Shown here piece after piece: positions 1-64,000 of a stretch of DNA of 64,000 nucleotides. Within the stretch, counting starts at the first letter, position 1; the number at the start of each line of letters is the position of its first letter. The stretch lies in sequence record NC_031043.1; one strand, 5' to 3'. Position numbers and translations under genes: made by a program. The notes under the pieces are model-generated. The model had not been told where the DNA came from and searched no databases. It saw only the letters and a list, made by a program, of their open reading frames with translations.

Positions 1-453
1 ATGAAAACGAAAATTATTATCAAGGGTATGGAAGTGGAAGCTGACGAAATGGTCGGCACTTCCGCCGGTAACATGGATGACAAGCTGGCCGACGCGATAC
101 GGAATCAGCTAGATAATCACCCAGACATGAAAATCAACAGTATCATCATCGCAACCTCGAAATCCATCGCCAAGGATGACCCCACCCCACTGATGTCTAC
201 CTCCTTCTGGTTCTCAGAAGAAGTGCTGGTCATTGGGGACGTAGGTAGTTTGTTGTTTGGAGGCATCATTCCGTTATCTACCAATGGCATACCCGTAAGC
301 TACGGCAGCGGGGAAATCTCCAACCACGTCATTTTGTGGAAACGGGACAGTTACATTAACTGTTACGATTTAAAGCTAGACAGCATGTACCGCGAGCTGA
401 TTTGCAATTACTTCCGCACACTCATTAACAACACCCTTTCAATCACAGAATAA
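1..453 (+). CDS. hypothetical protein
   Basis: 150-aa ORF, first of a tightly packed + strand run; the upstream context lies outside the window. Confidence 0.6.
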   Translation: MKTKIIIKGMEVEADEMVGTSAGNMDDKLADAIRNQLDNHPDMKINSIIIATSKSIAKDDPTPLMSTSFWFSEEVLVIGDVGSLLFGGIIPLSTNGIPVSYGSGEISNHVILWKRDSYINCYDLKLDSMYRELICNYFRTLINNTLSITE

Positions 454-466
454 TTGGAGCTATCAG

Positions 467-958
467 ATGACCGCTATCTTAACGCACGTCACCCCCGACG
501 GGGAAGAACATCCGCTTTTACCTTTTGCTAAGTTGCAAGGGAATTACAGCGACCACCAAGTCATGTTCGACCTTCCATGGCAGCTGGTGAATAACATGAC
601 TGCGATGGAAACCAACGGCCTGATGGATTTAACCAAATACAACTTCGTGTTCATTCACGAATATCGTCGTTGGGATGACCGGGTCGGGGATGAGACGTTT
701 AATGATGTCTCTATTACGATGTTTGGTTCGAATGAGAACTTAGCGATTCGTAATATCAAATCTCCAGACGAAGGGTACTCGTACTCTTTTGAAGAGAACG
801 GTGGGTTAGACGGTAGCGTGTGGGGGTTAACTCACCACGACGGACAACCGATTATCCAATCGATTAGTCGTAGCCCGGGGCCTTACGTGAAGCCGGGCTA
901 TTTGATTCAAGCGTTCGACCACATTTTAAACGGTATGAAAAAGCAGGCAAGGGGCTAA
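467..958 (+). CDS. hypothetical protein
   Basis: 163 aa; GGAG SD at about 456; packed operon. Confidence 0.7.
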   Translation: MTAILTHVTPDGEEHPLLPFAKLQGNYSDHQVMFDLPWQLVNNMTAMETNGLMDLTKYNFVFIHEYRRWDDRVGDETFNDVSITMFGSNENLAIRNIKSPDEGYSYSFEENGGLDGSVWGLTHHDGQPIIQSISRSPGPYVKPGYLIQAFDHILNGMKKQARG

Positions 959-959
959 C

Positions 960-1460
960 ATGTTAAGAATTTTCACCGTAGAAGGTCAGGAGCTGAAACT
1001 GACCGTAGACGCTGCCGCGGACTTCCGTTCCATGATTGCCATGGAAAAGCAAATTGCAACCTCGGTCTTCCGAGTGTTGGAAGTCGCGTTAGAGTCTCGC
1101 TCGATTATTGAAGACATCCAGAACATCGTGATGTTGGAAACGCTCGGGCTGGATAAACTCGGTACCGTACACATGACTTACCACATGGGGTTCAATCTTC
1201 CGGTCACTTCTGTCAAAGAGTTACACGCCGCACAGTTGGACATGGAAAATAAAACCGCCATCACAGGTAAGGTCGAACAGGTCGATGTTGACCTCGTGCG
1301 TTTCCGCCGTTTTATCCTCGTGAAGCCAAAATCGATTGATGCCCAAAACGTCAACGGTAATCAGTTTGACGAAACGTTGGCAACGCGAATGCAAGCCCTG
1401 CTCAACGAGTACAAGGGCAAATACCCAGACCGTCCTACCGTGGCGAAGAAACTCGCTTAA
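960..1460 (+). CDS. hypothetical protein
   Basis: 166 aa; starts 1 nt after the previous stop. Confidence 0.7.
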   Translation: MLRIFTVEGQELKLTVDAAADFRSMIAMEKQIATSVFRVLEVALESRSIIEDIQNIVMLETLGLDKLGTVHMTYHMGFNLPVTSVKELHAAQLDMENKTAITGKVEQVDVDLVRFRRFILVKPKSIDAQNVNGNQFDETLATRMQALLNEYKGKYPDRPTVAKKLA

Positions 1461-1472
1461 CTTCAGCGTGGG

Positions 1473-1500
1473 TTTTTTACAAGCCCACCGTTTATTATAC
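1473..1500 (+). promoter_or_regulatory. weak candidate middle promoter (TTTTTTAC-N15-TATAC)
   Basis: Matches the spacing of the repeated motif but ends in C rather than G. Confidence 0.35.
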
Positions 1501-1522
1501 ATACAACGCACAGGATATTTTC

Positions 1523-2455
1523 ATGAGTTACGCAGAACAAGAACTTCGCCGCATCGGCATCACCGGTTCTTTGCTTGACAGCATTTTACCGATTTCCATC
1601 ATGGACGACGATGTTCGTTTAGAGAACGGCGAGCGCTCTGCCGCGGTCCGCAAATCAATTGAGCAGTTCGTTGAAGCCATCCTTCGTGGTTCACCGGCGC
1701 ACCAGATTCTGGTCAGTCACAAAGTAGTCGGCAACAAAACGGAAATCCATTATGCGCCAAACACGTCATGTTATTTAGACTTGGGCGGGTATGTTATTTC
1801 TGAAGGTATCGTTGTGCCGACTATCGACGTGGCCATTCTGTTCTCCCAGTGCATTAAGACGTACCTCGAAGACAACATGCCAAAACTGTTGTTAACCGAT
1901 GACGGCCTTCTGCAGTTTGACCTTACGCTGGTAAAATCCGCCCGGGCATTGATTCGTACCGCAGTACCGCCGGTTCAGGATGTCACGGTTGAAGATAACC
2001 TGAAAATGATTATGGCGTGGGTAAAGGCCGTTCTTTTAATTAAGAAAGGCGTGCCTAATTTGGAAGCGGGTGACTCCTGGGAAAAGAGCCGTTTTCAGTT
2101 AGGACAGCATATCCCGTCAGAACGTGTGTGGGATAACTACAAGGTGATGCTCAGCGACATCCTTCCGTTCCAGGGTGAAACACGCATCGTCGATTCATTT
2201 GTTCGTTTATCTGACTGCCCAGATGTCCCGCCTCCGGTTCAGTTCTACTTTAAAGACGTGTACGGTGAAATCTTTAACCTGCACAACATGAGCCGTGTTT
2301 CCAGTGGTGCGTGGCACAGCCGTGATGGTGCGTTCGGTTATGAATACCTAACAGTCTGTCTGGATAACACCATGTTCCTGAACGTTCACGACGACGCTGT
2401 ACTCCTGAGCGAATTATCCACATGCATCGCAAACCTCTACCCTCAAGGGAACTAA
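1523..2455 (+). CDS. hypothetical protein
   Basis: 310 aa; AGGA SD; no recognisable motif. Confidence 0.7.
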   Translation: MSYAEQELRRIGITGSLLDSILPISIMDDDVRLENGERSAAVRKSIEQFVEAILRGSPAHQILVSHKVVGNKTEIHYAPNTSCYLDLGGYVISEGIVVPTIDVAILFSQCIKTYLEDNMPKLLLTDDGLLQFDLTLVKSARALIRTAVPPVQDVTVEDNLKMIMAWVKAVLLIKKGVPNLEAGDSWEKSRFQLGQHIPSERVWDNYKVMLSDILPFQGETRIVDSFVRLSDCPDVPPPVQFYFKDVYGEIFNLHNMSRVSSGAWHSRDGAFGYEYLTVCLDNTMFLNVHDDAVLLSELSTCIANLYPQGN

Positions 2456-2458
2456 ACC

Positions 2459-3358
2459 ATGACCTGCAAATCTTTCGAGATGTACCGTAACTATTATAAC
2501 CGTGGTGATGCACAAGCAACCGCTAAAATTCGTAACGCTGCTCGCCTGATGGTGGCCATTGCATTCGGTCAGCCGATTCTGGTAATCGGTGAAGACGACC
2601 AGAACGTCGAAGTTCCGTTGACTGAAACTGTAGCAACTGGCGGTTTACTGCCGCGTTTCCAGAACCGTACCAAAGTGTGCGAGCTGGACAACGTGTTCCT
2701 GATTCCGAAAGCCCTGCGTGAATGGCGTGACCACCCGAACTATCTGGACTACAACCTGCGTAATGCGATCGAACAGTTTAATCAGGTTCACATTCAGTGT
2801 TTCCTGCGTGCGTTCAATCAGTTCTTCAAACGTGCGGAAAACAGCCGCATGGATATTGAAGTTCATCACGGTGAAATGGTGGTTACTGACTTGGCGGGTT
2901 TACAGACCGCTGCCCGTGAATGGCTGGACGCGTTCCGTGAGTCTGAGTTCTACGATGCGGATGAAGCATCAATGAACCTGCAGCGTGATATCACCACCTA
3001 CATCGGATTCGTAGAAAACGGTGTACTGGATGAGCACGAGCGTACTCACACGCTGAAGTCTGCCCATCTGTATTTCATGCGTTTGTTCCGCTGGCTGCCA
3101 CTGGCGGAGAAAGACGATGCGGTTGAGTTCTTCGACCAAACCAAAGAAGAGAATCTCGAGTTCGTTGACGAGATGGTGAGTGACTGGCCTCAGGTCTGGC
3201 CATGTACGTTGAGCGAAGACCCGGACGATTTATTCGACCGTCAATTCCCAATCGTCACAACCAGCAAAACAATCGGCGCGTTCGGTAACGATGCCAACGG
3301 TAGCTACTCAGTCTACCTGCCGCGTCACGTTATCGCGTCCTATCTGTTCACCTGCTAA
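2459..3358 (+). CDS. hypothetical protein
   Basis: 299 aa; host-optimal codons; followed by a terminator. Confidence 0.75.
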   Translation: MTCKSFEMYRNYYNRGDAQATAKIRNAARLMVAIAFGQPILVIGEDDQNVEVPLTETVATGGLLPRFQNRTKVCELDNVFLIPKALREWRDHPNYLDYNLRNAIEQFNQVHIQCFLRAFNQFFKRAENSRMDIEVHHGEMVVTDLAGLQTAAREWLDAFRESEFYDADEASMNLQRDITTYIGFVENGVLDEHERTHTLKSAHLYFMRLFRWLPLAEKDDAVEFFDQTKEENLEFVDEMVSDWPQVWPCTLSEDPDDLFDRQFPIVTTSKTIGAFGNDANGSYSVYLPRHVIASYLFTC

Positions 3359-3364
3359 AACCTT

Positions 3365-3400
3365 AAGGTCCCCACTTCGGTGGGGTTCCTTTATTTTTTT
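3365..3400 (+). terminator. intrinsic terminator
   Basis: CCCCAC-TTCG-GTGGGG hairpin followed by a T tract. Confidence 0.85.
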
Positions 3401-3425
3401 ATGAAGTGGTCTGCAATTACACACA

Positions 3426-3453
3426 TTTTTTACGGATTAGGTGAATGATATAG
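3426..3453 (+). promoter_or_regulatory. middle-type promoter TTTTTTAC-N15-TATAG
   Basis: Repeated bipartite motif with fixed 15-nt spacer. Confidence 0.65.
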
Positions 3454-3469
3454 CAGAAGGAGCGGATTC

Positions 3470-3850
3470 GTGGAAAAGAACTTGTTTGACTACTTTAGTG
3501 CCGGTGAGATGCCGAGAGAGATACAGGGCAATGTGGAAAGGTTTGGCACCTTCCTGACATTCCTTATTTCATCCCCTCACTTCAAAAAATACTCTGAAGA
3601 CTTGACCCTCGTCGATGAAGCGGGACATTTCTTTTTACCGTCAGTTTTGAAAAGCCGTTCCGCAATCACCCCCGTTGATGTGCGAGCCGCAATTAAAAAT
3701 CAGAACCATTTAGATTATCTGTTACGGTCTATGGTGGATGTGTTGATTCGTGGGGAGGATTCCTATGAGTCGGTATTTGCCGCGATGTTTGATTACTACT
3801 ATACCGTCCGTAACTATTCCCTCGATATTCGACTGGATATCGTTCACTAA
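3470..3850 (+). CDS. hypothetical protein
   Basis: 126 aa; GTG start with AAGGAG SD. Confidence 0.7.
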   Translation: MEKNLFDYFSAGEMPREIQGNVERFGTFLTFLISSPHFKKYSEDLTLVDEAGHFFLPSVLKSRSAITPVDVRAAIKNQNHLDYLLRSMVDVLIRGEDSYESVFAAMFDYYYTVRNYSLDIRLDIVH

Positions 3851-3871
3851 CTTCCGCGTGAGGAGAAAACA

Positions 3872-4255
3872 ATGGGTAGAAAGATTAGCCCGGTGGATGT
3901 GGTTCGACTCCACCCGGATGACCTCGTAAATATTCGTCCAACCAGTACGCTTGACGAGAACTTGCTCAGCGGTATCGAGTGGGGGTTTGCTTTGCATCCT
4001 GATGAGGTGCGCAATACCGTTCCCATGAACCTGAGCGAACCGGTCGAGATTGATTGGGGGTCTAAAGAAGGGTTTGATGATGTCGTCAAAGCAATTAACG
4101 ATATGACGGTAAGTTGTCATGCGTTGCCAATTGCTGGTCCGGCAGAACACTTAATCTCACTTCGTCGTTTCATTAACGCCCAACCTGAAGTGGTGCGTAA
4201 CGGCGAAGCGTGGCAGTGTGGTGCGACCTGTCACCTTAAAGCAGTATTAAGCTAA
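3872..4255 (+). CDS. hypothetical protein
   Basis: 127 aa; GAGGAG SD. Confidence 0.7.
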   Translation: MGRKISPVDVVRLHPDDLVNIRPTSTLDENLLSGIEWGFALHPDEVRNTVPMNLSEPVEIDWGSKEGFDDVVKAINDMTVSCHALPIAGPAEHLISLRRFINAQPEVVRNGEAWQCGATCHLKAVLS

Positions 4256-4257
4256 TG

Positions 4258-4310
4258 AAAAAAAGATAACCTACCGCCCACAAGGGAGCGGTAGGGATTC
4301 TTTATTTTTT
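4258..4310. terminator. bidirectional terminator between convergent genes
   Basis: CCTACCGC...GCGGTAGG stem (4270-4295) with an A tract before and a T tract after. Confidence 0.8.
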
Positions 4311-5121
4311 ATGCGCTGAAGCGGCCAGCAGAACGATAGTTGTCACGGTTACCTTGGTCATCGTTGTGTACCAGAGCACGTTTACAGACCAGCAGTTGGT
4401 CATCATACGACTCACCCGCGTCACGATACTCTTCAACGAAGTCCTTGAACTTATCAAATGACACACCGTTTTCTAAACGGGCAATATCCAAGTCCAGAGA
4501 CAAGTTATTGTAGATGTGCTGTTTGGTTGCCCATGTGGCTAGCTGTGCAATCGCTGGATAGAATGGAGGTTTGATTTCATTCAGTTCCTGCGAGAACATG
4601 GTACGGACTTTCAAACGTGTCCCGTACTGGAACATCCCCGGGTCTTTCACGGATACGGTGTTGGGGCCGAGTACCACCACTTCTTCAGAGGTCAGACGAG
4701 GTTGTGCCGAGTGTGAGTTAATAACCAGCTCAGCCCCTGCAACTACCCCTGAAGCAGAACCGGTCAAGTACGAACCTGCTGGGGGTATAGTGTACGCCTG
4801 TCCGGCAATTGGGGTACCGACTAAGTGTGCCGCAATAATATCGAGACCCCCAGTACGCGTCTCATCTATGTGGTAGATTCGGGTGAACTGGTCGTTAGGT
4901 GAGTTCTCATACGGCAAGCCGGTGAGGTCGATTTCTTTAAGTTGACCAAACTGGGAAAGGTCAGGGATAACGATGTCTTTCATGACCTTTTCAACAATCT
5001 GATTTTCAATAGAAGCAGGAGCACCGAAAAGGCGCTGTCCTGGTTCAATGAAAGTGGCGTCCAGAATCTGTTTAGGAATCTTTCGACGTATCATTCTGAG
5101 GCATGCATCAATGGCACTCAT
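4309..5121 (-). CDS. conserved virion protein, T4 gp13-like neck/head-completion candidate
   Basis: C-terminal LATWATKQHIYNNL...RLENGVSF resembles the gp13 segment (ALxKxQWGxNL...LPGGV) by eye; TATG late motif upstream on the minus strand (5153-5156). Confidence 0.5.
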   Translation of the reverse strand: MSAIDACLRMIRRKIPKQILDATFIEPGQRLFGAPASIENQIVEKVMKDIVIPDLSQFGQLKEIDLTGLPYENSPNDQFTRIYHIDETRTGGLDIIAAHLVGTPIAGQAYTIPPAGSYLTGSASGVVAGAELVINSHSAQPRLTSEEVVVLGPNTVSVKDPGMFQYGTRLKVRTMFSQELNEIKPPFYPAIAQLATWATKQHIYNNLSLDLDIARLENGVSFDKFKDFVEEYRDAGESYDDQLLVCKRALVHNDDQGNRDNYRSAGRFSA

Positions 5122-5190
5122 TTTAAGCTCCTGGAATACGTTACAAGCGGTTCATAGCAATGGAGTAGCCCTACCCCACGCATAGCAACT

Positions 5191-5217
5191 TTTTTTACAT
5201 TACCGTCCCATTCTTTG
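5191..5217 (+). promoter_or_regulatory. middle-type promoter TTTTTTAC-N15-TTTG
   Basis: Repeated motif with the same spacing. Confidence 0.55.
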
Positions 5218-5243
5218 GGGGTTAAACCAATCTAATTAGAAAC

Positions 5244-5253
5244 ATATATTATC
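5244..5253 (+). promoter_or_regulatory. early-type promoter element ATATATTATC
   Basis: Resembles the phiKZ early consensus TATATTAC and other copies in this window. Confidence 0.5.
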
Positions 5254-5285
5254 TGTTGGAAGCAGTGCATATGTGGAGTTTTTCT

Positions 5286-5633
5286 ATGGCTGAGTATATC
5301 TTGTATTTACCCCCGGACGAATTGATGGTCGAAGCAAAACGCCACCACGTACGTGAACTGTCGCTGGTGAGTTTGGCGCAGGCGATTGAGGAACTTATCT
5401 ATCCGGGGCGTCACATGGATGTTTGTGGCGCGTATAACAGTTTAGCCGAAGCGTTCTTTGCAAGCGACTTATGGTGGGTCATCTCCATCATTTGTCAAGA
5501 TTCGCTTCTGTATTTCAAAGAGAAAAATGGAGCACTAATCGCATGTTCAACTTTAAATTCTACCCAGCTGACATACATGGTTGGTTCTGGGATGCGGTCG
5601 CGGAATCTGGTTATGCAGACACGCTACGCATGA
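5286..5633 (+). CDS. hypothetical protein
   Basis: ATG at 5286 with GGAG SD; first gene of a coupled small-gene operon. Confidence 0.6.
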   Translation: MAEYILYLPPDELMVEAKRHHVRELSLVSLAQAIEELIYPGRHMDVCGAYNSLAEAFFASDLWWVISIICQDSLLYFKEKNGALIACSTLNSTQLTYMVGSGMRSRNLVMQTRYA

Positions 5634-6151
5634 GAACACGTGAACAAGAGCAGATGACGGTTGACATGCTTAACTGTGCGCTCTTTGATATCTTTAAATC
5701 AGTTGAGCAAGTACCGAACTTTTCTTACGATGTGTTACTGAGTCGTTACATTGACCCAGTGAAGCTTTACGACAAAATGCGGGCAGTCAAAGATGTATAC
5801 CCATCCCGTGAAATTATTATTCGCACGGAACGCGAGAATTTATTCGACCCTACTTCCCCGTTGGTAAATGTTCCCGTAGTTATTACAACGCGTCCCAATG
5901 ATACGGAGCTGGCGTACATTGCATTCAAGGATGCGTATCGGAAGTTCCGAGATAAGGTTGAGTTAATGATTCGTCGAGCTACCGGTGAGCAGTTTAACCG
6001 TTACGCGATTGTTACTTTAACCATTACTGACGACCAGCTTGGCCGTGTTCGCTCAATAGACATTAAGTTACAGGGCGACATACGTCTGCGTTATTACATG
6101 GAACAATTCCCAGATGGCCGATTTGACAGCGGAAAGGGTGGTGGGCATTGA
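5543..6151 (+). CDS. hypothetical protein
   Basis: Start either 5543 (GGAG at 5529) or 5630 (ATGA overlap with the previous stop). Confidence 0.65.
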   Translation: MFNFKFYPADIHGWFWDAVAESGYADTLRMRTREQEQMTVDMLNCALFDIFKSVEQVPNFSYDVLLSRYIDPVKLYDKMRAVKDVYPSREIIIRTERENLFDPTSPLVNVPVVITTRPNDTELAYIAFKDAYRKFRDKVELMIRRATGEQFNRYAIVTLTITDDQLGRVRSIDIKLQGDIRLRYYMEQFPDGRFDSGKGGGH

Positions 6152-6521
6152 TGTCATTCTAACCACTGCCTGGACAAACATAATCTTACGCGACGACGAG
6201 CGCGACTATCATTGGTTCTCAGCGTATCAACGGCAAGCAACGTTGAAGGATATTCTCTACGAGATGTTCCAGTACCTGTTGCCGTATTACAATGAGTTTG
6301 GCGTTTACGACTACAACGTGGCTAAATTGATTGTGACTTGTTATCGCCCGAAGTCAACCCGTGAGCATATCGAGCATATTGCAAACGAGCTCTACAAGGC
6401 GATGAGTAGCTCTTTCGGACTTCCGAGAGTAGGATACCGTATCCATTTCCGTGTTGATGGAAGATGTGTGCGGTTCTATCCGCGACTGTCGAGGAGGTAC
6501 GATGGTAAGTTTAGCGAATAA
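6114..6521 (+). CDS. hypothetical protein
   Basis: 135 aa; overlaps the previous gene by 38 nt. Confidence 0.65.
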   Translation: MADLTAERVVGIDVILTTAWTNIILRDDERDYHWFSAYQRQATLKDILYEMFQYLLPYYNEFGVYDYNVAKLIVTCYRPKSTREHIEHIANELYKAMSSSFGLPRVGYRIHFRVDGRCVRFYPRLSRRYDGKFSE

Positions 6522-6897
6522 AATTATTTATGTGGACTTGGCACCGATTTACACGTGGGTAGCCGAGTCTATGGAATCGGTCGGTGCGGATTCACCCATC
6601 TACTATTTAAAGGTGGGTGAGTACGACGGCCTGATTCAGCATATTGCATGGCTTGGCCTGTTAGTTCGGTCGGGTAGCGTATCTCGCTGCGCTGCGCAAA
6701 TTGCGCTGCAATGTAAGTTGCGGTCTCTCCGGCTAACAGGCCATACCTGTGCACAGCAGCAGCTTCTACGAGTGCATCTTGGCACTTCGCGAGAGTTCTT
6801 CCATGTTACACAGGAAACCTTCCCGCTGTCCATTAATCCAACAACACTGATAGCACCTGATACAGGAACTATCTGGGCCATTATTACAGGAGCTTAG
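6502..6897 (+). CDS. hypothetical protein
   Basis: ATG at 6502 after strong GAGGAGG SD. Confidence 0.7.
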   Translation: MVSLANKIIYVDLAPIYTWVAESMESVGADSPIYYLKVGEYDGLIQHIAWLGLLVRSGSVSRCAAQIALQCKLRSLRLTGHTCAQQQLLRVHLGTSREFFHVTQETFPLSINPTTLIAPDTGTIWAIITGA

Positions 6898-6898
6898 A

Positions 6899-7402
6899 AT
6901 GCAAAACACTAGCGATGAGTATTACATTATCCCTGATTATCAAATGTTGGTTGGTGAACTCACGGAATTCGACCCTGGCTCGTTACTGTCGGCAGTGTGC
7001 GAAGACGTGAATGTCATGCTCAACTACGTACTGATGCTGCAGGAAGACAACGACGAAATCCCAACTATGCTGGAAAATACCATGAAGTATATTCACAGCG
7101 AGATGGCGGAACGTAAAGTTATCCTGACCCAACAACAGGCTCTGCAGTACGGTGCGTTAGTTGGTAAGCTGGTACGGGCATACATCAGTGCGATTACCAG
7201 TACCTACTTCTGGTTCACTCGTCATGCTCAGTGGTTAGGTGCCCGTTACTGTGGTGACGGTTCTGGCTCAGTGGAATTCGTCCTGCGTTACGGCATGGTG
7301 AAACTGCCTGAGTACAATGACCCGGCTGTGGTGCGTGCACTGTCTCCTGAAGTTTCTACTAAGCTCGACCTGATTGCGGGGCGTTTGGGGGCTGATTTAT
7401 GA
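6899..7402 (+). CDS. hypothetical protein
   Basis: 167 aa; AGGAG SD; coupled to neighbours. Confidence 0.75.
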   Translation: MQNTSDEYYIIPDYQMLVGELTEFDPGSLLSAVCEDVNVMLNYVLMLQEDNDEIPTMLENTMKYIHSEMAERKVILTQQQALQYGALVGKLVRAYISAITSTYFWFTRHAQWLGARYCGDGSGSVEFVLRYGMVKLPEYNDPAVVRALSPEVSTKLDLIAGRLGADL

Positions 7403-7944
7403 GTCGAATTCTGTATCCGGTCATGGATGCGATTGCGGCTTACGGTGTCGAGAGCTTCGCGGCTCTCGTTCGCGAGAATCTTGTGACTGGACTGGAGAAT
7501 GTCCAAATCGAGATTCTCGATGACGCTAATTTTTATCGCACATTTACATTTGCGTACATTGCAGCGGCCATGACCGGTAACTCGCAAGACTTTGTCGAAG
7601 AACTCGGGGTCGATAATGTTGAGCCGTTAGACCTATACCCGAACATACCAGGTATAAAGACAGGGGCGTTTAGTTTTGATAATGACGAGGTGAGCGGCTT
7701 TAGCCTCGACTCTGAAATAAACGACTTAATCACCAACGATATTAACACGTGGGTGTTACCGTTCAGTTATAACAGCACCGAAGCGGACACAGTTGAAGTT
7801 GTGGCCAAGTGGATGGAGTTGTTAAATGTTGAACTGCTATCTGAAACGGGTATGGTCAGCGTGATACGTTCCATGTTCCCGGGTCGCTTCATTGACTATA
7901 AAGGCGTTGACCTTTACAGCATGGTCATCGAATGTGAACTATGA
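7399..7944 (+). CDS. hypothetical protein
   Basis: 181 aa, acidic; ATGA overlaps at both ends. Confidence 0.75.
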   Translation: MSRILYPVMDAIAAYGVESFAALVRENLVTGLENVQIEILDDANFYRTFTFAYIAAAMTGNSQDFVEELGVDNVEPLDLYPNIPGIKTGAFSFDNDEVSGFSLDSEINDLITNDINTWVLPFSYNSTEADTVEVVAKWMELLNVELLSETGMVSVIRSMFPGRFIDYKGVDLYSMVIECEL

Positions 7945-8378
7945 AATTAATCCTGACACTCGAGGACATCATCCCTTCTGATAACCTCAGAAGCGTCGGT
8001 GAGTTCTTGTTGAAAGAAGAGATGCGTGTGCCGGTGGTGCACGCGTTCTTTGTTGTTTTAGCCCAGCGTTTTATTTATAACCTCACCACGGATGCAGTAT
8101 GTGGCGAGGGTGAGTTTGCGTCGTACACATTTACACCCATCCGGTGCGCGCAGCTTGCGGTCATAATCAAAAGAATGTATCCCATGGATTCTGTCATCCC
8201 CATTAAACTGTTAGCCGCAGGTTGGGACGATTTCCAAGCTGACTACTTTCATTATGATAAAGTCACCAATGCTTTGAAGATGGGTGACATGCTCTATCAG
8301 AAAGATGTGGTGGTCGGCCAAGTGATTAATGGATTAGCGAATTCTATCATCACAGTGGAACGGTCCTTTTCATTATGA
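7941..8378 (+). CDS. hypothetical protein
   Basis: 145 aa; ATGA overlap. Confidence 0.7.
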   Translation: MKLILTLEDIIPSDNLRSVGEFLLKEEMRVPVVHAFFVVLAQRFIYNLTTDAVCGEGEFASYTFTPIRCAQLAVIIKRMYPMDSVIPIKLLAAGWDDFQADYFHYDKVTNALKMGDMLYQKDVVVGQVINGLANSIITVERSFSL

Positions 8379-8384
8379 CTTAAG

Positions 8385-8411
8385 TTTTTACATTTCACTT
8401 AACCTGTATAG
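8385..8411 (+). promoter_or_regulatory. middle-type promoter TTTTTAC-N15-TATAG
   Basis: Repeated motif with the same spacing. Confidence 0.65.
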
Positions 8412-8435
8412 ACGGGTTAACAGCAGAGGTCGAGG

Positions 8436-9044
8436 ATGAGTCAGTACAATATTGTTACGTGCGGGTTGGTTGCACCTGAACATGGAATTATCGGCTACCT
8501 CACCGGTGCTGAAACGTTCATGAGTTTAATGCAGCACTGGCAAGATCAGCTTAGTGGTTGCCTTGTGAGTGTTAGCAAAGCTGAATTGGAGTTCCTCGCG
8601 ACGGGTGAGGGGGAAGGCGAAGGAGAGTTGATTTCGCGAATGACGGATACGCTGGTTGAGAAACTGAACCCGTACCCCATTCCTAATCAATACCTTGCCC
8701 CGCTGGCCGAATTCCTGAAAGCGGTCTCTAATGAATACCGCCACTGGGAGTTTGAAGCCGCCATTGACTCTGGGCAGCGTCATGACGAATACACGGAAGG
8801 TCTGTGTATCATTCATCACCTCTACAAAGAAGGGATGATTAATGGCGAAATGAATCTCGTGCTAGTCATGTACTTTGCCGACCGGTTAGCCAGAGCGATA
8901 GCGACTGCAGTTTATACCTGTTATAAAGAACCGCTGACAGTTTTTATGAGCCGACACCCAAAAGATTTTAAGCATGCCATGCTGAAAGTTTCTTTAGGCA
9001 CCCCGGTGAGTAAATTTGCCATGTCGCTTACAATGGAGGAATAA
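8436..9044 (+). CDS. hypothetical protein
   Basis: 202 aa; GAGG SD. Confidence 0.7.
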   Translation: MSQYNIVTCGLVAPEHGIIGYLTGAETFMSLMQHWQDQLSGCLVSVSKAELEFLATGEGEGEGELISRMTDTLVEKLNPYPIPNQYLAPLAEFLKAVSNEYRHWEFEAAIDSGQRHDEYTEGLCIIHHLYKEGMINGEMNLVLVMYFADRLARAIATAVYTCYKEPLTVFMSRHPKDFKHAMLKVSLGTPVSKFAMSLTMEE

Positions 9045-9443
9045 ATGTTTGATATCAGTACGGTCGCCAATGGGACTGTCGTTAATATCACTTACGACAC
9101 CCCACTGCTCGGGCCTGAGAGTTATGTTGAAGTTCTCGGCACCTGTGGTTACAAAATGGCCAAAGATTATGAGGATGTGGATGCGCGCCATCAAAACATT
9201 TACTCCTCACTCGAAGCTGCTCCTGCGAATTCACTCAGCACGTACAACTTCCTTATCTTCCGAGATAAAGACGGTAATAAACGTGTCGCCGCAGATGCAT
9301 GGATTCGTGACGTCAAAGTGGTGAAGAAAATTAAAGCCCAGTGCACCATCGCGCTGGATAACGTTGATGAGATTGACTACATCCGTCGGGCACTCGCTAC
9401 ACGCGGCCTCAGTGATGTAGACATTCAAATCATCGAAGAATAA
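9045..9443 (+). CDS. hypothetical protein, possibly a conserved phiKZ gp49-like beta-barrel
   Basis: 132 aa; GGAGGA SD; position upstream of the polymerase as in phiKZ-like synteny (recalled, not searched). Confidence 0.6.
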   Translation: MFDISTVANGTVVNITYDTPLLGPESYVEVLGTCGYKMAKDYEDVDARHQNIYSSLEAAPANSLSTYNFLIFRDKDGNKRVAADAWIRDVKVVKKIKAQCTIALDNVDEIDYIRRALATRGLSDVDIQIIEE

Positions 9444-9470
9444 AAACGGGGCTTCGGCCCCTTTTCTTTT
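9444..9470 (+). terminator. intrinsic terminator
   Basis: GGGGC-TTCG-GCCCC followed by TTTTCTTTTT. Confidence 0.85.
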
Positions 9471-9503
9471 TGTAAGGCTATACACAGCAACCGGTATAAG
9501 ACA

Positions 9504-9797
9504 ATGGAACAACTGCAAGGAACACATGTTCGTTTAATTGAAGTACGCCACGAAGAGCGTGAAATTGTGTGCGAGAATATCGAATCAGGTGAGCAGGTAC
9601 GCGTACGTCTTTGGTACGACCGTAAATTCGCTTCTGTCGGACTACGTTTCGGCGATGAATTAGAACTGAGACAGAACAAACGAGAAGAGTGGGCGATTAA
9701 ACGTATCGTCACTTGTGCGGAAGGAGAACCGATTGAATTCAACGGCCTCTTCCCGACACCAGTACCCAACAAAGTGCTTAAGTTCCTCGTTCCGTAG
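9504..9797 (+). CDS. hypothetical small beta-rich protein
   Basis: 97 aa; LRFGDELELR resembles the GD motif of the next two ORFs. Confidence 0.6.
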   Translation: MEQLQGTHVRLIEVRHEEREIVCENIESGEQVRVRLWYDRKFASVGLRFGDELELRQNKREEWAIKRIVTCAEGEPIEFNGLFPTPVPNKVLKFLVP

Positions 9798-9839
9798 TTA
9801 GTATGTAGAGAGGTACATTACTTGAGCCATGGTGTACTA

Positions 9840-9880
9840 GCCCAGACCCCTTAACCGGGGCTGGGTCCTTTCTATTTTTT
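9840..9880 (+). terminator. intrinsic terminator
   Basis: CCCAG(A)CCCC...GGGGCTGGG stem followed by a T-rich tail. Confidence 0.7.
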
Positions 9881-9901
9881 ACGCATGACCGGATTCATGT
9901 G
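9875..9901 (+). promoter_or_regulatory. middle-type promoter TTTTTTAC-N15-TGTG
   Basis: Repeated motif; shares its T tract with the terminator. Confidence 0.6.
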
Positions 9902-9929
9902 TTGATAACCCATAACCCACGGTGAAACC

Positions 9930-10397
9930 ATGCACATCCAGAATCTCATTAATTTACTCAAGCTCAGCACCTTCTCCGGCACCGTGGAACAGATTGGTAC
10001 CACCACGTATTTTTACGATGAAGCTCGAAGCAAAGAAACCGTGTGCCTTGATATCACAATACGTTCTATTACTAACCCCAATGAAATGTTCCTCCATCAA
10101 ATGGGTATTATAGAATTCGCAGGCGCTATCGAAAATGGGCATATTTCGGTCGGTGACAAACTTACGGTTCGTAAGTACCCACTTCAAACGTATTACACCG
10201 TTAAAGAACACACGCACCGCGGCGGCATGTTTCTGGAGGAAAGAAGAGCTGTGCGGTACATGGTAGATTTGGGTATTAAAGAGCTGGATAGTAAATTGAC
10301 GGTGTGGAAGGCTGAACGCGGTCTGTCCGATTTAAACGTTATGGAACTTAGGCTACACTTACTACGCGCAATCAACTTAAAATGCAAATTAGGTTAA
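9930..10397 (+). CDS. hypothetical protein, tandem paralog A
   Basis: 155 aa; aligns by eye to the next ORF. Confidence 0.75.
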   Translation: MHIQNLINLLKLSTFSGTVEQIGTTTYFYDEARSKETVCLDITIRSITNPNEMFLHQMGIIEFAGAIENGHISVGDKLTVRKYPLQTYYTVKEHTHRGGMFLEERRAVRYMVDLGIKELDSKLTVWKAERGLSDLNVMELRLHLLRAINLKCKLG

Positions 10398-10401
10398 TAA
10401 C

Positions 10402-10857
10402 ATGTCCTTAAAATCATTCATTGATTCTTTACGCCCAAAGACTTTTGACGGGCAATTAAATGCAGTTTCCATCATGTCATGTGGACCGTTCCTTTTACCT
10501 GACGAGCAAACCACCTTCCTGACGCTCGAACTAAAATCAGACGGGCCGATAAAGCGTATACGTTATCAGATGTCCAAATACGAGTTCGTCAACATAATTG
10601 GCACTTGCGAATTAGCTTTCGGCGACTTATTTGTTCTTCGTAAGGGATGGTTTACGGATAGCTATACGGTTCACCGTTTCGTAAGACGCTCCCCGACATC
10701 TGAAGAACCTCGCCGGACTTGCCGTCAATTTATTGAAAAGGTTATTAAAGAACTAAAGACGGAAGTAGCGCAACGGTATTGTGAAGACCGTGACCACAAA
10801 GAGTACACGATTCTTCGTTACGAGTTGCTGCTACCGTGGTATCAAGAAAAACAATAA
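10402..10857 (+). CDS. hypothetical protein, tandem paralog B
   Basis: 151 aa; aligns by eye to the previous ORF. Confidence 0.75.
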   Translation: MSLKSFIDSLRPKTFDGQLNAVSIMSCGPFLLPDEQTTFLTLELKSDGPIKRIRYQMSKYEFVNIIGTCELAFGDLFVLRKGWFTDSYTVHRFVRRSPTSEEPRRTCRQFIEKVIKELKTEVAQRYCEDRDHKEYTILRYELLLPWYQEKQ

Positions 10858-10881
10858 GGGTCTTCGGGCCCTTTATTTTTT
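10855..10881 (+). terminator. intrinsic terminator
   Basis: AAGGGTC-TTCG-GGCCCTT followed by a T tract. Confidence 0.8.
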
Positions 10882-10903
10882 ACGGGTTGCCGCATTAGTT
10901 TAG
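10876..10903 (+). promoter_or_regulatory. middle-type promoter TTTTTTAC-N15-TTTAG for DNA polymerase
   Basis: Repeated motif directly upstream of the polymerase gene. Confidence 0.65.
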
Positions 10904-10935
10904 AGGCAGTGAAGAATTAGAGGGTTCGAAAGACT

Positions 10936-13131
10936 ATGGAATACGATTCACCTTTCCGTTTATCCAAGGAAGAGTACGAACGCGACATTGATGTTGTGGA
11001 AGCGTACTTTGAACAAATCAATCACTACATTGATAATCAAACCGGTCACGAGTACGATATCGAGACCATTCGTTTTAACGTGAAGGAGATGTTTAAACCA
11101 GGCGGCGAACTCGAGCACAAATTCCCAACTTGCCGTATCTTTGTTCGTAATCAAAAGACCGGTGACCGTGAAGAGAAGTTCGTTACGATTGATAAGCTGT
11201 TCCAGACCACGATTCAGCGTGAGCTGATTAGCGCACCATCATTAACATTCTATTTACCAGAAACCGCGAAGCGTTCTAAGCTTTCCGAGTTCATGGAACA
11301 GAACGTGGCCAAGCGTGCAGTTATTAAAGGTGAGATGTTTGCAGCGAAAGCTGCGGGTAACTCGGTACTGCACATTAACAAAAAGAACGAACAGAACGCC
11401 GTTAAGACATTGAACAATGGTTCGTCGGGTGCATTCAGTTCCCCGTACACGATTCTGTACAACCAATCGTCACACTCCGTATTGACCTCTACGTGCCGTA
11501 CAGCGACCTCGTTTGCAAACGCAGCCAATGAGCGCTTGTTAGGCGGAAGACGTCACTACGATACTCCACGTCGCGTTATAGACCACTTCTTGTCGATAGG
11601 TACGCTTACCGACTTCCGTGAGTTCGCGAAAGTGGTAGAAGAATTCAATCTGCATATCCCAACCGTTGATGAAACGATGGATATGATTCACCACTCGTCA
11701 ACAGACTACTGGATTAACCCAGTGGCTGAAGCGAAAATCCGTAAGTACGTTGAGAACACCCCAGAACTGGAACGTGCGGCTATTGTGTACATGGGTGACA
11801 TGTATCACTTGGCCAAGCACAACGACGCGTTTATGCGCGGCTTCATGAAAGCACTCATCTCTAAAGATGTGTTCGATGGCGATATCCAGGATTGGGATGC
11901 AGCAGCACGGACTATCGATGGCGACATGAAAATCGTTATCTCCCAGTTCCGTACGGATGTGGTGCCTGTTGGTAAGTCCTTTGGTGACGTTAGATTGCGT
12001 GACCCAGAGACGGATAAATTCTTGCCGTGGGACCAACAGGATAAATTCAAAGAACTTATTCGTACCGGTCTCTTCTTGCAGAAGACCATCGGGAAATACG
12101 CGAAGTTCATTAAAGTGGTATTGACCAACAAGAACTTACCGGTCAACATCGCACGTATGCCTGACGTGATTCGTCATGTGGGTGTGGTATCCGATACCGA
12201 CTCCACGATGATGACTGCACAGTGGTGGGCAACCTGGTTCTCAGGTTCCTACTTCGGTGAAGAAGCAACGCGGGTTTCAGATATGATTATTTATCTGGCT
12301 ACCCAGCACATGCGTCACCTCATGGCCAGCATGTCTAAGAATATGGGGGTACACACCGATCGTATATTCCTGTATGCGGCAAAGAACGAGTTTAAGTTTG
12401 ACTCCTTTGCACTGACGACCAAAGCTAAACACTATTTCTCTTTAATTACTGCGCAAGAAGGTCAGTTACTGGAAGACCCTGAGCTGGAAGTAAAAGGTGT
12501 GTCTTTACGTACCTCGAACATCCCACCGGTGGTTATGAATGAGTTCAAGAAAACTATCAAGCAGTTCTGTAAGACAGTGGCTGCGGGTAATCAGATTGAA
12601 ATCATCCCAGAGCTGCAGCGTGTAGCAGCAATTGAACACGAGGTTGTCGCTTCCCTGCGTGCAGGGCAGGCAGACTATCTCAAAACCACCAACATCAAAG
12701 ACCGCAGTGCTTACTCGGACGATGATGAAAAGAACTATCACTATCACCGCATGTACAACACTATCTTTGGTCCGAAGTATGGGTATCTTGATGAACCTCC
12801 TTACGAGGCGGTGCGTCTGCCAGTAAACCTCGAGAACAAAACCCAAATCGCGGACTGGTTGGCGTCTATTGAAGACCCAATCATCAAAGCAGGTGCGGAG
12901 AAGTGGTTTGAAGAAACCGGCGGTCGTAAATACACCACGTTGATTCTGCCAGACCAATTGGTAAGCAACTACGGCATCCCGCCAGACTTGATTAAAGCAG
13001 CGAACGTACGTCGTACTGCGTTTGCTACGGTTGAACCGTACTATCACGTTCTGGAATGTTTGGGCGTATTTATGATTGATGAAGATCGTACCCGTTTGTT
13101 GAGTGACTACTACGGGGATGCGATTGAATAA
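10936..13131 (+). CDS. family B DNA polymerase, C-terminal catalytic subunit (phiKZ gp50-like)
   Basis: Motif B-like KTLNNGSSGAF, motif C SDTDS (12193-12204), KxY and KGV thumb motifs; no exonuclease domain or motif A. Confidence 0.9.
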   Translation: MEYDSPFRLSKEEYERDIDVVEAYFEQINHYIDNQTGHEYDIETIRFNVKEMFKPGGELEHKFPTCRIFVRNQKTGDREEKFVTIDKLFQTTIQRELISAPSLTFYLPETAKRSKLSEFMEQNVAKRAVIKGEMFAAKAAGNSVLHINKKNEQNAVKTLNNGSSGAFSSPYTILYNQSSHSVLTSTCRTATSFANAANERLLGGRRHYDTPRRVIDHFLSIGTLTDFREFAKVVEEFNLHIPTVDETMDMIHHSSTDYWINPVAEAKIRKYVENTPELERAAIVYMGDMYHLAKHNDAFMRGFMKALISKDVFDGDIQDWDAAARTIDGDMKIVISQFRTDVVPVGKSFGDVRLRDPETDKFLPWDQQDKFKELIRTGLFLQKTIGKYAKFIKVVLTNKNLPVNIARMPDVIRHVGVVSDTDSTMMTAQWWATWFSGSYFGEEATRVSDMIIYLATQHMRHLMASMSKNMGVHTDRIFLYAAKNEFKFDSFALTTKAKHYFSLITAQEGQLLEDPELEVKGVSLRTSNIPPVVMNEFKKTIKQFCKTVAAGNQIEIIPELQRVAAIEHEVVASLRAGQADYLKTTNIKDRSAYSDDDEKNYHYHRMYNTIFGPKYGYLDEPPYEAVRLPVNLENKTQIADWLASIEDPIIKAGAEKWFEETGGRKYTTLILPDQLVSNYGIPPDLIKAANVRRTAFATVEPYYHVLECLGVFMIDEDRTRLLSDYYGDAIE

Positions 13132-13139
13132 GGAGACCT

Positions 13140-13493
13140 ATGCACCAATACTACTTCTGTAAAGATATCACTGCAGAGCACACAGATACCGCTATGGTGG
13201 CTTACCCAGACCCAGCTGCCGCGGTAATTAACTACTTGCTGTACGGACATCCGTCTTCTAAGTATATCTGTCGTCTCTCCCGTCGTGACGATAAGAGCCC
13301 TTATCAGTTAACGACTGCCCGTCCACACGACACGGTGTCGTTCTTCCTGTCGGCGACTAACGCTAAGGTAAGTGATGGGAATGGATTGGCGTTATACGGT
13401 GACCATGAGACAGTAACTGAAAGTAAAGTAGACCTTTCTATTCAGGACTTGTGTTACTACTACCGTATCCCGTTGACTATCGAAAAGCACTAA
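13140..13493 (+). CDS. hypothetical protein
   Basis: 117 aa; AAGGAG SD. Confidence 0.7.
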   Translation: MHQYYFCKDITAEHTDTAMVAYPDPAAAVINYLLYGHPSSKYICRLSRRDDKSPYQLTTARPHDTVSFFLSATNAKVSDGNGLALYGDHETVTESKVDLSIQDLCYYYRIPLTIEKH

Positions 13494-13498
13494 TCGGG

Positions 13499-13532
13499 TC
13501 CCTATCTTGGATTTCTGAGATAGGGATTTTTT
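13499..13532 (+). terminator. intrinsic terminator
   Basis: TCCCTATCT/AGATAGGGA stem followed by a T tract. Confidence 0.75.
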
Positions 13533-13555
13533 AGACGAACCCTTGGTATTCCTAG

Positions 13556-13712
13556 AAAGTGATCTTTTAGGGGATCACTTTTATCCCTATTATATGCAAC
13601 TTCTCCTCACGGGGGAGGGGCCTACGGGGGAGGGGGTAATATGTATATATAGAGGGAAATAGTTAGATACGAAGTATAGGGAATATTTACCTAGTAAATA
13701 GTTACTAGGTAA
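13556..13712. repeat. cluster of inverted repeats plus a G-tract direct repeat
   Basis: 9-bp IR at 13556-13581; ACGGGGGAGGGG x2 (13609 and 13624); perfect 11-bp IR at 13687-13712. Confidence 0.85.
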
Positions 13713-13755
13713 GTACACCTACTTACCTTACTAAACTAGATCAAATTTTAAATTA

Positions 13756-13797
13756 AATAAAAAAACAATACCTACCTACCCGTTAGGGGTAGGTAGG
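13756..13797 (-). terminator. intrinsic terminator of the minus-strand gene
   Basis: CCTACCTACCC/GGGTAGGTAGG stem with an A tract to its left. Confidence 0.8.
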
Positions 13798-13801
13798 CTT
13801 A

Positions 13802-14863
13802 CTACGATCCGATCACTTGGTTTAATGGGGTAAAGACGTTTAAGTCGAGAATCAGTTTTACCGAAGGAGGAAGTCGGTCAGTAAAGCGTAGCTGAGAATA
13901 GTTACGTAACTGGCGGACTAACGTCGGGTAGAACTTACGCATAGCAGGATTATCGAATTGTACCACATGCGCCATGAAGTTGAAGTTCACCAATTGGTAG
14001 AACCATAACTGTTGGTTAGTCTGGGCAACCGATTCATCCACTAAGAGTTTTAAAGCGCTGCTCTCTCCATTAAAGAAGATAGGGATGTGATTCATCACAA
14101 CACCCGGTAATGGGGTACCGGCCTTTAAGAACTCGTAGACGCGCTTAACGTGCTTCTCGATAATGGCATCCCAGTTGGGTACCGGGTACTCAGAGACCTT
14201 ACTATCCGGTTCGAGAGCTTGACCTAAGGCATAGAACCGATGGCGATTAAACAACGCGAGGTTCATGTACGATGGTAAGCTTCTATAAATAACAAATCGG
14301 TATAGATAAGTATAGAGGTTGATACCTCCATCGTCCGTGCGCCCTCGGTAGTATTTCCACGCTTGGAAGTATTGCCAGACTAACGCCACCAAATTGATTT
14401 CGATGTAACTGACTCCACGCCCGCCGTTACTGACCCCGAGCTCCCAGTTCAGGTTAGTGTAGTCGTGGAACAGGTACTTCACAGGTTGCAGCTCTTGCCA
14501 TGAGACATTCGGGTCAATGTGCTGTATGGATAAAGCAATCAGTTCATGTTGGCCGGGGAGGAACTCACCAACACGTATTTCACCGGGGCTACCGGGTGAG
14601 ACTAAACGCATGGCATTCCCAATCGAGACGAACTTACGACGACATGCCCAATAGATGTCATCATAGGACGCTTCAGGTTGGAAGCCTATCGTGGCCAGGA
14701 TGTGTACCAGTAGATGGTCAGAATCCACACGCCGCTGCATAGCCTCAACACGATGCCTAATACGAACCTGATTATTTTTTACATATGACCCAATACTTAT
14801 GGACGTAGGGTCGGTGTTATGTGACTTTATGATGCTTTGCTGGATATCTGCGCTACTGAACAT
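13802..14863 (-). CDS. conserved probable virion structural protein (phiKZ gp52-like position)
   Basis: ATG at 14863 with GAGGAG SD; TATG motifs upstream; divergent from chimallin as in phiKZ-like synteny. Confidence 0.6.
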   Translation of the reverse strand: MFSSADIQQSIIKSHNTDPTSISIGSYVKNNQVRIRHRVEAMQRRVDSDHLLVHILATIGFQPEASYDDIYWACRRKFVSIGNAMRLVSPGSPGEIRVGEFLPGQHELIALSIQHIDPNVSWQELQPVKYLFHDYTNLNWELGVSNGGRGVSYIEINLVALVWQYFQAWKYYRGRTDDGGINLYTYLYRFVIYRSLPSYMNLALFNRHRFYALGQALEPDSKVSEYPVPNWDAIIEKHVKRVYEFLKAGTPLPGVVMNHIPIFFNGESSALKLLVDESVAQTNQQLWFYQLVNFNFMAHVVQFDNPAMRKFYPTLVRQLRNYSQLRFTDRLPPSVKLILDLNVFTPLNQVIGS

Positions 14864-14910
14864 GGTAATCTCCTCAAGGCCAGTCATACTATCCCATAAC
14901 GTACTCTAAA

Positions 14911-14937
14911 TTTTTACAGATAGATTTTATCGTATTG
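14911..14937 (+). promoter_or_regulatory. middle-type promoter TTTTTAC-N15-TATTG upstream of chimallin
   Basis: Repeated motif with the same spacing. Confidence 0.55.
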
Positions 14938-15064
14938 AACCGAAGCACTTAAACCGCTTCAATGATTCTGGATAGTTGTTATTGAAAGATTATTCAGACA
15001 TATTTTATTATCGTGAGTTAACTCAAGTAATTCATTCTATCTCTACATCAAAGGAAATAATACC

Positions 15065-16840
15065 ATGGTACAATTCTACGACGAAAACAAATCCGGCAAC
15101 GAATCTGCAGACAACAATGCAGCAACCGGCAATGTTAGCGGTTTCTCCGTCGGTTCAGCAACTGAGATGAACCTGGCCTTCGAATGGAGTGCAGTGTCCT
15201 CTATGGCCGGTAAGTTCGTTGAGCTGATTACCGAAGCCGCGAAAGAAAACAAATACCTGCAGAACTTCCAAGTCGGTACCGTTGATCAGGTTACCGGTGA
15301 ATTCGGTTCTGCGGCATACGTCGCTGGCGAACTGCGTGGCATCCCGCTGTTCGGTATCGTCTTCTTCGAAAAGGGTCTGTCCCTGCGTGCGGTTGTGAAC
15401 AACAACCAAGAAGACTACTACTCCATCACGTCTCTGATTACTAAAGATGTAATCGCGACTGTTGCTAAGACGCTGAAAGAAACTCATAACCTGAGCCAAG
15501 ACCCGCGTTTCATCAACATGAACACCATCCCGGATCTGGATATCGCAATGGACCGTCACCGTGCGCTGTCCATCATGGGCCAGATGATGACCAGCATCTT
15601 CGGTCGTGCTTCTGGTTACCTGGGCAAACTGGTTGTTACTCGTAACGACAAGTTCATCGCTCAAGTCGGCGCTATTGCCGAAGGTACTGTTCGTGATGTG
15701 AACGGTCACGCACAACGTGCTGACTTCGGTATCCGCATGTCTCACGTTCCATTGCAGCAGAACACCGCGCCAACTTTGTTGACCGGTACTAATGCTCAGC
15801 AATACCCAAGCTGCTCTGCGGCTGGTTACGCTAACCTGCGTTACACCGGTGTGGTTAAGAACCCAACCAACACCTTCGACCCGAAACAGATTGCGCCGGA
15901 AATGGTTATCAGCCTGATGGATTCTTCCACTCTGACTGCTAACGCACCGTTCGAGCGTCAAATCCTGATGTTGGGTGCAGCAGCGAAAACTGCAGCACTG
16001 GGCGGCTGGTTGGATTTCGTAGTGAACTCGCTGGACGGTAAGACTCGTAAAATCTCTGCACTGGCTCAGAACGTGAACTGGGGCAAAGACGTGTCTAACA
16101 CCGACTGGAAAGCGCTGGACAAATCCCCGGAAGCGGCGGCTAAGTTCCTGCGTGAGTTCTGCTACGACACTGCTGGTCTGGTTCTGGAACACCGTGCAGG
16201 TAACGGCATCGGCGGTCTGTCTGCGCTGATTGCAGAAGTTGCACAGAACAAACCTCAGGCGCTGGAAACCTTCCTGAACATCCTGGACAATATGTTCCCG
16301 GCTGTGGATGGTCTCACCTTCTCCAAAGGTCTGGCTGCAGCATTCGGTGCTAACGTCACTCTGTCCTCTAAGCACATCGTCTCTGGCGTAGTGCCTACTG
16401 TGACTGGCGTGTACGCTGGTTCTAACGGCCCACGTTCTTACTCTGATATGGACCTGATTCGTCTGGCAACCTACCTGGGTGACCACCGTGCGGAAGTTCT
16501 GCAGGTTCTGCGTGCGCAGTCCTACAACCACCGTAACCTGTCTCCAAAACAGCAGCGCATCTACCTGGCTCAGATGGCCGGTAACGTGTTCTCTGGTAAC
16601 AACCCTGTTCCAACTGGTGAAGGCGTACAGATCGCTATCCATCCTACCTTCGGCAAGTTCCTGTTCGAAGCAATCGATGCGCATGGCTTCCTGCAGCTGA
16701 CTGGTGTGAACACCATGACCGAAGTGGAAAACACTCCGTTCTTCAACACCACCGGCGAAACCTTCGTTCTGTCCGGTATGGGTGGCGTCGATACCAACAA
16801 CTCATTCGACTTCGCTCAGCAGTCTGGCTACTTCAACTAA
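15065..16840 (+). CDS. chmA: chimallin, major phage nuclear shell protein (phiKZ gp54-like)
   Basis: 591 aa directly upstream of the nvRNAP beta-prime N-half, the diagnostic synteny; extreme host-optimal codon bias; extended N- and C-terminal segments rich in F/G/S. Confidence 0.8.
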   Translation: MVQFYDENKSGNESADNNAATGNVSGFSVGSATEMNLAFEWSAVSSMAGKFVELITEAAKENKYLQNFQVGTVDQVTGEFGSAAYVAGELRGIPLFGIVFFEKGLSLRAVVNNNQEDYYSITSLITKDVIATVAKTLKETHNLSQDPRFINMNTIPDLDIAMDRHRALSIMGQMMTSIFGRASGYLGKLVVTRNDKFIAQVGAIAEGTVRDVNGHAQRADFGIRMSHVPLQQNTAPTLLTGTNAQQYPSCSAAGYANLRYTGVVKNPTNTFDPKQIAPEMVISLMDSSTLTANAPFERQILMLGAAAKTAALGGWLDFVVNSLDGKTRKISALAQNVNWGKDVSNTDWKALDKSPEAAAKFLREFCYDTAGLVLEHRAGNGIGGLSALIAEVAQNKPQALETFLNILDNMFPAVDGLTFSKGLAAAFGANVTLSSKHIVSGVVPTVTGVYAGSNGPRSYSDMDLIRLATYLGDHRAEVLQVLRAQSYNHRNLSPKQQRIYLAQMAGNVFSGNNPVPTGEGVQIAIHPTFGKFLFEAIDAHGFLQLTGVNTMTEVENTPFFNTTGETFVLSGMGGVDTNNSFDFAQQSGYFN

Positions 16841-16863
16841 GTAAACTGGCTGTAACCCCAAAG

Positions 16864-16893
16864 AAGGGGGAGGATAAAACCTCCCCCCTTTTT
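16864..16893 (+). terminator. intrinsic terminator
   Basis: AAGGGGGAGG/CCTCCCCCTT stem followed by a T tract. Confidence 0.85.
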
Positions 16894-16920
16894 AATTGAT
16901 ATTTTTTTGTTGGAGAAAAA

Positions 16921-18540
16921 ATGAGTGAGCAAACTACCGAATACTACGGTATTTCGGGTGAGATTGATAATCTTGACAACTATTACTTTCAGCTGACGTT
17001 GGAAGCGCGTGCAAAGGGTATTAAACCACCTGTCGTGATTAACGACGTTGCACGAGAGTACGATAACAATGCCGTCACCGAGCACATCGATGCGTTATTG
17101 CAAAACCGTATTGTCAATGAGAAGCTGAATAACACCCCGATTTGCAGCATTCATTGTGAACACCCAACCGCGCACCGTTATAACCTTGGACACAAGTGTC
17201 CGAGTTGCGGATACGTGGTCACAGAGAACCGACTTGAATCGGAAGTGTGGCTGCAAGCGCCGACCGAGATGCGTGCGTTTATTAATCCGCGTTTCTGGTT
17301 GCTCTTCAACGCGAACTTTGGTGGTTTAACGCAACTGAAGAAGTTCGACCGCACTAACTATACGTTAGAGCGTGGTGCAGATTTGATGATGTGGATGATT
17401 GACCCCCATTACAGACTGCCCGACCAAGTACCGTCCCGCATGCAGACAACTATTACCGTTCTGGAAGAGAACTGTTATGTCCGCGGCATGGATAACTTCT
17501 ACGAACATCACGGCTGGGTTTTCGAGACATTAGTCAAGAAAGAAAACTGGGACCGTATCATGAACGTAGGGAGAAACTCCAACGGCGAGCCTGAACGTGA
17601 CCGTGAGCGCTGGATTCAATTCTTTGCGACACAAGCTGGAGCCATCTTCTCTCGACACCTGCCAATCGTAACGTCCAAGTTTATTGTGGCGGAAGAAACG
17701 CAGCGTGGTCTGAGTGTTGACCCGGTATTCGTTGGGGCGATTGATGCAGTGAAAACCATTGCGTCTATCTATACTCGCCAGACTCCGCTAGATACCCGCT
17801 TCCTCATGGGTCGTGCGGTGAAAGCAAACCGTCAGTTGGCGTATTTCTATAATGACCTGCGTAAGGAAACCCTTTCGCAGAAAACCGGTATCTATCGTTC
17901 CAAAGTCAGTTCGACCTTCATCCCGTTTGGCGGTCGTGCGACAATTTCACCTATCTCCGAACCACACAGCACTTGGGACTTGCATGCACCTTGGCGCTGG
18001 ATGGTAAACTTGATGTCAATCGACATTGAGAACAAATTGATGGGCCGTGGGTATACTGCTCGTGAGTGCGAAACGCGAATCGCATTTGCATGTATGCAAT
18101 ACGACCGTGAGATTGATGAAATTCTGGATGAGTTGATTGCTGAGTCGCCGGGTGGCAAAGGTATCATGGTTGTGATGCTGCGTAACCCGACGCTGGTACA
18201 GCTCTCGGTAGAAACATTCTGGATTACCAAAGTCATCAAAGATGTGAATCAGTGTTCGATTCGTATCTCTGTACGCGCCATTAAGATGATGAACGCAGAC
18301 TTCGATGGTGATCAGTTAATGGTTTGGCGACCGGTAGACCAACGCGAAATGGACTTAGCATTGGGATATCGTGCGGACAATGGTTTCATGTCTGCAACGA
18401 AGGTGGATGAGGTAGCACACGGCATGGTACTGCACAATGAGGTCATCTCAATGCAAAACCAGTTCCTCGTCGATGATGAGGAAGATGCAGAAGTGGGTAC
18501 ATTCGACGCCGTTCTATTAGATGCATTAGCAAACCACTAA
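16921..18540 (+). CDS. non-virion RNA polymerase beta-prime N-terminal subunit (phiKZ gp55+gp56.1-like)
   Basis: Zn ribbon (CSIHC, CPSCG), RNPTL and catalytic NADFDGD (18292-18312). Confidence 0.92.
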   Translation: MSEQTTEYYGISGEIDNLDNYYFQLTLEARAKGIKPPVVINDVAREYDNNAVTEHIDALLQNRIVNEKLNNTPICSIHCEHPTAHRYNLGHKCPSCGYVVTENRLESEVWLQAPTEMRAFINPRFWLLFNANFGGLTQLKKFDRTNYTLERGADLMMWMIDPHYRLPDQVPSRMQTTITVLEENCYVRGMDNFYEHHGWVFETLVKKENWDRIMNVGRNSNGEPERDRERWIQFFATQAGAIFSRHLPIVTSKFIVAEETQRGLSVDPVFVGAIDAVKTIASIYTRQTPLDTRFLMGRAVKANRQLAYFYNDLRKETLSQKTGIYRSKVSSTFIPFGGRATISPISEPHSTWDLHAPWRWMVNLMSIDIENKLMGRGYTARECETRIAFACMQYDREIDEILDELIAESPGGKGIMVVMLRNPTLVQLSVETFWITKVIKDVNQCSIRISVRAIKMMNADFDGDQLMVWRPVDQREMDLALGYRADNGFMSATKVDEVAHGMVLHNEVISMQNQFLVDDEEDAEVGTFDAVLLDALANH

Positions 18541-18550
18541 GGAGTAATGA

Positions 18551-19135
18551 ATGAGTATGTGGGACCAACCGGGTAGCGCTTTTAATAAGGTTACCGGAGA
18601 AGCTGCTAACTTCCTGAACAGCACGTTTAACTTAAGCGCAATGGCCGCTGACTTTGTTGACGTGGTAAAGCAGCAAGTCCAGAAGGTTGCTGACATCGAA
18701 ATGTTCCGTCTGACTTCCGCCGCTGCCCGTAAGATGCGTTACGGTGGTGGAGCTGACATGATTCGTCAGTTAGAAAGCATTGGCGATTTCCAATTAGCCC
18801 CGCCGACATTACAGCCATTCATGGTTGCGATGCCAGAATACCGTACGTTGTACAACAACAATATGGCAGCGGGTTACGAAAATGGATTCTCCAAACACGA
18901 CCAGTTCCGCGGTAATGCGTACATGCACACCGATGGGAACTATCGTGAAGCGACGAATGCGATGGTAACCGAGTATCATCCAACACACCTGTTCAACTGG
19001 GTGTTGCCAGAATCACGTGAAGGTGGATTAACACGTATTCAGCAAGTGGATGTGCAAATCAACTGGACACGTATGCGTGATATGGACTGGGAAGATTCTG
19101 ACCCGGCTTCCGAATATAACGCATCCTGTTATTAA
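18551..19135 (+). CDS. conserved hypothetical protein
   Basis: 194 aa; AAGGAG SD; core-block position. Confidence 0.75.
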   Translation: MSMWDQPGSAFNKVTGEAANFLNSTFNLSAMAADFVDVVKQQVQKVADIEMFRLTSAAARKMRYGGGADMIRQLESIGDFQLAPPTLQPFMVAMPEYRTLYNNNMAAGYENGFSKHDQFRGNAYMHTDGNYREATNAMVTEYHPTHLFNWVLPESREGGLTRIQQVDVQINWTRMRDMDWEDSDPASEYNASCY

Positions 19136-19143
19136 ATTAAACT

Positions 19144-19168
19144 GAGGGGCTTGGGCCCCTCTTTTTTT
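19144..19168 (+). terminator. intrinsic terminator
   Basis: GAGGGGC/GCCCCTC stem followed by a T7 tract. Confidence 0.85.
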
Positions 19169-19183
19169 GTCTGAGGTTCTTTT

Positions 19184-19558
19184 ATGTCTGATATTGTCGT
19201 AGGTACCCTTTCGACGCGAGGGTGGGCTATAACTCCGGAAGAGAAGATCCGCGAGGTCATGAACAATTATACCGAAGCGGGGTTTAGTCAATCAGTCATT
19301 TATCAAGGGAACATCAAATCACTGGAACACGCCCGCTACCGTACTGAACAAGACCCGGATGCTTTGAAGTCCGAGGTCAAGAAAGACTTGCTGTCATTGT
19401 ACGGCAACATCTTCCCAGACGGTGTGGAAGTGAACACCAGTATTGAAGAAGACCCGGAAAGTGACGTTCGGGTGAAGTTGATTATCGAAGTGTTGGTGAC
19501 AGAAGGCACCACCACTTACTCTGTAGAAAAATACGTGAACGTGGAGAACGAACAATGA
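19184..19558 (+). CDS. possible T4 gp25-like baseplate wedge/sheath initiator
   Basis: 124 aa; helix followed by VEVNTSI...VKLIIEV beta pattern typical of gp25/IraD-type proteins (by eye). Confidence 0.4.
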   Translation: MSDIVVGTLSTRGWAITPEEKIREVMNNYTEAGFSQSVIYQGNIKSLEHARYRTEQDPDALKSEVKKDLLSLYGNIFPDGVEVNTSIEEDPESDVRVKLIIEVLVTEGTTTYSVEKYVNVENEQ

Positions 19559-20199
19559 GTATTGACAACCCATCCCTTCCGCAGCAGCCGAAACGTGAAC
19601 TGACGGAAATCGAAAAGTATCAACTGGAGCAGGTGATTGAATTGGAAAAGTCTTTCGATGGTAACTTGATGGGACCTACCCGTTATACGGACTCCCAGTT
19701 CGCACGTATCGGTCTGCCGATGTTGACTGGCCTGTTAGACAATACTTTTAATGCGCTGCACTGGGCGGAGTACATGGGCTCTAACTACGTACCTCTGGAA
19801 ATTCTGTCCGATGACCTGAAGTCCGTAATTTTTACATTACCACCCCTGCTTATGTCGGGACCCGCCATTGTTAATACTGGTGATGGACCATCATTGTCAG
19901 ACCGCTCTACTGAAATTGCGCTGCAAGGTGCTATCATTGCAGAGAACGGCGACATCCTTATCAATCAACTGATTAACCGTGCTACGGGCGCGATGGAACA
20001 ATCTCTGTACGGCATGAACTTCAAACGTGCTGCCCAGACCATCAAATCCATTAACGATATCTACGAACACTACGGTGTGGTAGGTCGCATCGAATACCCT
20101 GATGGCTTAACCGAGCCTGACGCGGTACCAGAAGTGAGCACGGCGTCAGCCAAACAGGAAAACCGCCGTTATGACCTTGACGATGGAGACGCATTATAG
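19555..20199 (+). CDS. conserved hypothetical protein
   Basis: 214 aa; ATGA overlap. Confidence 0.75.
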   Translation: MSIDNPSLPQQPKRELTEIEKYQLEQVIELEKSFDGNLMGPTRYTDSQFARIGLPMLTGLLDNTFNALHWAEYMGSNYVPLEILSDDLKSVIFTLPPLLMSGPAIVNTGDGPSLSDRSTEIALQGAIIAENGDILINQLINRATGAMEQSLYGMNFKRAAQTIKSINDIYEHYGVVGRIEYPDGLTEPDAVPEVSTASAKQENRRYDLDDGDAL

Positions 20200-21310
20200 T
20201 CCAGTCGCGAAAGTAGTTGGCTGTAAACGCGTAGTCTTTTTCGGCGATGTGCACCTGCTTCATCCGCGGGTGCCCACTTGGCATATAGCCACCAATCTGA
20301 AGAAACTAATCAGCGAATTAAAAAATACGGCAGATGCCATTTATATAGTTGGGGACTTATTTGACGACTCCAAACATCTTCGTTCTGATGAGACGCATGA
20401 AGCTTTAGAGTTTGCATCATGGCTGTTGGCTTGGTGTAAAAGCACGAACACTGCGCTGAGGATTCTGGAAGGTACGCCTTCGCATGACCACAGCCAATCT
20501 AAAGTTATCCCACGTCTGAACATTGCGATTGGCGCTGACGTATTGTATTTAGATGGGATTGGTATTCACCAAGACCCGGTACTGGACATGACCGTAGGTT
20601 GGGTTCAGGATGAGTACAAAACGAAAGCCAAAGAGACAGAGCAGGAAATGGCGGAGTTGATGAAAACGCGCGGTATCGACAAAGTGGATTTCTTTGTCAT
20701 GCACGGGTGCTTCCATTTCCAGCTACCTGTTTTTAGTGAGAAGTCGTTTAATGAGAGTTTCTGGGTCAAGCGTGCGAAGCGTGCCATCTTTATCGGTCAT
20801 GACCACCGCCCGAAACTCAACGGTATTATTCGTGTCACTGGAAGTCCAGAACGCCTCTCCATGGGAGAGGAGGAAGAAAAAGGTATCAACATCGCGGATT
20901 TCTCGGATGAGCATACCCGTCTGTACTTTCGTGTTAACACCGATGCGTGCATGCAGTTAACCGTGCGCGCACAGGACAATTACGATGCGCACTACAAAGC
21001 GTGTCTTGACGCACTTAAGCGCATAGACGAATCCCCGGTACCGCACGTGGGGCGTCTTAAGATTGAATATGGTTTCGACAGTCCAATCGCTGAGCATATC
21101 ACGCGCTGGAAAAAAGAATACATATTTAATATCAAGGGAGATAAACTTCCCGACCCGAAAGTTGAAAAGCTTTTAGTCGAGGCGTTTAGTCACAAGTCTG
21201 ACGTTGAGGATATCAGCAAAGACAATGTGCAGGCAATCATGCTAGCTGAGATGGCCCAGCTGGATTATGACCCGAGGATAGTTTCACAGATTATCAATGC
21301 AGTACAATAA
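20171..21310 (+). CDS. sbcD: SbcD/Mre11-like calcineurin-family metallophosphoesterase nuclease
   Basis: Motifs GDVH, GDLFD, GTPSHD, MHG and GHDH. Confidence 0.85.
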   Translation: MTLTMETHYSPVAKVVGCKRVVFFGDVHLLHPRVPTWHIATNLKKLISELKNTADAIYIVGDLFDDSKHLRSDETHEALEFASWLLAWCKSTNTALRILEGTPSHDHSQSKVIPRLNIAIGADVLYLDGIGIHQDPVLDMTVGWVQDEYKTKAKETEQEMAELMKTRGIDKVDFFVMHGCFHFQLPVFSEKSFNESFWVKRAKRAIFIGHDHRPKLNGIIRVTGSPERLSMGEEEEKGINIADFSDEHTRLYFRVNTDACMQLTVRAQDNYDAHYKACLDALKRIDESPVPHVGRLKIEYGFDSPIAEHITRWKKEYIFNIKGDKLPDPKVEKLLVEAFSHKSDVEDISKDNVQAIMLAEMAQLDYDPRIVSQIINAVQ

Positions 21311-21319
21311 GGAGAGCTA

Positions 21320-22141
21320 ATGGCTCTATCGACAGTTGATCGGGTTTTCGGATTAGAATATCCAATGTCCATGCCAACGTCCCTTGCGTTTGAGGGTTTG
21401 CTCAAGACGGGCGAACATGCGAATGATAAAGGTGAACCGCCAATTCACCAATACCGCGCTATTTTTGTAAACGTGCGTACATTATTTCGAAACGTGTATA
21501 ACGCGTTCGGTGATAAAAAAGCAGAGCTAGATGCGAATATTGCCCTTGCGGCAATCGAAGAAGATGTTAAAACCATTCGGGAAACGGTGACGGCCGTTTC
21601 CCCTTCGACCATATGTGTCTTCTACCTCTGCCAGTACAAAACGGTTAACAAAGAGTTCCCCCAAGCCAAGTTCAAAAATCCCACCACCCCAATTGCTGTT
21701 CATTACAATTCTGTTGAAATGGACGTGTATCGTAAGGTGATTAACGAGAAGCTTTTTGACGTCAAGCTTTTTGATGTGGAGATTAAGAACAACGTTGACA
21801 CGGTTTGTTTAACCCACCTGCCTATGGATTTGCTCTGGCGAAAGCATTTCCCTAAGCTTGCGTTACTGGAATCCCATACCGGCAAAGTGAAAGGGCCACT
21901 CGAGTGGTACACTAAGCTTAACGGGAAACCGGAAAACATTCCCTTTAACAAAGCCACCCTGCAATTATACGGCGACGGCGTCATGTTCTCTCCGGAGGAT
22001 TTAAAGTCACGACGCGTGTTAGAAAAAGTGGCCCAGAAGTATAACTGGAACCAGTCGACTACACAAAGTCGTATGCGACAAAGTCTTCGCATTGCAAACG
22101 AACCGTTTTTAATCGAATACCTTAACCGGCTGGACGATTAA
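21320..22141 (+). CDS. possible FEN/T4 RNase H-like (PIN-fold) protein with degenerate acidic sites
   Basis: IFVNVRTLFRNVY, LTHLPMDLL and LYGD match the order of 5'-3' exonuclease motifs, by eye. Confidence 0.45.
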   Translation: MALSTVDRVFGLEYPMSMPTSLAFEGLLKTGEHANDKGEPPIHQYRAIFVNVRTLFRNVYNAFGDKKAELDANIALAAIEEDVKTIRETVTAVSPSTICVFYLCQYKTVNKEFPQAKFKNPTTPIAVHYNSVEMDVYRKVINEKLFDVKLFDVEIKNNVDTVCLTHLPMDLLWRKHFPKLALLESHTGKVKGPLEWYTKLNGKPENIPFNKATLQLYGDGVMFSPEDLKSRRVLEKVAQKYNWNQSTTQSRMRQSLRIANEPFLIEYLNRLDD

Positions 22142-22146
22142 CTCTT

Positions 22147-22174
22147 AAAAATTACGTTACCCCCACTTGATGTG
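22147..22174 (+). promoter_or_regulatory. middle-type promoter AAAAATTAC-N15-TGTG
   Basis: Matches the phiKZ middle consensus AAanntTAC with the same spacing. Confidence 0.65.
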
Positions 22175-22209
22175 TAGGGTGACCATTACTGTATAAAAGG
22201 ATAAGTAAA

Positions 22210-22896
22210 ATGAATTTCAACATGAAGTTCCTTAAAGACCGTTCTCTGATGCCGAAGACCAAACCTGACGCACGCGGCCAGCAGAAATCGCTGACCATCG
22301 AACCAAACCTGTTTAACGATGAGTGCGAGTCACTGACGTTAAAGTATTTCTTCGGTAAGGGTGAAGGCCTGTACCCATCTGCGAAAGTGGGTACTTTGCG
22401 TGCCATGTGTGATGCTCTCGAAGACGCGCTGCGTAATAAAGAAGCGTCTAAGCTCGAATTCGAAATCACCAACAGCCAGAACAAGCCACCGGCGGTTATC
22501 GTTATCGGTCGTGGCGAAGACCTGATTCCGTTTATCGGTCTGTCTGGTGATGTGAATGGTCAGAAGAAATCACAGAAGTTCATGTGGTATGCTGATAAAG
22601 GTGTGCGTCTGCTGCGCAACGGTCAGCCTGTTCCCGATCTGGAAGTTCACGAGCGTATGACGCGTACCTTCGTGAAAGAGTTCGACATCTTTATCCGTGC
22701 CCTCGAATCGGTCTACAATCCGAAAGAGTGGAACAACAACGCAGGCGGCAGCTATGGCGGTGGTAATAAAGGTGGTAGCTATGGCGGCGGTCAGCAACGT
22801 TCATACGGTGCTAACAACGGCGGTGGTCAACAAGCACCTGCCGGTGGTGGTGCATCCATGTCTACCGCAGTAAACGAATACGACGAAATGTTCTAA
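22210..22896 (+). CDS. chmC: probable ChmC nucleus-associated nucleic-acid-binding protein (phiKZ gp67-like)
   Basis: 228 aa directly before the gp68-like subunit; folded N-domain plus a G/S/Y/N/Q-rich disordered tail ending EYDEMF. Confidence 0.65.
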   Translation: MNFNMKFLKDRSLMPKTKPDARGQQKSLTIEPNLFNDECESLTLKYFFGKGEGLYPSAKVGTLRAMCDALEDALRNKEASKLEFEITNSQNKPPAVIVIGRGEDLIPFIGLSGDVNGQKKSQKFMWYADKGVRLLRNGQPVPDLEVHERMTRTFVKEFDIFIRALESVYNPKEWNNNAGGSYGGGNKGGSYGGGQQRSYGANNGGGQQAPAGGGASMSTAVNEYDEMF

Positions 22897-22911
22897 TCGT
22901 GTTTGGCACGG

Positions 22912-22935
22912 GGGAGAGTTCGCTCTCCCTCATTT
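22912..22935 (+). terminator. hairpin, probable weak terminator
   Basis: GGGAGAG-TTCG-CTCTCCC with a short T tail. Confidence 0.6.
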
Positions 22936-22954
22936 CTAACTAAAGTAGTTTGAA

Positions 22955-22966
22955 ATATATGTTATC
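22955..22966 (+). promoter_or_regulatory. early-type promoter ATATATGTTATC
   Basis: Identical 12-mer at 28202; both precede nvRNAP subunit genes. Confidence 0.65.
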
Positions 22967-22993
22967 GTCGTGACCACATTAGAGGAGTTATCC

Positions 22994-24634
22994 ATGAACA
23001 TCGAGAAAGTCCGGGAAACAGTTGTTATTTCCCGTAACGGCGAAACTATTACGTTCAACAACGTGCCACACATCAACCGTAAAAAGAACACCATCAAGAT
23101 TAAGCATGATGACGCAGGGGATTTCTTATCCCGTGACCAGCTTCTTTTTCTTGAGTTGAATCGTTTGTGGGGAACATTCAGTGAAGCCGAACTGAACGAA
23201 GTCTGGGAAATCTATCGGAACATTGAGCTTCTGGTAACCGAGCCGGATGAAGTTCGTTTTCGTGTACTGCCCGACATGCTGCGTCGTTTGACTGAGATTC
23301 ATTCTATTGAACGTATCATTGCGATGTATCCGCAAGACAGCGTGTGGATTCCAAAGAAACTGGAACACAACTTCGATAACATCTCGCCAAATTACACGGA
23401 AGCCATGACGTACTTAGTCTCTGACTATTACAACCTCATGATTTTCACGTTAGCATTAAAACCACTGATTCCTGTCTTCGCAGCGATTGGTGCGTACCCA
23501 CCATCTAAAGTTTCATCTCAATCCGCACGGCGTAAGATTGTAACGTTGACTAACGAGTGTTTCGAGTTCTTACTGACTTCGAAGCTTGGTAATCAACCGG
23601 CCATTCAAAAGCTGCGGGACTCTTTACCACACACCATCGAAAAGATTCAGAAAGATGCAGGCTCACAAAGCGGCAGTTCTCCGTCTTTGACATTGATTGC
23701 AGTGGTAGAAGGTTACGGGTTGGATGCGTTGGAAGAGTACATTACGGCATACACCGTGGTGAACATTCTGGCGTTGCAGCCGGTAGGGGCAGACTTTAAA
23801 GAAGGGGTGATGGATGAGAACTCCATCGTCAGCCGTATCTTCTTTGGGATACGTCCGGAAGTATTAAGTGGGTTTGCTGATAAGATGTCGGCCCACAACG
23901 TAACAGAAAAGCCGCATGCTTCTACCATGAAGTTGAATGGCGAGCGCGGTAAGACTTCTGTTATCGATATCGTCAATGCCCGTAGTGATGCACCTATTAA
24001 AGAATCGGTGCGTACTGAGGTGCAGTTCATGCAGTATCGTCGTTTACTCAAACGTGTACAGGCAGATGTCACTCCTGCACGCTGTAAGCAGTTTATCGAC
24101 GCAGTGTTAGAACATCACCCACGACCAATCTCTGAATTGCATGAGTGGTTAGTGGCAGCAGCCTTACATCGTTACGCACATCGCGGTACGTATAAGGATG
24201 TGTCTCCGGAAGGGTTCATGCACGGTATGGGTATTGCGCAAGCAATCTATTCCAGCTATGGCATGCATCAGGCAGCAGCTCTGCTAAGCTGTGCCGCACT
24301 GCCGGGACGTGATGGTTTGGAATATCCGTTCCAACCTATCGAATCCAGCATCAAAGAAAAGTCGGACATATATTATCCACAGGAGTACCGCACGCAAAAA
24401 GGTACTGAGTTGGTAAGCCCGTTGAAAGAATCTGTGTTGTTGCTGATACGTGATTACGTTAACCCGTACAGCTTCCATTTGAAGACTTCTCCGGAAGTGG
24501 CTGAACTGTTAGGCGTTGAAACCGAAGTGAAAGGTTATATTCCGGGACAACGTCTCCAGTTAGAGCTGTCTGAATTCCTGTTAATCCAAGCCAGACAGAA
24601 GCATCGCGAGATTCATCCGCTGGCCGACGAATAA
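22994..24634 (+). CDS. nvRNAP promoter-specificity (sigma-like) subunit, phiKZ gp68-like
   Basis: About 546 aa, ATG after AGAGGAG SD; position between the ChmC-like and PicA-like genes (synteny). Confidence 0.7.
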   Translation: MNIEKVRETVVISRNGETITFNNVPHINRKKNTIKIKHDDAGDFLSRDQLLFLELNRLWGTFSEAELNEVWEIYRNIELLVTEPDEVRFRVLPDMLRRLTEIHSIERIIAMYPQDSVWIPKKLEHNFDNISPNYTEAMTYLVSDYYNLMIFTLALKPLIPVFAAIGAYPPSKVSSQSARRKIVTLTNECFEFLLTSKLGNQPAIQKLRDSLPHTIEKIQKDAGSQSGSSPSLTLIAVVEGYGLDALEEYITAYTVVNILALQPVGADFKEGVMDENSIVSRIFFGIRPEVLSGFADKMSAHNVTEKPHASTMKLNGERGKTSVIDIVNARSDAPIKESVRTEVQFMQYRRLLKRVQADVTPARCKQFIDAVLEHHPRPISELHEWLVAAALHRYAHRGTYKDVSPEGFMHGMGIAQAIYSSYGMHQAAALLSCAALPGRDGLEYPFQPIESSIKEKSDIYYPQEYRTQKGTELVSPLKESVLLLIRDYVNPYSFHLKTSPEVAELLGVETEVKGYIPGQRLQLELSEFLLIQARQKHREIHPLADE

Positions 24635-24674
24635 AACAATACGCTTTAAATTAAGAACATATCGAGGAGTAATC

Positions 24675-26387
24675 ATGAAACTACTGAGTCTGCAAATGTA
24701 TCCGGTCTACGAAATTCCTGAGCAAATCCGTCGCCGGATTTCATTCAACGCAGGTACCGATGACCTTACTAACCTGAGTGATGTTATCGTACAGAAAGGC
24801 TCAGCCGCCACGAGCGCTTTTGACTACGGCGAAGCGATGGGTAAGATTGTGGGCTTTGACCCTACTCCCGGCAGCTTTGAAAAGCCAATCGTCGATATCT
24901 CAGGCGAGAACAACATGATTAACCCATTCCGCTTTGAGCAGCGTTCACGTATCTATAACTTCGTGGCCGTGATTGTGGTTAATCCTATTAATGAAACACG
25001 TAGCCAAGAAATCCGTTACGTGTTAACGGGCTATACGTCAGAAGCAGATACATCCTTAACGGGTATCTTGCCAGACGACATGGTTCTGTTCATCAACGAT
25101 ATTTACGGTATCCGTTTAAGCTATCGTTACGATGCACACGGTAACCGTTATGTTGACCCGAACTCCTTCCAGATGGTGGACAACTACGTCCTCAGTAATG
25201 CGCTGGTAACTCAGCAGGCAACCGAGTTGACCTTAGACCCGATTGCACTGACCAAAGCTGCGAAGACTGTGGGTAATCTGGATGTGGGTAGCGGCGAGAC
25301 GTTGGAGTTCAACGTTAACAGTGACCAGGTGTTGGGTTCTTCCCTGTCATCCGAAGCACAGCTGTTAACTGCCCAGCTTACCCGTCCAGAATCATTCATC
25401 GGGGCAATGTCTACCGGCTATCTGAATTCCCTGTTAAATGAACAGGAGTCTTCAACGCTGTCAGGTATCAACTCGTTCTTTGATAATGGCGCGCTGTCTC
25501 TCGAAGGTGAGATGCGTCGCTTGGGCGTGGTGAAGTCGTACAAGAACCACAGCTTCTCAACAGCCATGAAGACGGCGTTGTCTCGTAACAACTTCGTTCC
25601 GGATTCGTACCGTCAGGCACAGAATGCCAAGTTCCGTTTAGCGGACTTGCGTGTTTGTCTGTTCAACCCGGGTGATTTAAACCGCATGATTTCCGAGTCG
25701 CTGTCTGTTGCGATGCGTAACATGCAACTGGGTATCGATAAGACCGATAACTGGACTTCCATGAACGGCTTCTCTACAGATGCGTCCTTGGTGGCCTACG
25801 ATATTGGCATGCGTGTTAGTCAGGTAATGGCAAAGAACCTGATTGGTGCTATTCGCATGACCTTCGATAACCGTTCTGCCAACTTCGATACCATTCCACT
25901 GCTTTCAATTATTCCGGGTTCTGCGGAATCGTTAAGTGAAGGCGGGATTCCAGTATTGATGGCGCGTAACTTCCAACGTGAAATGCATCAGACCTTGGTG
26001 CAGGCTACCCGACACAACCAAGTGCGTTGTAAGGTAGTTGTCATTGCCCGTCTGGGTCAGGTGACGCGTGTTGAAATTACGATTGATGGTGAACTGGTAA
26101 CTGAATACTTCACCTTTGCTTCCTTCATGTCTTCCCGTCTGCACATTGGGTTGACTTACGATAACACTTACAACAACACGATTGCGAAGAACACCAACGT
26201 GTTGTTTGATACAATCCAGAATGGTTTTGATGAATATACTCGTCGTGAGTCCTCGCGCGATATGTTGATTTCATTACCAGACGCTCCTACCAACGGGTTC
26301 TCGATTCCGGAAACTGCTCCGGCTTCAACTCCCGCCGTCGGTGGGTTCTCGTTCGGCAATGATGACGTCAGCGGATTCAAACTTTAA
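24675..26387 (+). CDS. picA: probable PicA/Imp1 nuclear import protein (phiKZ gp69-like)
   Basis: 570 aa directly after the gp68-like gene and two genes before nvRNAP beta (synteny); disordered GF-containing tail. Confidence 0.65.
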   Translation: MKLLSLQMYPVYEIPEQIRRRISFNAGTDDLTNLSDVIVQKGSAATSAFDYGEAMGKIVGFDPTPGSFEKPIVDISGENNMINPFRFEQRSRIYNFVAVIVVNPINETRSQEIRYVLTGYTSEADTSLTGILPDDMVLFINDIYGIRLSYRYDAHGNRYVDPNSFQMVDNYVLSNALVTQQATELTLDPIALTKAAKTVGNLDVGSGETLEFNVNSDQVLGSSLSSEAQLLTAQLTRPESFIGAMSTGYLNSLLNEQESSTLSGINSFFDNGALSLEGEMRRLGVVKSYKNHSFSTAMKTALSRNNFVPDSYRQAQNAKFRLADLRVCLFNPGDLNRMISESLSVAMRNMQLGIDKTDNWTSMNGFSTDASLVAYDIGMRVSQVMAKNLIGAIRMTFDNRSANFDTIPLLSIIPGSAESLSEGGIPVLMARNFQREMHQTLVQATRHNQVRCKVVVIARLGQVTRVEITIDGELVTEYFTFASFMSSRLHIGLTYDNTYNNTIAKNTNVLFDTIQNGFDEYTRRESSRDMLISLPDAPTNGFSIPETAPASTPAVGGFSFGNDDVSGFKL

Positions 26388-26398
26388 AGGATAAGACG

Positions 26399-27817
26399 AT
26401 GAGTAACATGACCATTATTGAGTTCTACCGCAAACAACTGGCTTCTTTGGGCATGGTTGACCGTGACGGCTTGCTCTTCTTTGAAGATGACGACCAGCAG
26501 GACCCGGTGAAGTTTAAGTTCGCTGGTGAAACCCGTCAGATGGTGTTGCCAACGTACCAGCTGATTAAAGCAGGTCTGAAAGATGAGATGGGGAATGATT
26601 GTCATGCTTTCCATCCCATCTGCGAGTCTGTACTGACCGGCGAGTCAGGTACTATCCGCTTCCTTAAGCAGGCGATTAAGAATCGTCTGTACGTTAAAGG
26701 CATGAGCTTCATTACTTACTTGTTGAAAGCATTGGCGGAAGGTAAATCCTCCCGCTCTGCCACCCTCAAGAAGTTTGTGGCGTCAATGACCGAAGGGATT
26801 GCGGAACCGAAGTTTGATGATAAGTTGTTCCGTAGCTGGACGAACGTGACCAACTACATCAAAGACAAGATGGATAAGAAAACCCGTCTGATGCTGTACA
26901 TCTCATCGAATCAAATGATTGACGGTGAGAAGTATATTCGTGCGGCAACTTATTCACACGCATTCAAACAGGAAACGCTGGACGACAAGGCAACTTACTT
27001 TGGCGTCCGCTTGGAACGTAAGCAGGATAAAGTGATTATTCACAATCTGCTGAATGCGGTCTTTGGTTGGTATCCGGAAGAAGTGGGGTCGAATGACCAG
27101 CGTCCGTATTACGGTTCGCTGATTCGTGGCTGGGCGGAGTTCGTGCTGAACTTCAACAAGTACGCGAAAGGCCTCAAGGATATCGTGCCTGAGTACGAAC
27201 TGCTGAATGCCGAATGGATTGATGCGGTGAACGACCTGTCTGAGTTTGATGGTAAAATTCAAATCCTACCATTCAATACTGGCAGTCGTAAAGAAGATGA
27301 AGAGACCACCCAGCGTGAATTCCGCGTAGGTGGTAATCGTGGGTATCAAGAGCCGGTGGTTCAGACGACGTCCGAAGTACGTCAGACGGAAAACGGGATG
27401 ATTGACCCACTCAGTCTGCTGTCCTCAAACAAACCAGCGGAAGGGAATATCTTTGCACAAGGTGGTCGTCCTGTAGACCTGAGCAAATACACCCCGCTGG
27501 AACAGAAGTTGATTCGTGAAGGACGTACTGCACCACAGCCATCTATCATTACGAAGATGTCACTGTCCGAAGCACTGGGCGGTGGTAAGCGCAGTGCAGG
27601 TTATTCTGCTAACGATTTCTTCGCCGGTAGTTCTAACAACGTGTTCACGAACACAACAACCAGCAACAACCCGTTCACGTCCGGTGTGAGCAATAATCCG
27701 TTCACTGCGAACGCGGCAAGTAATAACCCATTCACAGGTGGGGCTTCGAATAACCCGTTCAATGCAGGTACTACCAACAGTGGTGGTAATGACCTGTTTA
27801 GTAACGGCGCATTCTAA
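26399..27817 (+). CDS. conserved hypothetical protein (phiKZ gp70-like) with N-x-x-F repeat tail
   Basis: 472 aa; core-block position; SNNPF x4. Confidence 0.75.
   Translation: MSNMTIIEFYRKQLASLGMVDRDGLLFFEDDDQQDPVKFKFAGETRQMVLPTYQLIKAGLKDEMGNDCHAFHPICESVLTGESGTIRFLKQAIKNRLYVKGMSFITYLLKALAEGKSSRSATLKKFVASMTEGIAEPKFDDKLFRSWTNVTNYIKDKMDKKTRLMLYISSNQMIDGEKYIRAATYSHAFKQETLDDKATYFGVRLERKQDKVIIHNLLNAVFGWYPEEVGSNDQRPYYGSLIRGWAEFVLNFNKYAKGLKDIVPEYELLNAEWIDAVNDLSEFDGKIQILPFNTGSRKEDEETTQREFRVGGNRGYQEPVVQTTSEVRQTENGMIDPLSLLSSNKPAEGNIFAQGGRPVDLSKYTPLEQKLIREGRTAPQPSIITKMSLSEALGGGKRSAGYSANDFFAGSSNNVFTNTTTSNNPFTSGVSNNPFTANAASNNPFTGGASNNPFNAGTTNSGGNDLFSNGAF
27662..27760 (+). repeat. coding tandem repeat SNNPF x4
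   Basis: Units begin 27, 30 and 27 nt apart; synonymous variation at the DNA level. Confidence 0.9.
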
Positions 27818-27819
27818 GC

Positions 27820-27858
27820 AAAAAATAAATAAGGGGTGAAAGCCCCTTATTTTTTTAC
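27820..27858. terminator. bidirectional terminator
   Basis: AATAAGGGG-TGAAAG-CCCCTTATT flanked by A and T tracts between convergent genes. Confidence 0.85.
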
Positions 27859-28175
27859 ACAACCGCTGATTCCATTATCTCTGCGACCACAGCCATGCTA
27901 GGGATAATTAACGATTTAATCTCTGGAGTGAAATCCATTGGGCTACGAAGGTCGTTCAGTAGCATTAGCGGGAAGATAAGCTCGCTGGAAATCCCCGCGA
28001 GTTTGCAGTATGCGTACAAACTGTGAACCTCCGGATACGAGTAACTCGGATTGACTGACACAGTCTGCGTTTCCGGATGGCCACGTAAGTAATCGAGATG
28101 GTCAATGATTATCTGACGTTCGATAGTCCCCAATGCGGGGATGCCTGACTCATACGTCATGAAGCTATCTAGCAC
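27855..28175 (-). CDS. LysM-like/T4 gp53-like small baseplate protein candidate
   Basis: GTG start with AAGGAGG SD; LLNDLRSPMDFTPEIKSLIIP resembles the LysM tail (N.i.dP..l..G..L.IP). Confidence 0.5.
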   Translation of the reverse strand: MLDSFMTYESGIPALGTIERQIIIDHLDYLRGHPETQTVSVNPSYSYPEVHSLYAYCKLAGISSELIFPLMLLNDLRSPMDFTPEIKSLIIPSMAVVAEIMESAVV

Positions 28176-28201
28176 GGTTACCTCCTTTAAAATAAATTAG
28201 C

Positions 28202-28213
28202 ATATATGTTATC
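28202..28213 (+). promoter_or_regulatory. early-type promoter ATATATGTTATC
   Basis: Identical to 22955-22966. Confidence 0.65.
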
Positions 28214-28243
28214 TTGGTGTAAACCTGTGAGGAGTAATTACTA

Positions 28244-30457
28244 ATGCAATCGTATACCGAGTTTAAAAGTACCACAGCCGACCGTGAAACAAATAGCGAT
28301 GCAATTTCTGGTGCTCGCGCAGCAATGGTTGGTGGTCATATGAAATCGGCAGTGCCTTTGGATAGTCCCGAAGCGACACTGCATTTCACCGGTGCTGACA
28401 CCGAATATGAGAAGTATGTCTTTAACCATGTTGTTGAAGACCAAGGGGAAGTGTACCAATATAGCTTAGCAGGACGTCATCTGCGTGCTATCTTCACCCG
28501 TACTTCCAGCCGTCAGGACAGCACACCTTTACAACGCGCAATCTTTTTCCGTCGCTCTGCATTAGGCGATGGCGGTCGTCCAGTCGTGGATGTTATTGAA
28601 ACCACAGGCTTCACTGACCATGACCATGTCTTTACTTCCCTGCAAAAGGAGACCCCTAAGTTACAGCGTCTCCTCCGCGGGGAGACGAATGTCCTTGAAT
28701 ACGGTGAGGACATTACTGAATTAAACTGCCAGTTAAACGGTGAGTTCGTGGATGGGGTGAATCTGGTCACGGTACCAATCTCCCACCCGGAGAACATTGA
28801 GGATGCGTACCTCATCTCCAAAACTGCAGCAGCAATGATGCACGGGTATGGCTATCGCCGTATCGTAGTGCCAATGCGTGATGGGGATGTGTTGTTAGAC
28901 ATCATGGGCAGCCGTTCATCTGATGGCCGTTGGATACCGAAGTATTTCCCTGATGTAGGTGATGCGATTCGTAACGATGGTCTGGTGATTGCCAAACGTC
29001 AATACGACCCACTCTACGCAGCGATTGACATGTCTTCTGGTGAACTACAACACCCATCGCCATTCTACGACAGCTGTGAGTATGTGGATGCTGACCCAGA
29101 TTACATGGCGAATCCAAACGATGAAAATGGGTCTCGCGTCATTGACATTAAAGTCTGGCGTAACGACTCCATGGTTAAAGGGGCAAACAATAACATCCGT
29201 TGTACTGAAGAGAACAAACGAATTCTGGATGAGTACGCGTTTGGTCTGAAAGACTATTACGCATCAATCCTGCGTTTCTACTTCTCGGTCAAAGAAGATG
29301 TGGTTTGGTCACCGAAGGCCAACCTGTTAATCCGTACTGCATTGGCCTCTGATTGTCATGAAGTGTTCCGTGAGTTCCAGCGGGATATTCGTGATGAGTT
29401 AACGAAGTCTGTTCGTCGCCATGAGAACAAACCTGACTACGTTGACAATGCCATGAAGAAGATTCAGGATGCGCCGGAGCGTGGATTGAAAGAAGCGATT
29501 ACGAACTACACGATTGAAATCGTTGTCCGTTATCCTATCCCGGTTACCGTGTCATCTAAAATCACTGACCGTTCAGGCACCAAGGGGATTGTGGGTGCAG
29601 TGCTAGACGATGATAAGATGCCAGTCGATGAATTCGGCATGACCATCCATTGTCTGCGTAGTGCGAACGCCATTAAACGTCGCTCCACGTATGCTGCACC
29701 GTACCATATCTTCTGGTCAGCTGCTTCTGAGCAGTTGAAGATTCGCATGAAGCCGATGCTGGAAGCAGATAAGGTGGAAGAAGCCTGGGCGTTGTTAATG
29801 GAATATCTGGATTGCTATAATGATAAGTGGCGTCAGGCTATTGAGCTGACCCACCAGACTCGTGAAAAGCAAATCGAGCTGTTCGAAGAGATTTACCGTA
29901 CCAGTATCCGTATTCACCTGCCGCATGAATTAAATAAATCGCGGTTGGATATATGTGATGACCTTGGTGAGTTCGCTCCGAAACGCACGAAGCTGTTAAT
30001 GACAGATTATCGTGGGCGTAAGAAGTGGACGAAAAACACGTTCTACGTGGGCTATGTGGAAACCTTACGTCTGGATAAAACCGGTCGTGAGTTCTCTTCC
30101 ATGTCCTCGATGTACACCAACTACTTGGGTGCCATCGATGCAAGCGGGGCTGGCGCGGGCAATTACCCGATGAAGTATAAAGCGATTAAGTTCGGGGGTG
30201 AATCCGAACGTCGTCTGCTCGAAGGTTACCGTAAAGGTGCTTTCGATGAGATTCATAACCGGGCTAACTCACCGGATGTGCATCGTGCAGTGGTACGTGG
30301 GTTGTATACTTCCCACACGCCGACTTCTCCGGGGTATCTGATTGACCGTAGTGAGTACCCGATGGGATATTCGCAGATTGATAAACTGGTGGAGAACATC
30401 CACCGCTGCGAAGGTTTTAGATTAGTCCGTCCACGTCGCGAGGATGCTACTGTATGA
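28244..30457 (+). CDS. non-virion RNAP beta subunit, C-terminal half (phiKZ gp71-73-like)
   Basis: NIEDA, KITDRSGTKG and KFGGESE match RpoB C-terminal motifs. Confidence 0.9.
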   Translation: MQSYTEFKSTTADRETNSDAISGARAAMVGGHMKSAVPLDSPEATLHFTGADTEYEKYVFNHVVEDQGEVYQYSLAGRHLRAIFTRTSSRQDSTPLQRAIFFRRSALGDGGRPVVDVIETTGFTDHDHVFTSLQKETPKLQRLLRGETNVLEYGEDITELNCQLNGEFVDGVNLVTVPISHPENIEDAYLISKTAAAMMHGYGYRRIVVPMRDGDVLLDIMGSRSSDGRWIPKYFPDVGDAIRNDGLVIAKRQYDPLYAAIDMSSGELQHPSPFYDSCEYVDADPDYMANPNDENGSRVIDIKVWRNDSMVKGANNNIRCTEENKRILDEYAFGLKDYYASILRFYFSVKEDVVWSPKANLLIRTALASDCHEVFREFQRDIRDELTKSVRRHENKPDYVDNAMKKIQDAPERGLKEAITNYTIEIVVRYPIPVTVSSKITDRSGTKGIVGAVLDDDKMPVDEFGMTIHCLRSANAIKRRSTYAAPYHIFWSAASEQLKIRMKPMLEADKVEEAWALLMEYLDCYNDKWRQAIELTHQTREKQIELFEEIYRTSIRIHLPHELNKSRLDICDDLGEFAPKRTKLLMTDYRGRKKWTKNTFYVGYVETLRLDKTGREFSSMSSMYTNYLGAIDASGAGAGNYPMKYKAIKFGGESERRLLEGYRKGAFDEIHNRANSPDVHRAVVRGLYTSHTPTSPGYLIDRSEYPMGYSQIDKLVENIHRCEGFRLVRPRREDATV

Positions 30458-32565
30458 AAAAGGGCTTAGCCATTCATGTTCGTCAACTGCGTAATCTGAC
30501 TTCGGAACAGGTCTGGAGTTTGAAAGGGCGTTACGAAGTGACGTTTGATGATAACGTGACCCTCCCGATGGGGGGTCGACACATTAAACTTAGCTGGCCG
30601 TATTGGGCGTTTTCAAGACTGTATGATTTCGTCCCCACCCCAAGCACGTTGGCTTACCATCGTGATGAAATATCGACCGATAACAAACACCTTGAACTTT
30701 TGAGCATGATGTTTGTATTGGCCAAGCACCACGGGATACCGATTGCGGATATTCGTTACGTGTTATCAGAACATGGTTACACAGACGCATACAACAACTC
30801 GGTAGATAATCTGATTGAGTATCTGACCACGGTAGACATTGATACCTTCCGTGACATCTGGCGTCACCCCCGTATGGATGAAGTGCGTCGTTTAGCAGAG
30901 CGTTATCCAGAAGGGTATGATGAAGATGGTAAGGATATGGTTGAAGAAGCCTATCAACATATCGAAGCTATCTTTGATGACCCTGCCATGCGTTACAACG
31001 CTGCGGTCATGTCAGTAAAAGATAAGACCATCAAAGGCGATCAGATTCTCCAGGCCTTTGTGCGTGGTAAGACATCTGAAATCGACTCCCGAGTGTTCAG
31101 TAATCAGGTATGGACAGGGTTCTTTACGGGGCTGGATGATATTGGCCGTGTGAAAGAATCTTGCTCTACTTCCCGTTCGCATCTGTACAACACCGATAAC
31201 ATTGCGGATGCAGAATACACCAGCCGTAAGTTCCAGCTGGTTGCGAACGTGTTGATGAACTTCACCCGTGGGGATTGCGGGTCTAACCATTATCACCGCC
31301 ACACCTTTACTGACACGATGTCCTCAGAGACCACCTTCAATGCGATGGTGGGGATGTTCTATCAACTCGAAGGACATCAGAACGGCATCTGGATTCGCTT
31401 TAATCATGGCGACTTTAAGAAGCTGGTCAACAAACCACTCATCTATCGTTCAGCAATGACCTGTAAGCTATTAAGCAAGCAGTCTATCTGTTCGATTTGC
31501 ATGGGTGAATTGATTGATAACCTGTCTGACGATACGTCACCTGCGCACTTGGCATCGACCTCGATTTCTGAGAAAGGTTCCCAAGGGATTCTGTCCACCA
31601 AGCACTTGGACTTCCTGCGTAAGGTACTGACATTGATATTCACCACAGACATGCAACGTTACATCACGCTGTTTAAACACAGTACGGTGAAAGCGGTACG
31701 TCTGCAGGCAAAACCTCTGTCAGGGTCATGGGATGAGTACGAACTGTCCATTCAGGATAAGATTCACTCTGAACTGATTCAGATTGGTTATCACGGTACA
31801 TTATCTGAGTTAGATGAAACGGCATTACCGGATATCAATACGCTGACCTTCTCCCGTGTGGATAAGGATAAGAACATCATTGATGAAGAATCCATCAACG
31901 TTCGAATGGGTGTCTGTGGGAACTTCTCTCAGGAGTTCTTAAAGCACTATCTGCGTAACAAAGATAACTTGCGCATTGAAGGCAAGTCTGTCTTTATCCC
32001 TCTCGCCGGTTGGAACGTGAACCGCCCTCTGTTAGTTTATACAAACCGGTCAGAAAGTATGGCGGAGTTTGTATCGGCAATGGAAGCGAAGATTCGTTCC
32101 GCGTCAGTTGATGGTGAAGACCGTTTAGTGAAGTCAAGAAAGATGGAAGGTAACCAACGTTCTACATTCGTTAAGAATAAGAACGGTGTGGTGAAATCCA
32201 TCTCGTTGGTGGAAATGCGTGGCGCTACTGAGAAGCAGTGTACTGACGCAATGCTGGACATGCATATGTTCGTTGAACGTAAGCTGAAAGGTATTCCAAT
32301 GACTCATATCGCAATGATGCTTGCTGTCACGCGTGTGGAGTCACCAACTAACAGTTTCCCGGCGGTAGGCTTCGATGCTGAAGACTATAACCAGCAATCC
32401 GGTAAACGTTTCTTAGACCACAACACCATCATGGGTCGCCGTTCTGCTGCACCTATGCTTTTCTATGAGGGTCAACAGGACTACCTCGACAACATCGGCT
32501 TTTGGACTGACCGCATTCGCCCAGCGTCGTTGTACGACGGTGCGTTTGCGACAGTTAAGAAATAA
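30454..32565 (+). CDS. non-virion RNAP beta-prime C-terminal subunit (phiKZ gp74-like)
   Basis: GDCGS, RSAMTC...CSIC Zn site, SISEKGSQ...STKH trigger-loop-like motif. Confidence 0.9.
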   Translation: MKKGLAIHVRQLRNLTSEQVWSLKGRYEVTFDDNVTLPMGGRHIKLSWPYWAFSRLYDFVPTPSTLAYHRDEISTDNKHLELLSMMFVLAKHHGIPIADIRYVLSEHGYTDAYNNSVDNLIEYLTTVDIDTFRDIWRHPRMDEVRRLAERYPEGYDEDGKDMVEEAYQHIEAIFDDPAMRYNAAVMSVKDKTIKGDQILQAFVRGKTSEIDSRVFSNQVWTGFFTGLDDIGRVKESCSTSRSHLYNTDNIADAEYTSRKFQLVANVLMNFTRGDCGSNHYHRHTFTDTMSSETTFNAMVGMFYQLEGHQNGIWIRFNHGDFKKLVNKPLIYRSAMTCKLLSKQSICSICMGELIDNLSDDTSPAHLASTSISEKGSQGILSTKHLDFLRKVLTLIFTTDMQRYITLFKHSTVKAVRLQAKPLSGSWDEYELSIQDKIHSELIQIGYHGTLSELDETALPDINTLTFSRVDKDKNIIDEESINVRMGVCGNFSQEFLKHYLRNKDNLRIEGKSVFIPLAGWNVNRPLLVYTNRSESMAEFVSAMEAKIRSASVDGEDRLVKSRKMEGNQRSTFVKNKNGVVKSISLVEMRGATEKQCTDAMLDMHMFVERKLKGIPMTHIAMMLAVTRVESPTNSFPAVGFDAEDYNQQSGKRFLDHNTIMGRRSAAPMLFYEGQQDYLDNIGFWTDRIRPASLYDGAFATVKK

Positions 32566-32568
32566 ACT

Positions 32569-32595
32569 GAGGGGCCCCGTGCCCCTCTCTTTTTT
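32569..32595 (+). terminator. intrinsic terminator
   Basis: GAGGGGC/GCCCCTC stem followed by TCTTTTTT. Confidence 0.8.
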
Positions 32596-32607
32596 GTGAG
32601 GGGCAAG

Positions 32608-34305
32608 ATGTTCGTCATCCACGTAATCCACACTAGCATGGGCTTCCGAATAGAAGTCCCTGTGCGAGTTATCGAATTAGCTATTTTAAAGTTTGCTGAT
32701 GAACATTTACATGCGCCTAAAATGGGGCGCGACCATGGGAGAATGACCGTCGAAAAGGGGGACGGGTATTACGTTCATATCCCTTCGATGAATTACTTCT
32801 ACTTCCATAAAGCATACTTCCATCGCATCCGTCAAATCGTGACGCACGCTGCGATAGAGTACAATAAGCAGGTGGAGGTACGTGAACACCACTACGTCCG
32901 TCGTGAGCCTTATAAGTGCTCATTCGATAACTACGGCTTCGAAATGGAAGTCACGGACGTAAACTCTCGCTTCTTCTATCAGAACGAAGTGGTTGAGAAA
33001 GCATTAGATCCGTTGTACTTACAAATCATTTTCGCCATCCAGACAGGAAGAGGAAAGACCAAGACCGCGCAAAAGGTGATGGTAAAGAAAGGGGTGCGCG
33101 CTGCACTTATCCACCGTCCAACCTACGTGGATAAATGGAAGTACGACTGTATTGAAGATGAGTCTGGCCTGCGAGTCGACGAGAAGCATGTGTATGTTGC
33201 CAAAGGGACACAGGGAATTTATGACCTGATAGAGGATGGTCGCTCTGGAAAGTTAGACCGAATGGGAATTAAGATTGTTATCTTACCTACCGTCTCGTTG
33301 TTCAACTTCATGAAAGAAGCGATTGCCACAATGTCGTCGTCGCCTGTGGACTTCGAAGCCTTCTATGACGATATCGGTGTTGGTGAGGTTATCTACGATG
33401 AGGTGCATGAGCACTTCTTACTGGTGTACCTGAGCGGTATTCTGTTGAACCCGCCATCCACCATTGAGATGTCTGCTACCTTGAAGCCGGGCGAAGCGAA
33501 GAAGTTTATCGCGGAACGGTATAAGGAACGCTTCCCAGAACACTGCCGCATTAGCGTGCCGTATATTCCGGTGGTCGACTGCCGTGGATTGTACTACAGC
33601 ATTGATGACCCCGCGTTCGTTCGCCGAATGCAGAGAATGACCCCGTACAACCACAAACTGTTTGAGCAGCAATTGTTCAAACACAAACTGGAAGATGGGT
33701 ACTTCTCGATGGTCTACGATATTCTTAAGCGTTCTTACATTGATAAGTATGAGCCCGGTCAGAAAGCCTTAGTCTTCTTTGCGTTAGTGGACTCCTGTGT
33801 CGCATTCGTCAAGTATGTGAAACACCGTTTACGCAATGAGTCAGACAAAGATTTCTCCGTGGTGAAGTACAACGCAGGGGATAGCTACGACGAGTTCATA
33901 GCTGCCGATATCGGGGTTTCCACTCCGGGTAAAGCAGGTACGGCAATTGACATCCCGGGGTTGGTTGTGGCGATAGTCACAATTGCCATCGATGACCGTC
34001 AGTTGAATGAACAGATTGCGGGCCGTCCGCGTGAAGTGACCAAGTGGGATTTGACACCGAAAGTCTTCTTCCTGCACTGCAGTGAACTCCAAAAGCATTT
34101 GCAGTATCTGGAGTCCCGCATGCGGTCATTGAAAGAAGTAGTGAAATCCTTCATGACTTCGTTCGCGCCTTACGCTATAAGGAAATCGAATGTTAGTACC
34201 TCCTTCTCCAGCAACGCCGCTGCCGCCGTATCAAAACCTCACGCTAGCAAGCTTCCTCGAGGCAGTCTTACGGGCTTATCCCGCCGTAGAGGACGCCGTC
34301 GTTAG
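32608..34305 (+). CDS. superfamily 2 DExH helicase (phiKZ gp75-like)
   Basis: QTGRGKT, DEVH, SAT, STPGKAGTAIDIPGL, QIAGRPR. Confidence 0.92.
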   Translation: MFVIHVIHTSMGFRIEVPVRVIELAILKFADEHLHAPKMGRDHGRMTVEKGDGYYVHIPSMNYFYFHKAYFHRIRQIVTHAAIEYNKQVEVREHHYVRREPYKCSFDNYGFEMEVTDVNSRFFYQNEVVEKALDPLYLQIIFAIQTGRGKTKTAQKVMVKKGVRAALIHRPTYVDKWKYDCIEDESGLRVDEKHVYVAKGTQGIYDLIEDGRSGKLDRMGIKIVILPTVSLFNFMKEAIATMSSSPVDFEAFYDDIGVGEVIYDEVHEHFLLVYLSGILLNPPSTIEMSATLKPGEAKKFIAERYKERFPEHCRISVPYIPVVDCRGLYYSIDDPAFVRRMQRMTPYNHKLFEQQLFKHKLEDGYFSMVYDILKRSYIDKYEPGQKALVFFALVDSCVAFVKYVKHRLRNESDKDFSVVKYNAGDSYDEFIAADIGVSTPGKAGTAIDIPGLVVAIVTIAIDDRQLNEQIAGRPREVTKWDLTPKVFFLHCSELQKHLQYLESRMRSLKEVVKSFMTSFAPYAIRKSNVSTSFSSNAAAAVSKPHASKLPRGSLTGLSRRRGRRR

Positions 34306-34567
34306 ATTGTGTGAAGACTCGGTTACCCGCCGAGCTTTGCACTACTACACGGTCGAGGAACACTTCGCGGGCATGCAGATTACGCAACGCGGAAAGACGT
34401 ACTATGTTACACGGGTGAGCAGTATCCGCAACACTGCCGGTTACGAGCAGTACAGTTGGGTACTCTGGCACGATGACAAGTCCGGTACGTCGGTTGATGA
34501 AAACCCGAAAGTCGCTTACCGCCTGTATTCACACAAGTGGTTTGATTGGGTAGCCGTCAAACATTAA
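34190..34567 (+). CDS. hypothetical protein overlapping the helicase 3' end
   Basis: AAGGA SD before ATG 34190; followed by a terminator. Confidence 0.6.
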   Translation: MLVPPSPATPLPPYQNLTLASFLEAVLRAYPAVEDAVVRLCEDSVTRRALHYYTVEEHFAGMQITQRGKTYYVTRVSSIRNTAGYEQYSWVLWHDDKSGTSVDENPKVAYRLYSHKWFDWVAVKH

Positions 34568-34573
34568 TAACAA

Positions 34574-34613
34574 GGGGGACATTCTATATGTCCCCCACTA
34601 CCCTTATTTTTTT
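34574..34613 (+). terminator. intrinsic terminator
   Basis: GGGGGACAT/ATGTCCCCC stem with a downstream T tract. Confidence 0.7.
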
Positions 34614-34636
34614 GATATATAAAAGGAAACATTGCC

Positions 34637-35251
34637 ATGTCTCGCCGTAAAAAGAAACCTGCTTATAACCCACGTTCTGGCGCCCGTCAGGAAATCTACG
34701 CTGCGGTTCGTAAAGTCATTAAGTGCGAAGATAAATGGTTCGCACAGGCCAAACAGATTGGCCAGATGATTGAAGACGAGCGTGCTGCTATTACCCGTCT
34801 GCCAGAAGGCGAAAAGAAAGCCACGGCTGAGAAAGCCATGGAACAATTGTACGCGGCCTTCCTCGGCACCCTGCAGACGTATAACACGAAGTTTGCAGAA
34901 GGTACACTGAAAGGTGACGATATCGGATGTGCTGCACTGAAAATCGTTAACGGTAAAGGTACCAAGTGGTCTGATATGGAGCTGATGCTCATCGACCCTA
35001 CCGCTTCACTGATGGAGTTGGAAGCTGAGCTGTCCAACCTGTTACTGGATGCGACTGCCGCCTTCATGCCTGCGGTAGCGCAATACCAGCTGGATACCGG
35101 TGAATCGAAAGACAACGCCGAAATGCAACACATCATCGATGAGATGCGCGCACAGGCACCAAAGCCTGAAGCACCTAAGTTCGAAGAAGTGGCTGAAGAA
35201 ACCACCCGCGAAGATCGCGCGGATGCTGCATTCGAAGCTGCCGCCCAGTAA
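34637..35251 (+). CDS. hypothetical helical protein
   Basis: 204 aa; AAGGA SD; strong codon bias. Confidence 0.8.
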   Translation: MSRRKKKPAYNPRSGARQEIYAAVRKVIKCEDKWFAQAKQIGQMIEDERAAITRLPEGEKKATAEKAMEQLYAAFLGTLQTYNTKFAEGTLKGDDIGCAALKIVNGKGTKWSDMELMLIDPTASLMELEAELSNLLLDATAAFMPAVAQYQLDTGESKDNAEMQHIIDEMRAQAPKPEAPKFEEVAEETTREDRADAAFEAAAQ

Positions 35252-35273
35252 TTACTTTTAGGGACTGTGACCA

Positions 35274-37391
35274 ATGAGTCAAGAAAATGAGAACCAAGGT
35301 CGTCCGTTGTTGACAGCCGGGGTACAAACGGAGGAGCTGGGCAAAGCCCCAGCCGACCTCGGGTTTACAGCTGTTGCAGAAGACGATTACGACCCGGAAG
35401 AAGCGCGTCGTTTGTGGTTGGAAAACCGTCGTCAGAAAGAACTGGCAGCCAAAGGACAAGCGGGGGTTCAGGTAGATGACCAGAGTCGCGATATTGGGCG
35501 GTCAGTGCATAGCAGTCCATCTGCTCGCAGCGTTAGCCAGCGGGAAGATAATGGTAGTGAATTCGGACGCGCCAGCGGTACGCAAGAAACGACCATCGCT
35601 CAACAGCCTGTTCAGCCAACCGTGGAGTTACAAGCTCCCGCAAGTGCCCCCGCACGAGATGACACGCATGCAGACGCAGGTGCTTACACTGCCCAAGCAC
35701 AGTCGCTCGTTTCGCCGACCGCGCAGAAGGAAGTAATTCATGTCAAAGAAGAAGCGCAAACAGCCCGTCTGCATGATAGCCAAAATGGAACGGGTCGAGT
35801 TGAACACCGACATGCGGAACAGCAGCTTGCTCCAGCAGCGCCAACTTTCCAGCCAGTTGCAGACCCTGCGCCACAGGCCGAGACCAAGCAGCCAGCACCG
35901 CCTGCGACGCATCGCGTGAAATCAATTCTGGAAATGCCTGGCCATTCCGGTGAACGCAGTGAGTTTAGTGAACTGAAAGAAGATGACCCGTCTGCAATGT
36001 TGGCCGGGGCCTCTTTGATTGGTGGGCTGCGTAACCTCGCCGAATCGGTGGGGGGCTTTAATCAGTTCATCCGCGGTATTCCACGTGACGGTAACGGCGC
36101 ATTGCAATTCCGTAGTCAGGAAGAGCAGGAAATCTACGAACGCATCAGCCAAATCATGCAAATTGCCTCTCCAACGATGCAGAACGGTAACCAAGCGCAG
36201 TCAGAAGCTTGGGCACGTGAAGACATCAAGTGGCAGCAGCAGGTTGATACCGGCAACGGTGACCCGTTTGTGATTAAGAACCACCCTCGTTCGGGTGCTG
36301 GGTTAATGTCGGCGATTTATCGTCGTCAGAACTCGGGTGCGCCGGTCACGGTGTTCTTACCGGCGTCGGGTTTCTTCATTACCTCGAAAGCCCCGCACGA
36401 AAACGACTTCTGTGACTACGACGTAGCACAGACCATGGATACTAACCAAGTGGGCCTGTCCACCTTTGGTATCCTGCTGTCGGCGTCTTCTGGCCTGTAC
36501 CTGAAACACATGTTCAGCTTTGCGCTGAAGTTTGTCGAAGGCACTACGTTGGATGTGGGTGACGGTGAACTGCATCAAACCCTGTATTCGAAAATCGATG
36601 AGCGTGACTACTGGTTAGTGGTCATGGCTTGTACCATTGCGAAATACCCAAGCGGTATTCCATGGTTACTGAGCTGTACCTCGCCAACTTGCAGCCACGA
36701 AGAAGAGCTTAAGCTTAACATCGCACGCTGCATCCGTTACGCTAACGGGGTGATGACACAAGGCCAGCAAGCACTGATTAACCGTCAGCGCGACGGCGAA
36801 CTGATGACGTTCACCGAGCAGGCCGAGTATCGCAAACAGCACATGAAAGACCCGACGACTAAGTGGGTGGATGACAACCTGACCTTCCGTTTCGAACACG
36901 CTTCTATTGCGCGTTATATCGACACGACCGAAGAGTGGGTAGGTGACATCAACAAATCGACCACCGAAGCCATGGGGAACTACGCGACTGAACAAGAGCG
37001 TAATACTTACATGCGTATGGCTGCCGAGAACCGTCGTCTGACTCGCTACCTGCACTTCATTGATTCCATTACCAGTAATGAAGGCACTGAGGATGAGTAC
37101 ATCGAGAAAGACCCGATTAAAATCCGTCAGGCTTTGGTTGCGATGTCTTCTGACCGTGGTTTTGTGAACCGCTTTGAAGCCGCCATTGAGAAGTTCAATG
37201 AACGTTCTCGCTTGGCCATCTTCGGGTACATGTCACACAACTGCCCAGCATGTGGCGTGGCAACGGGTGAGAAAGAAGGTCCATTCCGCGGCATCGTTGA
37301 GATTTCGCCGGACAGACTTTTTTTCGTGCTCTCTCGAGTGGTGTACGAGATTCAGAAACTGTTAACAGATCAATACGAAAGTATTGGCTAG
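35274..37391 (+). CDS. large CxxC protein, tail/baseplate assembly chaperone candidate (G-like; phiKZ gp77-like position)
   Basis: 705 aa; low-complexity N-terminal third; CTSPTC and CPACG motifs as in T4 gp26-type assembly factors; slippery site near the 3' end. Confidence 0.6.
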   Translation: MSQENENQGRPLLTAGVQTEELGKAPADLGFTAVAEDDYDPEEARRLWLENRRQKELAAKGQAGVQVDDQSRDIGRSVHSSPSARSVSQREDNGSEFGRASGTQETTIAQQPVQPTVELQAPASAPARDDTHADAGAYTAQAQSLVSPTAQKEVIHVKEEAQTARLHDSQNGTGRVEHRHAEQQLAPAAPTFQPVADPAPQAETKQPAPPATHRVKSILEMPGHSGERSEFSELKEDDPSAMLAGASLIGGLRNLAESVGGFNQFIRGIPRDGNGALQFRSQEEQEIYERISQIMQIASPTMQNGNQAQSEAWAREDIKWQQQVDTGNGDPFVIKNHPRSGAGLMSAIYRRQNSGAPVTVFLPASGFFITSKAPHENDFCDYDVAQTMDTNQVGLSTFGILLSASSGLYLKHMFSFALKFVEGTTLDVGDGELHQTLYSKIDERDYWLVVMACTIAKYPSGIPWLLSCTSPTCSHEEELKLNIARCIRYANGVMTQGQQALINRQRDGELMTFTEQAEYRKQHMKDPTTKWVDDNLTFRFEHASIARYIDTTEEWVGDINKSTTEAMGNYATEQERNTYMRMAAENRRLTRYLHFIDSITSNEGTEDEYIEKDPIKIRQALVAMSSDRGFVNRFEAAIEKFNERSRLAIFGYMSHNCPACGVATGEKEGPFRGIVEISPDRLFFVLSRVVYEIQKLLTDQYESIG
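37319..37325 (+). other. candidate -1 ribosomal frameshift heptamer T-TTT-TTC
   Basis: In-frame CTT TTT TTC; the -1 frame is open from 37301 to 37783; 5-bp hairpin 6 nt downstream. Confidence 0.7.
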
Positions 37392-37783
37392 AGAGCGGCG
37401 GCTTAAGCCATGAGACCTTGATCAATACGCTTAAGCTTGATACCACCTCTCTGTTCAAGCGTCGTGATCACCGTGCCGTGACTTACCAAGAAGCGTATGA
37501 CGAGTTAATGGCGTCGTATGACCAATCGGTAGGTCTGGAGACGGGGCGATATCATGTAGCGATGTCTTTTCAGGAAGACCCGCTCGCGAACTCGCTGTAT
37601 CAGATATGGGTCGAAACGTTCATCCGTGAAGATGTTTATAAATACATGGGTATGAACTTCCAGCAGTTCTTGCAACAACCACGTTGGTTGATTGACATGC
37701 AGCTGAAAGCGATTAAGCGTCGTCATCAAGACGAGACTGCGCTAGCCAATGAGATTAAGAACACCTTGCCTCCGGATAAGTAG
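37325..37783 (+). CDS. C-terminal extension (T-like) reached by -1 frameshift; ORF-track ORF 37418-37783
   Basis: No ATG/GTG and no SD before the TTG at 37418; the C-terminal YMGMNFQQFLQQPRWLIDM pattern recalls gpT/T4 gp51-type chaperones. Confidence 0.6.
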   Translation, partial: RALSSGVRDSETVNRSIRKYWLESGGLSHETLINTLKLDTTSLFKRRDHRAVTYQEAYDELMASYDQSVGLETGRYHVAMSFQEDPLANSLYQIWVETFIREDVYKYMGMNFQQFLQQPRWLIDMQLKAIKRRHQDETALANEIKNTLPPDK

Positions 37784-37813
37784 AAGTGCCCTTCGGGGCA
37801 CTTTCTTTTTTTT
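37783..37813 (+). terminator. intrinsic terminator
   Basis: GAAGTGCCC-TTCG-GGGCACTTTC followed by a T tract. Confidence 0.9.
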
Positions 37814-37818
37814 GTTAC

Positions 37819-37827
37819 AATGGTATG
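37819..37827 (+). promoter_or_regulatory. late-type promoter AATGGTATG
   Basis: phiKZ late TATG motif; the same 9-mer occurs at 58086. Confidence 0.55.
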
Positions 37828-37853
37828 TATCCCAGCTTTAGGACTTTACAGTC

Positions 37854-38717
37854 ATGAATGATTTATACAACTACTACGCTAACTGCCTGCTCGCCGTGCG
37901 TCACCCTGACCGTGCAGCACCGTTATGTGACCTTGTGGCGTTGGCCATCGACAACGATTATGAACCCGCATTAGAACAGATTTATAACCTGGAGATGGAT
38001 GACGTTTCTACACACATTGACACTTTGGAAGGGTGGATTGTCAGCTGCGTAGTAGGGCTAGGTCATCGACTGGGTATTGCTTTTGATGCACCAGCCTGTT
38101 ACCGCAACCCGCGTGTACCATTGCTGGTATTAAAAGCGGTACTGGAAGATATCGAAACATTCGAGGACTTCGAAGAGGTACAGGCTATCTCCATGTCGGG
38201 TGAACCGGAAGGGATTATCCTTGAGAACATGGTACGCTACATCTACGCCGATAACTACTTCGAAATCGGTGAGTGTATCAAACTGGTTGAACCTCGCTTG
38301 ATGACCGTTATCAGTAACTTTCTGAATGCCAGTTCACTTGAAGACGATGCCACCGGTGTGGATGACAGTGAACTGCAACGGATGGTAACGTATATTCGTC
38401 AGTATCCTGAGAACCCATGTGTCTGGGCTTTCCAGAACGCGGCGCGTACAACCGAACCTAACGTACTGGCAACCTCGTTGGTCTTCGAAGAGACCAGTGT
38501 GCCTATTGACCGCCTGCTGGAAATCTATTCCGTAGGTATGGCACTGTACAATAACGACACCTTTGATGGGGCGTATGCCGCACTTGAGAAGATGTTAGCA
38601 ATTATTAACACTGATGAGCGTCCACCGATGCCAATCCTGCAAGCAGGGGCCGCAGCGCTACGCACGATTTACGGAGTGGAGGATGGACAAGTACAGTTAT
38701 CTGATAGCGGCCTGTAA
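37854..38717 (+). CDS. conserved hypothetical acidic helical protein
   Basis: 287 aa; AGGA SD; precedes the vRNAP subunit. Confidence 0.75.
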   Translation: MNDLYNYYANCLLAVRHPDRAAPLCDLVALAIDNDYEPALEQIYNLEMDDVSTHIDTLEGWIVSCVVGLGHRLGIAFDAPACYRNPRVPLLVLKAVLEDIETFEDFEEVQAISMSGEPEGIILENMVRYIYADNYFEIGECIKLVEPRLMTVISNFLNASSLEDDATGVDDSELQRMVTYIRQYPENPCVWAFQNAARTTEPNVLATSLVFEETSVPIDRLLEIYSVGMALYNNDTFDGAYAALEKMLAIINTDERPPMPILQAGAAALRTIYGVEDGQVQLSDSGL

Positions 38718-39978
38718 TTCCAATGCGTGGAAACGGCTCTCCTGGCGCATGTCGATATTTAACGTGTGCCGTTTCCCTGAGAACGGTAAACCGCAAGCAT
38801 ACGACCTGTCGTATGTCGATGGGGTGCCGCACTTCTGGGATATAGATGAAGACACGTTAGGTAAATGGTCACCGATTACCGGGGTTCGTCCTAACGAAGA
38901 AATCTTCTGGCCGGAAGAAGAGTTACCGATTAAAGCGGGTGATTATCCGGGACTTGAGAAAGACCTGCTCACCACTGCGGGTCGTTACGTGGCCAACTGG
39001 ATTGTGATTTACTTCTCGGTAGGGAAACGTCTTCCTTATCTAGAAGACGGGCAAACGTTCATGGTGTACGAGAGCGAATTGTACAACCGTTGCCTGAAAT
39101 CTGAGACAGATGACCCGGACAACACCGAAGCCATCCGTCCATCGCACATTAACGCGTTTATACAGGGCCTCAGTGAGCTTTCGCCGATGTGTAAGGCGAT
39201 TGTACCCACTGGGACACTGCGCTCGTTAGAGACGCACCCAGACCTGTATAAGGTACGTGACGCATTACTTGAAAAACACAAAGATGAATTGGATGACCCG
39301 GCCGTGGTCGTGAAGATTCAGAAAGTGTTGGACGACATGGACACCGAATGGTTGAAAGGTGACCAGTCCATCGAGTTCTTCAGTTCGAAGAAATCCCGCA
39401 TGCGTCGTCGTAAGCTGTTAATCATGCACGGGATTGAAGCCGCCTTTAAAGAAGGGGGCGACTACACCCTGATACCGACGTCATTAATCGAAGGGGGCGA
39501 CCTGACGAAGCTCGTTGAGAAATTCAACGGCGTCCGTGAAGGTTCCTTCTCCCGTGGTGCGGAAACCGCGAAAGGCGGGGAACAGGTTCGAATCATCCAG
39601 ATGATTTTCCAGAACCACCGTATCACTGCAGATGACTGCGGTACTAAACTGACCCACCTCGTGTTCATCAACGATACTAATGTTGAACGTTACGTGGGAA
39701 TGAATATGGTTGATGGCGGTAAATTGGTGAATCTTACCAAGAAACTGTTAAAGGATATGCTGGGTAAAGCTATCCGCATCCGTCGACCTATCTTATGTCA
39801 ACGTGGCCACGTCGATACCTGTGCAGGCTGCTCCAGTGCGACAAAGTCCAACGAAGAACGCGCCATCGCCGCCGATGTATCAACCGCGATGTCTAACGTT
39901 ATGTTGAACGCCATGGGCGCAATGCACGGCCGTGAAACTGTGGTGGCCGAATACAAACCTCGATTCCACATTACCTAA
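38683..39978 (+). CDS. virion RNAP beta-prime middle subunit (phiKZ gp80-like)
   Basis: ATG 38683 with GGAGG SD; bridge-helix-like GVREGSFSRGAETAKGG, DDCGT, RRPILC...CAGC Zn site. Confidence 0.85.
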   Translation: MDKYSYLIAACNSNAWKRLSWRMSIFNVCRFPENGKPQAYDLSYVDGVPHFWDIDEDTLGKWSPITGVRPNEEIFWPEEELPIKAGDYPGLEKDLLTTAGRYVANWIVIYFSVGKRLPYLEDGQTFMVYESELYNRCLKSETDDPDNTEAIRPSHINAFIQGLSELSPMCKAIVPTGTLRSLETHPDLYKVRDALLEKHKDELDDPAVVVKIQKVLDDMDTEWLKGDQSIEFFSSKKSRMRRRKLLIMHGIEAAFKEGGDYTLIPTSLIEGGDLTKLVEKFNGVREGSFSRGAETAKGGEQVRIIQMIFQNHRITADDCGTKLTHLVFINDTNVERYVGMNMVDGGKLVNLTKKLLKDMLGKAIRIRRPILCQRGHVDTCAGCSSATKSNEERAIAADVSTAMSNVMLNAMGAMHGRETVVAEYKPRFHIT

Positions 39979-39988
39979 GGGCTCTGTC

Positions 39989-40579
39989 ATGGGAAACAAA
40001 GATAACCGTCAATCACAAGCTTCTGGCGAAGAGAAGACCCCTGTGCTTGAAACTACTGCAGTAGAAACCACCTCGCAAGAGTCACCGCGTCCTGACCTGA
40101 CTCCTGCGGTTGAAACGACTGCACAAGTAGCACCAATTGTTGGCGTAAATGCTGAAGAGCAATACGACCTGAAACTGCTGGGCGAGCTGCTGGAAGAGTA
40201 CAGCAACAACTCTGGTATGCACGTTGACCTGAACAGCACGAAGTCTAAAGTGGCGTTCTCCAAACTGCACCATGCGTTCCGCCTGCTGTTCAAAATGCGT
40301 GGTCAAGCGTTTAAGAGCGGCTTTGCTGCACTGATTAACGTGATTAACGACGCAACTACCAAAGCGTTCCACCCGAAGGTCGTGAACTACCATCTGTCTA
40401 ATCTGTCCCCAGAAGAGCAGCAGGTCTTCATCATCTTCATCAACTACGCTGGCCGCTTTGCTCGCTTTGATAACAAATCTAAGTTCTCTAAAAACACCAA
40501 CGTGTCGCGTCTGACCGAACTGGTAGTTGACCCAGAGCTGAAAGGTTTGCTGAACGAAGTGTTCCTCGTTACGCAATAA
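39989..40579 (+). CDS. hypothetical protein with low-complexity N-terminus
   Basis: About 196 aa; AVETT repeated in the N-terminus. Confidence 0.75.
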   Translation: MGNKDNRQSQASGEEKTPVLETTAVETTSQESPRPDLTPAVETTAQVAPIVGVNAEEQYDLKLLGELLEEYSNNSGMHVDLNSTKSKVAFSKLHHAFRLLFKMRGQAFKSGFAALINVINDATTKAFHPKVVNYHLSNLSPEEQQVFIIFINYAGRFARFDNKSKFSKNTNVSRLTELVVDPELKGLLNEVFLVTQ

Positions 40580-40632
40580 AAAATAAAGGCTACCTACTTA
40601 CCCTCACGGGTAAGTAGGACCTTATCTTTTTT
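40577..40632. terminator. terminator, probably bidirectional
   Basis: CCTACTTACCC-TCAC-GGGTAAGTAGG (40593-40618) flanked by A and T tracts. Confidence 0.85.
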
Positions 40633-40691
40633 TGGATAGATATCATCAGGGTGAGAAGACAATTCCGTCTTCATTTACGAAAGGAATGTTT

Positions 40692-40820
40692 ATGAAACGT
40701 CGCATCGCCCCGACTCCACCGCGTCAGCCTAGCATGGCAGACACACTCCGTTTGATGGCAAGCCTGACAGGACGTCCATCACGTCCTCCGATTAAGGAGG
40801 TTACAAAAGGATTGAGTTAA
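40692..40820 (+). CDS. 42-aa Arg/Pro-rich peptide
   Basis: AAGGA SD at 40681; sits between two hairpins. Confidence 0.45.
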   Translation: MKRRIAPTPPRQPSMADTLRLMASLTGRPSRPPIKEVTKGLS

Positions 40821-40834
40821 GAGCTTTAATTTAA

Positions 40835-40860
40835 TAGGGTGGTGTTAGCGCACCACCCTA
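40835..40860. terminator. hairpin between convergent genes
   Basis: TAGGGTGGTG/CACCACCCTA perfect 10-bp stem. Confidence 0.7.
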
Positions 40861-40887
40861 CTTCTCCATATGATACTTATTTTTTTG

Positions 40888-42675
40888 TTACGCCGCTTCG
40901 GTAACCTCAGTTACTGGTTCATCGTTAGCTGCCGCCATACGCTCCAAGAACTTCTCAAGCACATGGTCTTTGTCTGGCATCAAGAACAACTCGTTAGCAA
41001 TCTCCATCGCATTGACCCGGCCCGCAGTCAGGTTTACCCCCGCACGACGACGAACATCTTCGCTTACCCCTTCAATAGAGATAAGTTCGATGATAGTGGT
41101 CTCCCGGGATTGGTTGGCCATATTCGTACAAGATGGGTATGCCTGTGTCAAGTCGGCATCTGCAGTTTGACCACGGAAAGCTGTCAACAGCATCGGGACT
41201 TCTTTCACAGCATACAGCCCGTTCTCGGCGTTCATGTGTGCCGGTAACGTCACTATCCAGCCATCTGTCCCGATAACCTCCTCATCGAAGTCATTCTTAA
41301 TCGCATTCCCCACTGACCCGATAACCAGCCCTTGCTCATGCAAGAAGTAGGTGAACTCGTTACAGATACGCTTCGGTAGCGATGGGAAGATATCGTACAT
41401 GGAAACACCGGCCAACACCGAGAGTGCAGATGCCAAGTCGTTGTTCTTCTGGTCGAGTAACACAATGAGAAGGTTATCCATTATGTTGTAGGCGCAATAC
41501 TCCAACGCATGTTCTTTCTGCGCAGTGATGTGCCAATCGACGTTATCTTTATACTCCAGTCCAGGAATGTCCATTTTACCGACCCCCACTTCACTTTCCA
41601 GAATCGCGGAGAGTTTGTAGGTTGGACGGTTACCTTCGTGCGTACGGATTTTCTTAAACAGGCACATGGCATCGACGGCATAAAACGATGCTTGACAATA
41701 CAGCACATGCCATTGGTCTGCAGGAGACTTGGTGAGGGTTTTGGACTCGGTCTTCTTCGACGCTTGGTCACGCTTGTACCACACGTTACGATATTTAACC
41801 GGCACGTCCGGATGACAGAATACATCCTCTAAAGGAATCCCCGCGGCTTCCAGCTCCTTAATCATAATCGTTAAGTCGTAATCGATGTTCCACGCCACCA
41901 ATAAGTCAGGCAATAAACGGTGGACTTCATGGAACATAGCTACGATACAGTCAGCAGGACGCGCGCACTGGTGAACGAATATCTCGTAGTCAGAGATAAT
42001 GTCGCGGTATTCAATCTGCCCTTCCGGCAGCTTCTTACCTTTCTTGTCACGGGTGAAGGGAACTTTCTTCAGCAGCTCAACGGTTTTCCCAACGATTGCT
42101 TCCCGGCCGCCTTTGACTCGGTTCATGTAATCATCGTGAGCGAAGAAGTGAATCTCATTATCACAAACAAACGAAACCATCTCCATTCGCTTGGAACCAT
42201 CGTCTTCTTTGGTTTCCACGTCGAATACGCAGATACGGTTTAACGACTGAGCTTCTGGCCACTTCTGTTTGTACTTCTGCTTGATATAACTGGTGACAGG
42301 TAGGTCGGCCCAATAAACAAACGGACTACGACAAACCATCTTTAATGAAGTTTTCGGGTTCGGGAAGTTGTACCCCAAGCCCATCTGAATGGCCGTGGCC
42401 ATTTTCACATCGGTGGTTTTAATCTCGATGCATTTGTCCCGATGTTCGTATTCTTTTTTCTCTTGATGGTTTTGGAAAGGTTTCTGGGTGATGAATATCG
42501 GACGTTTTACGTTTTCAAGCATCACCAAACGTGGAATCTGACGGCCATCTTTAGTATGGACGACCTCCTTAATGACGACCAAGTCGTTTTGCTTTTCGGC
42601 ATCGGTCGAGTAGGCGACGGACTTACATTCTTTGCCAGCGACGTCATCAGGGTGAAAGTGTAAGTTGCTTACCAT
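40888..42675 (-). CDS. family B DNA polymerase N-terminal subunit: 3'-5' exonuclease plus motif A (phiKZ gp82-like)
   Basis: ExoI FDVET, ExoII AWNIDYD, ExoIII YCAYNIMD, motif A DLTQAYPS (41131-41154). Confidence 0.88.
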   Translation of the reverse strand: MVSNLHFHPDDVAGKECKSVAYSTDAEKQNDLVVIKEVVHTKDGRQIPRLVMLENVKRPIFITQKPFQNHQEKKEYEHRDKCIEIKTTDVKMATAIQMGLGYNFPNPKTSLKMVCRSPFVYWADLPVTSYIKQKYKQKWPEAQSLNRICVFDVETKEDDGSKRMEMVSFVCDNEIHFFAHDDYMNRVKGGREAIVGKTVELLKKVPFTRDKKGKKLPEGQIEYRDIISDYEIFVHQCARPADCIVAMFHEVHRLLPDLLVAWNIDYDLTIMIKELEAAGIPLEDVFCHPDVPVKYRNVWYKRDQASKKTESKTLTKSPADQWHVLYCQASFYAVDAMCLFKKIRTHEGNRPTYKLSAILESEVGVGKMDIPGLEYKDNVDWHITAQKEHALEYCAYNIMDNLLIVLLDQKNNDLASALSVLAGVSMYDIFPSLPKRICNEFTYFLHEQGLVIGSVGNAIKNDFDEEVIGTDGWIVTLPAHMNAENGLYAVKEVPMLLTAFRGQTADADLTQAYPSCTNMANQSRETTIIELISIEGVSEDVRRRAGVNLTAGRVNAMEIANELFLMPDKDHVLEKFLERMAAANDEPVTEVTEAA

Positions 42676-42718
42676 AGCGGCCCTTCTTATTCGGTTGCTC
42701 GATTATAGGTTTCAGTAT

Positions 42719-42746
42719 CTATATTGAGGCACTCTATTGTAAAAAA
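42719..42746 (-). promoter_or_regulatory. middle-type promoter TTTTTTAC-N15-TATAG (minus strand)
   Basis: Same motif, oriented toward the exonuclease subunit. Confidence 0.7.
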
Positions 42747-42760
42747 TTTAAGGATTCCCC

Positions 42761-44104
42761 ATGGGACATTGGTTAAACCTTGCTGAACGGTTGGCGAACC
42801 GTCAGTATGTAGCCTCGGAATCTATCCGATTCCAACAACGCGACAAGTTTGAAAAGCTCACAGCCGCCGTTGCCGAATTCCGTAAGAACAACTACAGCCG
42901 TACCGCGTACGAGACCTCGACCATTCCGGAAGTTATCATGGATTGTTTCGGGGTCAATGTTCGTTTATGTGACGGCGGCGAACTGGGGATGGCCGATACC
43001 CGTCTGGCCGCGGTACATCCGCCAGAGCTGGATAAGAACCACCCGCTAGTACCTGAGTTCCAACGCATGGTGTATAAAGGCAATAACGACCTTGCCATTT
43101 ACAGCAAGTTTGCGAAAGACGGTGTCATCATTGGGGAAGTGAGTGATGCGGATGCTCGTATCAGTGGCGACTACAGTAAAATCGTGTGTCAGTTGTACGT
43201 GACACCGGTACTGTTCTCTGACCCAGAGTTCACCGATGAAGAGTTGGCTGCGATTATCCTGCATGAAGTGGGCCACATTTATACGTACTTCAAGTTGATT
43301 GGCCGTACGCTGCTGACCAACATGATTGCGGATGCGGCTGCTAATCGCCTGATGAAGACCGAAGACCCGAAAGAGAAGATGAAAATCGTGTCGGATGTTG
43401 AAAAACTCCTTAACACGAAAATCAATCAGCCGGATACCTTGCTGGTCGAATACCGTAAAGAAGCCCTGTACATGCATTTGGTGACAGACTTGTCTCAGCC
43501 ACGCATCAATGCGGTCGCTTCTAACGGTTACGCCAACCGTAACTGGGAACGTCTGGCTGACGACTTTGCTGCCCGTTGTGGTGCAGGACAGTATCTGGCA
43601 TCCGGGCTGTTTAAGCTCGAGTCTTCGCCAATGTACCTCGCCCGTAACAGCGCGTTCATCGATTACGGTACCCACATCGTGACGCAGGTCGCCTTACTGG
43701 GCTTCGTTATTTATAATGCGGCGTACATGCCATTCGTCACGGCCGGGCTGTGTGTGCTGGGTCTGGTTATCTCTGACCCGCAGAACTACATCTACGACCA
43801 ACCACAAGAACGCTTTGAAACCTTGCGTCGTACCATGATGCAGGAGCTGCGCGTTTACGAAGGCGTGAACTCGAAAGAGGCCAACGAATACCGTAAGCGT
43901 ATCCTGAAAGAGGTGGGCGTGGTGGATAACCTGTTGTCTGAAGTGAAAGATAAAGACAACGTGTTTAAACTGTTCCACGACTACTTGACTCCGTCAGGTC
44001 GCCGTGAAAAACGCGCTATCGAATTCCAGCAGGATATCGAAAGATTCCTGACGTCTGACTTAGCCCTGGCTTCAGCCCGCCTGAGTACCGCGGCAACGAA
44101 ATAA
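42761..44104 (+). CDS. virion head protein with M48-like zinc metallopeptidase signature
   Basis: ILHEVGH (43262-43276), ERLADDFA, hydrophobic segment, N-terminal VASES site; first gene of the head-protein cluster. Confidence 0.6.
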   Translation: MGHWLNLAERLANRQYVASESIRFQQRDKFEKLTAAVAEFRKNNYSRTAYETSTIPEVIMDCFGVNVRLCDGGELGMADTRLAAVHPPELDKNHPLVPEFQRMVYKGNNDLAIYSKFAKDGVIIGEVSDADARISGDYSKIVCQLYVTPVLFSDPEFTDEELAAIILHEVGHIYTYFKLIGRTLLTNMIADAAANRLMKTEDPKEKMKIVSDVEKLLNTKINQPDTLLVEYRKEALYMHLVTDLSQPRINAVASNGYANRNWERLADDFAARCGAGQYLASGLFKLESSPMYLARNSAFIDYGTHIVTQVALLGFVIYNAAYMPFVTAGLCVLGLVISDPQNYIYDQPQERFETLRRTMMQELRVYEGVNSKEANEYRKRILKEVGVVDNLLSEVKDKDNVFKLFHDYLTPSGRREKRAIEFQQDIERFLTSDLALASARLSTAATK

Positions 44105-44123
44105 CCCTTAACGAGGAATCAAC

Positions 44124-44564
44124 ATGACTCACAAAATTACCATTGCGAATCTGGTACTGGACTTCAAACGTAAGAATGAAGGAAAGGGTGTTACCGCAAC
44201 TCGTGCGCTGTCTACCTTGATGGCTATCTGTTTGGCGTTCAATGCTCCTCTGCCGAACGTGGGCAAGACGGGCGCACAAGAAGCTGCCCGTCAGGTGCTG
44301 CGTCCGTACCTGACCAAAATCACCTCCGATGTCAATGAGCTGATGCACATTGATTACTGCACTGTTGACTCGCTGACTGTTGCTATCTACTGCAACCGTT
44401 ACGAACAAGCGTGGAACCCACGCGGTGCTATCGACGCTTTCTCTATCCAGCAGATTGTGGCGGAAGGGATTGGTGACGATATTTGGGAAACCGTTCGTCT
44501 GTGGCTGGACCGCTTTATGTCTGCTGTTGAATTCTATCAGATGGAAGCGAAGGAGGGCGAATGA
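44124..44564 (+). CDS. small conserved probable virion protein
   Basis: 146 aa; GAGGA SD. Confidence 0.7.
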   Translation: MTHKITIANLVLDFKRKNEGKGVTATRALSTLMAICLAFNAPLPNVGKTGAQEAARQVLRPYLTKITSDVNELMHIDYCTVDSLTVAIYCNRYEQAWNPRGAIDAFSIQQIVAEGIGDDIWETVRLWLDRFMSAVEFYQMEAKEGE

Positions 44565-46276
44565 GCCAATTATCTGGGACGAGCGGAGGTATCCCGACGG
44601 ATGTGAAGTTTCGTCTGGGTGACTTAGGCGACCTTGCTCGACAGCAATCCACTGAGGGCATTACCGAAATTGATGACCTCATCGCTTATCTGAACAAAAC
44701 CGATGCGCAGGTCGAGTACGGGGATAAAATCCTGAACACGCTTGACCAAGTGTTGGCTGAGATTCGTGGCCGTGGTATTAACCAAGACACGTTCGTGGCC
44801 GTTGAGTCAATCCGCCCGGGTACTATCCCTGCTGCTGTCCGTAGCGTACTGACCAGTAACTTCTCACGTGTCCATCGTGAAGAGACGGTGGTTGCACTGG
44901 AGTCGTATGCCCAAGTGGGTAAGTACGGTATCCTGTTGCTGTTGGTGGGTGCGGTTATCAAAATCCTGTCATGGATTGTGAAGAACTCCACCGCTGCCGG
45001 TGGTGGTAACGGTCAGGAAGGGGATGACTACAAAGGGGATGCGGACGGGCGTGTCGACGGTGCCTCAATGGACGGAGAAACCATTCTCGGTTCACTGAAG
45101 ACTACCGTGGTCAAAGACGGTTACGTGACCGCCTTCCCGTCAGCCAAAGACCCGAAGAGCCAGAAAGAAGTTAACGATGTGGCCGCTATCCTCGATGCGC
45201 GCATTGCAGAAGCAGGAGCAGAAGATTACTTCAACTCCCTGTCTGCAGTCGTCACTGGGGGCAAGTCCTTCGTTGCACCAATTCTGGCGAAAGCAGCCAA
45301 AGGGGAAGTCAGTCAGCGTGAAGCGTTGATTGAATTAATTACCCAAGTGGTGGCCTGCGGTGCCCCTTCTGCCATCTTTACCGACCGTGCTGCTCAAGCA
45401 GCGTGGGGTGTACTGCCTAAACCGGCTAAAGAAGCAGGTGTACGCTACGCTACGGGGTCTTTGTTCAAACGTTACACCAATGCACTGACTAACTTGAACG
45501 GCGATGCTGCACGCTTTGAGGGCTTCTTAAACGATGTCACCAGTAAGCTGCTGCGTCCTGAGCAAGTACCGCAGTCAGTACCAGCGTCCATGGCATTGGA
45601 ATTCGTGACCATCGTCTCCACGTTATCCGCGACTGTGTTCTCCATGCTGGAACGTGACGCCAGTGGTAACCCTGCGGCATCAACCGAGCTGTCTTCTATC
45701 GGCTTCCGCATTAAACCGGATTTCGCGAAGAAGTTGATTGGTTATACCGAAGCGACAGGCACTACCGGGTCGTACGAGTTCCGCTATGTGACTTCTGGCG
45801 CGTTTATGTGCACAGAGTTACTGGTTGACTTGCTCAACAACACCGGTATCTCCGATAATGACCATCCGGCCATTCTGAAATCCTTAACGTTGTTAGGGCC
45901 GAAAGAACTGGAGTCGAATCCAAAGACGGACATTGCGAAATACTCAGCCTTACTGAAACGATTCGAAGCGTTGTATGACGACTACGATGACATCGGTAAG
46001 CTGATGCAGAAGAAGCTGAAAGAGATGCCACACTTCAAACAGTTTGAAGACAACATCTACGAAGCCATCTCCGGCAATAAGCAAACCGCCGCCATTGGTA
46101 AAGACACCGGGCTGTATGAAATTGGCGCAGGTAGTGACGAACCGGGTTCGAGCTTCTTCAAAGGTTCTAAAGCGGTGCTTGCAGTATGCCGTGACTTTGC
46201 GAAGACCGGTGGAGCGTTGACGAAGGTTGTTGACCGCCACAACAAATCCCCATGGGTACGTTCGATTAAAAAATAA
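44561..46276 (+). CDS. internal head (ejection) protein with A-x-E propeptide sites
   Basis: 571 aa; VAVES and VALES in the N-terminus, then a hydrophobic helix; SPN3US gp47-like position. Confidence 0.65.
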   Translation: MSQLSGTSGGIPTDVKFRLGDLGDLARQQSTEGITEIDDLIAYLNKTDAQVEYGDKILNTLDQVLAEIRGRGINQDTFVAVESIRPGTIPAAVRSVLTSNFSRVHREETVVALESYAQVGKYGILLLLVGAVIKILSWIVKNSTAAGGGNGQEGDDYKGDADGRVDGASMDGETILGSLKTTVVKDGYVTAFPSAKDPKSQKEVNDVAAILDARIAEAGAEDYFNSLSAVVTGGKSFVAPILAKAAKGEVSQREALIELITQVVACGAPSAIFTDRAAQAAWGVLPKPAKEAGVRYATGSLFKRYTNALTNLNGDAARFEGFLNDVTSKLLRPEQVPQSVPASMALEFVTIVSTLSATVFSMLERDASGNPAASTELSSIGFRIKPDFAKKLIGYTEATGTTGSYEFRYVTSGAFMCTELLVDLLNNTGISDNDHPAILKSLTLLGPKELESNPKTDIAKYSALLKRFEALYDDYDDIGKLMQKKLKEMPHFKQFEDNIYEAISGNKQTAAIGKDTGLYEIGAGSDEPGSSFFKGSKAVLAVCRDFAKTGGALTKVVDRHNKSPWVRSIKK

Positions 46277-46325
46277 AGTAGGTCCCTACCCCCCGATGGG
46301 GGGTAGGGGTACCTTTTATTTTGTT
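46268..46325. terminator. bidirectional terminator
   Basis: CCCTACCCCCC/GGGGGGTAGGG stem between convergent genes, with A and T tracts. Confidence 0.85.
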
Positions 46326-49237
46326 TTGTCGTGACGATTGTAGGAAAGTACCACGTCATCTTTCAGACCGATACTGCCGTCTGGTTCGATTTCGAGTTTC
46401 TTGCCTAAGGTAGCACGGGCTGCAGGACTCAGTACCGTAAAGATACGCATGTCCTTATCCACACCCATCCCTTCCATCTCTACGGAGATAATGGAGTCCT
46501 TCAACGTTTCTTTCAGGGCTTCAGTAATGTCCGAGGTGGAGATAGTCAGGTTGTTGGCCAACCAGTCGGTAATCACCAAACGGGTTTGCTCGCGGATAAC
46601 CTTAATCAGGTCGGTGTTCTGACGATTCGCCGCGGTCAGGTAGTAGCCGAGTGTAAAGCGGTTCTCTGCTTTAATCGGGGCAATTGTACCATCACCTAAA
46701 CGGGCGTCAATGTAACCCATGGTCGTCTGCGGGATGAAGAACGCTTGCGTGTTCTCGAGCATCTCCAACTGAATTCCCGGAATCACGTCCGTTACCGTAT
46801 CCACTACAAAGGCAGCAACCTTCTCCCGGTAAGTCCTGACTTCTTTCGTTGTCGAGAACAGATAACGGGCATCGAACACCCCCATCTCACAACGGAACTT
46901 GATTTTACGAGGGTTCGCAATAATCGAGTTACCTTGGGCGTCTTTCATCAAAGACCCGGCTTCAAACTTCACAATCTGCTTGCCGGTGACAGGGTCGAGT
47001 TTAGGGTCGCCTTTACGGTGCAGGTATTCCCAGACAATTGGCGGGTCTTGTGACTCATCAATCGTGTACTTCGGAACACCACGTTCGTTACGGTCGTAGA
47101 CGTCATCTTCCCACACAGCCATCACATCCGAGGTGTAGCGCATGTAGTTAATGCTGTCAGTCACCGCACGAGACTTACGCCAGTAACCGGACAAGGCTTT
47201 ACCCAAGACCAGTTCCAGGGTTTCGTGGGTGATACCAATCGCATCACGTACCGGAGGCGTAATAAAGGTGTCCAGCTCAGCACGCTCGTAATCCCGAGGG
47301 AAGTAGTTCGAGCAGCCGTAGAACACGTTCATGTCCACACCCAACGCAATTGGCAACAGTAAGGTGTTGTCGCCCACTTTGAAGTTGGTGAGAATCATCT
47401 CATCGTTACGGTCAACGTCGAGGTTCGTCTCAATCTCAAATTCAAAGACACGTTCATCATCCAGATAACCAACCATCGTACCGTTCACGTAAGCGCGGTC
47501 AGCCGCGTAGCCACGAGGGACAAAGGAAATCTGTGCCCAGCATTGGTCATCCGCTAATGCTTTGTACGCTTCAGAAGAACGAGTGACCACCCGCAGCTTA
47601 TAGCCGGTTTCCGTCCGCACGATTTCATAGTTGTCAGTGACAACCTGAAGTTCTGTGGTGGAGTTGGTTGACATAAAGCGTTTGGAGATAATCGCCGGTT
47701 TCGACAGCTGATACACACGCACGTCTAAAGCATCGTTGTTACGGTCAACCACGTAATGGAACGGGGTATAGAAGTAACTGGATGCGTTGGCCATGGCTAC
47801 CAAGTCACGGTTCGACAGGTAACGTTGGCCTTCGGTCATGGTCGGGTCAACAAACAGGCTGGTACCATCAGAGCGATAAATGGTTTCCGGCAGGATGGTG
47901 GCACGATTACCGTTAAACCGCACGGTGGATAAAGCCGCCAGCTCTTCCCACGTAAAGTACATCGGGGCAGAGAGCGTACCAATCGGTGAACTCACGTCTT
48001 TCAGTGTCGAGTCCGGCATTGGGGCAGACAGATGATACGTACGGTTGGTCACGTAATCGATAGGTTTGGTCAAGCTTAACCCGTACGCTGTTACCGCTGC
48101 AGCTAACTGCGCCTCACTGATAGGTTGCTTACGCGCCCCTACCGAGTTGGAGATAACGCGGTCACGGAACTCTTCGAGGGTTAACGGGTTACGACCACCC
48201 ACTGTCAGGTTAGAACCTAACACGCGCCTCACAGAGAGCATCTTAAACGGGTTGGAGTACGTTGGGTCAGTCTCTTCGTTTAAGTCCGCCATGAACATCT
48301 GGAAGTCGTCTGCGGGGTAGTTCGCCAAATCCACTGACAACGGGCCCAATGTGGTGTAGACATCCACGCGGATATCCCCCGACACTAGCCCACTGTTAAT
48401 GTACACCTCAGGAATCTTCACCCCTAAGACCTGTGTACCCAGCGCCATCACCGCGGTCGGGATGTTCGGGTCGTACACTTCTTTCGAGAAGGTCTGAGCC
48501 AGTTCCGTCCATTTGTTCGCGGTACGGGAGTTGCGCATCCAGACACGGGCATAGAAGAACTTGTTGGTGAATGGGTAGTTCTTCTTCCAACCGGTCTTCG
48601 GTAAGATAACGTCGGTCGCAGTGGTAATCGCATACTGCATCAGCGGTAAGGTGATACGCAGCATGGACGTGCCGTTGTCCGCCGTGGTCAGTACCCAGTC
48701 CAAGGCGTTCGTGGCAATTTCTTTCACCGGGTTCTCTGGTGACGTTACCCACAATACCTCAAACGAGTCAAACGGCAGCACCTGTATCTCAATGGCATAC
48801 TGCAGCGTGAACGTGTATCCCGCCACCTTGACGTACGAGTCACGAGGGATGATGATACGGCGAGTACCAGCACTGACCAACGGCATCGCTTTAGCGCGAA
48901 CCGAGTCTACATCCACGTAAAGATACATTTCAGTAGTCGAAGGCTGGGAGAAGATGTCTACTGCGTCACGGTCGGACATGTGGCGGTACAGGTCATCCCA
49001 CGTCAGGGCCATCGAGGCATACATCTTCGGCAGTAACTGCCGCCCACCTTCGATAGTGGAGTGGGCTAGCATCACGCCCATCTCTGCAATATACGCTACC
49101 GGGTCAGTGGGGTCGGCTAAGGTCATGTTCGGCTTGTTAAGCGATTGACGCAACGTGTTCAACGCCAACGATTGCATTAATGCCGGGTTATGTGCGACGG
49201 TCAGGATTTTACCTGACAAGTCCTGAACTGTTTCCAT
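46316..49237 (-). CDS. baseplate wedge protein, T4 gp6/BaseplateJ-like (phiKZ gp87-like)
   Basis: 973 aa; VGGRNPLTLEEFRDRV resembles the BplJ GG.d.Es.ee.R.R motif; synteny. Confidence 0.65.
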   Translation of the reverse strand: METVQDLSGKILTVAHNPALMQSLALNTLRQSLNKPNMTLADPTDPVAYIAEMGVMLAHSTIEGGRQLLPKMYASMALTWDDLYRHMSDRDAVDIFSQPSTTEMYLYVDVDSVRAKAMPLVSAGTRRIIIPRDSYVKVAGYTFTLQYAIEIQVLPFDSFEVLWVTSPENPVKEIATNALDWVLTTADNGTSMLRITLPLMQYAITTATDVILPKTGWKKNYPFTNKFFYARVWMRNSRTANKWTELAQTFSKEVYDPNIPTAVMALGTQVLGVKIPEVYINSGLVSGDIRVDVYTTLGPLSVDLANYPADDFQMFMADLNEETDPTYSNPFKMLSVRRVLGSNLTVGGRNPLTLEEFRDRVISNSVGARKQPISEAQLAAAVTAYGLSLTKPIDYVTNRTYHLSAPMPDSTLKDVSSPIGTLSAPMYFTWEELAALSTVRFNGNRATILPETIYRSDGTSLFVDPTMTEGQRYLSNRDLVAMANASSYFYTPFHYVVDRNNDALDVRVYQLSKPAIISKRFMSTNSTTELQVVTDNYEIVRTETGYKLRVVTRSSEAYKALADDQCWAQISFVPRGYAADRAYVNGTMVGYLDDERVFEFEIETNLDVDRNDEMILTNFKVGDNTLLLPIALGVDMNVFYGCSNYFPRDYERAELDTFITPPVRDAIGITHETLELVLGKALSGYWRKSRAVTDSINYMRYTSDVMAVWEDDVYDRNERGVPKYTIDESQDPPIVWEYLHRKGDPKLDPVTGKQIVKFEAGSLMKDAQGNSIIANPRKIKFRCEMGVFDARYLFSTTKEVRTYREKVAAFVVDTVTDVIPGIQLEMLENTQAFFIPQTTMGYIDARLGDGTIAPIKAENRFTLGYYLTAANRQNTDLIKVIREQTRLVITDWLANNLTISTSDITEALKETLKDSIISVEMEGMGVDKDMRIFTVLSPAARATLGKKLEIEPDGSIGLKDDVVLSYNRHDKTK

Positions 49238-50454
49238 TATAAAAGCCCTGCTTTGGTCATAACGAATTCATAATCGGTCTGATAGACCCACCACGAAAGT
49301 TTACGACGGATGGTATCGATGTGCGGGTAGCCGTAATAGTTGAATAACGGCAACTCATGAACTTCCAGCTGACGCAGGAAGGACGCACCCAATGGCATGA
49401 ACTCATCAAAGTTCGGGTCCGGAATCATGTCCGGGTTAAAGATAGCAACCGTGCGGTTAAACATATCCATGTACAGCGGGTCATCGTAACGTGCCCCAAT
49501 CATCTGCCATTGAATGGTGATGGTGGTGTCATCGTTAAGCTGCGGCTTGGTGTTGTCTACCGAAGCCATAGCACCGGCGTTGTTGTTGGTTGGCCACATG
49601 ACACAGCCACAAACAAAACGCTGAATGTTACCCAGTGAGTCGTACTTAATAGAGTAGACACGTGACTGGTAATCAATACGACGCTGTACGGAGTTAATGA
49701 TACGCGGTTTAAACTTCCCTTTACGTACCCCTGCCATATACTCGAGCCATACCGTCATCATCTTCATAATCGGGTTACCGACCATGTTGTTGAAGGTGGT
49801 AGAACCGCTATAAGCGTAGTTCACGTCCCACGTGGAATCGACGATACCCCACTGCTCACGTTCGATACCTTCATTCGATAACCAGCTGTCCACTGAGTTG
49901 TCAGGCGGACCACTGAAACTGACCAGAGAAGAAGTCAGTAATGGTATGAAAGCCTGCAAGTTATCAAACGGTACTTCTTGGCGGAACGGTTTACCCAAGG
50001 CTGGCGTGTCATTGGGAGCAAAGCCAAAGGGGAACAGTGGGTCAAGTGCGGCCAGAATCGAGTAGTCCAGTGACGAGGTGTCTTGGGCAACCATATTGGC
50101 GAAGCGTCGGGATTGGGCAATGTTGTTGAAGTCGAGGTTACAATCTGGCCTCACCATGAAGGTTAACCCGCCATACTCCCTGTTTACCGGGAGCGGGTTG
50201 TTAGCCATTCTATGGTTGAACCCCATTAAGGGGTTAGTGAGCTTTTGAGCTGCCAATCCCCCCGAGTGCGACAACCCAATGCGGTCTTTCCACATGGTCA
50301 ACTCGTCATTGAGATTGTACGGAGCTACGGGGTTGGTCGTAGACGTACGACTTTCTAAATAGCTCGCGAGGGAAGGGACTTCGGCATCATCCTGTGCTTC
50401 CGCAGTCTGCGCCCTTAACGCTTCAATCTCTGCCTGTTTACTATAATCGGCCAT
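49237..50454 (-). CDS. tube-fold baseplate/tail-tube initiator protein (T4 gp48/gp54-like; phiKZ gp88-like)
   Basis: ATG 50454; TFNN...WLEYM...Y...WPT...ITIQW pattern of the gp19/gp54 fold, by eye. Confidence 0.55.
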   Translation of the reverse strand: MADYSKQAEIEALRAQTAEAQDDAEVPSLASYLESRTSTTNPVAPYNLNDELTMWKDRIGLSHSGGLAAQKLTNPLMGFNHRMANNPLPVNREYGGLTFMVRPDCNLDFNNIAQSRRFANMVAQDTSSLDYSILAALDPLFPFGFAPNDTPALGKPFRQEVPFDNLQAFIPLLTSSLVSFSGPPDNSVDSWLSNEGIEREQWGIVDSTWDVNYAYSGSTTFNNMVGNPIMKMMTVWLEYMAGVRKGKFKPRIINSVQRRIDYQSRVYSIKYDSLGNIQRFVCGCVMWPTNNNAGAMASVDNTKPQLNDDTTITIQWQMIGARYDDPLYMDMFNRTVAIFNPDMIPDPNFDEFMPLGASFLRQLEVHELPLFNYYGYPHIDTIRRKLSWWVYQTDYEFVMTKAGLL

Positions 50455-50477
50455 TTTCAACTCCGGAGTTTAAAATG
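50452..50477. repeat. 26-bp near-perfect palindrome carrying both divergent start codons and SDs
   Basis: CATTTTCAACTCC|GGAGTTTAAAATG; 12 of 13 pairs complementary. Confidence 0.9.
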
Positions 50478-51623
50478 AAAAAAGATGTCGAGACGACACT
50501 CGTCTCTTTCTTATCAAAGTTCCCTGATTTCATCAGGCAGCGCCACGATAGTCTCGAAGAGTTCAACGCTCAGTTGTACAATGAGTATCTGACGATGGTC
50601 GAGCAGAAGCTGGTCTCTCTGGATTATCTTCCAGGGGTGTTGGATTCCGTATTAACCTTACTGGCCGGTAACCAGTTGACAGCGATGTCGCTGCTGGTTG
50701 GCGTGCCTGACGTGGATATCCTGGGAACGCTGGATAAAATCTCTACTAAGCGCTCACCGCTTGACGCGGCCGCACGTACCGGTTCCCGCTTAGGTGCCGC
50801 GTTTGCCGCTGGCGAATCTACCCGTCTGGGACTGCCGTCATACGATAACCTCGTCCCTGCCGTGTCCGACCTGTATCAGCCACGCCGCGTTGCCCGTGAG
50901 TCCACCGAGAACCTCGAAGACGTTCTGCTGGGTATGGATAAAACAGCCAACGTCGGCCTCGGCAAAGACAGCCTGAAACAGATTAGCGAGCAGGACAAAC
51001 TGTCCACCGGTAAAATGTTCTCCGCCGTCTTTGAACGCGACGGTAATAAAGCTGAACTGATGCTGCGCGTGCGCTTGGCGGTTAAGTCCGCACCAACGGC
51101 CGCAATGAAAACCTTTATTGCTTTCAGCGACCAAACCAAAACTTTCTCAGAGCGTCTGATTAAAGCATCTGTGGGTAGCCTCGGTTACGCCAAAGATATC
51201 TTCTTCTCAAACGATCTGATTGAAGAGTATCGTAAAAACCGTTATCGCGATAAGACCGGCTACTATAAGCAGCTGATGGACCGTCGTAATGGTAACTGGC
51301 TGTCTGGCCTGTTGAGCTTCTCTCCGTCTATCAACAACGCCTCGGCGGTGATGGTGGTCTCTCGTGAGTCTCTCGATGAGCTGACTGCAGAACTGGGTGG
51401 GGACTTCGACGATTTCGCTATACGTCAACGTGTGTTCCACGATACCCTGACGGTGTATTACGTGGTTATCGATACTCAGTGGAACCGTGTTGTCATCTAT
51501 ACCCGTGGTATGGACGGTTCTATGGAACTCGATAAAGGGGACTTCGCGAAATCCAGTAAAGGCGGCTCTAACGTCAACTCGATTATCGAAGCGTATCGTT
51601 CCGGCGCACAACCGGTATTGTAA
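50475..51623 (+). CDS. internal head/inner-body protein (phiKZ gp89-like position)
   Basis: ATG 50475 with GGAG SD; AAGES and VARES processing motifs. Confidence 0.65.
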   Translation: MKKDVETTLVSFLSKFPDFIRQRHDSLEEFNAQLYNEYLTMVEQKLVSLDYLPGVLDSVLTLLAGNQLTAMSLLVGVPDVDILGTLDKISTKRSPLDAAARTGSRLGAAFAAGESTRLGLPSYDNLVPAVSDLYQPRRVARESTENLEDVLLGMDKTANVGLGKDSLKQISEQDKLSTGKMFSAVFERDGNKAELMLRVRLAVKSAPTAAMKTFIAFSDQTKTFSERLIKASVGSLGYAKDIFFSNDLIEEYRKNRYRDKTGYYKQLMDRRNGNWLSGLLSFSPSINNASAVMVVSRESLDELTAELGGDFDDFAIRQRVFHDTLTVYYVVIDTQWNRVVIYTRGMDGSMELDKGDFAKSSKGGSNVNSIIEAYRSGAQPVL

Positions 51624-51634
51624 GGGACGGTGAA

Positions 51635-52558
51635 ATGAATATCTCTAACGTAATTAGCACGATGCTGCCGAGCTTTGAAAGCTCGCAGTTAAAGGACAGC
51701 GTCCGCGATAACACTGCAGCGATTACCTCAGAACTGCTTCCGCAGTATATGACGTTGCAAGAAGTCGTCGGTACCAGCGAGTTTAAATCTGCAGATGTGA
51801 AGAAGATGTCGAAAGAGATCACTACGTATCTGCGTGAAACCAAACTCGAAATGAAAGGCCTGCATAACCCGAACATGCTCGACTATATTGTCGAAGTCAT
51901 GAAAAACATCGGTACCCTGCAGGGCTTCATTGTTGACCGCATCAACCAAGACATCGGCCGTAAGGTGATGACTGCCCAGCTCTCCTTTAATAAGCAGACG
52001 CTGTTGCACCTGGTTGACCTGATTGAGTTCTTCGGCCAATACAGCGCTACGCTGATTAACTGGCTGACTCATGAAGAACTGCAGTCAGTACATTCCGAAA
52101 TCAAAACCACGGGTGTGGCTCCAACTGACCTGAAATACCTGCAAATGCGTATGGCGACCTTCGCGGTAGCGGTGCGTATCCTGGGTACCCCGGTTAACAA
52201 GTTGAAAGCGGACTACGGTGAGATTCCGGATGCGGTGTTCACAGAAGATACCTTCTACGAACTGACCCGCACCTTCGGGCAGGAAAATACTGACCCGCTG
52301 GGGATGTCCTCCGTTCCGTTCCCGTTGTCTATCATTTACCGTATCCGTTTGAACATCGCGGAACGTCAGATGGACAATCTGGATGAAATCAGTACGACGG
52401 CCAAAGCCGTTGAATTACGTCTGGCGTTGTATCGTCGTCAGTTGGCCGAAGGCACCGGGGATGCGTACATCGAAGACATGATTGATGCGCAGGAAAAACG
52501 TTTGAATGATCTTAAATACAAACGTGAGCGCCTGGAGAAGAAATATGGATTACAGTAA
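51635..52558 (+). CDS. head structural protein (phiKZ gp90-like position)
   Basis: 307 aa; C-terminal coiled coil; head cluster. Confidence 0.6.
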   Translation: MNISNVISTMLPSFESSQLKDSVRDNTAAITSELLPQYMTLQEVVGTSEFKSADVKKMSKEITTYLRETKLEMKGLHNPNMLDYIVEVMKNIGTLQGFIVDRINQDIGRKVMTAQLSFNKQTLLHLVDLIEFFGQYSATLINWLTHEELQSVHSEIKTTGVAPTDLKYLQMRMATFAVAVRILGTPVNKLKADYGEIPDAVFTEDTFYELTRTFGQENTDPLGMSSVPFPLSIIYRIRLNIAERQMDNLDEISTTAKAVELRLALYRRQLAEGTGDAYIEDMIDAQEKRLNDLKYKRERLEKKYGLQ

Positions 52559-53087
52559 AGCTTGTCGTGTCATCGATGATTATATGGATAAGCTGGCTAA
52601 ATCCCCGCTTATGGTCCATGACGATAACGTGATTCACGGCGTCTTAGACGCTGCGGCTGTTGTTCTTCCTCGCTTCAAGCTAATGTGCGTTGAGATGGTC
52701 CAGAACGTATTATATGACGACTTCAAACAGTTGGGCTTTACGTTTAATTCGTTTTATAATGAAACGATGGCGTTTGTCCTCGACGGAAAGCGTCGTTCTA
52801 TGGGAACTGGCAATTATTCGTCCATCATTCAAGCTTACATGAACGATATTCGTAGCACGACCAGTGCAGAGGATTTCGGTAGCTTGGGTATGGCGATTCT
52901 GAACTCAACGTTCGGCCGGTCAGGCACGGTACGCTCAATGGGCCCGGTACATCAAACCATTGTGCCGGACGTCCGCGCATTATCTTATGCAGACCACGAA
53001 TTACTGGCACAATGGATAACGCGTGTAAACGGTCTTTCTGACATGATTACGACGTTATCTGTTTTCTTGAAGATCGCACGTCCCTAA
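52545..53087 (+). CDS. conserved probable virion protein
   Basis: ATG 52545 with GGAG SD. Confidence 0.65.
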   Translation: MDYSKACRVIDDYMDKLAKSPLMVHDDNVIHGVLDAAAVVLPRFKLMCVEMVQNVLYDDFKQLGFTFNSFYNETMAFVLDGKRRSMGTGNYSSIIQAYMNDIRSTTSAEDFGSLGMAILNSTFGRSGTVRSMGPVHQTIVPDVRALSYADHELLAQWITRVNGLSDMITTLSVFLKIARP

Positions 53088-53148
53088 TGGGGCCCCTTAT
53101 TGAGGGGCGTGTAGTTTACTTGGTTAACCAAAAACAGGAACCACAAAT

Positions 53149-54441
53149 ATGAACTTTATGCAAAAACGGGCAGCTCGCGAGTCCATCGAGAGTGAAGTCA
53201 CCGACGCTGGCCTGAGCAACATCTCTACTGGCGAAGACAACCTGGACGTCCAGTTGACCGAAGTAGCACCTCTGGACCAACAGTTCGACGCGCTGGCTTC
53301 CGATGGCGAAGTCCTGTCAGCCGATACTGAACGTACCGAAGCTGCGATCGACACTGCCGAAACTGCTCTTGGCGAAGGCGAAGAGATGAAGGAAGAAGAG
53401 ATCGCTCCACTGGTTGTTGCCGGTGAAAGCATCCGTCGTCGCTGGAACCTGGAAACTCCACAGGTTGCGCGTGAATCCTTCCGTCGTGGTCGTGGTCTGA
53501 CTCGTTCAGCTTGCGAAGGCTGGAAAGAGAACCTGAAAAAGCTGTGGCAGGCATTCATCGAAATGGTGAAAACTGTTATCCGCAAAGCAAAAGAGCTGAA
53601 GCTGAAATATTTCAACGTCGGCAAATCTGCTGTTAAGCGTGCGAAGGGCTACGAAGAAGCTCTGAAAAAGCTGGGCAGCAAAAAGAACAAAGATGAAATC
53701 TCCGGCGGCTTCGTTGACAAACTGTCTATCGAAGGCAAGTTCGACGCTGAAGCATCTGCCTCTATCGCTAAAGAAGCTTGCACTGGCAAAGCGAAAGAAG
53801 CGATCAGCAAACTGGCTCAGCAGGCTGACAAAGCGGCAATGTTCGTTGTGTCTGCATCTGAAGGCAACGAAGCGTCCTTCTCTGACCCAGCTGGCGGTAA
53901 CGTTGCGCTGTTCGGTACTGCGGGCACTAAACTGCGCGTACTGCCACAGTTCGACGATGCAACCGGTATCGACAAACTGCAAACCATCCATGCACTGCCG
54001 GGCAACGCCTACATCCAGTGTGCAAGCCGTAGCCTGTCTACTAAAGAAGGCGCTGGCGACCTGACCGTTGTTGCGTTCACCACTACTGGTGATGCGAACG
54101 ATGAGAAGGCTGTACCAACTCCGGATGCAGGTAAACTGCGCGCTGCAACTTCCAACCTGAAAGCGATCGGCGAAGGCTTCGAGAAAGTCCTGAAAGACTT
54201 CGATGCCTACGACAAAGAGCTGGAAAAACTGGAAAAAGCTGCTGATAAAGCATCTAAAGCTTTCGACAAAGCAACTGATGAAGGCGACCGTACTCTGCTG
54301 TCAAACGCACGTACTATCGCTGACCAGTCTGTTCGTAACTACCAGGCACTGAACCGCGGCGTACAGCACGTGGGTCGTACTGTTATTGCGGGCCTGTCTG
54401 GCTACATCGGTGCTGGTATCGGCGCTTACGGTAACAAGTAA
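53149..54441 (+). CDS. abundant internal head protein, phiKZ_IP/gp93 family (SPN3US gp53-like)
   Basis: Acidic propeptide with AARES, VAGES and VARES; paralog of the next gene; strong codon bias. Confidence 0.8.
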   Translation: MNFMQKRAARESIESEVTDAGLSNISTGEDNLDVQLTEVAPLDQQFDALASDGEVLSADTERTEAAIDTAETALGEGEEMKEEEIAPLVVAGESIRRRWNLETPQVARESFRRGRGLTRSACEGWKENLKKLWQAFIEMVKTVIRKAKELKLKYFNVGKSAVKRAKGYEEALKKLGSKKNKDEISGGFVDKLSIEGKFDAEASASIAKEACTGKAKEAISKLAQQADKAAMFVVSASEGNEASFSDPAGGNVALFGTAGTKLRVLPQFDDATGIDKLQTIHALPGNAYIQCASRSLSTKEGAGDLTVVAFTTTGDANDEKAVPTPDAGKLRAATSNLKAIGEGFEKVLKDFDAYDKELEKLEKAADKASKAFDKATDEGDRTLLSNARTIADQSVRNYQALNRGVQHVGRTVIAGLSGYIGAGIGAYGNK

Positions 54442-54483
54442 TCGTTTCGATTACCTGAGCAGAACCGTCCTATTTCATCAACG

Positions 54484-54500
54484 AGGGGTCATGGTGACCC
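54484..54500 (+). promoter_or_regulatory. 5'-UTR hairpin directly before the SD of the next gene
   Basis: GGGGTCA-TGG-TGACCCC with no T tract; AGAGGA follows. Confidence 0.4.
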
Positions 54501-54516
54501 CTTAGAGGAATCGATA

Positions 54517-55782
54517 ATGAATTTCATGCAACAACGTGCCGCTCGCGAATCTATCGCTGACGATGTGATTCTGGTTGACGCGGTTGACCTGCCACAGGAC
54601 TCCGTTGAAGGTATCCTGTCTGATGTACAGTCTGACACCAAGCAGATCGACAGCCTCGACGCTGACGCTCAGCTGATGGCTGAAGATGGTGACGAAACTG
54701 AAGCAACTCTGGGCGTGCTGGACGACGCACAGGCTGCAGCAGATGGCGCTGAGCCGGAAGACGGCGAAGACCCAATGGAAGTTGACGAAGACATGAGCGA
54801 CGAAGCGGCGAAAAACGTCGAAGTTGCGCAAGAGTCTATCCGTCGCCGTTGGTTCCCGCACAAAACTTCCGTAGCGCAGGAAAGCTTCGGTGCAACCCAC
54901 CGTCGTACTGCCGTGCGTGAATCCCTGTGGGATACCATCAAGCAGTTCCTGAAGAATGCGGTTGAGTGGATCAAAGCTCAGTTCCGTAAACTGAAAGACC
55001 GCTGGCTGAAATTCAGCAACAAAGGTAAATCCATCCAGAAGAAATCTAAAGCCTTCGATGCTGCCATTCGTAAGTTGGGCGCGAAGAAGAAAGAAGACAT
55101 CTCTGGTGCGTTTATCAAGCAGCTGTCTGAAGGTAAATCCTTCAAAGGCGAAGACACCGGTTATCTGAACGCTCAGCTGACTGGCGCTATCGCGTTCCAG
55201 AAAGCTCAGGGTGACATCCTCGAAGGTATGGCTGCGGTCATGTCTAAAGTTGATTCGTCTCCAAGCGCTGCAACCGTAAACACTCAGGTTGACGCTGTCA
55301 ACGCTGAATTCGGTCGCGACATCGGCGGTAGCCATTCAGTGATCGGCGGCAAGTTCGTTAAGATTGAAGCATCTGAATCTGACGGCGAGCTGGCAACTGT
55401 GTCTCTGGTTGACGACGAAGCAGAAGCGGCATCTGAAGTTAAGACTCCGTCTACTTCTACCATGCACAACGTGAACACCTTCTTCAACAAGCTGGGTATC
55501 GAAATCGAGAAACGCGTTAAAGCGTATCACGACAACGAGAAGAAAGCTGACAAATACCGTACCGGTATTGAGAAGATCCTGAAACGTGTTGACACCATCA
55601 AAGTGGGTGAAGACAAGGATCTGGAAGAAGCTGTGCGTAAACTGCGTGTGTCTATCAACGGCGCTAACTCCGCTGTCTCCTTCACCGAGCGTACTGTTGC
55701 TCACGTGCTGTCAACTCTGACTGCAGGTGTGAACGGCTTCCTGGGTGCTGCGATCGGCGCGTACGACAAATCCAAGTCTTAA
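54517..55782 (+). CDS. abundant internal head protein, phiKZ_IP/gp93 family (SPN3US gp54-like)
   Basis: MNFMQQRAARESI start nearly identical to the previous gene; VAQES x2 and AVRES. Confidence 0.8.
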   Translation: MNFMQQRAARESIADDVILVDAVDLPQDSVEGILSDVQSDTKQIDSLDADAQLMAEDGDETEATLGVLDDAQAAADGAEPEDGEDPMEVDEDMSDEAAKNVEVAQESIRRRWFPHKTSVAQESFGATHRRTAVRESLWDTIKQFLKNAVEWIKAQFRKLKDRWLKFSNKGKSIQKKSKAFDAAIRKLGAKKKEDISGAFIKQLSEGKSFKGEDTGYLNAQLTGAIAFQKAQGDILEGMAAVMSKVDSSPSAATVNTQVDAVNAEFGRDIGGSHSVIGGKFVKIEASESDGELATVSLVDDEAEAASEVKTPSTSTMHNVNTFFNKLGIEIEKRVKAYHDNEKKADKYRTGIEKILKRVDTIKVGEDKDLEEAVRKLRVSINGANSAVSFTERTVAHVLSTLTAGVNGFLGAAIGAYDKSKS

Positions 55783-55796
55783 TCGACCTGGTGAAT

Positions 55797-55836
55797 AACA
55801 AGGGGCCTTCGGGCCCCTTGTTGTTTTATTTTTTTA
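55797..55836 (+). terminator. intrinsic terminator
   Basis: AACAAGGGGCC-TTCG-GGCCCCTTGTT followed by a T tract. Confidence 0.9.
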
Positions 55837-55839
55837 CGG

Positions 55840-55851
55840 ATATATGTCATC
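55840..55851 (+). promoter_or_regulatory. early-type promoter ATATATGTCATC
   Basis: One mismatch to the 22955/28202 12-mer; precedes an accessory operon. Confidence 0.6.
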
Positions 55852-55881
55852 TTAATGATAAACCAATTGGAGAATTCAATT

Positions 55882-56370
55882 ATGTCCGTAAATAAAGAGT
55901 TTCACATCCTTGACCTTGTCGATGTTAAAGCGGTTGACTACGACAACAATGCACTGCAGTTAGTCTTCACCGGTAAACGTGAAGTCATCATTCCTAAATA
56001 CGTGGCTGAAGGCATCGTCACGTGGATGCTCGCTAACGAAGACCAGGGTGGTTACTATCCGCTGGTGTTCAACGGTTCTAAATTAACCGCTGGCCGTCCT
56101 CATCGCCATCGTCATGCGAACCACAAGGCACGACTGCGTAATGTGCGTTATTACTTCCGCGAGTGGTTTGCTTGTGAAGCAGAACTCAAACGTACTAAAA
56201 CCGAACATCCGGGAATTGCGATAGCAATGCCGGGCAGTACCATGCGTGTCAAGCGTGCTGGTACCCCGGGCTGGAATAACGGTTCTACCGACTGGTATCT
56301 GGAACAGCGTATCTGGTTCCCGGTCAACAATTTCGACCTGTCTCCTGAATTGAAGCCTGCAACTGTGTAG
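55882..56370 (+). CDS. hypothetical protein
   Basis: ATG 55882 with GGAG SD; basic RPHRHRHANHK segment. Confidence 0.75.
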   Translation: MSVNKEFHILDLVDVKAVDYDNNALQLVFTGKREVIIPKYVAEGIVTWMLANEDQGGYYPLVFNGSKLTAGRPHRHRHANHKARLRNVRYYFREWFACEAELKRTKTEHPGIAIAMPGSTMRVKRAGTPGWNNGSTDWYLEQRIWFPVNNFDLSPELKPATV

Positions 56371-56432
56371 GCCATTAAAGCACGGACGCTTTTTAAACCA
56401 ACGTTAACAAATCTATCCTAGAGGAATCATCC

Positions 56433-56948
56433 ATGACTGTACGTCAATCTAAAGCACACAAAGAAATCCTGACCCTGTCCGTTCTCGATATCCTGAACGT
56501 GACTACCGACGCCAAAGAACAGATTGCTATCGAGTTCGGCGGTAAGTATGCCCGTACTGTTCTCCTGACCCAAGCAACCGCCTGTGGCGTGTTGGCATGG
56601 CTGTCTGGTGTGGTCGATGATGGTCAAACCGGTAATCTGCATTTCAATGACGTTATCTTAGACGGTAGCCGTCCTAAGAGCAAGCGTATTGATAAGCACG
56701 AAGAACGCCTGCGTGATTTGATGGCGCTGCTTAATAGCTGTACTGACATCAATATCGACCCGAGTACGTTCGGTTGTCACTTCGCCGTAGAAGATGCGGA
56801 TGAAGAGAACGTGTTGCATCGTTTATCAGTACAGGGCTACGGCGTACACATCGACTTCTATGAAGACGCGGCCTACCTGTACGTCCAGCGTCCTATCCGC
56901 CAGCCGTTCCTGTCTTCTAAGACACGTCCAGTAGAGGAAGAAGCATAA
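56433..56948 (+). CDS. hypothetical protein
   Basis: 171 aa; GAGGA SD. Confidence 0.75.
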   Translation: MTVRQSKAHKEILTLSVLDILNVTTDAKEQIAIEFGGKYARTVLLTQATACGVLAWLSGVVDDGQTGNLHFNDVILDGSRPKSKRIDKHEERLRDLMALLNSCTDINIDPSTFGCHFAVEDADEENVLHRLSVQGYGVHIDFYEDAAYLYVQRPIRQPFLSSKTRPVEEEA

Positions 56949-57514
56949 TGTTCACTGATGAAGAAAAGCTAATCCTGGAAGCCAACGGTATGCATATCCA
57001 CAGTCTTAATGACTACTGGGTAGAACACCGTCCGGATATGGAAGTACACGAATACTTCTTTAAGCCGGAAGGCGGCTGCTACACGTTCATGTCCACGCTA
57101 GACCATGTCGCTATTCTCACGTGGTATGCCTTAATGACAAAAGCCGTAAAGGACGGTCATCCTGCTAAGGGTCTGCGCATTGGCCTGCTACACGCCATCG
57201 AGTTTTCTGAGGTTACTGACCACCGCAAAGAGTTCTTTGACAAGATGCTGAAACAGAAGGCGTTGTTGGGTGTGAAGACACCGTACGCCACCCCAGCGTA
57301 CACGCTCTGTCGTCTGCCGCAGGCTTCTGAGTTCTTGACGCCGAGTGCTGGGCCGTTCCTTGTACTGCCTTTACCACTAGACGGTAGTTATCACGGGGTG
57401 CACCTCGCAGGACCACAATTGCCGCATGGGATTGAGTGCTATTCGCCGTTCAGCTTATCGGTGGGTAACTCAATTGATTTGAGTCCGAGCAACGTTGTTC
57501 ACTTTAACTACTAA
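56948..57514 (+). CDS. hypothetical protein, tandem paralog C
   Basis: 188 aa; N-half aligns by eye with the next ORF. Confidence 0.7.
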   Translation: MFTDEEKLILEANGMHIHSLNDYWVEHRPDMEVHEYFFKPEGGCYTFMSTLDHVAILTWYALMTKAVKDGHPAKGLRIGLLHAIEFSEVTDHRKEFFDKMLKQKALLGVKTPYATPAYTLCRLPQASEFLTPSAGPFLVLPLPLDGSYHGVHLAGPQLPHGIECYSPFSLSVGNSIDLSPSNVVHFNY

Positions 57515-57532
57515 CGTCGTCGAGGTATCGGT

Positions 57533-58042
57533 GTGAGTATTGACCCGAGCATGAAAGATACGATGCATACCTCACTGACAGGGTATGTCATTAATACGTT
57601 CCAAGACCAAGCGTACTTCGAGCATTACTTCGACCTTGGCCCTTACGGTAAAGCGTTCTTATCGCCTATCGAGCATATTGGCATTCTAACGTGGCACCGC
57701 ATTCTGATGATGGGCTTCGGCGATATGCCGTTACTCATCTGTAATGACACTGCCGAACAACTCAAGTTTCTCAAAATCGATTGTACACTCCCTAATGATT
57801 TTGATTTACTGAAGAAGTTGACGGGGGGTTATGAACTGTTACCTGTGGGGTTAGGTTATCAGCTGATTGACAGCAGTAATAACCGGCCCCTGGCGTATCA
57901 TGACACCACAGTGTCTCTACAGCACGGTAAGTTCTATGATGAACACATCTGGGTATTGACTCCGGCGTTTAATCCTACAGGTGCTTTTGACTTCACTGCC
58001 AAAGCCCCGCGAGTCGAAGACGACCGTCTTCGACTCCGTTAA
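57533..58042 (+). CDS. hypothetical protein, tandem paralog D
   Basis: 169 aa; GTG start with GAGGT SD. Confidence 0.7.
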   Translation: MSIDPSMKDTMHTSLTGYVINTFQDQAYFEHYFDLGPYGKAFLSPIEHIGILTWHRILMMGFGDMPLLICNDTAEQLKFLKIDCTLPNDFDLLKKLTGGYELLPVGLGYQLIDSSNNRPLAYHDTTVSLQHGKFYDEHIWVLTPAFNPTGAFDFTAKAPRVEDDRLRLR

Positions 58043-58048
58043 TAAACC

Positions 58049-58078
58049 GACCACCCTTCGGGGTGGTTGTTTTTTTTT
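58049..58078 (+). terminator. intrinsic terminator
   Basis: GACCACCC-TTCG-GGGTGGTT followed by a T tract. Confidence 0.9.
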
Positions 58079-58085
58079 CGTTTCA

Positions 58086-58094
58086 AATGGTATG
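58086..58094 (+). promoter_or_regulatory. late-type promoter AATGGTATG
   Basis: Same 9-mer as 37819; precedes the structural operon. Confidence 0.55.
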
Positions 58095-58119
58095 AGACGC
58101 TTATTCTGAGGACACTGCA

Positions 58120-59610
58120 ATGCTCAATTATTTTGAAATCCCATCGTTGGATGCGACGATGCGAAAAGCAATGGCCGACGGTATCATTCAACGTGTACTT
58201 TTGGAGTCAGGTATTGACCCCAAAAAAGTTATCTACACTGACGAGCTGGCGAACGCCCAACAGCCCGGTGCAACAGTAGGTGACCAGAGCGAGATACTGT
58301 ACGCCTCGCCGGACTTGTTCGAGGTGGAAATTGTTGAAGAGCGCGATGAGATGGAGAGGATTGCCCGAGGTGTAGGCCGTCATCGTGAACGCTACTTCTT
58401 TGAAAACAAACCTGACCGTGTTTACGGTTGGGCGGAACGTGTCTTCTATAACGTGCAAGTCACGGTGAAGCGCAAAGCCCGTAGTCGTTCTGACCTGCAC
58501 AAGTGGGCGAACCGGTTAAACTCCCTGATTGACATGGGGCGCTATTCTACGGTACTGGAGTCCGAGTCGTACTTCATTATCCCGATGGAAGCCCTGCGTT
58601 TACTGAATGCCTGCTATGTGGCCGCAGAAACGCGTGTAAAGCGCCATGAGAGCTTTAAGGACTATCTGAAGACCTACTTCAGTGATGAGGTCACTGTCAC
58701 GGGAGACACCGCTGGAGGACGTAATAAGCTGGCTATCCGTCATTCCCCTACGCGTGTCGAAGTGGTGTACGAAGTTAATGGCCCGACGACGAATAAAGAT
58801 GAGAACGATTGGGAAGCCTCCTTCTCGTTTAACTATCGTTATCAACGTCCTGAAGAGCTGGCAATTGAACATCCGTACATCTTAAATCAGACACCAATTA
58901 TTGATGACTACTTCCCTCAACCTGACCCGCCGTTCATGTCGAACGAAACGATGGTAGAGCGCGGTATCTATCAAACCCAGCAAGATGCCTTAGCGTGGGA
59001 AGGTAAACGGCCGCCGATTCTTCAGCTCCCTTACCTGCTGTCTGACCCGGAACAGATGTACAAGCTCCACCGAGTACGTCCGTCAGCTGAGATTCCTATC
59101 TTTGGAACGGATATTGCGTTCGGTCCGGAGTCGATGCATAACCCGGACGTGCTGAGTATCGACCAGTTGCCGTATGACTGGGTGCAACCTATTAAGGAAT
59201 ACATCGCGTATTGCCGTGAACGTGATACCTCAGGTCAATGCTGCATCTTCCAGTATCAACTCTTTAAGAACGGCTACTACATCGAACCGAAACATTATCG
59301 TTGGGACGGTGAGTGGTTAGTGCTGAACCAAGACATTGATGTTACGGCGCAGTATTACGCGATTGAAGTATTACGTACCGACTGGAAGAGTTTCCCACCC
59401 GCCTGTATCGCCATCATTGATAAGTTCCCGGGTGTGATTGACTGGATTGTTGATTGGTTGATTCCGGGTGTCTATCCGAAGCCTCGACCGAAGCCACCTA
59501 CTGTGCCTGATGTTATCGACCACATCGATAAAGACCGTAAAGACGGCGGGGTATGGTTAACCATCTTTAACACGAGCATCATTGATGCGCGAGTCATGGA
59601 GCAACGATAA
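58120..59610 (+). CDS. virion structural protein, T4 gp15-like tail terminator candidate
   Basis: 496 aa; YNVQVTVKRKARSRSDLHKWANRL and ASFSFNYRYQRP resemble the gp15 pattern, by eye. Confidence 0.45.
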   Translation: MLNYFEIPSLDATMRKAMADGIIQRVLLESGIDPKKVIYTDELANAQQPGATVGDQSEILYASPDLFEVEIVEERDEMERIARGVGRHRERYFFENKPDRVYGWAERVFYNVQVTVKRKARSRSDLHKWANRLNSLIDMGRYSTVLESESYFIIPMEALRLLNACYVAAETRVKRHESFKDYLKTYFSDEVTVTGDTAGGRNKLAIRHSPTRVEVVYEVNGPTTNKDENDWEASFSFNYRYQRPEELAIEHPYILNQTPIIDDYFPQPDPPFMSNETMVERGIYQTQQDALAWEGKRPPILQLPYLLSDPEQMYKLHRVRPSAEIPIFGTDIAFGPESMHNPDVLSIDQLPYDWVQPIKEYIAYCRERDTSGQCCIFQYQLFKNGYYIEPKHYRWDGEWLVLNQDIDVTAQYYAIEVLRTDWKSFPPACIAIIDKFPGVIDWIVDWLIPGVYPKPRPKPPTVPDVIDHIDKDRKDGGVWLTIFNTSIIDARVMEQR

Positions 59611-60944
59611 TGCAATTCGTTAATTCTAATGGGCGTAACAAAACCCAAGTGGTCGACGTTAGTCCACCTACTCCGGAACTCATCAAAGAGAAAGACGGGA
59701 TAGTTGAAACCACCAATATCACGACCGTCCCTTCCCGTACCACGGTTACTGACCTTTCGCGTATTCCAAAGCGTCACTTGCTGCAGTATACATCCGGCTC
59801 GCCGTGGGTGGTTGACTATTACCGCCGACTGTCCGGGATGAATGACCCGAAACAGTTCTTTGACCCGGCGGTGGATAATGCCACCCAGCAGTTCGAGCGT
59901 ATTGTGGGGCAGGTGTTGCGTGTTGGCTCGGCATTAAGCTGGAACCAAGATTCGGGGAACAAAGAGTTTACGGTCACAGGTGAAGCAACGCTGTCAAACA
60001 CCATCATCCCAACCGAAGGGGATGTGTTTGTTGCGGACATGGGCGATAACCGTCGGGCTATCTTTGCGGTTAATACCACCACCCGTTTAGCGTACAACAA
60101 AATTGCGACGTATCAGATTAGCTATACGTTAATCTACGAAACCTCGCCGTACACTGACCAAGCGCTGGCTGACTCCACGGTACGTACCTTCCACTACGTA
60201 GCAGACCGTGCATGGGTCTCTGAAGACACGTTGCTGACGCCTGATGAGTACAACGCCTTCATCTCTATTGGTGATGAGCTGGCGTCATTGGAGAACATGT
60301 ACGTTCGTCAGTTCTACAACCAAGAGATTGGTTCCCTACGTTGTCCTCTGGATAGCCGCAAGAACTATGATGTGTTCTTGGTAGACTTTGTGCGCAACAT
60401 CGGATTGAACAAGACTCCACATGAGCTGCGTATCTATCCGCATACTCCGTACAAGCACGATGACATGTTCACTATCTGGAAAGCGCTCGTCTGGCACAAT
60501 GCTGATATGTTAGGGCAGTGTTTGCAGGGCGCTGATTGGTGGGGAGTCCGCTCATTCCGTACGTATCAACTGCCCAACACGGTCGGTTGGTCTCGTTGCC
60601 AGGCTACCGTGTTCTTCGGGAATGAGCTGCGTTATCAGAAGATTCCCGAAACGGTACCGAAGTTCGCTCCCGTAGAAGACCGTAGAATCGATTTTGAGGG
60701 GACTTCTCTCAAAGACCAACCTATGTTCATTACGCCGCAGTTAACGCCGTACGTGTTCTCTCAGGCGTTTTACGAGGGGGGATACGCTTCCGTACTAGAA
60801 TATGCACTGCAACAGTTCCTGAATAAGGTCAAATTACGGGCAGATGTTCCCCTTAAACTGGCACGTGAGTTGAAGAAACTCCCCTTAAGCAGCCAGTTCT
60901 ATTACGGCCCGGTTGTGTACCTATTGCTTAAATACGTGAGGTAA
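59610..60944 (+). CDS. virion structural protein, T4 gp14-like neck candidate
   Basis: IPTEGDVFV...IFAV resembles the gp14 P.EGDLIY...LFEI motif. Confidence 0.5.
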   Translation: MQFVNSNGRNKTQVVDVSPPTPELIKEKDGIVETTNITTVPSRTTVTDLSRIPKRHLLQYTSGSPWVVDYYRRLSGMNDPKQFFDPAVDNATQQFERIVGQVLRVGSALSWNQDSGNKEFTVTGEATLSNTIIPTEGDVFVADMGDNRRAIFAVNTTTRLAYNKIATYQISYTLIYETSPYTDQALADSTVRTFHYVADRAWVSEDTLLTPDEYNAFISIGDELASLENMYVRQFYNQEIGSLRCPLDSRKNYDVFLVDFVRNIGLNKTPHELRIYPHTPYKHDDMFTIWKALVWHNADMLGQCLQGADWWGVRSFRTYQLPNTVGWSRCQATVFFGNELRYQKIPETVPKFAPVEDRRIDFEGTSLKDQPMFITPQLTPYVFSQAFYEGGYASVLEYALQQFLNKVKLRADVPLKLARELKKLPLSSQFYYGPVVYLLLKYVR

Positions 60945-61483
60945 TGATGAAAGACAAGTCGCCTGCATTCTTTCTGTTCCACTCTTGGTACGGATGGCGT
61001 GTTCCGGAGTATGCCACGCTAACGGATTATGCGCGTGAAGAACATGGACTGTTTTTGCCTGAAGATAAAAAGAAGGCTAAAGCAATTCTCCTGAACAAAA
61101 AGACCGTCTTCTTAACCACTGCGCAGGCGGCCGAGTACCTCAAGACCGGTGGGGCGTTAGACATTAACGACCCGGATGGGGATGCTCTTGAGGTGTACCA
61201 GTACATCATGGAACATCTGAACAGCTGGTTAACGTATCTGACCACACCACAAATGCTGGTGCGTAAGGTACCGATTGAAGGGCTGCGTGAATTTAACATG
61301 CTGGCCAACAAGCTCTTCCCGGTCGCCAACCGTAAGGGCTACTTCAAGAAGCCAGAAGTGACCATGTCCATGCAACTGGCTTCATTCTTCCAAGAAGTCA
61401 AGCCCATGATTCAACAACACCGCTTTAATGACCAGTTGATGTTGATGATTGAGGCGGCTTACCGTCGTCGTGGAGGTCGCTGA
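60944..61483 (+). CDS. conserved hypothetical protein
   Basis: 179 aa; 1-nt overlaps at both ends. Confidence 0.7.
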   Translation: MMKDKSPAFFLFHSWYGWRVPEYATLTDYAREEHGLFLPEDKKKAKAILLNKKTVFLTTAQAAEYLKTGGALDINDPDGDALEVYQYIMEHLNSWLTYLTTPQMLVRKVPIEGLREFNMLANKLFPVANRKGYFKKPEVTMSMQLASFFQEVKPMIQQHRFNDQLMLMIEAAYRRRGGR

Positions 61484-62772
61484 TGTTCGCACGATTCAAA
61501 GCGATAGTCATGTCTGTCATCTCAAAAGCAGTGGGTTCACCCCCACTGACTTATACGGTGGTGATGACGGCCAACGGGATAGCGGTTAAGGCTATTAAGG
61601 TGCACTCGATTACCCGTCGCTCTGCCTTTGTTGAAACCATGGGGACAACGACGTTTGTGACGATTATGGTTCCGATGTCACAGATGCGTTTGTTACTGAG
61701 TAAGGCTTACGGGAATCTCACGGTCACACTGGGGACGTTTGCGAACAAGAAGTTGATGTTCAAAGAGGTACTCTATGGGGTTGTGCAGAATGCCCACGAC
61801 TTGGACTTAACAGCGCCTACCCAGAACTTGGGGCAGGGTGATGAGATGGATTTCTCGGTGGTGACGTTGGAGCTGATGTCAGAAGCCGTCTGGAAACTGC
61901 GCGTGGTGCAGCAAGGGGCGAACTTCCAACGAACTGACCCGCTCACCATATGCCGCTATCTCTTAGGACGGACGCTAACGGCTCAAGAAGGTCAGAAGGG
62001 GGAGTCCAAAGCCTTACAGTACGCTGAGGAATCTCAAACACTCTACGAGACGGTGGTGATTCCTGACGGGACACCGTTCCGTGGCATCTTTGATTACCTG
62101 CAAAACCGTTACGGGGTGTACAGTCAGGGGCTAGGGGTCTTTAACTATCAAGACGTCTGGTTCTTGTTCCGTCCGTGGAATAAAACCCGTTTCCAAGACA
62201 ACGACTACCGCCTCGTCGTTTATGCGTTGTCCACTGACCAAATGGCCCAGCCCGAACATTCATTCTACATGGATGGGAAAACGTATTACATGATTGTGGC
62301 CGGTGATTCGCGATTGGTGGATAAGCGTGACCAAGAAGCTTTGAACGAGGGTACCGGTTATCGTGTGGGTTCAGTTCGTGCGCTTGATGGCCGTACTACC
62401 GACTTAACCAACCAAGGCGTCTCTCAGACGACCCCTGGAGCGTTTGTCAGTAATTCTAACCCTACGCCCCACAATTCGCAATTAACCAACGCAGGCTTCG
62501 GCTCAGCCCGTTTTGTGGATGATGACAAAGCCATTCGCAGTGAACTGGCGCGTAAGGGCGGTCGTTACTTAACGGTGACGTGGAACCATGCGATGTTTGG
62601 TGCTGTCCGTCCGGGTATGGGTGTGCAGTACAACTATGCGAATGACGGTGGGATGTTTACCAAGCATGGGACAGTGATTGGGGAAGTACACCATACTGCG
62701 ATGGATGGTGGGGGTGCTGCGGGTGACCGTTACATCAGTAGTGCTGAGATTACCCTGTGGATTGCTGACTAA
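61483..62772 (+). CDS. baseplate hub protein candidate (T4 gp27/gpD-like; phiKZ gp101-like position)
   Basis: 429 aa; beta-rich N- and C-terminal barrels, VRPGMGVQY and SAEITL terminal pattern. Confidence 0.5.
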   Translation: MFARFKAIVMSVISKAVGSPPLTYTVVMTANGIAVKAIKVHSITRRSAFVETMGTTTFVTIMVPMSQMRLLLSKAYGNLTVTLGTFANKKLMFKEVLYGVVQNAHDLDLTAPTQNLGQGDEMDFSVVTLELMSEAVWKLRVVQQGANFQRTDPLTICRYLLGRTLTAQEGQKGESKALQYAEESQTLYETVVIPDGTPFRGIFDYLQNRYGVYSQGLGVFNYQDVWFLFRPWNKTRFQDNDYRLVVYALSTDQMAQPEHSFYMDGKTYYMIVAGDSRLVDKRDQEALNEGTGYRVGSVRALDGRTTDLTNQGVSQTTPGAFVSNSNPTPHNSQLTNAGFGSARFVDDDKAIRSELARKGGRYLTVTWNHAMFGAVRPGMGVQYNYANDGGMFTKHGTVIGEVHHTAMDGGGAAGDRYISSAEITLWIAD

Positions 62773-62776
62773 CTTA

Positions 62777-62804
62777 TTTTTTACGTTACCGGGATTAAAT
62801 ATAG
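62777..62804 (+). promoter_or_regulatory. middle-type promoter TTTTTTAC-N15-TATAG with no ORF downstream
   Basis: Perfect motif followed by hairpins and a terminator. Confidence 0.6.
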
Positions 62805-62950
62805 GAAGCTTAGGGGATACCTAAGATTGGGAGGGGGTTTTTTAACGAGTAATGAGCGTAGCGAATTACGACTTCCTTATTCCTAAGTAATCTCCTTTAG
62901 AGATTACGCTAAGCCGTTAGCTCTCCCTTCGGGGAGAGTCCTATTTTCTT
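62803..62950 (+). ncRNA. candidate ~145-nt structured small RNA (or structured DNA element)
   Basis: Promoter motif, four short hairpins, 5' pairing AGGAAG/CTTCCT, UUCG terminator, no ORF. Confidence 0.4.
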
Positions 62951-62953
62951 TTT
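62921..62953 (+). terminator. intrinsic terminator
   Basis: CTCTCCC-TTCG-GGGAGAG followed by a T-rich tail. Confidence 0.75.
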
Positions 62954-62974
62954 ACGTCATTTTCTATTGGTATG
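62949..62974 (+). promoter_or_regulatory. middle-type promoter TTTTTAC-N15-TATG
   Basis: Repeated motif with the same spacing. Confidence 0.65.
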
Positions 62975-63006
62975 CTAGCAAAACACTTTAACAAGGAATC
63001 ATTCGA

Positions 63007-63747
63007 ATGAAAAGTATCGTACGTTATATGCTCTCCGCTGATATCATTAAACTGATTGATGACTACGAGAAAGCTACTTTCAGTAAACCTACCAAACTGT
63101 GGGACCGCTTACTGAAAGTTCTGCCGCACGGTGGGGAACTTGAAATCTTAGGCGTGCAAGCGACCAGCATGGATACCACCATTGCTATCATCTATCGTCA
63201 TGACGGTGTGGAAGGCGGTAAGAACCTGCCTATCGCGGATATTGGTAGTCTGGGTCACATTCTGTTCATGCACTGCATTGCGTTCGCTACCCCGTATCAG
63301 ATTCTGCACAAAATCTATGCGATTGACTACATCTACGCGCTGAGCCAAGTTATCGCCAGCCGTATTACTGCCGGTGACTTCACCACGTATCCTGAATACG
63401 TCAAGCGTATCAAACCTGAAGACTTCGACGATTCCGTTTCGCTCGACCTCTACCGTTTTGAAATCGTGGGTGAGAACCGTACTGACGATTACGTGACTTA
63501 TCTGAAAGCGATGGTGCGTCTGTTCGCTGAGATGGTAACGCCGGACACGTCAAACAACCACAACGAAATCTTCCCGGCACTGATGTACGGTAACAAGATT
63601 GCGTTCGGTACTTACATCCCGTTCCCGGCACGTATCGTTATGCCGTTCGATGATAAGACCATTCTGCCAGAACCGCAGGAACTGGAACTGACCTTCAGTA
63701 CCGCCGTGACTGCTATCTCTGAAAAGCGCTATAACCTCGAACACTAA
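63007..63747 (+). CDS. hypothetical protein
   Basis: 246 aa; AAGGA SD; monocistronic. Confidence 0.8.
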   Translation: MKSIVRYMLSADIIKLIDDYEKATFSKPTKLWDRLLKVLPHGGELEILGVQATSMDTTIAIIYRHDGVEGGKNLPIADIGSLGHILFMHCIAFATPYQILHKIYAIDYIYALSQVIASRITAGDFTTYPEYVKRIKPEDFDDSVSLDLYRFEIVGENRTDDYVTYLKAMVRLFAEMVTPDTSNNHNEIFPALMYGNKIAFGTYIPFPARIVMPFDDKTILPEPQELELTFSTAVTAISEKRYNLEH

Positions 63748-63754
63748 GTAAGTC

Positions 63755-63800
63755 CCTACTACCGCCTTTTGGGCGGTAGTAGGCGTATTTCTTTTTTTGT
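63755..63800 (+). terminator. intrinsic terminator
   Basis: CCTACTACCGCC/GGCGGTAGTAGG stem followed by a T tract. Confidence 0.85.
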
Positions 63801-63821
63801 CAATAAAAATAATTTCAGATA

Positions 63822-63829
63822 TATATTAC
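63822..63829 (+). promoter_or_regulatory. early promoter TATATTAC
   Basis: Exact phiKZ early consensus in an AT-rich intergenic region. Confidence 0.65.
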
Positions 63830-63885
63830 TTTAATGAACGAGAAGCAATATCTCATCTAATTATAAACTTAAAAGGAATACGACT

Positions 63886-64000
63886 ATGCGCAAATTAGAC
63901 AATATCGACCTGCTGCTGAAACTCTCTGGTAAAGAACTCGGTGCTGTAATGGCACAGATTAAAGCAGAGAAGGAAGCCGGTCAGCAGTTACCACCGGTTA
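63886..64000 (+). CDS. hypothetical protein, truncated by the window end
   Basis: AAGGA SD; MRKLDNIDLLLKLSGKELG... open to the end. Confidence 0.65.
   Translation, partial: MRKLDNIDLLLKLSGKELGAVMAQIKAEKEAGQQLPPV

Follow-up and report, generated by a model that had tools for sequence, protein, structure and literature searches.

A predicted disordered phenylalanine-repeat tail in the gp70/gp64-family protein of Erwinia phage Phobos and its co-variation in motif type with import and shell proteins

Results

The window that we analysed, a stretch of 64,000 nucleotides from record NC_031043.1, comes from the Erwinia jumbo phage Phobos. At 26399..27817, on the plus strand, lies a gene for a 472-aa protein that is orthologous to PhiKZ gp70, PhiPA3 gp64 and 201phi2-1 gp126. 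Its product matches the PHROG profile phrog_3520 at 5e-128, and the same profile is matched by PhiPA3 gp64 (1.8e-133) and Goslar gp173 (1.5e-63); a tblastn search with the Phobos protein gave matches in 119 phage records. The gene is positioned directly 3' of a PicA/Imp1 ortholog (24675..26387, plus strand, 570 aa; phrog_3141, 1.3e-145) and is followed by a small reverse gene and then by nvRNAP beta, and this order (gp68, PicA, gp70, small reverse gene, RNAP beta) is kept in all of the loci that we compared. Only 11 nt separate the PicA ortholog from the gp70-family gene, and a search for a terminator in that gap found none that was convincing. A bidirectional intrinsic terminator hairpin at 27827..27852 serves as the end both of the PicA-gp70 unit and of the small gene (27855..28175) that converges on it. 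The short gap and the profile match of the neighbor bear out the sequence-only reading that preceded this work, which had placed the gene directly after PicA and in one operon with it.

Three further proteins enter the analysis. The probable chimallin ChmA (15065..16840, plus strand, 591 aa; phrog_8316) adjoins nvRNAP beta-prime and lies on the upstream side of that gene. The ChmC/Imp6 ortholog (22210..22896, plus strand) has an N/G-rich tail of the GGSYGGG type with an acidic-aromatic tip. The third, encoded in the Phobos genome outside the window and referred to below as the third protein, has a linker with four copies of NNPFL; it had no Pfam match, an Atlas search returned no usable match, and a profile search found no homolog in PhiPA3, Goslar, 201phi2-1, RAY or pVa-21. 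Pairwise BLAST gave no significant match of Phobos PicA or ChmA to the PhiPA3 proteins; the orthology of PicA and ChmA was assigned from PHROG profiles, SPN3US intermediates and synteny. Thus phrog_3141 is also matched by PhiPA3 gp63 and Goslar gp174, and Phobos PicA is 43% identical to SPN3US_0031, which is listed as a gp63 homolog (Enustun 2023). Phobos ChmA is 42% identical to SPN3US_0022, which by our own count of locus tags is RefSeq gp244, the protein that has been named the SPN3US chimallin (Laughlin 2022).

Published work on the orthologs places the family at the phage nucleus. PhiPA3 gp64 localizes to the nuclear shell and was pulled down with ChmB (PMC10643120), and PhiKZ gp70 is listed among the nuclear proteins (bioRxiv 2024.03.27.586873). 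That study also co-expressed PhiKZ gp70 and Imp1/PicA in E. coli, where the two did not co-purify, and its import-escape selections did not yield gp70. We found no mention of gp70 essentiality in the transposon and antisense papers that we consulted, and a literature search found no published description of the tails of the gp70 family.

The Phobos protein falls into three parts. Residues 1-288 (26399..27262, plus strand) form a folded N-terminal domain with AF2 pLDDT of ~90 and a fold that appears to be specific to the family: Foldseek gave no match in the PDB (best E 0.4), the best hit of a wide VIA search of the PDB (Z 6.0) was a designed protein with a generic helical fold and was uninformative, and a search of BFVD retrieved jumbo-phage orthologs only. 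A Pfam search with the protein likewise gave nothing significant. Invariant residues in this domain and at the start of the linker include Y10, P51, H72, P73, E76, S83, R181, N253, N293 and G295. The linker itself, residues 289-394 (27263..27580, plus strand), is predicted to be disordered, with pLDDT <50 except for ~69 at residues 361-373, where AF2 models one short conserved helix. Within the enterobacterial group a TPLEQKL..EGR / SLSEALGG block of the linker is conserved.

The remainder, residues 395-472 (27581..27814, plus strand), is an uncharged tail of sticker-and-spacer type containing eight N-x-x-F units. All of the units lie on the plus strand and within the last 72 residues: NDFF at 27611-27622 and NNVF at 27635-27646 precede a core array of four SNNPF units (27665..27760, with NNPF at 27665-27676, 27692-27703, 27722-27733 and 27749-27760), and NDLF (27788-27799) and NGAF (27803-27814) follow it. 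These are exactly the eight units that the sequence-only reading had described, in a tail that it had called S/T/N/G/A-rich; the composition of residues 396-472 (17 N, 11 S, 10 G, 9 A, 9 F, 9 T and 4 P, with 4 charged residues in 77) agrees with that description. The phenylalanines stand at residues 407/408, 416, 426, 435, 445, 454, 467 and 472, with a spacing of 8-13 residues. When the tail residues were shuffled 100,000 times, eight N-x-x-F units arose at a frequency of 1e-5 and four NNPF never arose.

The four SNNPF cores are written in varied synonymous codons (AGC, AGT or TCG; AAC or AAT; CCG or CCA) and differ from one another only synonymously, and Tandem Repeats Finder detected no tandem repeat in the DNA of the array. 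Taken together, these two results indicate that the repeat exists only as peptide. Gene conversion between the NNPF arrays of this gene and of the third protein was ruled out, as their longest shared word is 15 nt, a length reached by 14% of synonymous recodings.

AF2 predicts the tail to be disordered (pLDDT 32-38), and in the model it is not docked on its own N-terminal domain. In six sequences of the Phobos clade, conservation is 93% in the Phe columns and 72% in the remaining columns of the tail; the spacers drift and carry indels, and the stickers are thus more conserved than the spacers, as a sticker-and-spacer sequence should be. Both the codon differences and the conservation of the Phe columns sustain the earlier proposal that selection acts on the peptide. 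As a whole the tails are 60-63% identical, whereas the N-terminal domains are 75-78% identical. These observations support the view that the Phobos tail is a selected, disordered, uncharged and multivalent Phe-repeat module.

To place this tail in its family we ran a phmmer search, which returned 731 clusters at E<=1e-3, and classed the tails in 147 representatives. Nearly all of the 147 have a low-complexity C-terminal tail, the motif of which depends on the lineage: NPF, FG, LF/MF, LLGG, GYPQQ, QPM, GW or R/D-rich. In ~99 of the 147 the tail is polar and uncharged and repeats a hydrophobic or aromatic residue (Y in 30, M in 29, F in 16, V in 15, and L, W or I in 9), in 26 (~18%) it is R/D-rich and in 22 it is mixed. 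Arrays of NPF are confined to 3 of the ~147 clusters, and the NNPF array is specific to the Phobos/Derbicus/CR5 group and two metagenomic clusters. Conservation among homologs, which the sequence-only reading had named as one check on its proposal, holds for the low-complexity tail but not for the NPF array. Literal FG repeats (SFGGG, GFG) occur in the orthologs P0021, P0024, L028 and L031. PhiPA3 gp64, PhiKZ gp70 and 201phi2-1 gp126 share with the Phobos protein the N-terminal domain, the position at the locus and a low-complexity C-terminal tail; the tails of these Pseudomonas phages, however, are M/P/Q/G-rich, hold at most one ANPF or QNPF and end in GLL or GLI, where Phobos has its NNPF array. 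A motif specific to the host was ruled out, given that tails of the NPF type and of the LLGG type both occur among Erwinia phages.

We then asked whether the type of motif is shared between proteins of one genome. Co-variation was measured as the cosine similarity of hydrophobe-containing 3-mers for protein pairs from the same genome and from different genomes, with the ChmC tail as the negative control. By permutation tests that ignore phylogeny, and with only ~2-4 fully independent motif switches behind them, the gp70 and PicA tails scored 0.24-0.26 within and 0.09-0.12 between genomes (p<2e-5), the gp70 tail and the third-protein linker 0.285 within and 0.105 between genomes (p=3e-4), and the ChmA N-terminal tail and the PicA or gp70 tail ~0.08 as against 0.03-0.04 (p=2e-4 to 7e-3). 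Sharing by the C-terminal end of ChmA was weak (p 0.04-0.12). The ChmC tail shared no motif with the PicA, gp70 or third-protein tails of the same genomes, which rules out a genome-wide bias in the composition of disordered regions. To judge from these comparisons, the type of motif in the gp70 tail co-varies within genomes with that in the PicA tail and in the linker of the third protein, and more weakly with that in the ChmA N-terminal tail; this co-variation is what is new here.

The clearest single case is the clade with FG repeats, which is nested within clades of Leu type (support 100/99). In this clade the other proteins are of Phe/Gly type as well: PicA carries SFGSFGSFG, ChmA carries PSFGG and NSFGSD, and the third protein carries GGFG and TFGG. 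Its relatives SPN3US and Asesino have LGG-type motifs in PicA, ChmA and the third protein. Read on the tree, one clade switched from LGG to FG concertedly, across unlinked genes, in gp70, PicA, ChmA and the third protein. For four additional lineages we predicted the match before examining it, and in all of them it was found. The gp70 tail of the P0033 lineage has ~10 NPFG units and its PicA tail has GGNPFG and NNNPFG; in P0031 the gp70 tail has SMFG/NMFG and the PicA tail GLFGGG and NLFS; in P0006/P0008 the gp70 tail has SLF/GLF and the PicA tail two copies of GFTL; and in G003 the third-protein linker SGSLLGGG matches the gp70 tail SGGSLLGG.

Chimallin follows in part. The N-terminal tail motif of Phobos ChmA, SGFSVG (~15128-15157), is Phe-based, as is its C-terminal end (16754-16837), and the N-terminal motif varies with the lineage, its counterpart being PSFGGVG for the FG clade and PLGGLG for SPN3US. 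In some lineages ChmA, PicA and gp70 have a common extreme C-terminus, reading SSFNF, DSFNF and GGFSF, respectively, in G003 and HFTF, PFSF and NFTF in L026. Phobos itself is a looser case: its PicA C-terminal tail (26265..26384, plus strand) bears three stickers of the form GF-x-hydrophobic (GFSI, GFSF and GFKL) rather than NNPF, and matches the gp70 tail in sticker class only. Beyond the enterobacterial group the motifs match in part; PicA of RAY and of Goslar has no such tail, and in FBKp24 the gp70 tail is R/D-rich and the PicA tail is not.

Discussion

We propose that the NNPF/N-x-x-F tail is the Phobos-lineage form of a disordered C-terminal sticker-and-spacer domain of the chimallivirus gp70/gp64 family. 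The evenly spaced phenylalanines would be the stickers and the N/S/T/G/A segments the flexible, uncharged spacers, and the tail would act through many weak hydrophobic contacts with proteins that carry the same type of motif. Candidate partners are the C-terminal tail of PicA, the third-protein linker with its four NNPFL units, the flexible N-terminal tail of ChmA and perhaps the C-terminal end of ChmA. The coupling could come about by direct cohesion of like with like, or through common docking sites on ChmA that take the terminal segments of ChmA itself; in either case import machinery that contains PicA would be tethered with high avidity, and clustered, at particular sites of the nuclear shell. 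The concerted change of motif in PicA, in the shell protein and in the third protein makes it probable that the tail serves as a multivalent glue at the shell. The shell localization of the PhiPA3 ortholog, the FG-bearing sister lineages and the motif match with PicA argue in addition for a functional tie to the import factor. It is from these patterns that we infer physical contact of the tail with its partners, and any role that it may have in import. We give the full proposal, in which the module links import proteins associated with the shell through tail-to-tail contact or through docking on ChmA, about an even chance of being correct.

The motifs might instead copy the docking segments of chimallin, the array being a multivalent ligand for a groove on folded ChmA that anchors the protein in the lattice, or that displaces ChmA tails locally and so loosens it. 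Docking of the ChmA terminal segments (NTS and CTS) on neighboring protomers is established for 201phi2-1 and Goslar (PMC9365700), where NTS, CTS1 and CTS2 are flexible termini with hydrophobic motifs that make lattice contacts. In the phage group studied here the PicA and gp70 tails have a motif of the same type as the ChmA N-terminal tail and, in some lineages, the ChmA C-terminus. Such mimicry would also account for a ChmA N-terminal motif that follows the type of its lineage and for the common C-termini in G003 and L026. However, a folded pocket should hold its motif fixed, and across the family the class of motif varies very widely. The likeness to ChmA tails is modest, weak overall at the C-terminal end and absent in the Pseudomonas phages examined, and the ChmA motif may sit in a dispensable disordered N-terminal tail rather than in the docking NTS. 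We regard this explanation as unlikely.

The sequence-only reading had suggested an FG-like selectivity filter. In the strict form of this idea, the tails of several gp70-family molecules would join those of PicA and ChmA in a cohesive, hydrophobic mesh. Filling a gap in the chimallin lattice, the mesh would serve as the permeability barrier through which PicA-bound cargo partitions. Cohesive FG domains of the GLFG type have uncharged N/S/T/G-rich spacers and regularly spaced Phe, and the Phobos tail has the same regular Phe in uncharged, disordered spacers, on a protein whose PhiPA3 ortholog is found at the boundary of a nucleus-like compartment. True FG, GFG, SFG and MFG repeats occur in sister lineages, and the gene adjoins picA and shares a type of motif with the PicA tail. 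The native chimallin lattice has pores of ~1.4 nm, too narrow to let folded proteins through (PMC9365700), which calls for a separate import site. Part of the earlier suggestion is thus supported, namely the disordered, uncharged Phe repeat, the FG-bearing sisters, the shell-localized ortholog and the match with PicA, while the selectivity filter and the pore stay hypothetical. The Phobos tail has no FG dipeptide among its 9 Phe. At ~70 aa that tail is also short, whereas nucleoporin FG domains run to hundreds of residues, and there is no homology between them. Pfam Nucleoporin_FG gave no match at E<=1 to the tail or to eight orthologs of FG, MFG or NPF type, a test that low-complexity filters weaken. 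The R/D-rich tails of the family would be incapable of forming a hydrophobic phase, no known pore contains a gp70-family protein, and neither a transport receptor nor a pore scaffold is known. Finally, the import-escape selections did not yield gp70, and PhiKZ gp70 failed to co-purify with Imp1. We consider the strict analogy rather improbable. A broader version adds the third protein, with the gp70-family, PicA, third-protein and chimallin tails forming the mesh at import sites in the shell, excluding bulk cytoplasmic proteins and admitting PicA-licensed cargo. There the residue that serves as sticker (F, L, M, Y or W) would drift while staying matched among the partners, and such matching would explain the concerted switches of motif type; even so, we hold this version to be distinctly improbable.

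A neutral origin, in which the tail is an entropic bristle, spacer or solubility tag born of slippage and the likeness of motifs reflects mutational or compositional bias, fits the very wide variation in composition across the family and the faster divergence of the tail than of the N-terminal domain. It is opposed by stickers that are better conserved than spacers, by the lack of any repeat in the DNA or sign of gene conversion, and by the concerted switch from LGG to FG in unlinked genes. The ChmC tail argues against a genome-wide bias in particular. ChmC/Imp6 (PhiPA3 gp61, PhiKZ gp67) belongs to the same gene block, is shell-associated and likewise has an uncharged, N/G-rich, disordered C-terminal tail, which has been shown experimentally to drive RNA-protein condensates (PMC11077065); that tail, however, sets Tyr in G/N/Q spacers, ends in the acidic-aromatic tip, is carried on a Whirly RNA-binding domain and does not share the gp70 motif type. 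We think a neutral origin very unlikely.

A further reading, in which an EH-like domain of phage or host binds the NPF units, as in eukaryotic endocytic adaptors such as epsin and Rabenosyn-5 with their several NPF tripeptides in a disordered region, is highly improbable: four NPF units do lie in a disordered region here, a second Phobos protein also has four, and there is a weak likeness to the Rabenosyn-5 NPF profile PF16601, but that likeness is not significant (E=0.4; 11.6 bits, far under the 27.6-bit cut-off), non-NPF stickers (LLGG, FG, MFG) replace NPF in orthologs that keep the architecture, and the EH domain PF12763 has no match in the phage genome, a weak test in that 14 control genomes were equally silent.

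The foremost question still open about the phage nucleus is how folded proteins get across its chimallin shell. Our analysis gives a conserved, shell-associated neighbor of PicA a concrete property that can be tested, and with it a lead on the entry of proteins into the phage nucleus. The sharing of motif type also points to new candidates for membership of the import and shell network. Should the strict nucleoporin-like reading prove true, it would be a clear case in which a protein organelle of a virus and the nuclear pore of eukaryotes evolved convergently.

Genomic context of the gp70-family gene

The tail examined here ends a 472-aa ORF (26399..27817, + strand) that is 100% identical, at the same coordinates, to a hypothetical protein of Erwinia phage vB_EamM_Phobos (KX397372), a jumbo phage with a genome of 229.5 kb, of which the window is bases 1-64000. 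The protein shares its PHROG match, phrog_3520, with PhiPA3 gp64 and Goslar gp173, and tblastn found the family in 119 phage records, among them PhiPA3, 201phi2-1, Goslar, RAY and SPN3US. Preceding it is the gene for the 570-aa ortholog of the import factor PicA (24675..26387, +), which belongs to phrog_3141, the PHROG of PhiPA3 gp63 (PicA) and Goslar gp174. All loci fetched have the order ChmC, nvRNAP gp68-like gene, PicA, gp70-like gene, small reverse gene, nvRNAP beta. The 11-nt gap between the PicA and gp70-family genes contains no convincing terminator, and a bidirectional hairpin terminator (27827-27852, both strands) lies 3' of the latter; from this arrangement, co-transcription of the two genes is plausible.

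The small gene (27855-28175, -; 106 aa, phrog_3455) is convergent to the gp70-family gene, shares its bidirectional terminator, and has the same position on the opposite strand at every chimallivirus locus fetched (PhiPA3-like phages, Goslar, RAY, pVa-21, SPN3US and Xoo-sp14). We also found an Imp3 ortholog (18551-19135, +; 25% identity to PhiPA3 gp55/PhiKZ gp59, E=1e-9). With this gene, all members of the proposed core import set (Imp1/PicA, Imp3 and Imp6/ChmC) are encoded in Phobos within 8 kb of the gp70-family tail.

A phenylalanine-repeat tail

The eight N-x-x-F units reported by the sequence-only reading were borne out when the sequence was read again: on the + strand, NDFF begins at 27611, NNVF at 27635, four NNPF units at 27665, 27692, 27722 and 27749, NDLF at 27788 and NGAF at 27803. 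The phenylalanines fall at residues 407/408, 416, 426, 435, 445, 454, 467 and 472, spaced by 8-13 residues, in a segment (residues 396-472) of composition N17 S11 G10 A9 F9 T9 P4 with four charged residues. When the tail residues were shuffled 100,000 times, eight N-x-x-F units arose with a frequency of 1e-5 and four NNPF units not once. The same reading held that the repeats are synonymously diverged under selection on the peptide, and this also stands: codon differences among the four SNNPF cores are synonymous only, Tandem Repeats Finder detected no DNA tandem repeat in the tail, and on this codon evidence it is the peptide repeat that is maintained.

Between members of the Phobos clade, the tail diverges faster than the N-domain (60-63% versus 75-78% identity), with conservation of 93% in the Phe columns and 72% in the remaining tail columns, and the spacers carry both substitutions and indels, a pattern expected of conserved stickers (the recurring hydrophobic motifs) between drifting spacers. 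AF2, run with a 28-sequence alignment, modeled residues 1-288 confidently (pLDDT ~90) and predicted disorder over the C-terminal 184 residues, with pLDDT of 32-38 in the tail (394-472). The N-domain had no informative match in the PDB, and its only matches in BFVD were jumbo-phage orthologs. Repeats, conservation and model together mark the tail as a selected, uncharged and multivalent Phe-repeat that is predicted to be disordered.

Tail types across the family

Queried with just the N-domain, phmmer (E<=1e-3, clustered at 50% identity) returned 731 clusters. Nearly all of the 147 full-length representatives listed have a low-complexity C-tail: in about 99 it is uncharged and polar and repeats a hydrophobic or aromatic residue (e.g. 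GYPQQ, QPMM, GWGQP, GFG, SMFG, NPF or LLGG), in 26 it is R/D-rich, and 22 are mixed. NPF arrays were present in only three clusters among the representatives listed, namely the Phobos/Derbicus/CR5 group, P0033 (~10 NPF) and P0034 (4 NPF), though a single ANPF or QNPF is retained in the PhiPA3, 201phi2-1 and Noxifer tails. What persists across homologs of the feature picked out from sequence alone is thus its low complexity and not its NPF array, and the accompanying analogy to NPF ligands of EH domains is not supported by so narrow a distribution. As judged from these sequences, a low-complexity tail is universal in the family, and NPF is a lineage-specific variant. One 407-aa protein of Salmonella phage SPFM10 (P0027/P0043) carries the N-domain blocks in reversed order, in eight separate phmmer stretches, and seems to be an artefact of assembly or annotation, not a genuine variant.

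Motifs shared with other phage proteins

Phobos encodes a second NNPF-repeat protein outside the window (G000:C1:73277..74830, + strand, equivalent to L010:9277-10830; 517 aa, phrog_8185), with four (S/A)NNPFL units in an internal N/S/G-rich linker (residues ~110-160). Its gene follows an nvRNAP gp123-like gene near the major capsid gene; the protein has no Pfam match and is confined to the SPN3US/Erwinia group. These two proteins contain 8 of the 10 NNPF tetrapeptides in a six-frame translation of the genome. Gene conversion between the arrays was ruled out, as their longest common DNA word is 15 nt, a length attained by 14% of synonymous recodings. Outside the two repeat proteins, NPF occurs 12 times against ~6.7 expected. 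Single copies lie near protein termini in ORFs 224753-225319 (+), 107605-108342 (+), 120220-121788 (+) and 213381-214259 (-) of the Phobos genome, outside the window; examples are NRNNPFTQ at residue 32 of a 188-aa protein and RQFNPFEG 7 residues from the end of a 245-aa protein. These could be single-copy versions of the repeat motif, or chance.

In all 12 genomes checked, the linker of the phrog_8185 protein (the third protein, after the gp70-family protein and PicA) tracks the motif type of the gp70 tail: NPFL/NPFT in EarlPhillipIV and CR5; GGLGG/GGLLGG in SPN3US, Asesino, ChrisDB and Kwan; SGSLLGGG in genome G003, where the gp70 tail has SGGSLLGG; and GGFG/TFGG/NFG in the FG lineage. The PicA C-tail corresponds in motif to the gp70-family tail in a similar manner: GFSI, GFSF and GFKL with NNPF/N-x-x-F in the Phobos group; SFGSFGSFG and VFGAFGE with SFGGG, SSFG and GFG in the FG lineage (loci L028 and L031); LGGGLGG with LLGG/LGG in SPN3US and Asesino types; NSLLD with NSLLGG in the ChrisDB type; two GFTL with SLF/GLF for P0006/P0008; GGNPFG and NNNPFG with ~10 NPFG for P0033; and GLFGGG and NLFS with SMFG/NMFG for P0031.

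We measured this co-variation as the cosine similarity of hydrophobe-containing 3-mers within and between genomes, with permutation p values that ignore phylogeny, in 11-16 genomes of one large enterobacterial-phage clade representing a handful of independent switches. Similarity was 0.24-0.26 within and 0.09-0.12 between genomes for gp70 and PicA tails (p<2e-5, in 11 and 16 genomes), 0.285 and 0.105 for the gp70 tail and third-protein linker (p=3e-4), and 0.133 and 0.067 for the PicA tail and that linker (p=0.009), phylogeny being ignored in each. The ChmC tail showed no significant sharing with any of the three, and genome-wide compositional bias is therefore ruled out as the source of the match. 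The ChmC ortholog itself (22210-22896, +) has a GGSYGGG-type G/N/Q/Y-rich tail with an acidic-aromatic tip, NEYDEMF (DSYDEFL, SFDDIML or NFDDFV in relatives), that is far better conserved than the linker; in combining a domain that binds nucleic acid with a disordered G/Q/N linker and an acidic tip, it resembles bacterial SSB. The N/G-rich disordered C-tail of ChmC drives the formation of RNA-protein condensates (PMC11077065).

The shell protein ChmA is probably represented in Phobos by a divergent 591-aa product annotated as hypothetical (15065..16840, +; phrog_8316). Its gene immediately precedes that of nvRNAP beta-prime, just as gp54 precedes gp55 in PhiKZ, and the product is 42% identical to SPN3US_0022, which by our count of locus tags is RefSeq gp244, the SPN3US chimallin (Laughlin et al. 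2022, PMC9365700). Pairwise BLAST against PhiPA3 ChmA was not significant, and PHROGs files the two apart. The flexible ChmA N-tail also varies by lineage (SGFSVG in Phobos, PSFGGVG in the FG clade, PLGGLG in SPN3US) and resembles the PicA or gp70 tail more within genomes (~0.08) than between them (0.03-0.04; p=2e-4 to 7e-3, phylogeny ignored). The extreme C-termini of ChmA, PicA and gp70 are alike in G003 (SSFNF, DSFNF, GGFSF) and at locus L026 (HFTF, PFSF, NFTF), with only marginal sharing of the ChmA C-end overall (p 0.04-0.12).

In an IQ-TREE phylogeny of the N-domain, the FG clade is nested in Leu-type clades, sister to Asesino/EaH2 with SPN3US next (support 100/99). The gp70 tail, PicA, the third protein and ChmA therefore switched from LGG to FG in an independent, concerted event. 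A wider FastTree phylogeny places Phe-type P0034, P0033, P0031 and P0029 basal to a Leu-type crown, in which the Phe type recurs in the Phobos group and the FG clade, and implies roughly 2-4 motif-type switches. Beyond the enterobacterial clade, the tails correspond only in part: PhiPA3, 201phi2-1 and Noxifer have GLL-type ends in both PicA and gp64, R/D-rich tracts are common to both families in pVa-21 and Xoo-sp14, and the tails of RAY, Goslar and FBKp24 do not match. These comparisons show that the motif type of the gp70-family tail co-varies with that of PicA and of the third protein and, less strongly, with that of ChmA; the ChmC tail does not take part.

Discussion

Shell association of the family comes from the localization of one ortholog, PhiPA3 gp64, which was identified by ChmA/RecA proximity labelling (PMC10643120); PhiKZ gp70 is among listed nuclear proteins (bioRxiv 10.1101/2024.03.27.586873). 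The phage-nucleus reviews and functional-genomics papers checked do not mention gp70/gp64, and our literature search found no discussion of phage-nucleus proteins as nucleoporin-like repeats, the two terms co-occurring only in general reviews.

We infer function throughout, and the most economical mechanism would be a network of multivalent weak interactions among the tails of the gp70 family, PicA, the third protein and ChmA. A compatible alternative, which we rank below it, is mimicry of ChmA: its terminal segments dock on neighboring protomers and hold the lattice together (PMC9365700), and gp70-family and PicA tails might use the same docking sites. We rank this as a rival because the motif should stay fixed if it had to fit one folded receptor pocket. 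A strict nucleoporin-like barrier would be a narrower version of the network idea; the FG-type sister lineages and the motif link to PicA lend it real support, but several facts weigh against it: the tail is short, 18% of the family have charged tails, and in PhiKZ proteins co-expressed in E. coli, gp67 (Imp6/ChmC) co-purified with Imp1 (PicA) and gp70 did not (bioRxiv 10.1101/2024.03.27.586873).

Under the tail network, cohesion of like with like would tolerate almost any sticker chemistry, including self-complementary R/D tracts, and would require partners to switch motif together. Such cohesion would account for both the diversity of stickers and the concerted switching of partners in a shell-associated protein family whose sequences show low-complexity tails of this kind throughout.

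What the first reader, a model, noticed from the sequence alone, without database searches (positions are those of the whole stretch)
35274..37783. Candidate programmed -1 frameshift producing a giant G/GT-type chaperone pair
Seen: the 705-aa ORF reads CTT TTT TTC (L682-F683-F684), a canonical X-XXY-YYZ heptamer T-TTT-TTC at 37319-37325. The -1 frame opens after a TGA at 37298 and stays open to 37783, reading RALSSGVRDSETVNRSIRKYWLESGGLSHETLINTLKLD... It has no ATG or GTG and no SD before the weak TTG at 37418. A TCTCG/CGAGA hairpin starts 6 nt after the heptamer. The fusion would be about 836 aa. Established: lambda G/GT and P2 E/E' tail-assembly chaperones are made this way, normally between the tail-tube and tape-measure genes. 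Inference: the jumbo phage keeps the recoding mechanism in a much larger CxxC protein, far from its tail genes and inside the replication block. Transcriptional slippage on T7 is an alternative.
Basis: partly seen in the sequence, partly recalled or inferred. Interest (0 to 1): 0.86.

Follow-up and report, generated by a model that had tools for sequence, protein, structure and literature searches.

The report
Conserved -1 frameshift in jumbo-phage core gene
Two neighbouring "hypothetical" genes of Erwinia jumbo phage Phobos are really one gene that is read in two frames through a slippery run of T, and the same arrangement was found in all of about 57 related giant-phage genomes checked, including phiKZ, where it has apparently never been annotated.

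Summary
The window is Erwinia phage vB_EamM_Phobos. The two ORFs are gp41 (705 aa) and the GenBank "gp42".

They behave as one gene. A T7 run forms an in-register T TTT TTC heptamer 22 codons before the gp41 stop. The -1 frame runs on for 152 codons to an intrinsic terminator.

The arrangement recurs without exception in about 57 genomes or contigs of nucleus-forming jumbo phages, including SPN3US, phiKZ (gp77 plus "gp76.4"), PhiPA3, 201phi2-1, RSL2, PCH45, Ea35-70 and a Vibrio phage. Each has a T5-T8 run at the homologous Phe-Phe. Each has a 151-180 codon homologous extension in the -1 frame.

That frame has no conserved start codon or Shine-Dalgarno sequence. It shows a coding substitution pattern from the run onward. 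A sequencing error and an independent second gene are effectively excluded.

Ribosomal -1 frameshifting is the best mechanism. Transcriptional slippage cannot be excluded.

The gene is Chimalliviridae core gene cg18, of unknown function. It is not a member of the lambda G/GT chaperone family by homology, size or position. There is only a fold-level hint of kinship with T4 gp26/gp51 hub-assembly proteins.

No publication or record annotating the frameshift was found.

The parts
35274..37783 (+). One gene read in two frames: Chimalliviridae core gene cg18, the phiKZ gp77 family. GenBank annotates it as PHOBOS_41 plus PHOBOS_42.
35274..37391 (+). Frame-0 ORF giving the short isoform, 705 aa (gp41).
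   Evidence: PHROG 8054 E 3.8e-280 and PHROG 4585 E 2.2e-68.
35274..35975 (+). N-terminal ~234 residues. Low-complexity and poorly conserved. Much shorter or absent in phiKZ-type homologues (476-604 aa).
   Evidence: inference from alignment and length differences.
35976..37316 (+). Conserved alpha/beta core with four nearly invariant Cys. Their codons are 36675-36677, 36690-36692, 37242-37244 and 37251-37253. A zinc site is presumed.
   Evidence: Alignments A2 and A3. AlphaFold model pLDDT 77.8, pTM 0.80.
37318..37325 (+). T7 run (37318-37324) forming the slippery heptamer T TTT TTC (37319-37325) at codons Leu682-Phe683-Phe684.
   Evidence: Conserved in about 57 genomes or contigs as T5-T8.
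37325..37391 (+). Dual-coding overlap. It holds the frame-0 tail (22 codons plus stop, predicted terminal helix) and the first 22 codons of the -1 extension. DNA is nearly invariant across genera.
37325..37783 (+). -1 frame extension of 152 codons plus TAG. An all-helical domain, homologous to the extensions of phiKZ-type phages.
37418..37783 (+). GenBank 'gp42' (TTG start, no SD). This is an annotation artefact: it is the distal part of the extension.
37783..37814 (+). Intrinsic-terminator-like hairpin plus T tract directly after the stop of the extension. There is no strong terminator (hairpin followed by a full T tract) between the frame-0 stop and this point; the scan's weaker + strand matches all lie upstream, inside gp41.
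34637..35251 (+). gp40, the counterpart by position of phiKZ gp78. It always lies directly upstream on the same strand and is probably co-transcribed.
   Evidence: A hairpin at 34574-34596 and a T7 run at 34607-34613 lie upstream of it.

Best explanation
gp41 and 'gp42' are one gene, the core gene cg18 of nucleus-forming jumbo phages (phiKZ gp77 family). It makes two proteins that share residues 1-684. Most ribosomes read straight on and finish 22 codons later, giving the 705-aa form with a short terminal helix. A fraction slip back one base on T TTT TTC, with the two Phe-tRNAs re-pairing, and go on for 152 codons. That gives a form of about 836 aa with a conserved helical C-terminal domain.

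Shown: the anatomy, its conservation, the coding character of the -1 frame and the absence of an own start. Inferred: that the shift is ribosomal rather than made in the mRNA, that it is inefficient so the long form is the minor one, and that both isoforms are functional. I put recoding of either kind at about 0.9. The figure below is for the ribosomal version.
For: (1) The site and frames are as described.

(2) Five Derbicusvirus genomes are about 78% identical overall. The T7 run and the roughly 55 nt after it are invariant in all five.

(3) tblastn with the two pieces kept apart shows the same 2-nt offset between the end of piece 1 and the start of piece 2. This holds in SPN3US, Wellington, phiEaH2, Machina, Asesino, Caitlin and others, at 40-50% aa identity.

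(4) I checked 21 GenBank genomes from different genera plus 13 and 23 further IMG/VR contigs. In every case the downstream ORF is in the -1 frame. It is open back into the first ORF, and a T5-T8 run sits in the overlap at the homologous Phe-Phe. The extension is 151-180 codons, while the +1 frame closes after 0-26 codons.

(5) The extensions of the SPN3US-like and phiKZ-like clades are homologous: hhalign probability 98.3%, E 1.6e-14.

(6) There is no conserved start. The first ATG/GTG/TTG lies at extension codon 9 to 86, almost never with an SD. In phiKZ, Ea35-70 and several others it lies inside the conserved domain, which begins near codon 52.

(7) Extension codons 24-51 lie after the frame-0 stop and before the starts usable in most genomes. 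Their substitution rates by codon position are 0.33/0.22/0.60. The conserved domain gives the same pattern, 0.40/0.26/0.61.

(8) In 1.84 billion representative proteins, the extension occurs almost only as short stand-alone calls with variable starts. It is never joined in frame at the site. All 22 close relatives of piece 1 are 644-721 aa.

(9) In E. coli, H_HH.U_UU.Y heptamers are among the most efficient -1 motifs. U_UU.[U,C] are among the three most shift-prone tetramers (PMC4066793). Every genome keeps at least that tetramer in register, including those with only T5 or T6. Three contigs changed the peptide (Phe-Leu) yet kept T7.

(10) A terminator-like hairpin with a full T tract follows the extension stop, and no comparable one follows the frame-0 stop.
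Against: No conserved downstream RNA structure was found. MFE z-scores are -1.4 to +1.2 in 12 lineages. The RNAalifold consensus is -1.15 kcal/mol. There was no Rfam match. I also saw no convincing upstream SD-like element by eye, but ran no formal scan for one. Efficiency may therefore be low, or another mechanism may act. A homopolymer run is also the classic signal for transcriptional slippage, and these phages use their own RNA polymerases of unknown slippage behaviour. No protein, Ribo-seq or RNA data were available to me. The register of the run is partly forced by the conserved Phe-Phe, so register alone does not prove ribosomal slippage.
Confidence: 0.62

Rival explanations
1. Programmed transcriptional slippage. 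The phage (or host) RNA polymerase stutters on the T run, so part of the mRNA carries a run of different length. Ordinary translation then continues into the second frame. The two isoforms and their biology would be the same; only the level at which the frame changes differs.
For: The only element conserved across all lineages is a homopolymer run. No stimulatory RNA structure is conserved. A/T runs of 7 or more are otherwise kept out of coding sequence in this window. UUUUUUU is under-represented in all frames in E. coli, possibly for this reason (PMC4066793). Run length drifts between T5 and T8 while the required shift stays the same.
Against: Many lineages have only T5 or T6. From established knowledge of bacterial and T7 RNA polymerases, that is short for efficient slippage, yet it still forms a shift-prone tetramer for the ribosome. 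The run is always in the register that gives TTT TTY in frame 0. The first Phe codon is always TTT.
Confidence: 0.27
2. Two separate genes. 'gp42' is translated on its own from the TTG at 37418, or by re-initiation after the gp41 stop, as GenBank annotates.
For: All public records annotate two CDSs. The frame-0 stop lies 27 nt before the TTG.
Against: Candidate starts are not homologous, include CTG and TTG, and lack SD motifs. In several phages the first possible start lies inside the conserved domain. The stretch upstream of the starts evolves as coding sequence in the -1 frame. The downstream ORF is in the -1 frame in every genome checked, where independent genes would show about one in three. 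The amino-acid sequence of the -1 frame is conserved from the run onward between Phobos and SPN3US.
Confidence: 0.05
3. Artefact or decay: a homopolymer miscount in the assembly, or a recently broken gene.
For: Homopolymers are error-prone in some sequencing chemistries.
Against: The same frame relation holds in about 57 genomes or contigs from many laboratories, platforms and metagenomes. Run lengths differ from T5 to T8. The frame-0 tail has a fixed length of 22 codons in all 17 loci of the SPN3US-like clade, and it constrains the third positions of the other frame.
Confidence: 0.02
4. One reading: the pair is the jumbo-phage counterpart of the lambda G/GT or P2 E/E' tail-assembly chaperones, the long form bridging tape measure and tube.
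For: It shares the recoding logic, with a short major and an extended minor form. The protein is not listed as a virion component in phiKZ, and its Goslar counterpart gp081 is not mentioned in the Goslar virion-structure paper. Foldseek links the core to BFVD models named 'Baseplate hub assembly protein, bacteriophage T4-like' (E 1.4e-5, TM 0.51 by target). A 687-aa homologue is named 'Baseplate protein' (E 1.7e-16). T4 gp51 and gp26 both belong to Pfam PF12322 and are regarded as assembly factors (PMC9024508).
Against: There is no Pfam, PHROG or NCBIfam link to chaperone or baseplate families. hhalign against the gp51/gp26 alignment is not significant: probability 1.4%, P 0.04. Foldseek hits to named tail chaperones have E of 1 or more. 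The gene lies among helicase and RNA polymerase genes. The Churi homologue was listed among early-expressed proteins.
Confidence: 0.12

Closest known systems
Lambda gpG/gpGT and P2 E/E' tail-assembly chaperones (conserved -1 frameshift; Xu, Hendrix & Duda 2004; summarised in PMC5009743)
   Same: A slippery heptamer sits near the end of the first ORF. The second ORF is in the -1 frame without its own start. The two products share the N-terminal part. The arrangement is conserved across very divergent phages. The T-rich heptamer resembles the one I recall for P2 (from memory, not tested).
   Different: There is no sequence or fold homology. The products are 705 and about 836 aa instead of about 140 and 280. 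The gene does not lie between tube and tape-measure genes. An early-expressed homologue is reported. Function is unknown.
E. coli dnaX tau/gamma
   Same: One gene gives two isoforms through a -1 shift on a homopolymer-type heptamer. The ratio is set by recoding. In Thermus the same outcome is reached by transcriptional slippage, which mirrors the ambiguity here.
   Different: In dnaX the shift truncates the protein, whereas here it extends it. dnaX has strong upstream SD-like and downstream hairpin stimulators, and none were found here. There is no homology.
Phage T7 gene 10A/10B
   Same: A -1 shift near the end of the ORF gives a minor, C-terminally extended isoform of a phage protein.
   Different: That protein is the capsid protein. 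There is no homology, and the slippery context differs.
T4 gp26/gp51 (Pfam PF12322, T4_baseplate)
   Same: There is fold-level similarity of the conserved core to BFVD models of T4-like 'baseplate hub assembly' proteins. A Cys pair followed by a similar strand motif aligns.
   Different: It is not detectable by HMM or profile-profile comparison. T4 proteins are 208-249 aa. No frameshift is annotated in the T4 record, where 26' is annotated as a second, shorter CDS within gene 26 that ends at the same stop.

Membership tests
Chimalliviridae core gene cg18 (phiKZ gp77 family; PHROG 8054/4585) | Sequence homology to phiKZ gp77 and its relatives | tested here: met
   PHROG 8054 E 3.8e-280 and PHROG 4585 E 2.2e-68. 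tblastn to PHIKZ077 E 1e-11. Foldseek to jumbo-phage homologues TM 0.67-0.93. cg18 = Goslar gp081 / phiKZ gp077 / RAY gp267.
Chimalliviridae core gene cg18 (phiKZ gp77 family; PHROG 8054/4585) | Conserved neighbourhood: gp78-like gene upstream on the same strand, with gp79/gp80-like genes and a helicase nearby | tested here: met
Programmed -1 ribosomal frameshift site (bacterial type) | X XXY YYZ heptamer in the register of the upstream frame | tested here: met
   T TTT TTC at 37319-37325. This motif class is efficient in E. coli.
Programmed -1 ribosomal frameshift site (bacterial type) | Site and -1 ORF conserved in divergent relatives, with the -1 ORF lacking its own initiation signal | tested here: met
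Programmed -1 ribosomal frameshift site (bacterial type) | Stimulatory element: downstream hairpin or pseudoknot, or upstream SD-like sequence | tested here: not met
   No significant or conserved downstream structure. No Rfam hit. Many proven sites work at low level without one, so this lowers the expected efficiency rather than the claim. An upstream SD-like element was only looked for by eye.
Programmed -1 ribosomal frameshift site (bacterial type) | Trans-frame protein product observed | not testable with these tools
   No proteomic or Ribo-seq data at hand.
Programmed transcriptional slippage | Homopolymer run long enough for polymerase stuttering | tested here: inconclusive
   T7 here and T8 in three lineages, but T5-T6 in many others. 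The slippage threshold of the phage polymerases is unknown.
Programmed transcriptional slippage | Heterogeneous run length in mRNA | not testable with these tools
   No RNA reads at hand.
Lambda G/GT-type tail-assembly chaperone | Overlapping ORF pair joined by a -1 shift | tested here: met
Lambda G/GT-type tail-assembly chaperone | Gene pair located between the tail tube gene and the tape-measure gene | tested here: not met
   The flanks are helicase, gp78-like, gp79-like and RNA polymerase subunit genes. The same holds in relatives.
Lambda G/GT-type tail-assembly chaperone | Homology or fold of known chaperone families | tested here: not met
   No Pfam, NCBIfam, PHROG or PDB match. Foldseek hits to named chaperones have E of 1 or more.
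Lambda G/GT-type tail-assembly chaperone | Binds tape measure and tube protein; absent from virions | not testable with these tools
   Indirect only: gp77 is not flagged structural in phiKZ, and Goslar gp081 is not mentioned in the Goslar virion-structure paper.
T4 gp26/gp51 (Pfam PF12322 T4_baseplate) | Match to the family HMM or profile | tested here: not met
   No PF12322 hit for nine family members at E up to 10. hhalign probability 1.4%.
T4 gp26/gp51 (Pfam PF12322 T4_baseplate) | Shared fold | tested here: inconclusive
   Foldseek against BFVD gave E 1.4e-5 and 1.7e-3, with TM 0.50-0.51 by target length. The targets are predicted models named by automatic annotation. No solved structure exists to compare with.

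The most novel reading that the evidence does not exclude
A family-wide recoding signal, missed in every public annotation, sets the ratio of two isoforms of a core protein of nucleus-forming jumbo phages. That protein is a very distant, enlarged relative of the T4 gp26/gp51 hub-assembly factors. It would then supply these phages with the frameshift-regulated assembly chaperone that has not been identified in them. This would extend the 'conserved tail-gene frameshift' rule to a new protein family and genome position.
Probability: 0.12. Interest if true: 0.8.

Novelty: new member of a known kind. Interest (0 to 1): 0.66.

Why it matters
First, it corrects the annotation of a core gene in more than 200 jumbo-phage genomes, phiKZ, SPN3US and PhiPA3 included. 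The small downstream ORFs (phiKZ gp76.4, SPN3US gp40, PhiPA3 gp073, 201phi2-1 gp135 and others) are the second frame of gp77-family genes, not genes of their own.

Second, conservation of a recoding site over this evolutionary distance implies that the ratio of the two isoforms matters. That gives a concrete handle on a core protein of unknown function.

Third, these phages separate transcription (inside the phage nucleus, by phage polymerases) from translation. The site is therefore a natural place to ask whether frame changes arise in the mRNA or on the host ribosome.

Fourth, conserved frameshifts in tailed phages are known mainly from tail chaperone genes. This would be a further deeply conserved case in another gene family.

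Tried and rejected
Function by sequence gave nothing.
- Pfam, NCBIfam and the PDB sequence search returned nothing for either piece.
- PHROGs gave only unnamed families.
- Foldseek against the PDB gave nothing for the core or the extension.

The T4 gp26/gp51 link was tested by profile-profile comparison. I fetched T4 by an accession that appears in papers and its relatives from IMG/VR. The result was not significant. A profile search meant to bridge the families found only close relatives, and no hit carried PF12322.

RNA stimulators were not found. There was no Rfam hit.

Fused natural versions were not found. P0029 is a contig ORF that enters the second frame about 30 codons before the site. 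It is most likely an indel in a low-quality contig. P0042 is a scrambled artefact.

One collection scan failed because the alignment was too divergent. It was repeated with a narrower alignment.

Literature: ten searches and nine papers found no report of a frameshift in this gene family. The library lacks most subscription journals, so absence is not proof.

I treated the site as a recoding signal of an intact gene of a viable phage, not as a break, so its coordinates are given. My notes and script outputs list the positions of the T runs in relatives. Two notes also describe how the run differs at the RNA level: one gives the direction of the change in describing transcriptional slippage, and one says the two mechanisms cannot be told apart by sequence. 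No sequence joining the two frames was built, saved or searched. The two pieces were always handled apart. The junction peptide quoted in the finding was not used.
Full report
IDENTITY AND OBSERVATION. The window is bases 1-64000 of Erwinia phage vB_EamM_Phobos (KX397372, genus Derbicusvirus), at 100% identity and with the same coordinates. The finding covers PHOBOS_41 (35274-37391, 705 aa) and PHOBOS_42 (37418-37783, TTG start). Both are annotated 'hypothetical protein'. Codons 682-684 are CTT TTT TTC, so a T7 run (37318-37324) forms an in-register T TTT TTC heptamer. The -1 frame has a stop at 37298-37300 and is then open to 37783. No start codon precedes the SD-less TTG at 37418. A 5-bp TCTCG/CGAGA pairing is possible 6 nt after the heptamer. 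T7 as such is not rare in the window, with 18 matches against 15 expected. It is, however, the only A/T run of 7 or more that lies inside a long ORF, and the only one followed by a long open -1 frame.

THE ARRANGEMENT IS CONSERVED FAR BEYOND THIS PHAGE. Five Derbicusvirus genomes are about 78% identical in DNA. All five keep the T7 run and the following roughly 55 nt unchanged. All five annotate a small second gene, with different non-homologous starts. I searched phage genomes with the two pieces kept apart. Piece 1 ends and piece 2 begins with the same two-base offset in SPN3US, Wellington, phiEaH2, Machina, Asesino, Caitlin and many others, at only 40-50% amino-acid identity.

The most distant hits identify the family. 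The phiKZ homologue is gp77. In phiKZ a T7 run sits 42 nt before the gp77 stop, and the -1 frame is open from there to the stop of the small ORF annotated as gp76.4, 218 nt downstream.

I examined 21 GenBank genomes of different genera: Derbicusvirus (5), SPN3US, a Vibrio phage, phiKZ, PhiPA3, 201phi2-1, RSL2, PCH45, Ea35-70, Centimanus, Xoo-sp14, Psa21, Proteus phage 10, FLC9, RP12, PS119XW and 2050HW. I added 13 and 23 further IMG/VR contigs. In every one:
- the downstream ORF is in the -1 frame;
- that frame is open back into the first ORF;
- a T5-T8 run lies in the overlap, at the homologous position about 20 residues after the second Cys pair, at a conserved Phe-Phe;
- the extension measures 151-180 codons;
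- the +1 frame, measured in the 26 loci of the second IMG/VR set (23 of them new), closes within 0-26 codons.
No record annotates a joined CDS.

THE -1 FRAME IS TRANSLATED FROM THE RUN ONWARD. Four lines of evidence support this.
- The extensions of the SPN3US-like and phiKZ-like clades are homologous: hhalign probability 98.3%, E 1.6e-14 over 103 columns.
- There is no conserved initiation signal. The first possible start lies anywhere between extension codon 9 and 86, nearly always without an SD-like motif. In phiKZ (codon 86), Ea35-70 (69) and several metagenomic relatives it lies inside the conserved domain, which begins near codon 52.
- In 12 SPN3US-like genomes, extension codons 24-51 lie after the frame-0 stop and before the starts. 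Pairwise substitution rates there are 0.33/0.22/0.60 at codon positions 1/2/3, the same signature as the conserved domain (0.40/0.26/0.61). In the 22-codon overlap the third position is held down to 0.28, as expected if frame 0 is also under selection. The frame-0 tail is exactly 22 codons long in all 17 loci of that clade.
- A full HMMER scan of 1.84 billion representative proteins found the extension almost only as short stand-alone calls (80-147 aa) with variable starts. It was never joined in frame at the site. All 22 close relatives of piece 1 are 644-721 aa.

A sequencing error, a recent pseudogene and an independent second gene are therefore very unlikely.

MECHANISM. Two mechanisms fit: ribosomal -1 frameshifting and transcriptional slippage on the run. 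I favour the ribosome, at about 0.6 against 0.27. According to the systematic E. coli study (PMC4066793), H_HH.U_UU.Y heptamers are among the most efficient -1 motifs, and U_UU.[U,C] are among the three most shift-prone tetramers. Every genome retains at least that tetramer in register. That includes the lineages with only T5 (the Vibrio phage, PS119XW) or T6 (PhiPA3, Psa21, FLC9 and many metagenomic contigs). Such runs are short for polymerase stuttering as known from bacterial and T7 polymerases (established knowledge, not tested here). Three contigs changed the peptide to Phe-Leu yet kept T7 as T TTT TTG.

There are points against. No stimulatory RNA element could be demonstrated.
- MFE z-scores of the 70 nt after the run are -1.4 to +1.2 in 12 lineages.
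- The consensus fold of 15 SPN3US-like sequences is -1.15 kcal/mol.
- Rfam finds nothing.
The strong DNA conservation after the run is better explained by dual coding. The shift is therefore probably inefficient and the long form the minor product, but this is inference. The slippage behaviour of the phage RNA polymerases is unknown, so the rival stays open.

A terminator-like hairpin with a T tract follows the extension stop directly, and there is no comparable one after the frame-0 stop. With a hairpin and T run upstream of gp40, this suggests that gp40 (in the position of phiKZ gp78) and the two-frame gene form one transcription unit.

WHAT THE PROTEIN IS. The gene is core gene cg18 of the nucleus-forming phage family (Goslar gp081 / phiKZ gp077 / RAY gp267). 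It is listed as 'hypothetical' and is not marked as restricted to chimallin-encoding phages (PMC10299810, Table S3). Pfam, NCBIfam and the PDB sequence search give nothing, and PHROGs gives only unnamed families.

An AlphaFold model of residues 235-705 (pLDDT 77.8, pTM 0.80) shows an alpha/beta core. Four nearly invariant Cys come from two distant pairs, presumably a zinc site. The chain ends in a helix that starts at the slippery Phe-Phe, so the shift swaps this helix for another C-terminus. The extension is predicted to be all-helical (pLDDT 82.7, pTM 0.51). Neither model matches a solved structure.

Against predicted viral structures, the core matches jumbo-phage homologues. It then matches a 687-aa 'Baseplate protein' (E 1.7e-16) and T4-like 'baseplate hub assembly' proteins (E 1.4e-5 and 1.7e-3, TM about 0.5 by target). 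T4 gp51 and gp26 both belong to Pfam PF12322. Profile-profile comparison with a gp51/gp26 alignment was not significant; only the first Cys pair and the following strand align. The Churi homologue of phiKZ gp77 was listed among early-expressed proteins in a proteomic screen (PMC11849849). That sits badly with a late tail-assembly role. Function therefore remains open. An assembly-factor role is a lead with low probability.

COMPARISON WITH KNOWN SYSTEMS. In recoding logic the locus works like lambda G/GT, P2 E/E', T7 10A/10B or dnaX: one gene gives two isoforms with a common N-terminal part, in a ratio set by a slippery site. It is not a member of the G/GT chaperone family. Homology, size and gene position were tested and not met.

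NOVELTY. It is a new member of a known kind of mechanism, in a gene family where it seems not to have been described. Ten full-text searches and the large 2016 recoding review returned nothing on it. The library is incomplete, however.

VERDICT. The frameshift is real and deeply conserved (about 0.9 for recoding of either kind). The chaperone identity is not supported. Interest is fairly high for phage biologists. The finding fixes a family-wide annotation error in a core gene and gives a testable clue to its function.

Noticed in passing
window 37783-37814 and 34574-34613: Terminator-like GC hairpins with T tracts bracket gp40 plus the two-frame gene, suggesting a discrete transcription unit. 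No sigma-70-like promoter was found in 34200-38000, consistent with phage-polymerase promoters.
   Followed up: partly
whole window: All A/T homopolymers of 7 or more except the slippery run lie outside long ORFs. Coding sequence of this phage seems to avoid them.
   Followed up: partly
P0029 (metagenomic protein): A 312-aa contig ORF follows the gp41-type frame and then enters the second frame about 30 codons before the slippery site. It is probably an indel in a low-quality assembly. P0042 looks like a scrambled assembly artefact of the SPN3US extension.
   Followed up: partly
L075-L077 (IMG/VR contigs): A variant lineage reads Val-Phe-Leu with T TTT TTG. The peptide changed while the T7 run was kept.
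   Followed up: no
L032 7803-9229 (phage T4): T4 gp26 and gp51 both match Pfam PF12322 over their full length, so the two hub-assembly genes are paralogues.
   Followed up: partly
window 35274-35975: The N-terminal ~234 residues of gp41 are low-complexity (Q/A/P/E-rich) and unconserved. phiKZ-type homologues are 100-230 residues shorter.
   Followed up: no
P0050: A 279-aa fragment of a homologue carries the JGI name 'DNA-directed RNA polymerase subunit F'. No other evidence for such a function was seen.
   Followed up: no
window 38614-39978 versus 37854-38717: gp43 and gp44 (RNA polymerase beta-type subunit) overlap by 35 nt as annotated, and a longer ATG ORF starts at 38614. The true gp44 start was not examined.
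   Followed up: no
L013 2841 (Ea35-70) and L010 2922 (201phi2-1): Annotators resorted to CTG and TTG starts for the downstream ORF, which illustrates the lack of a genuine start.
   Followed up: yes
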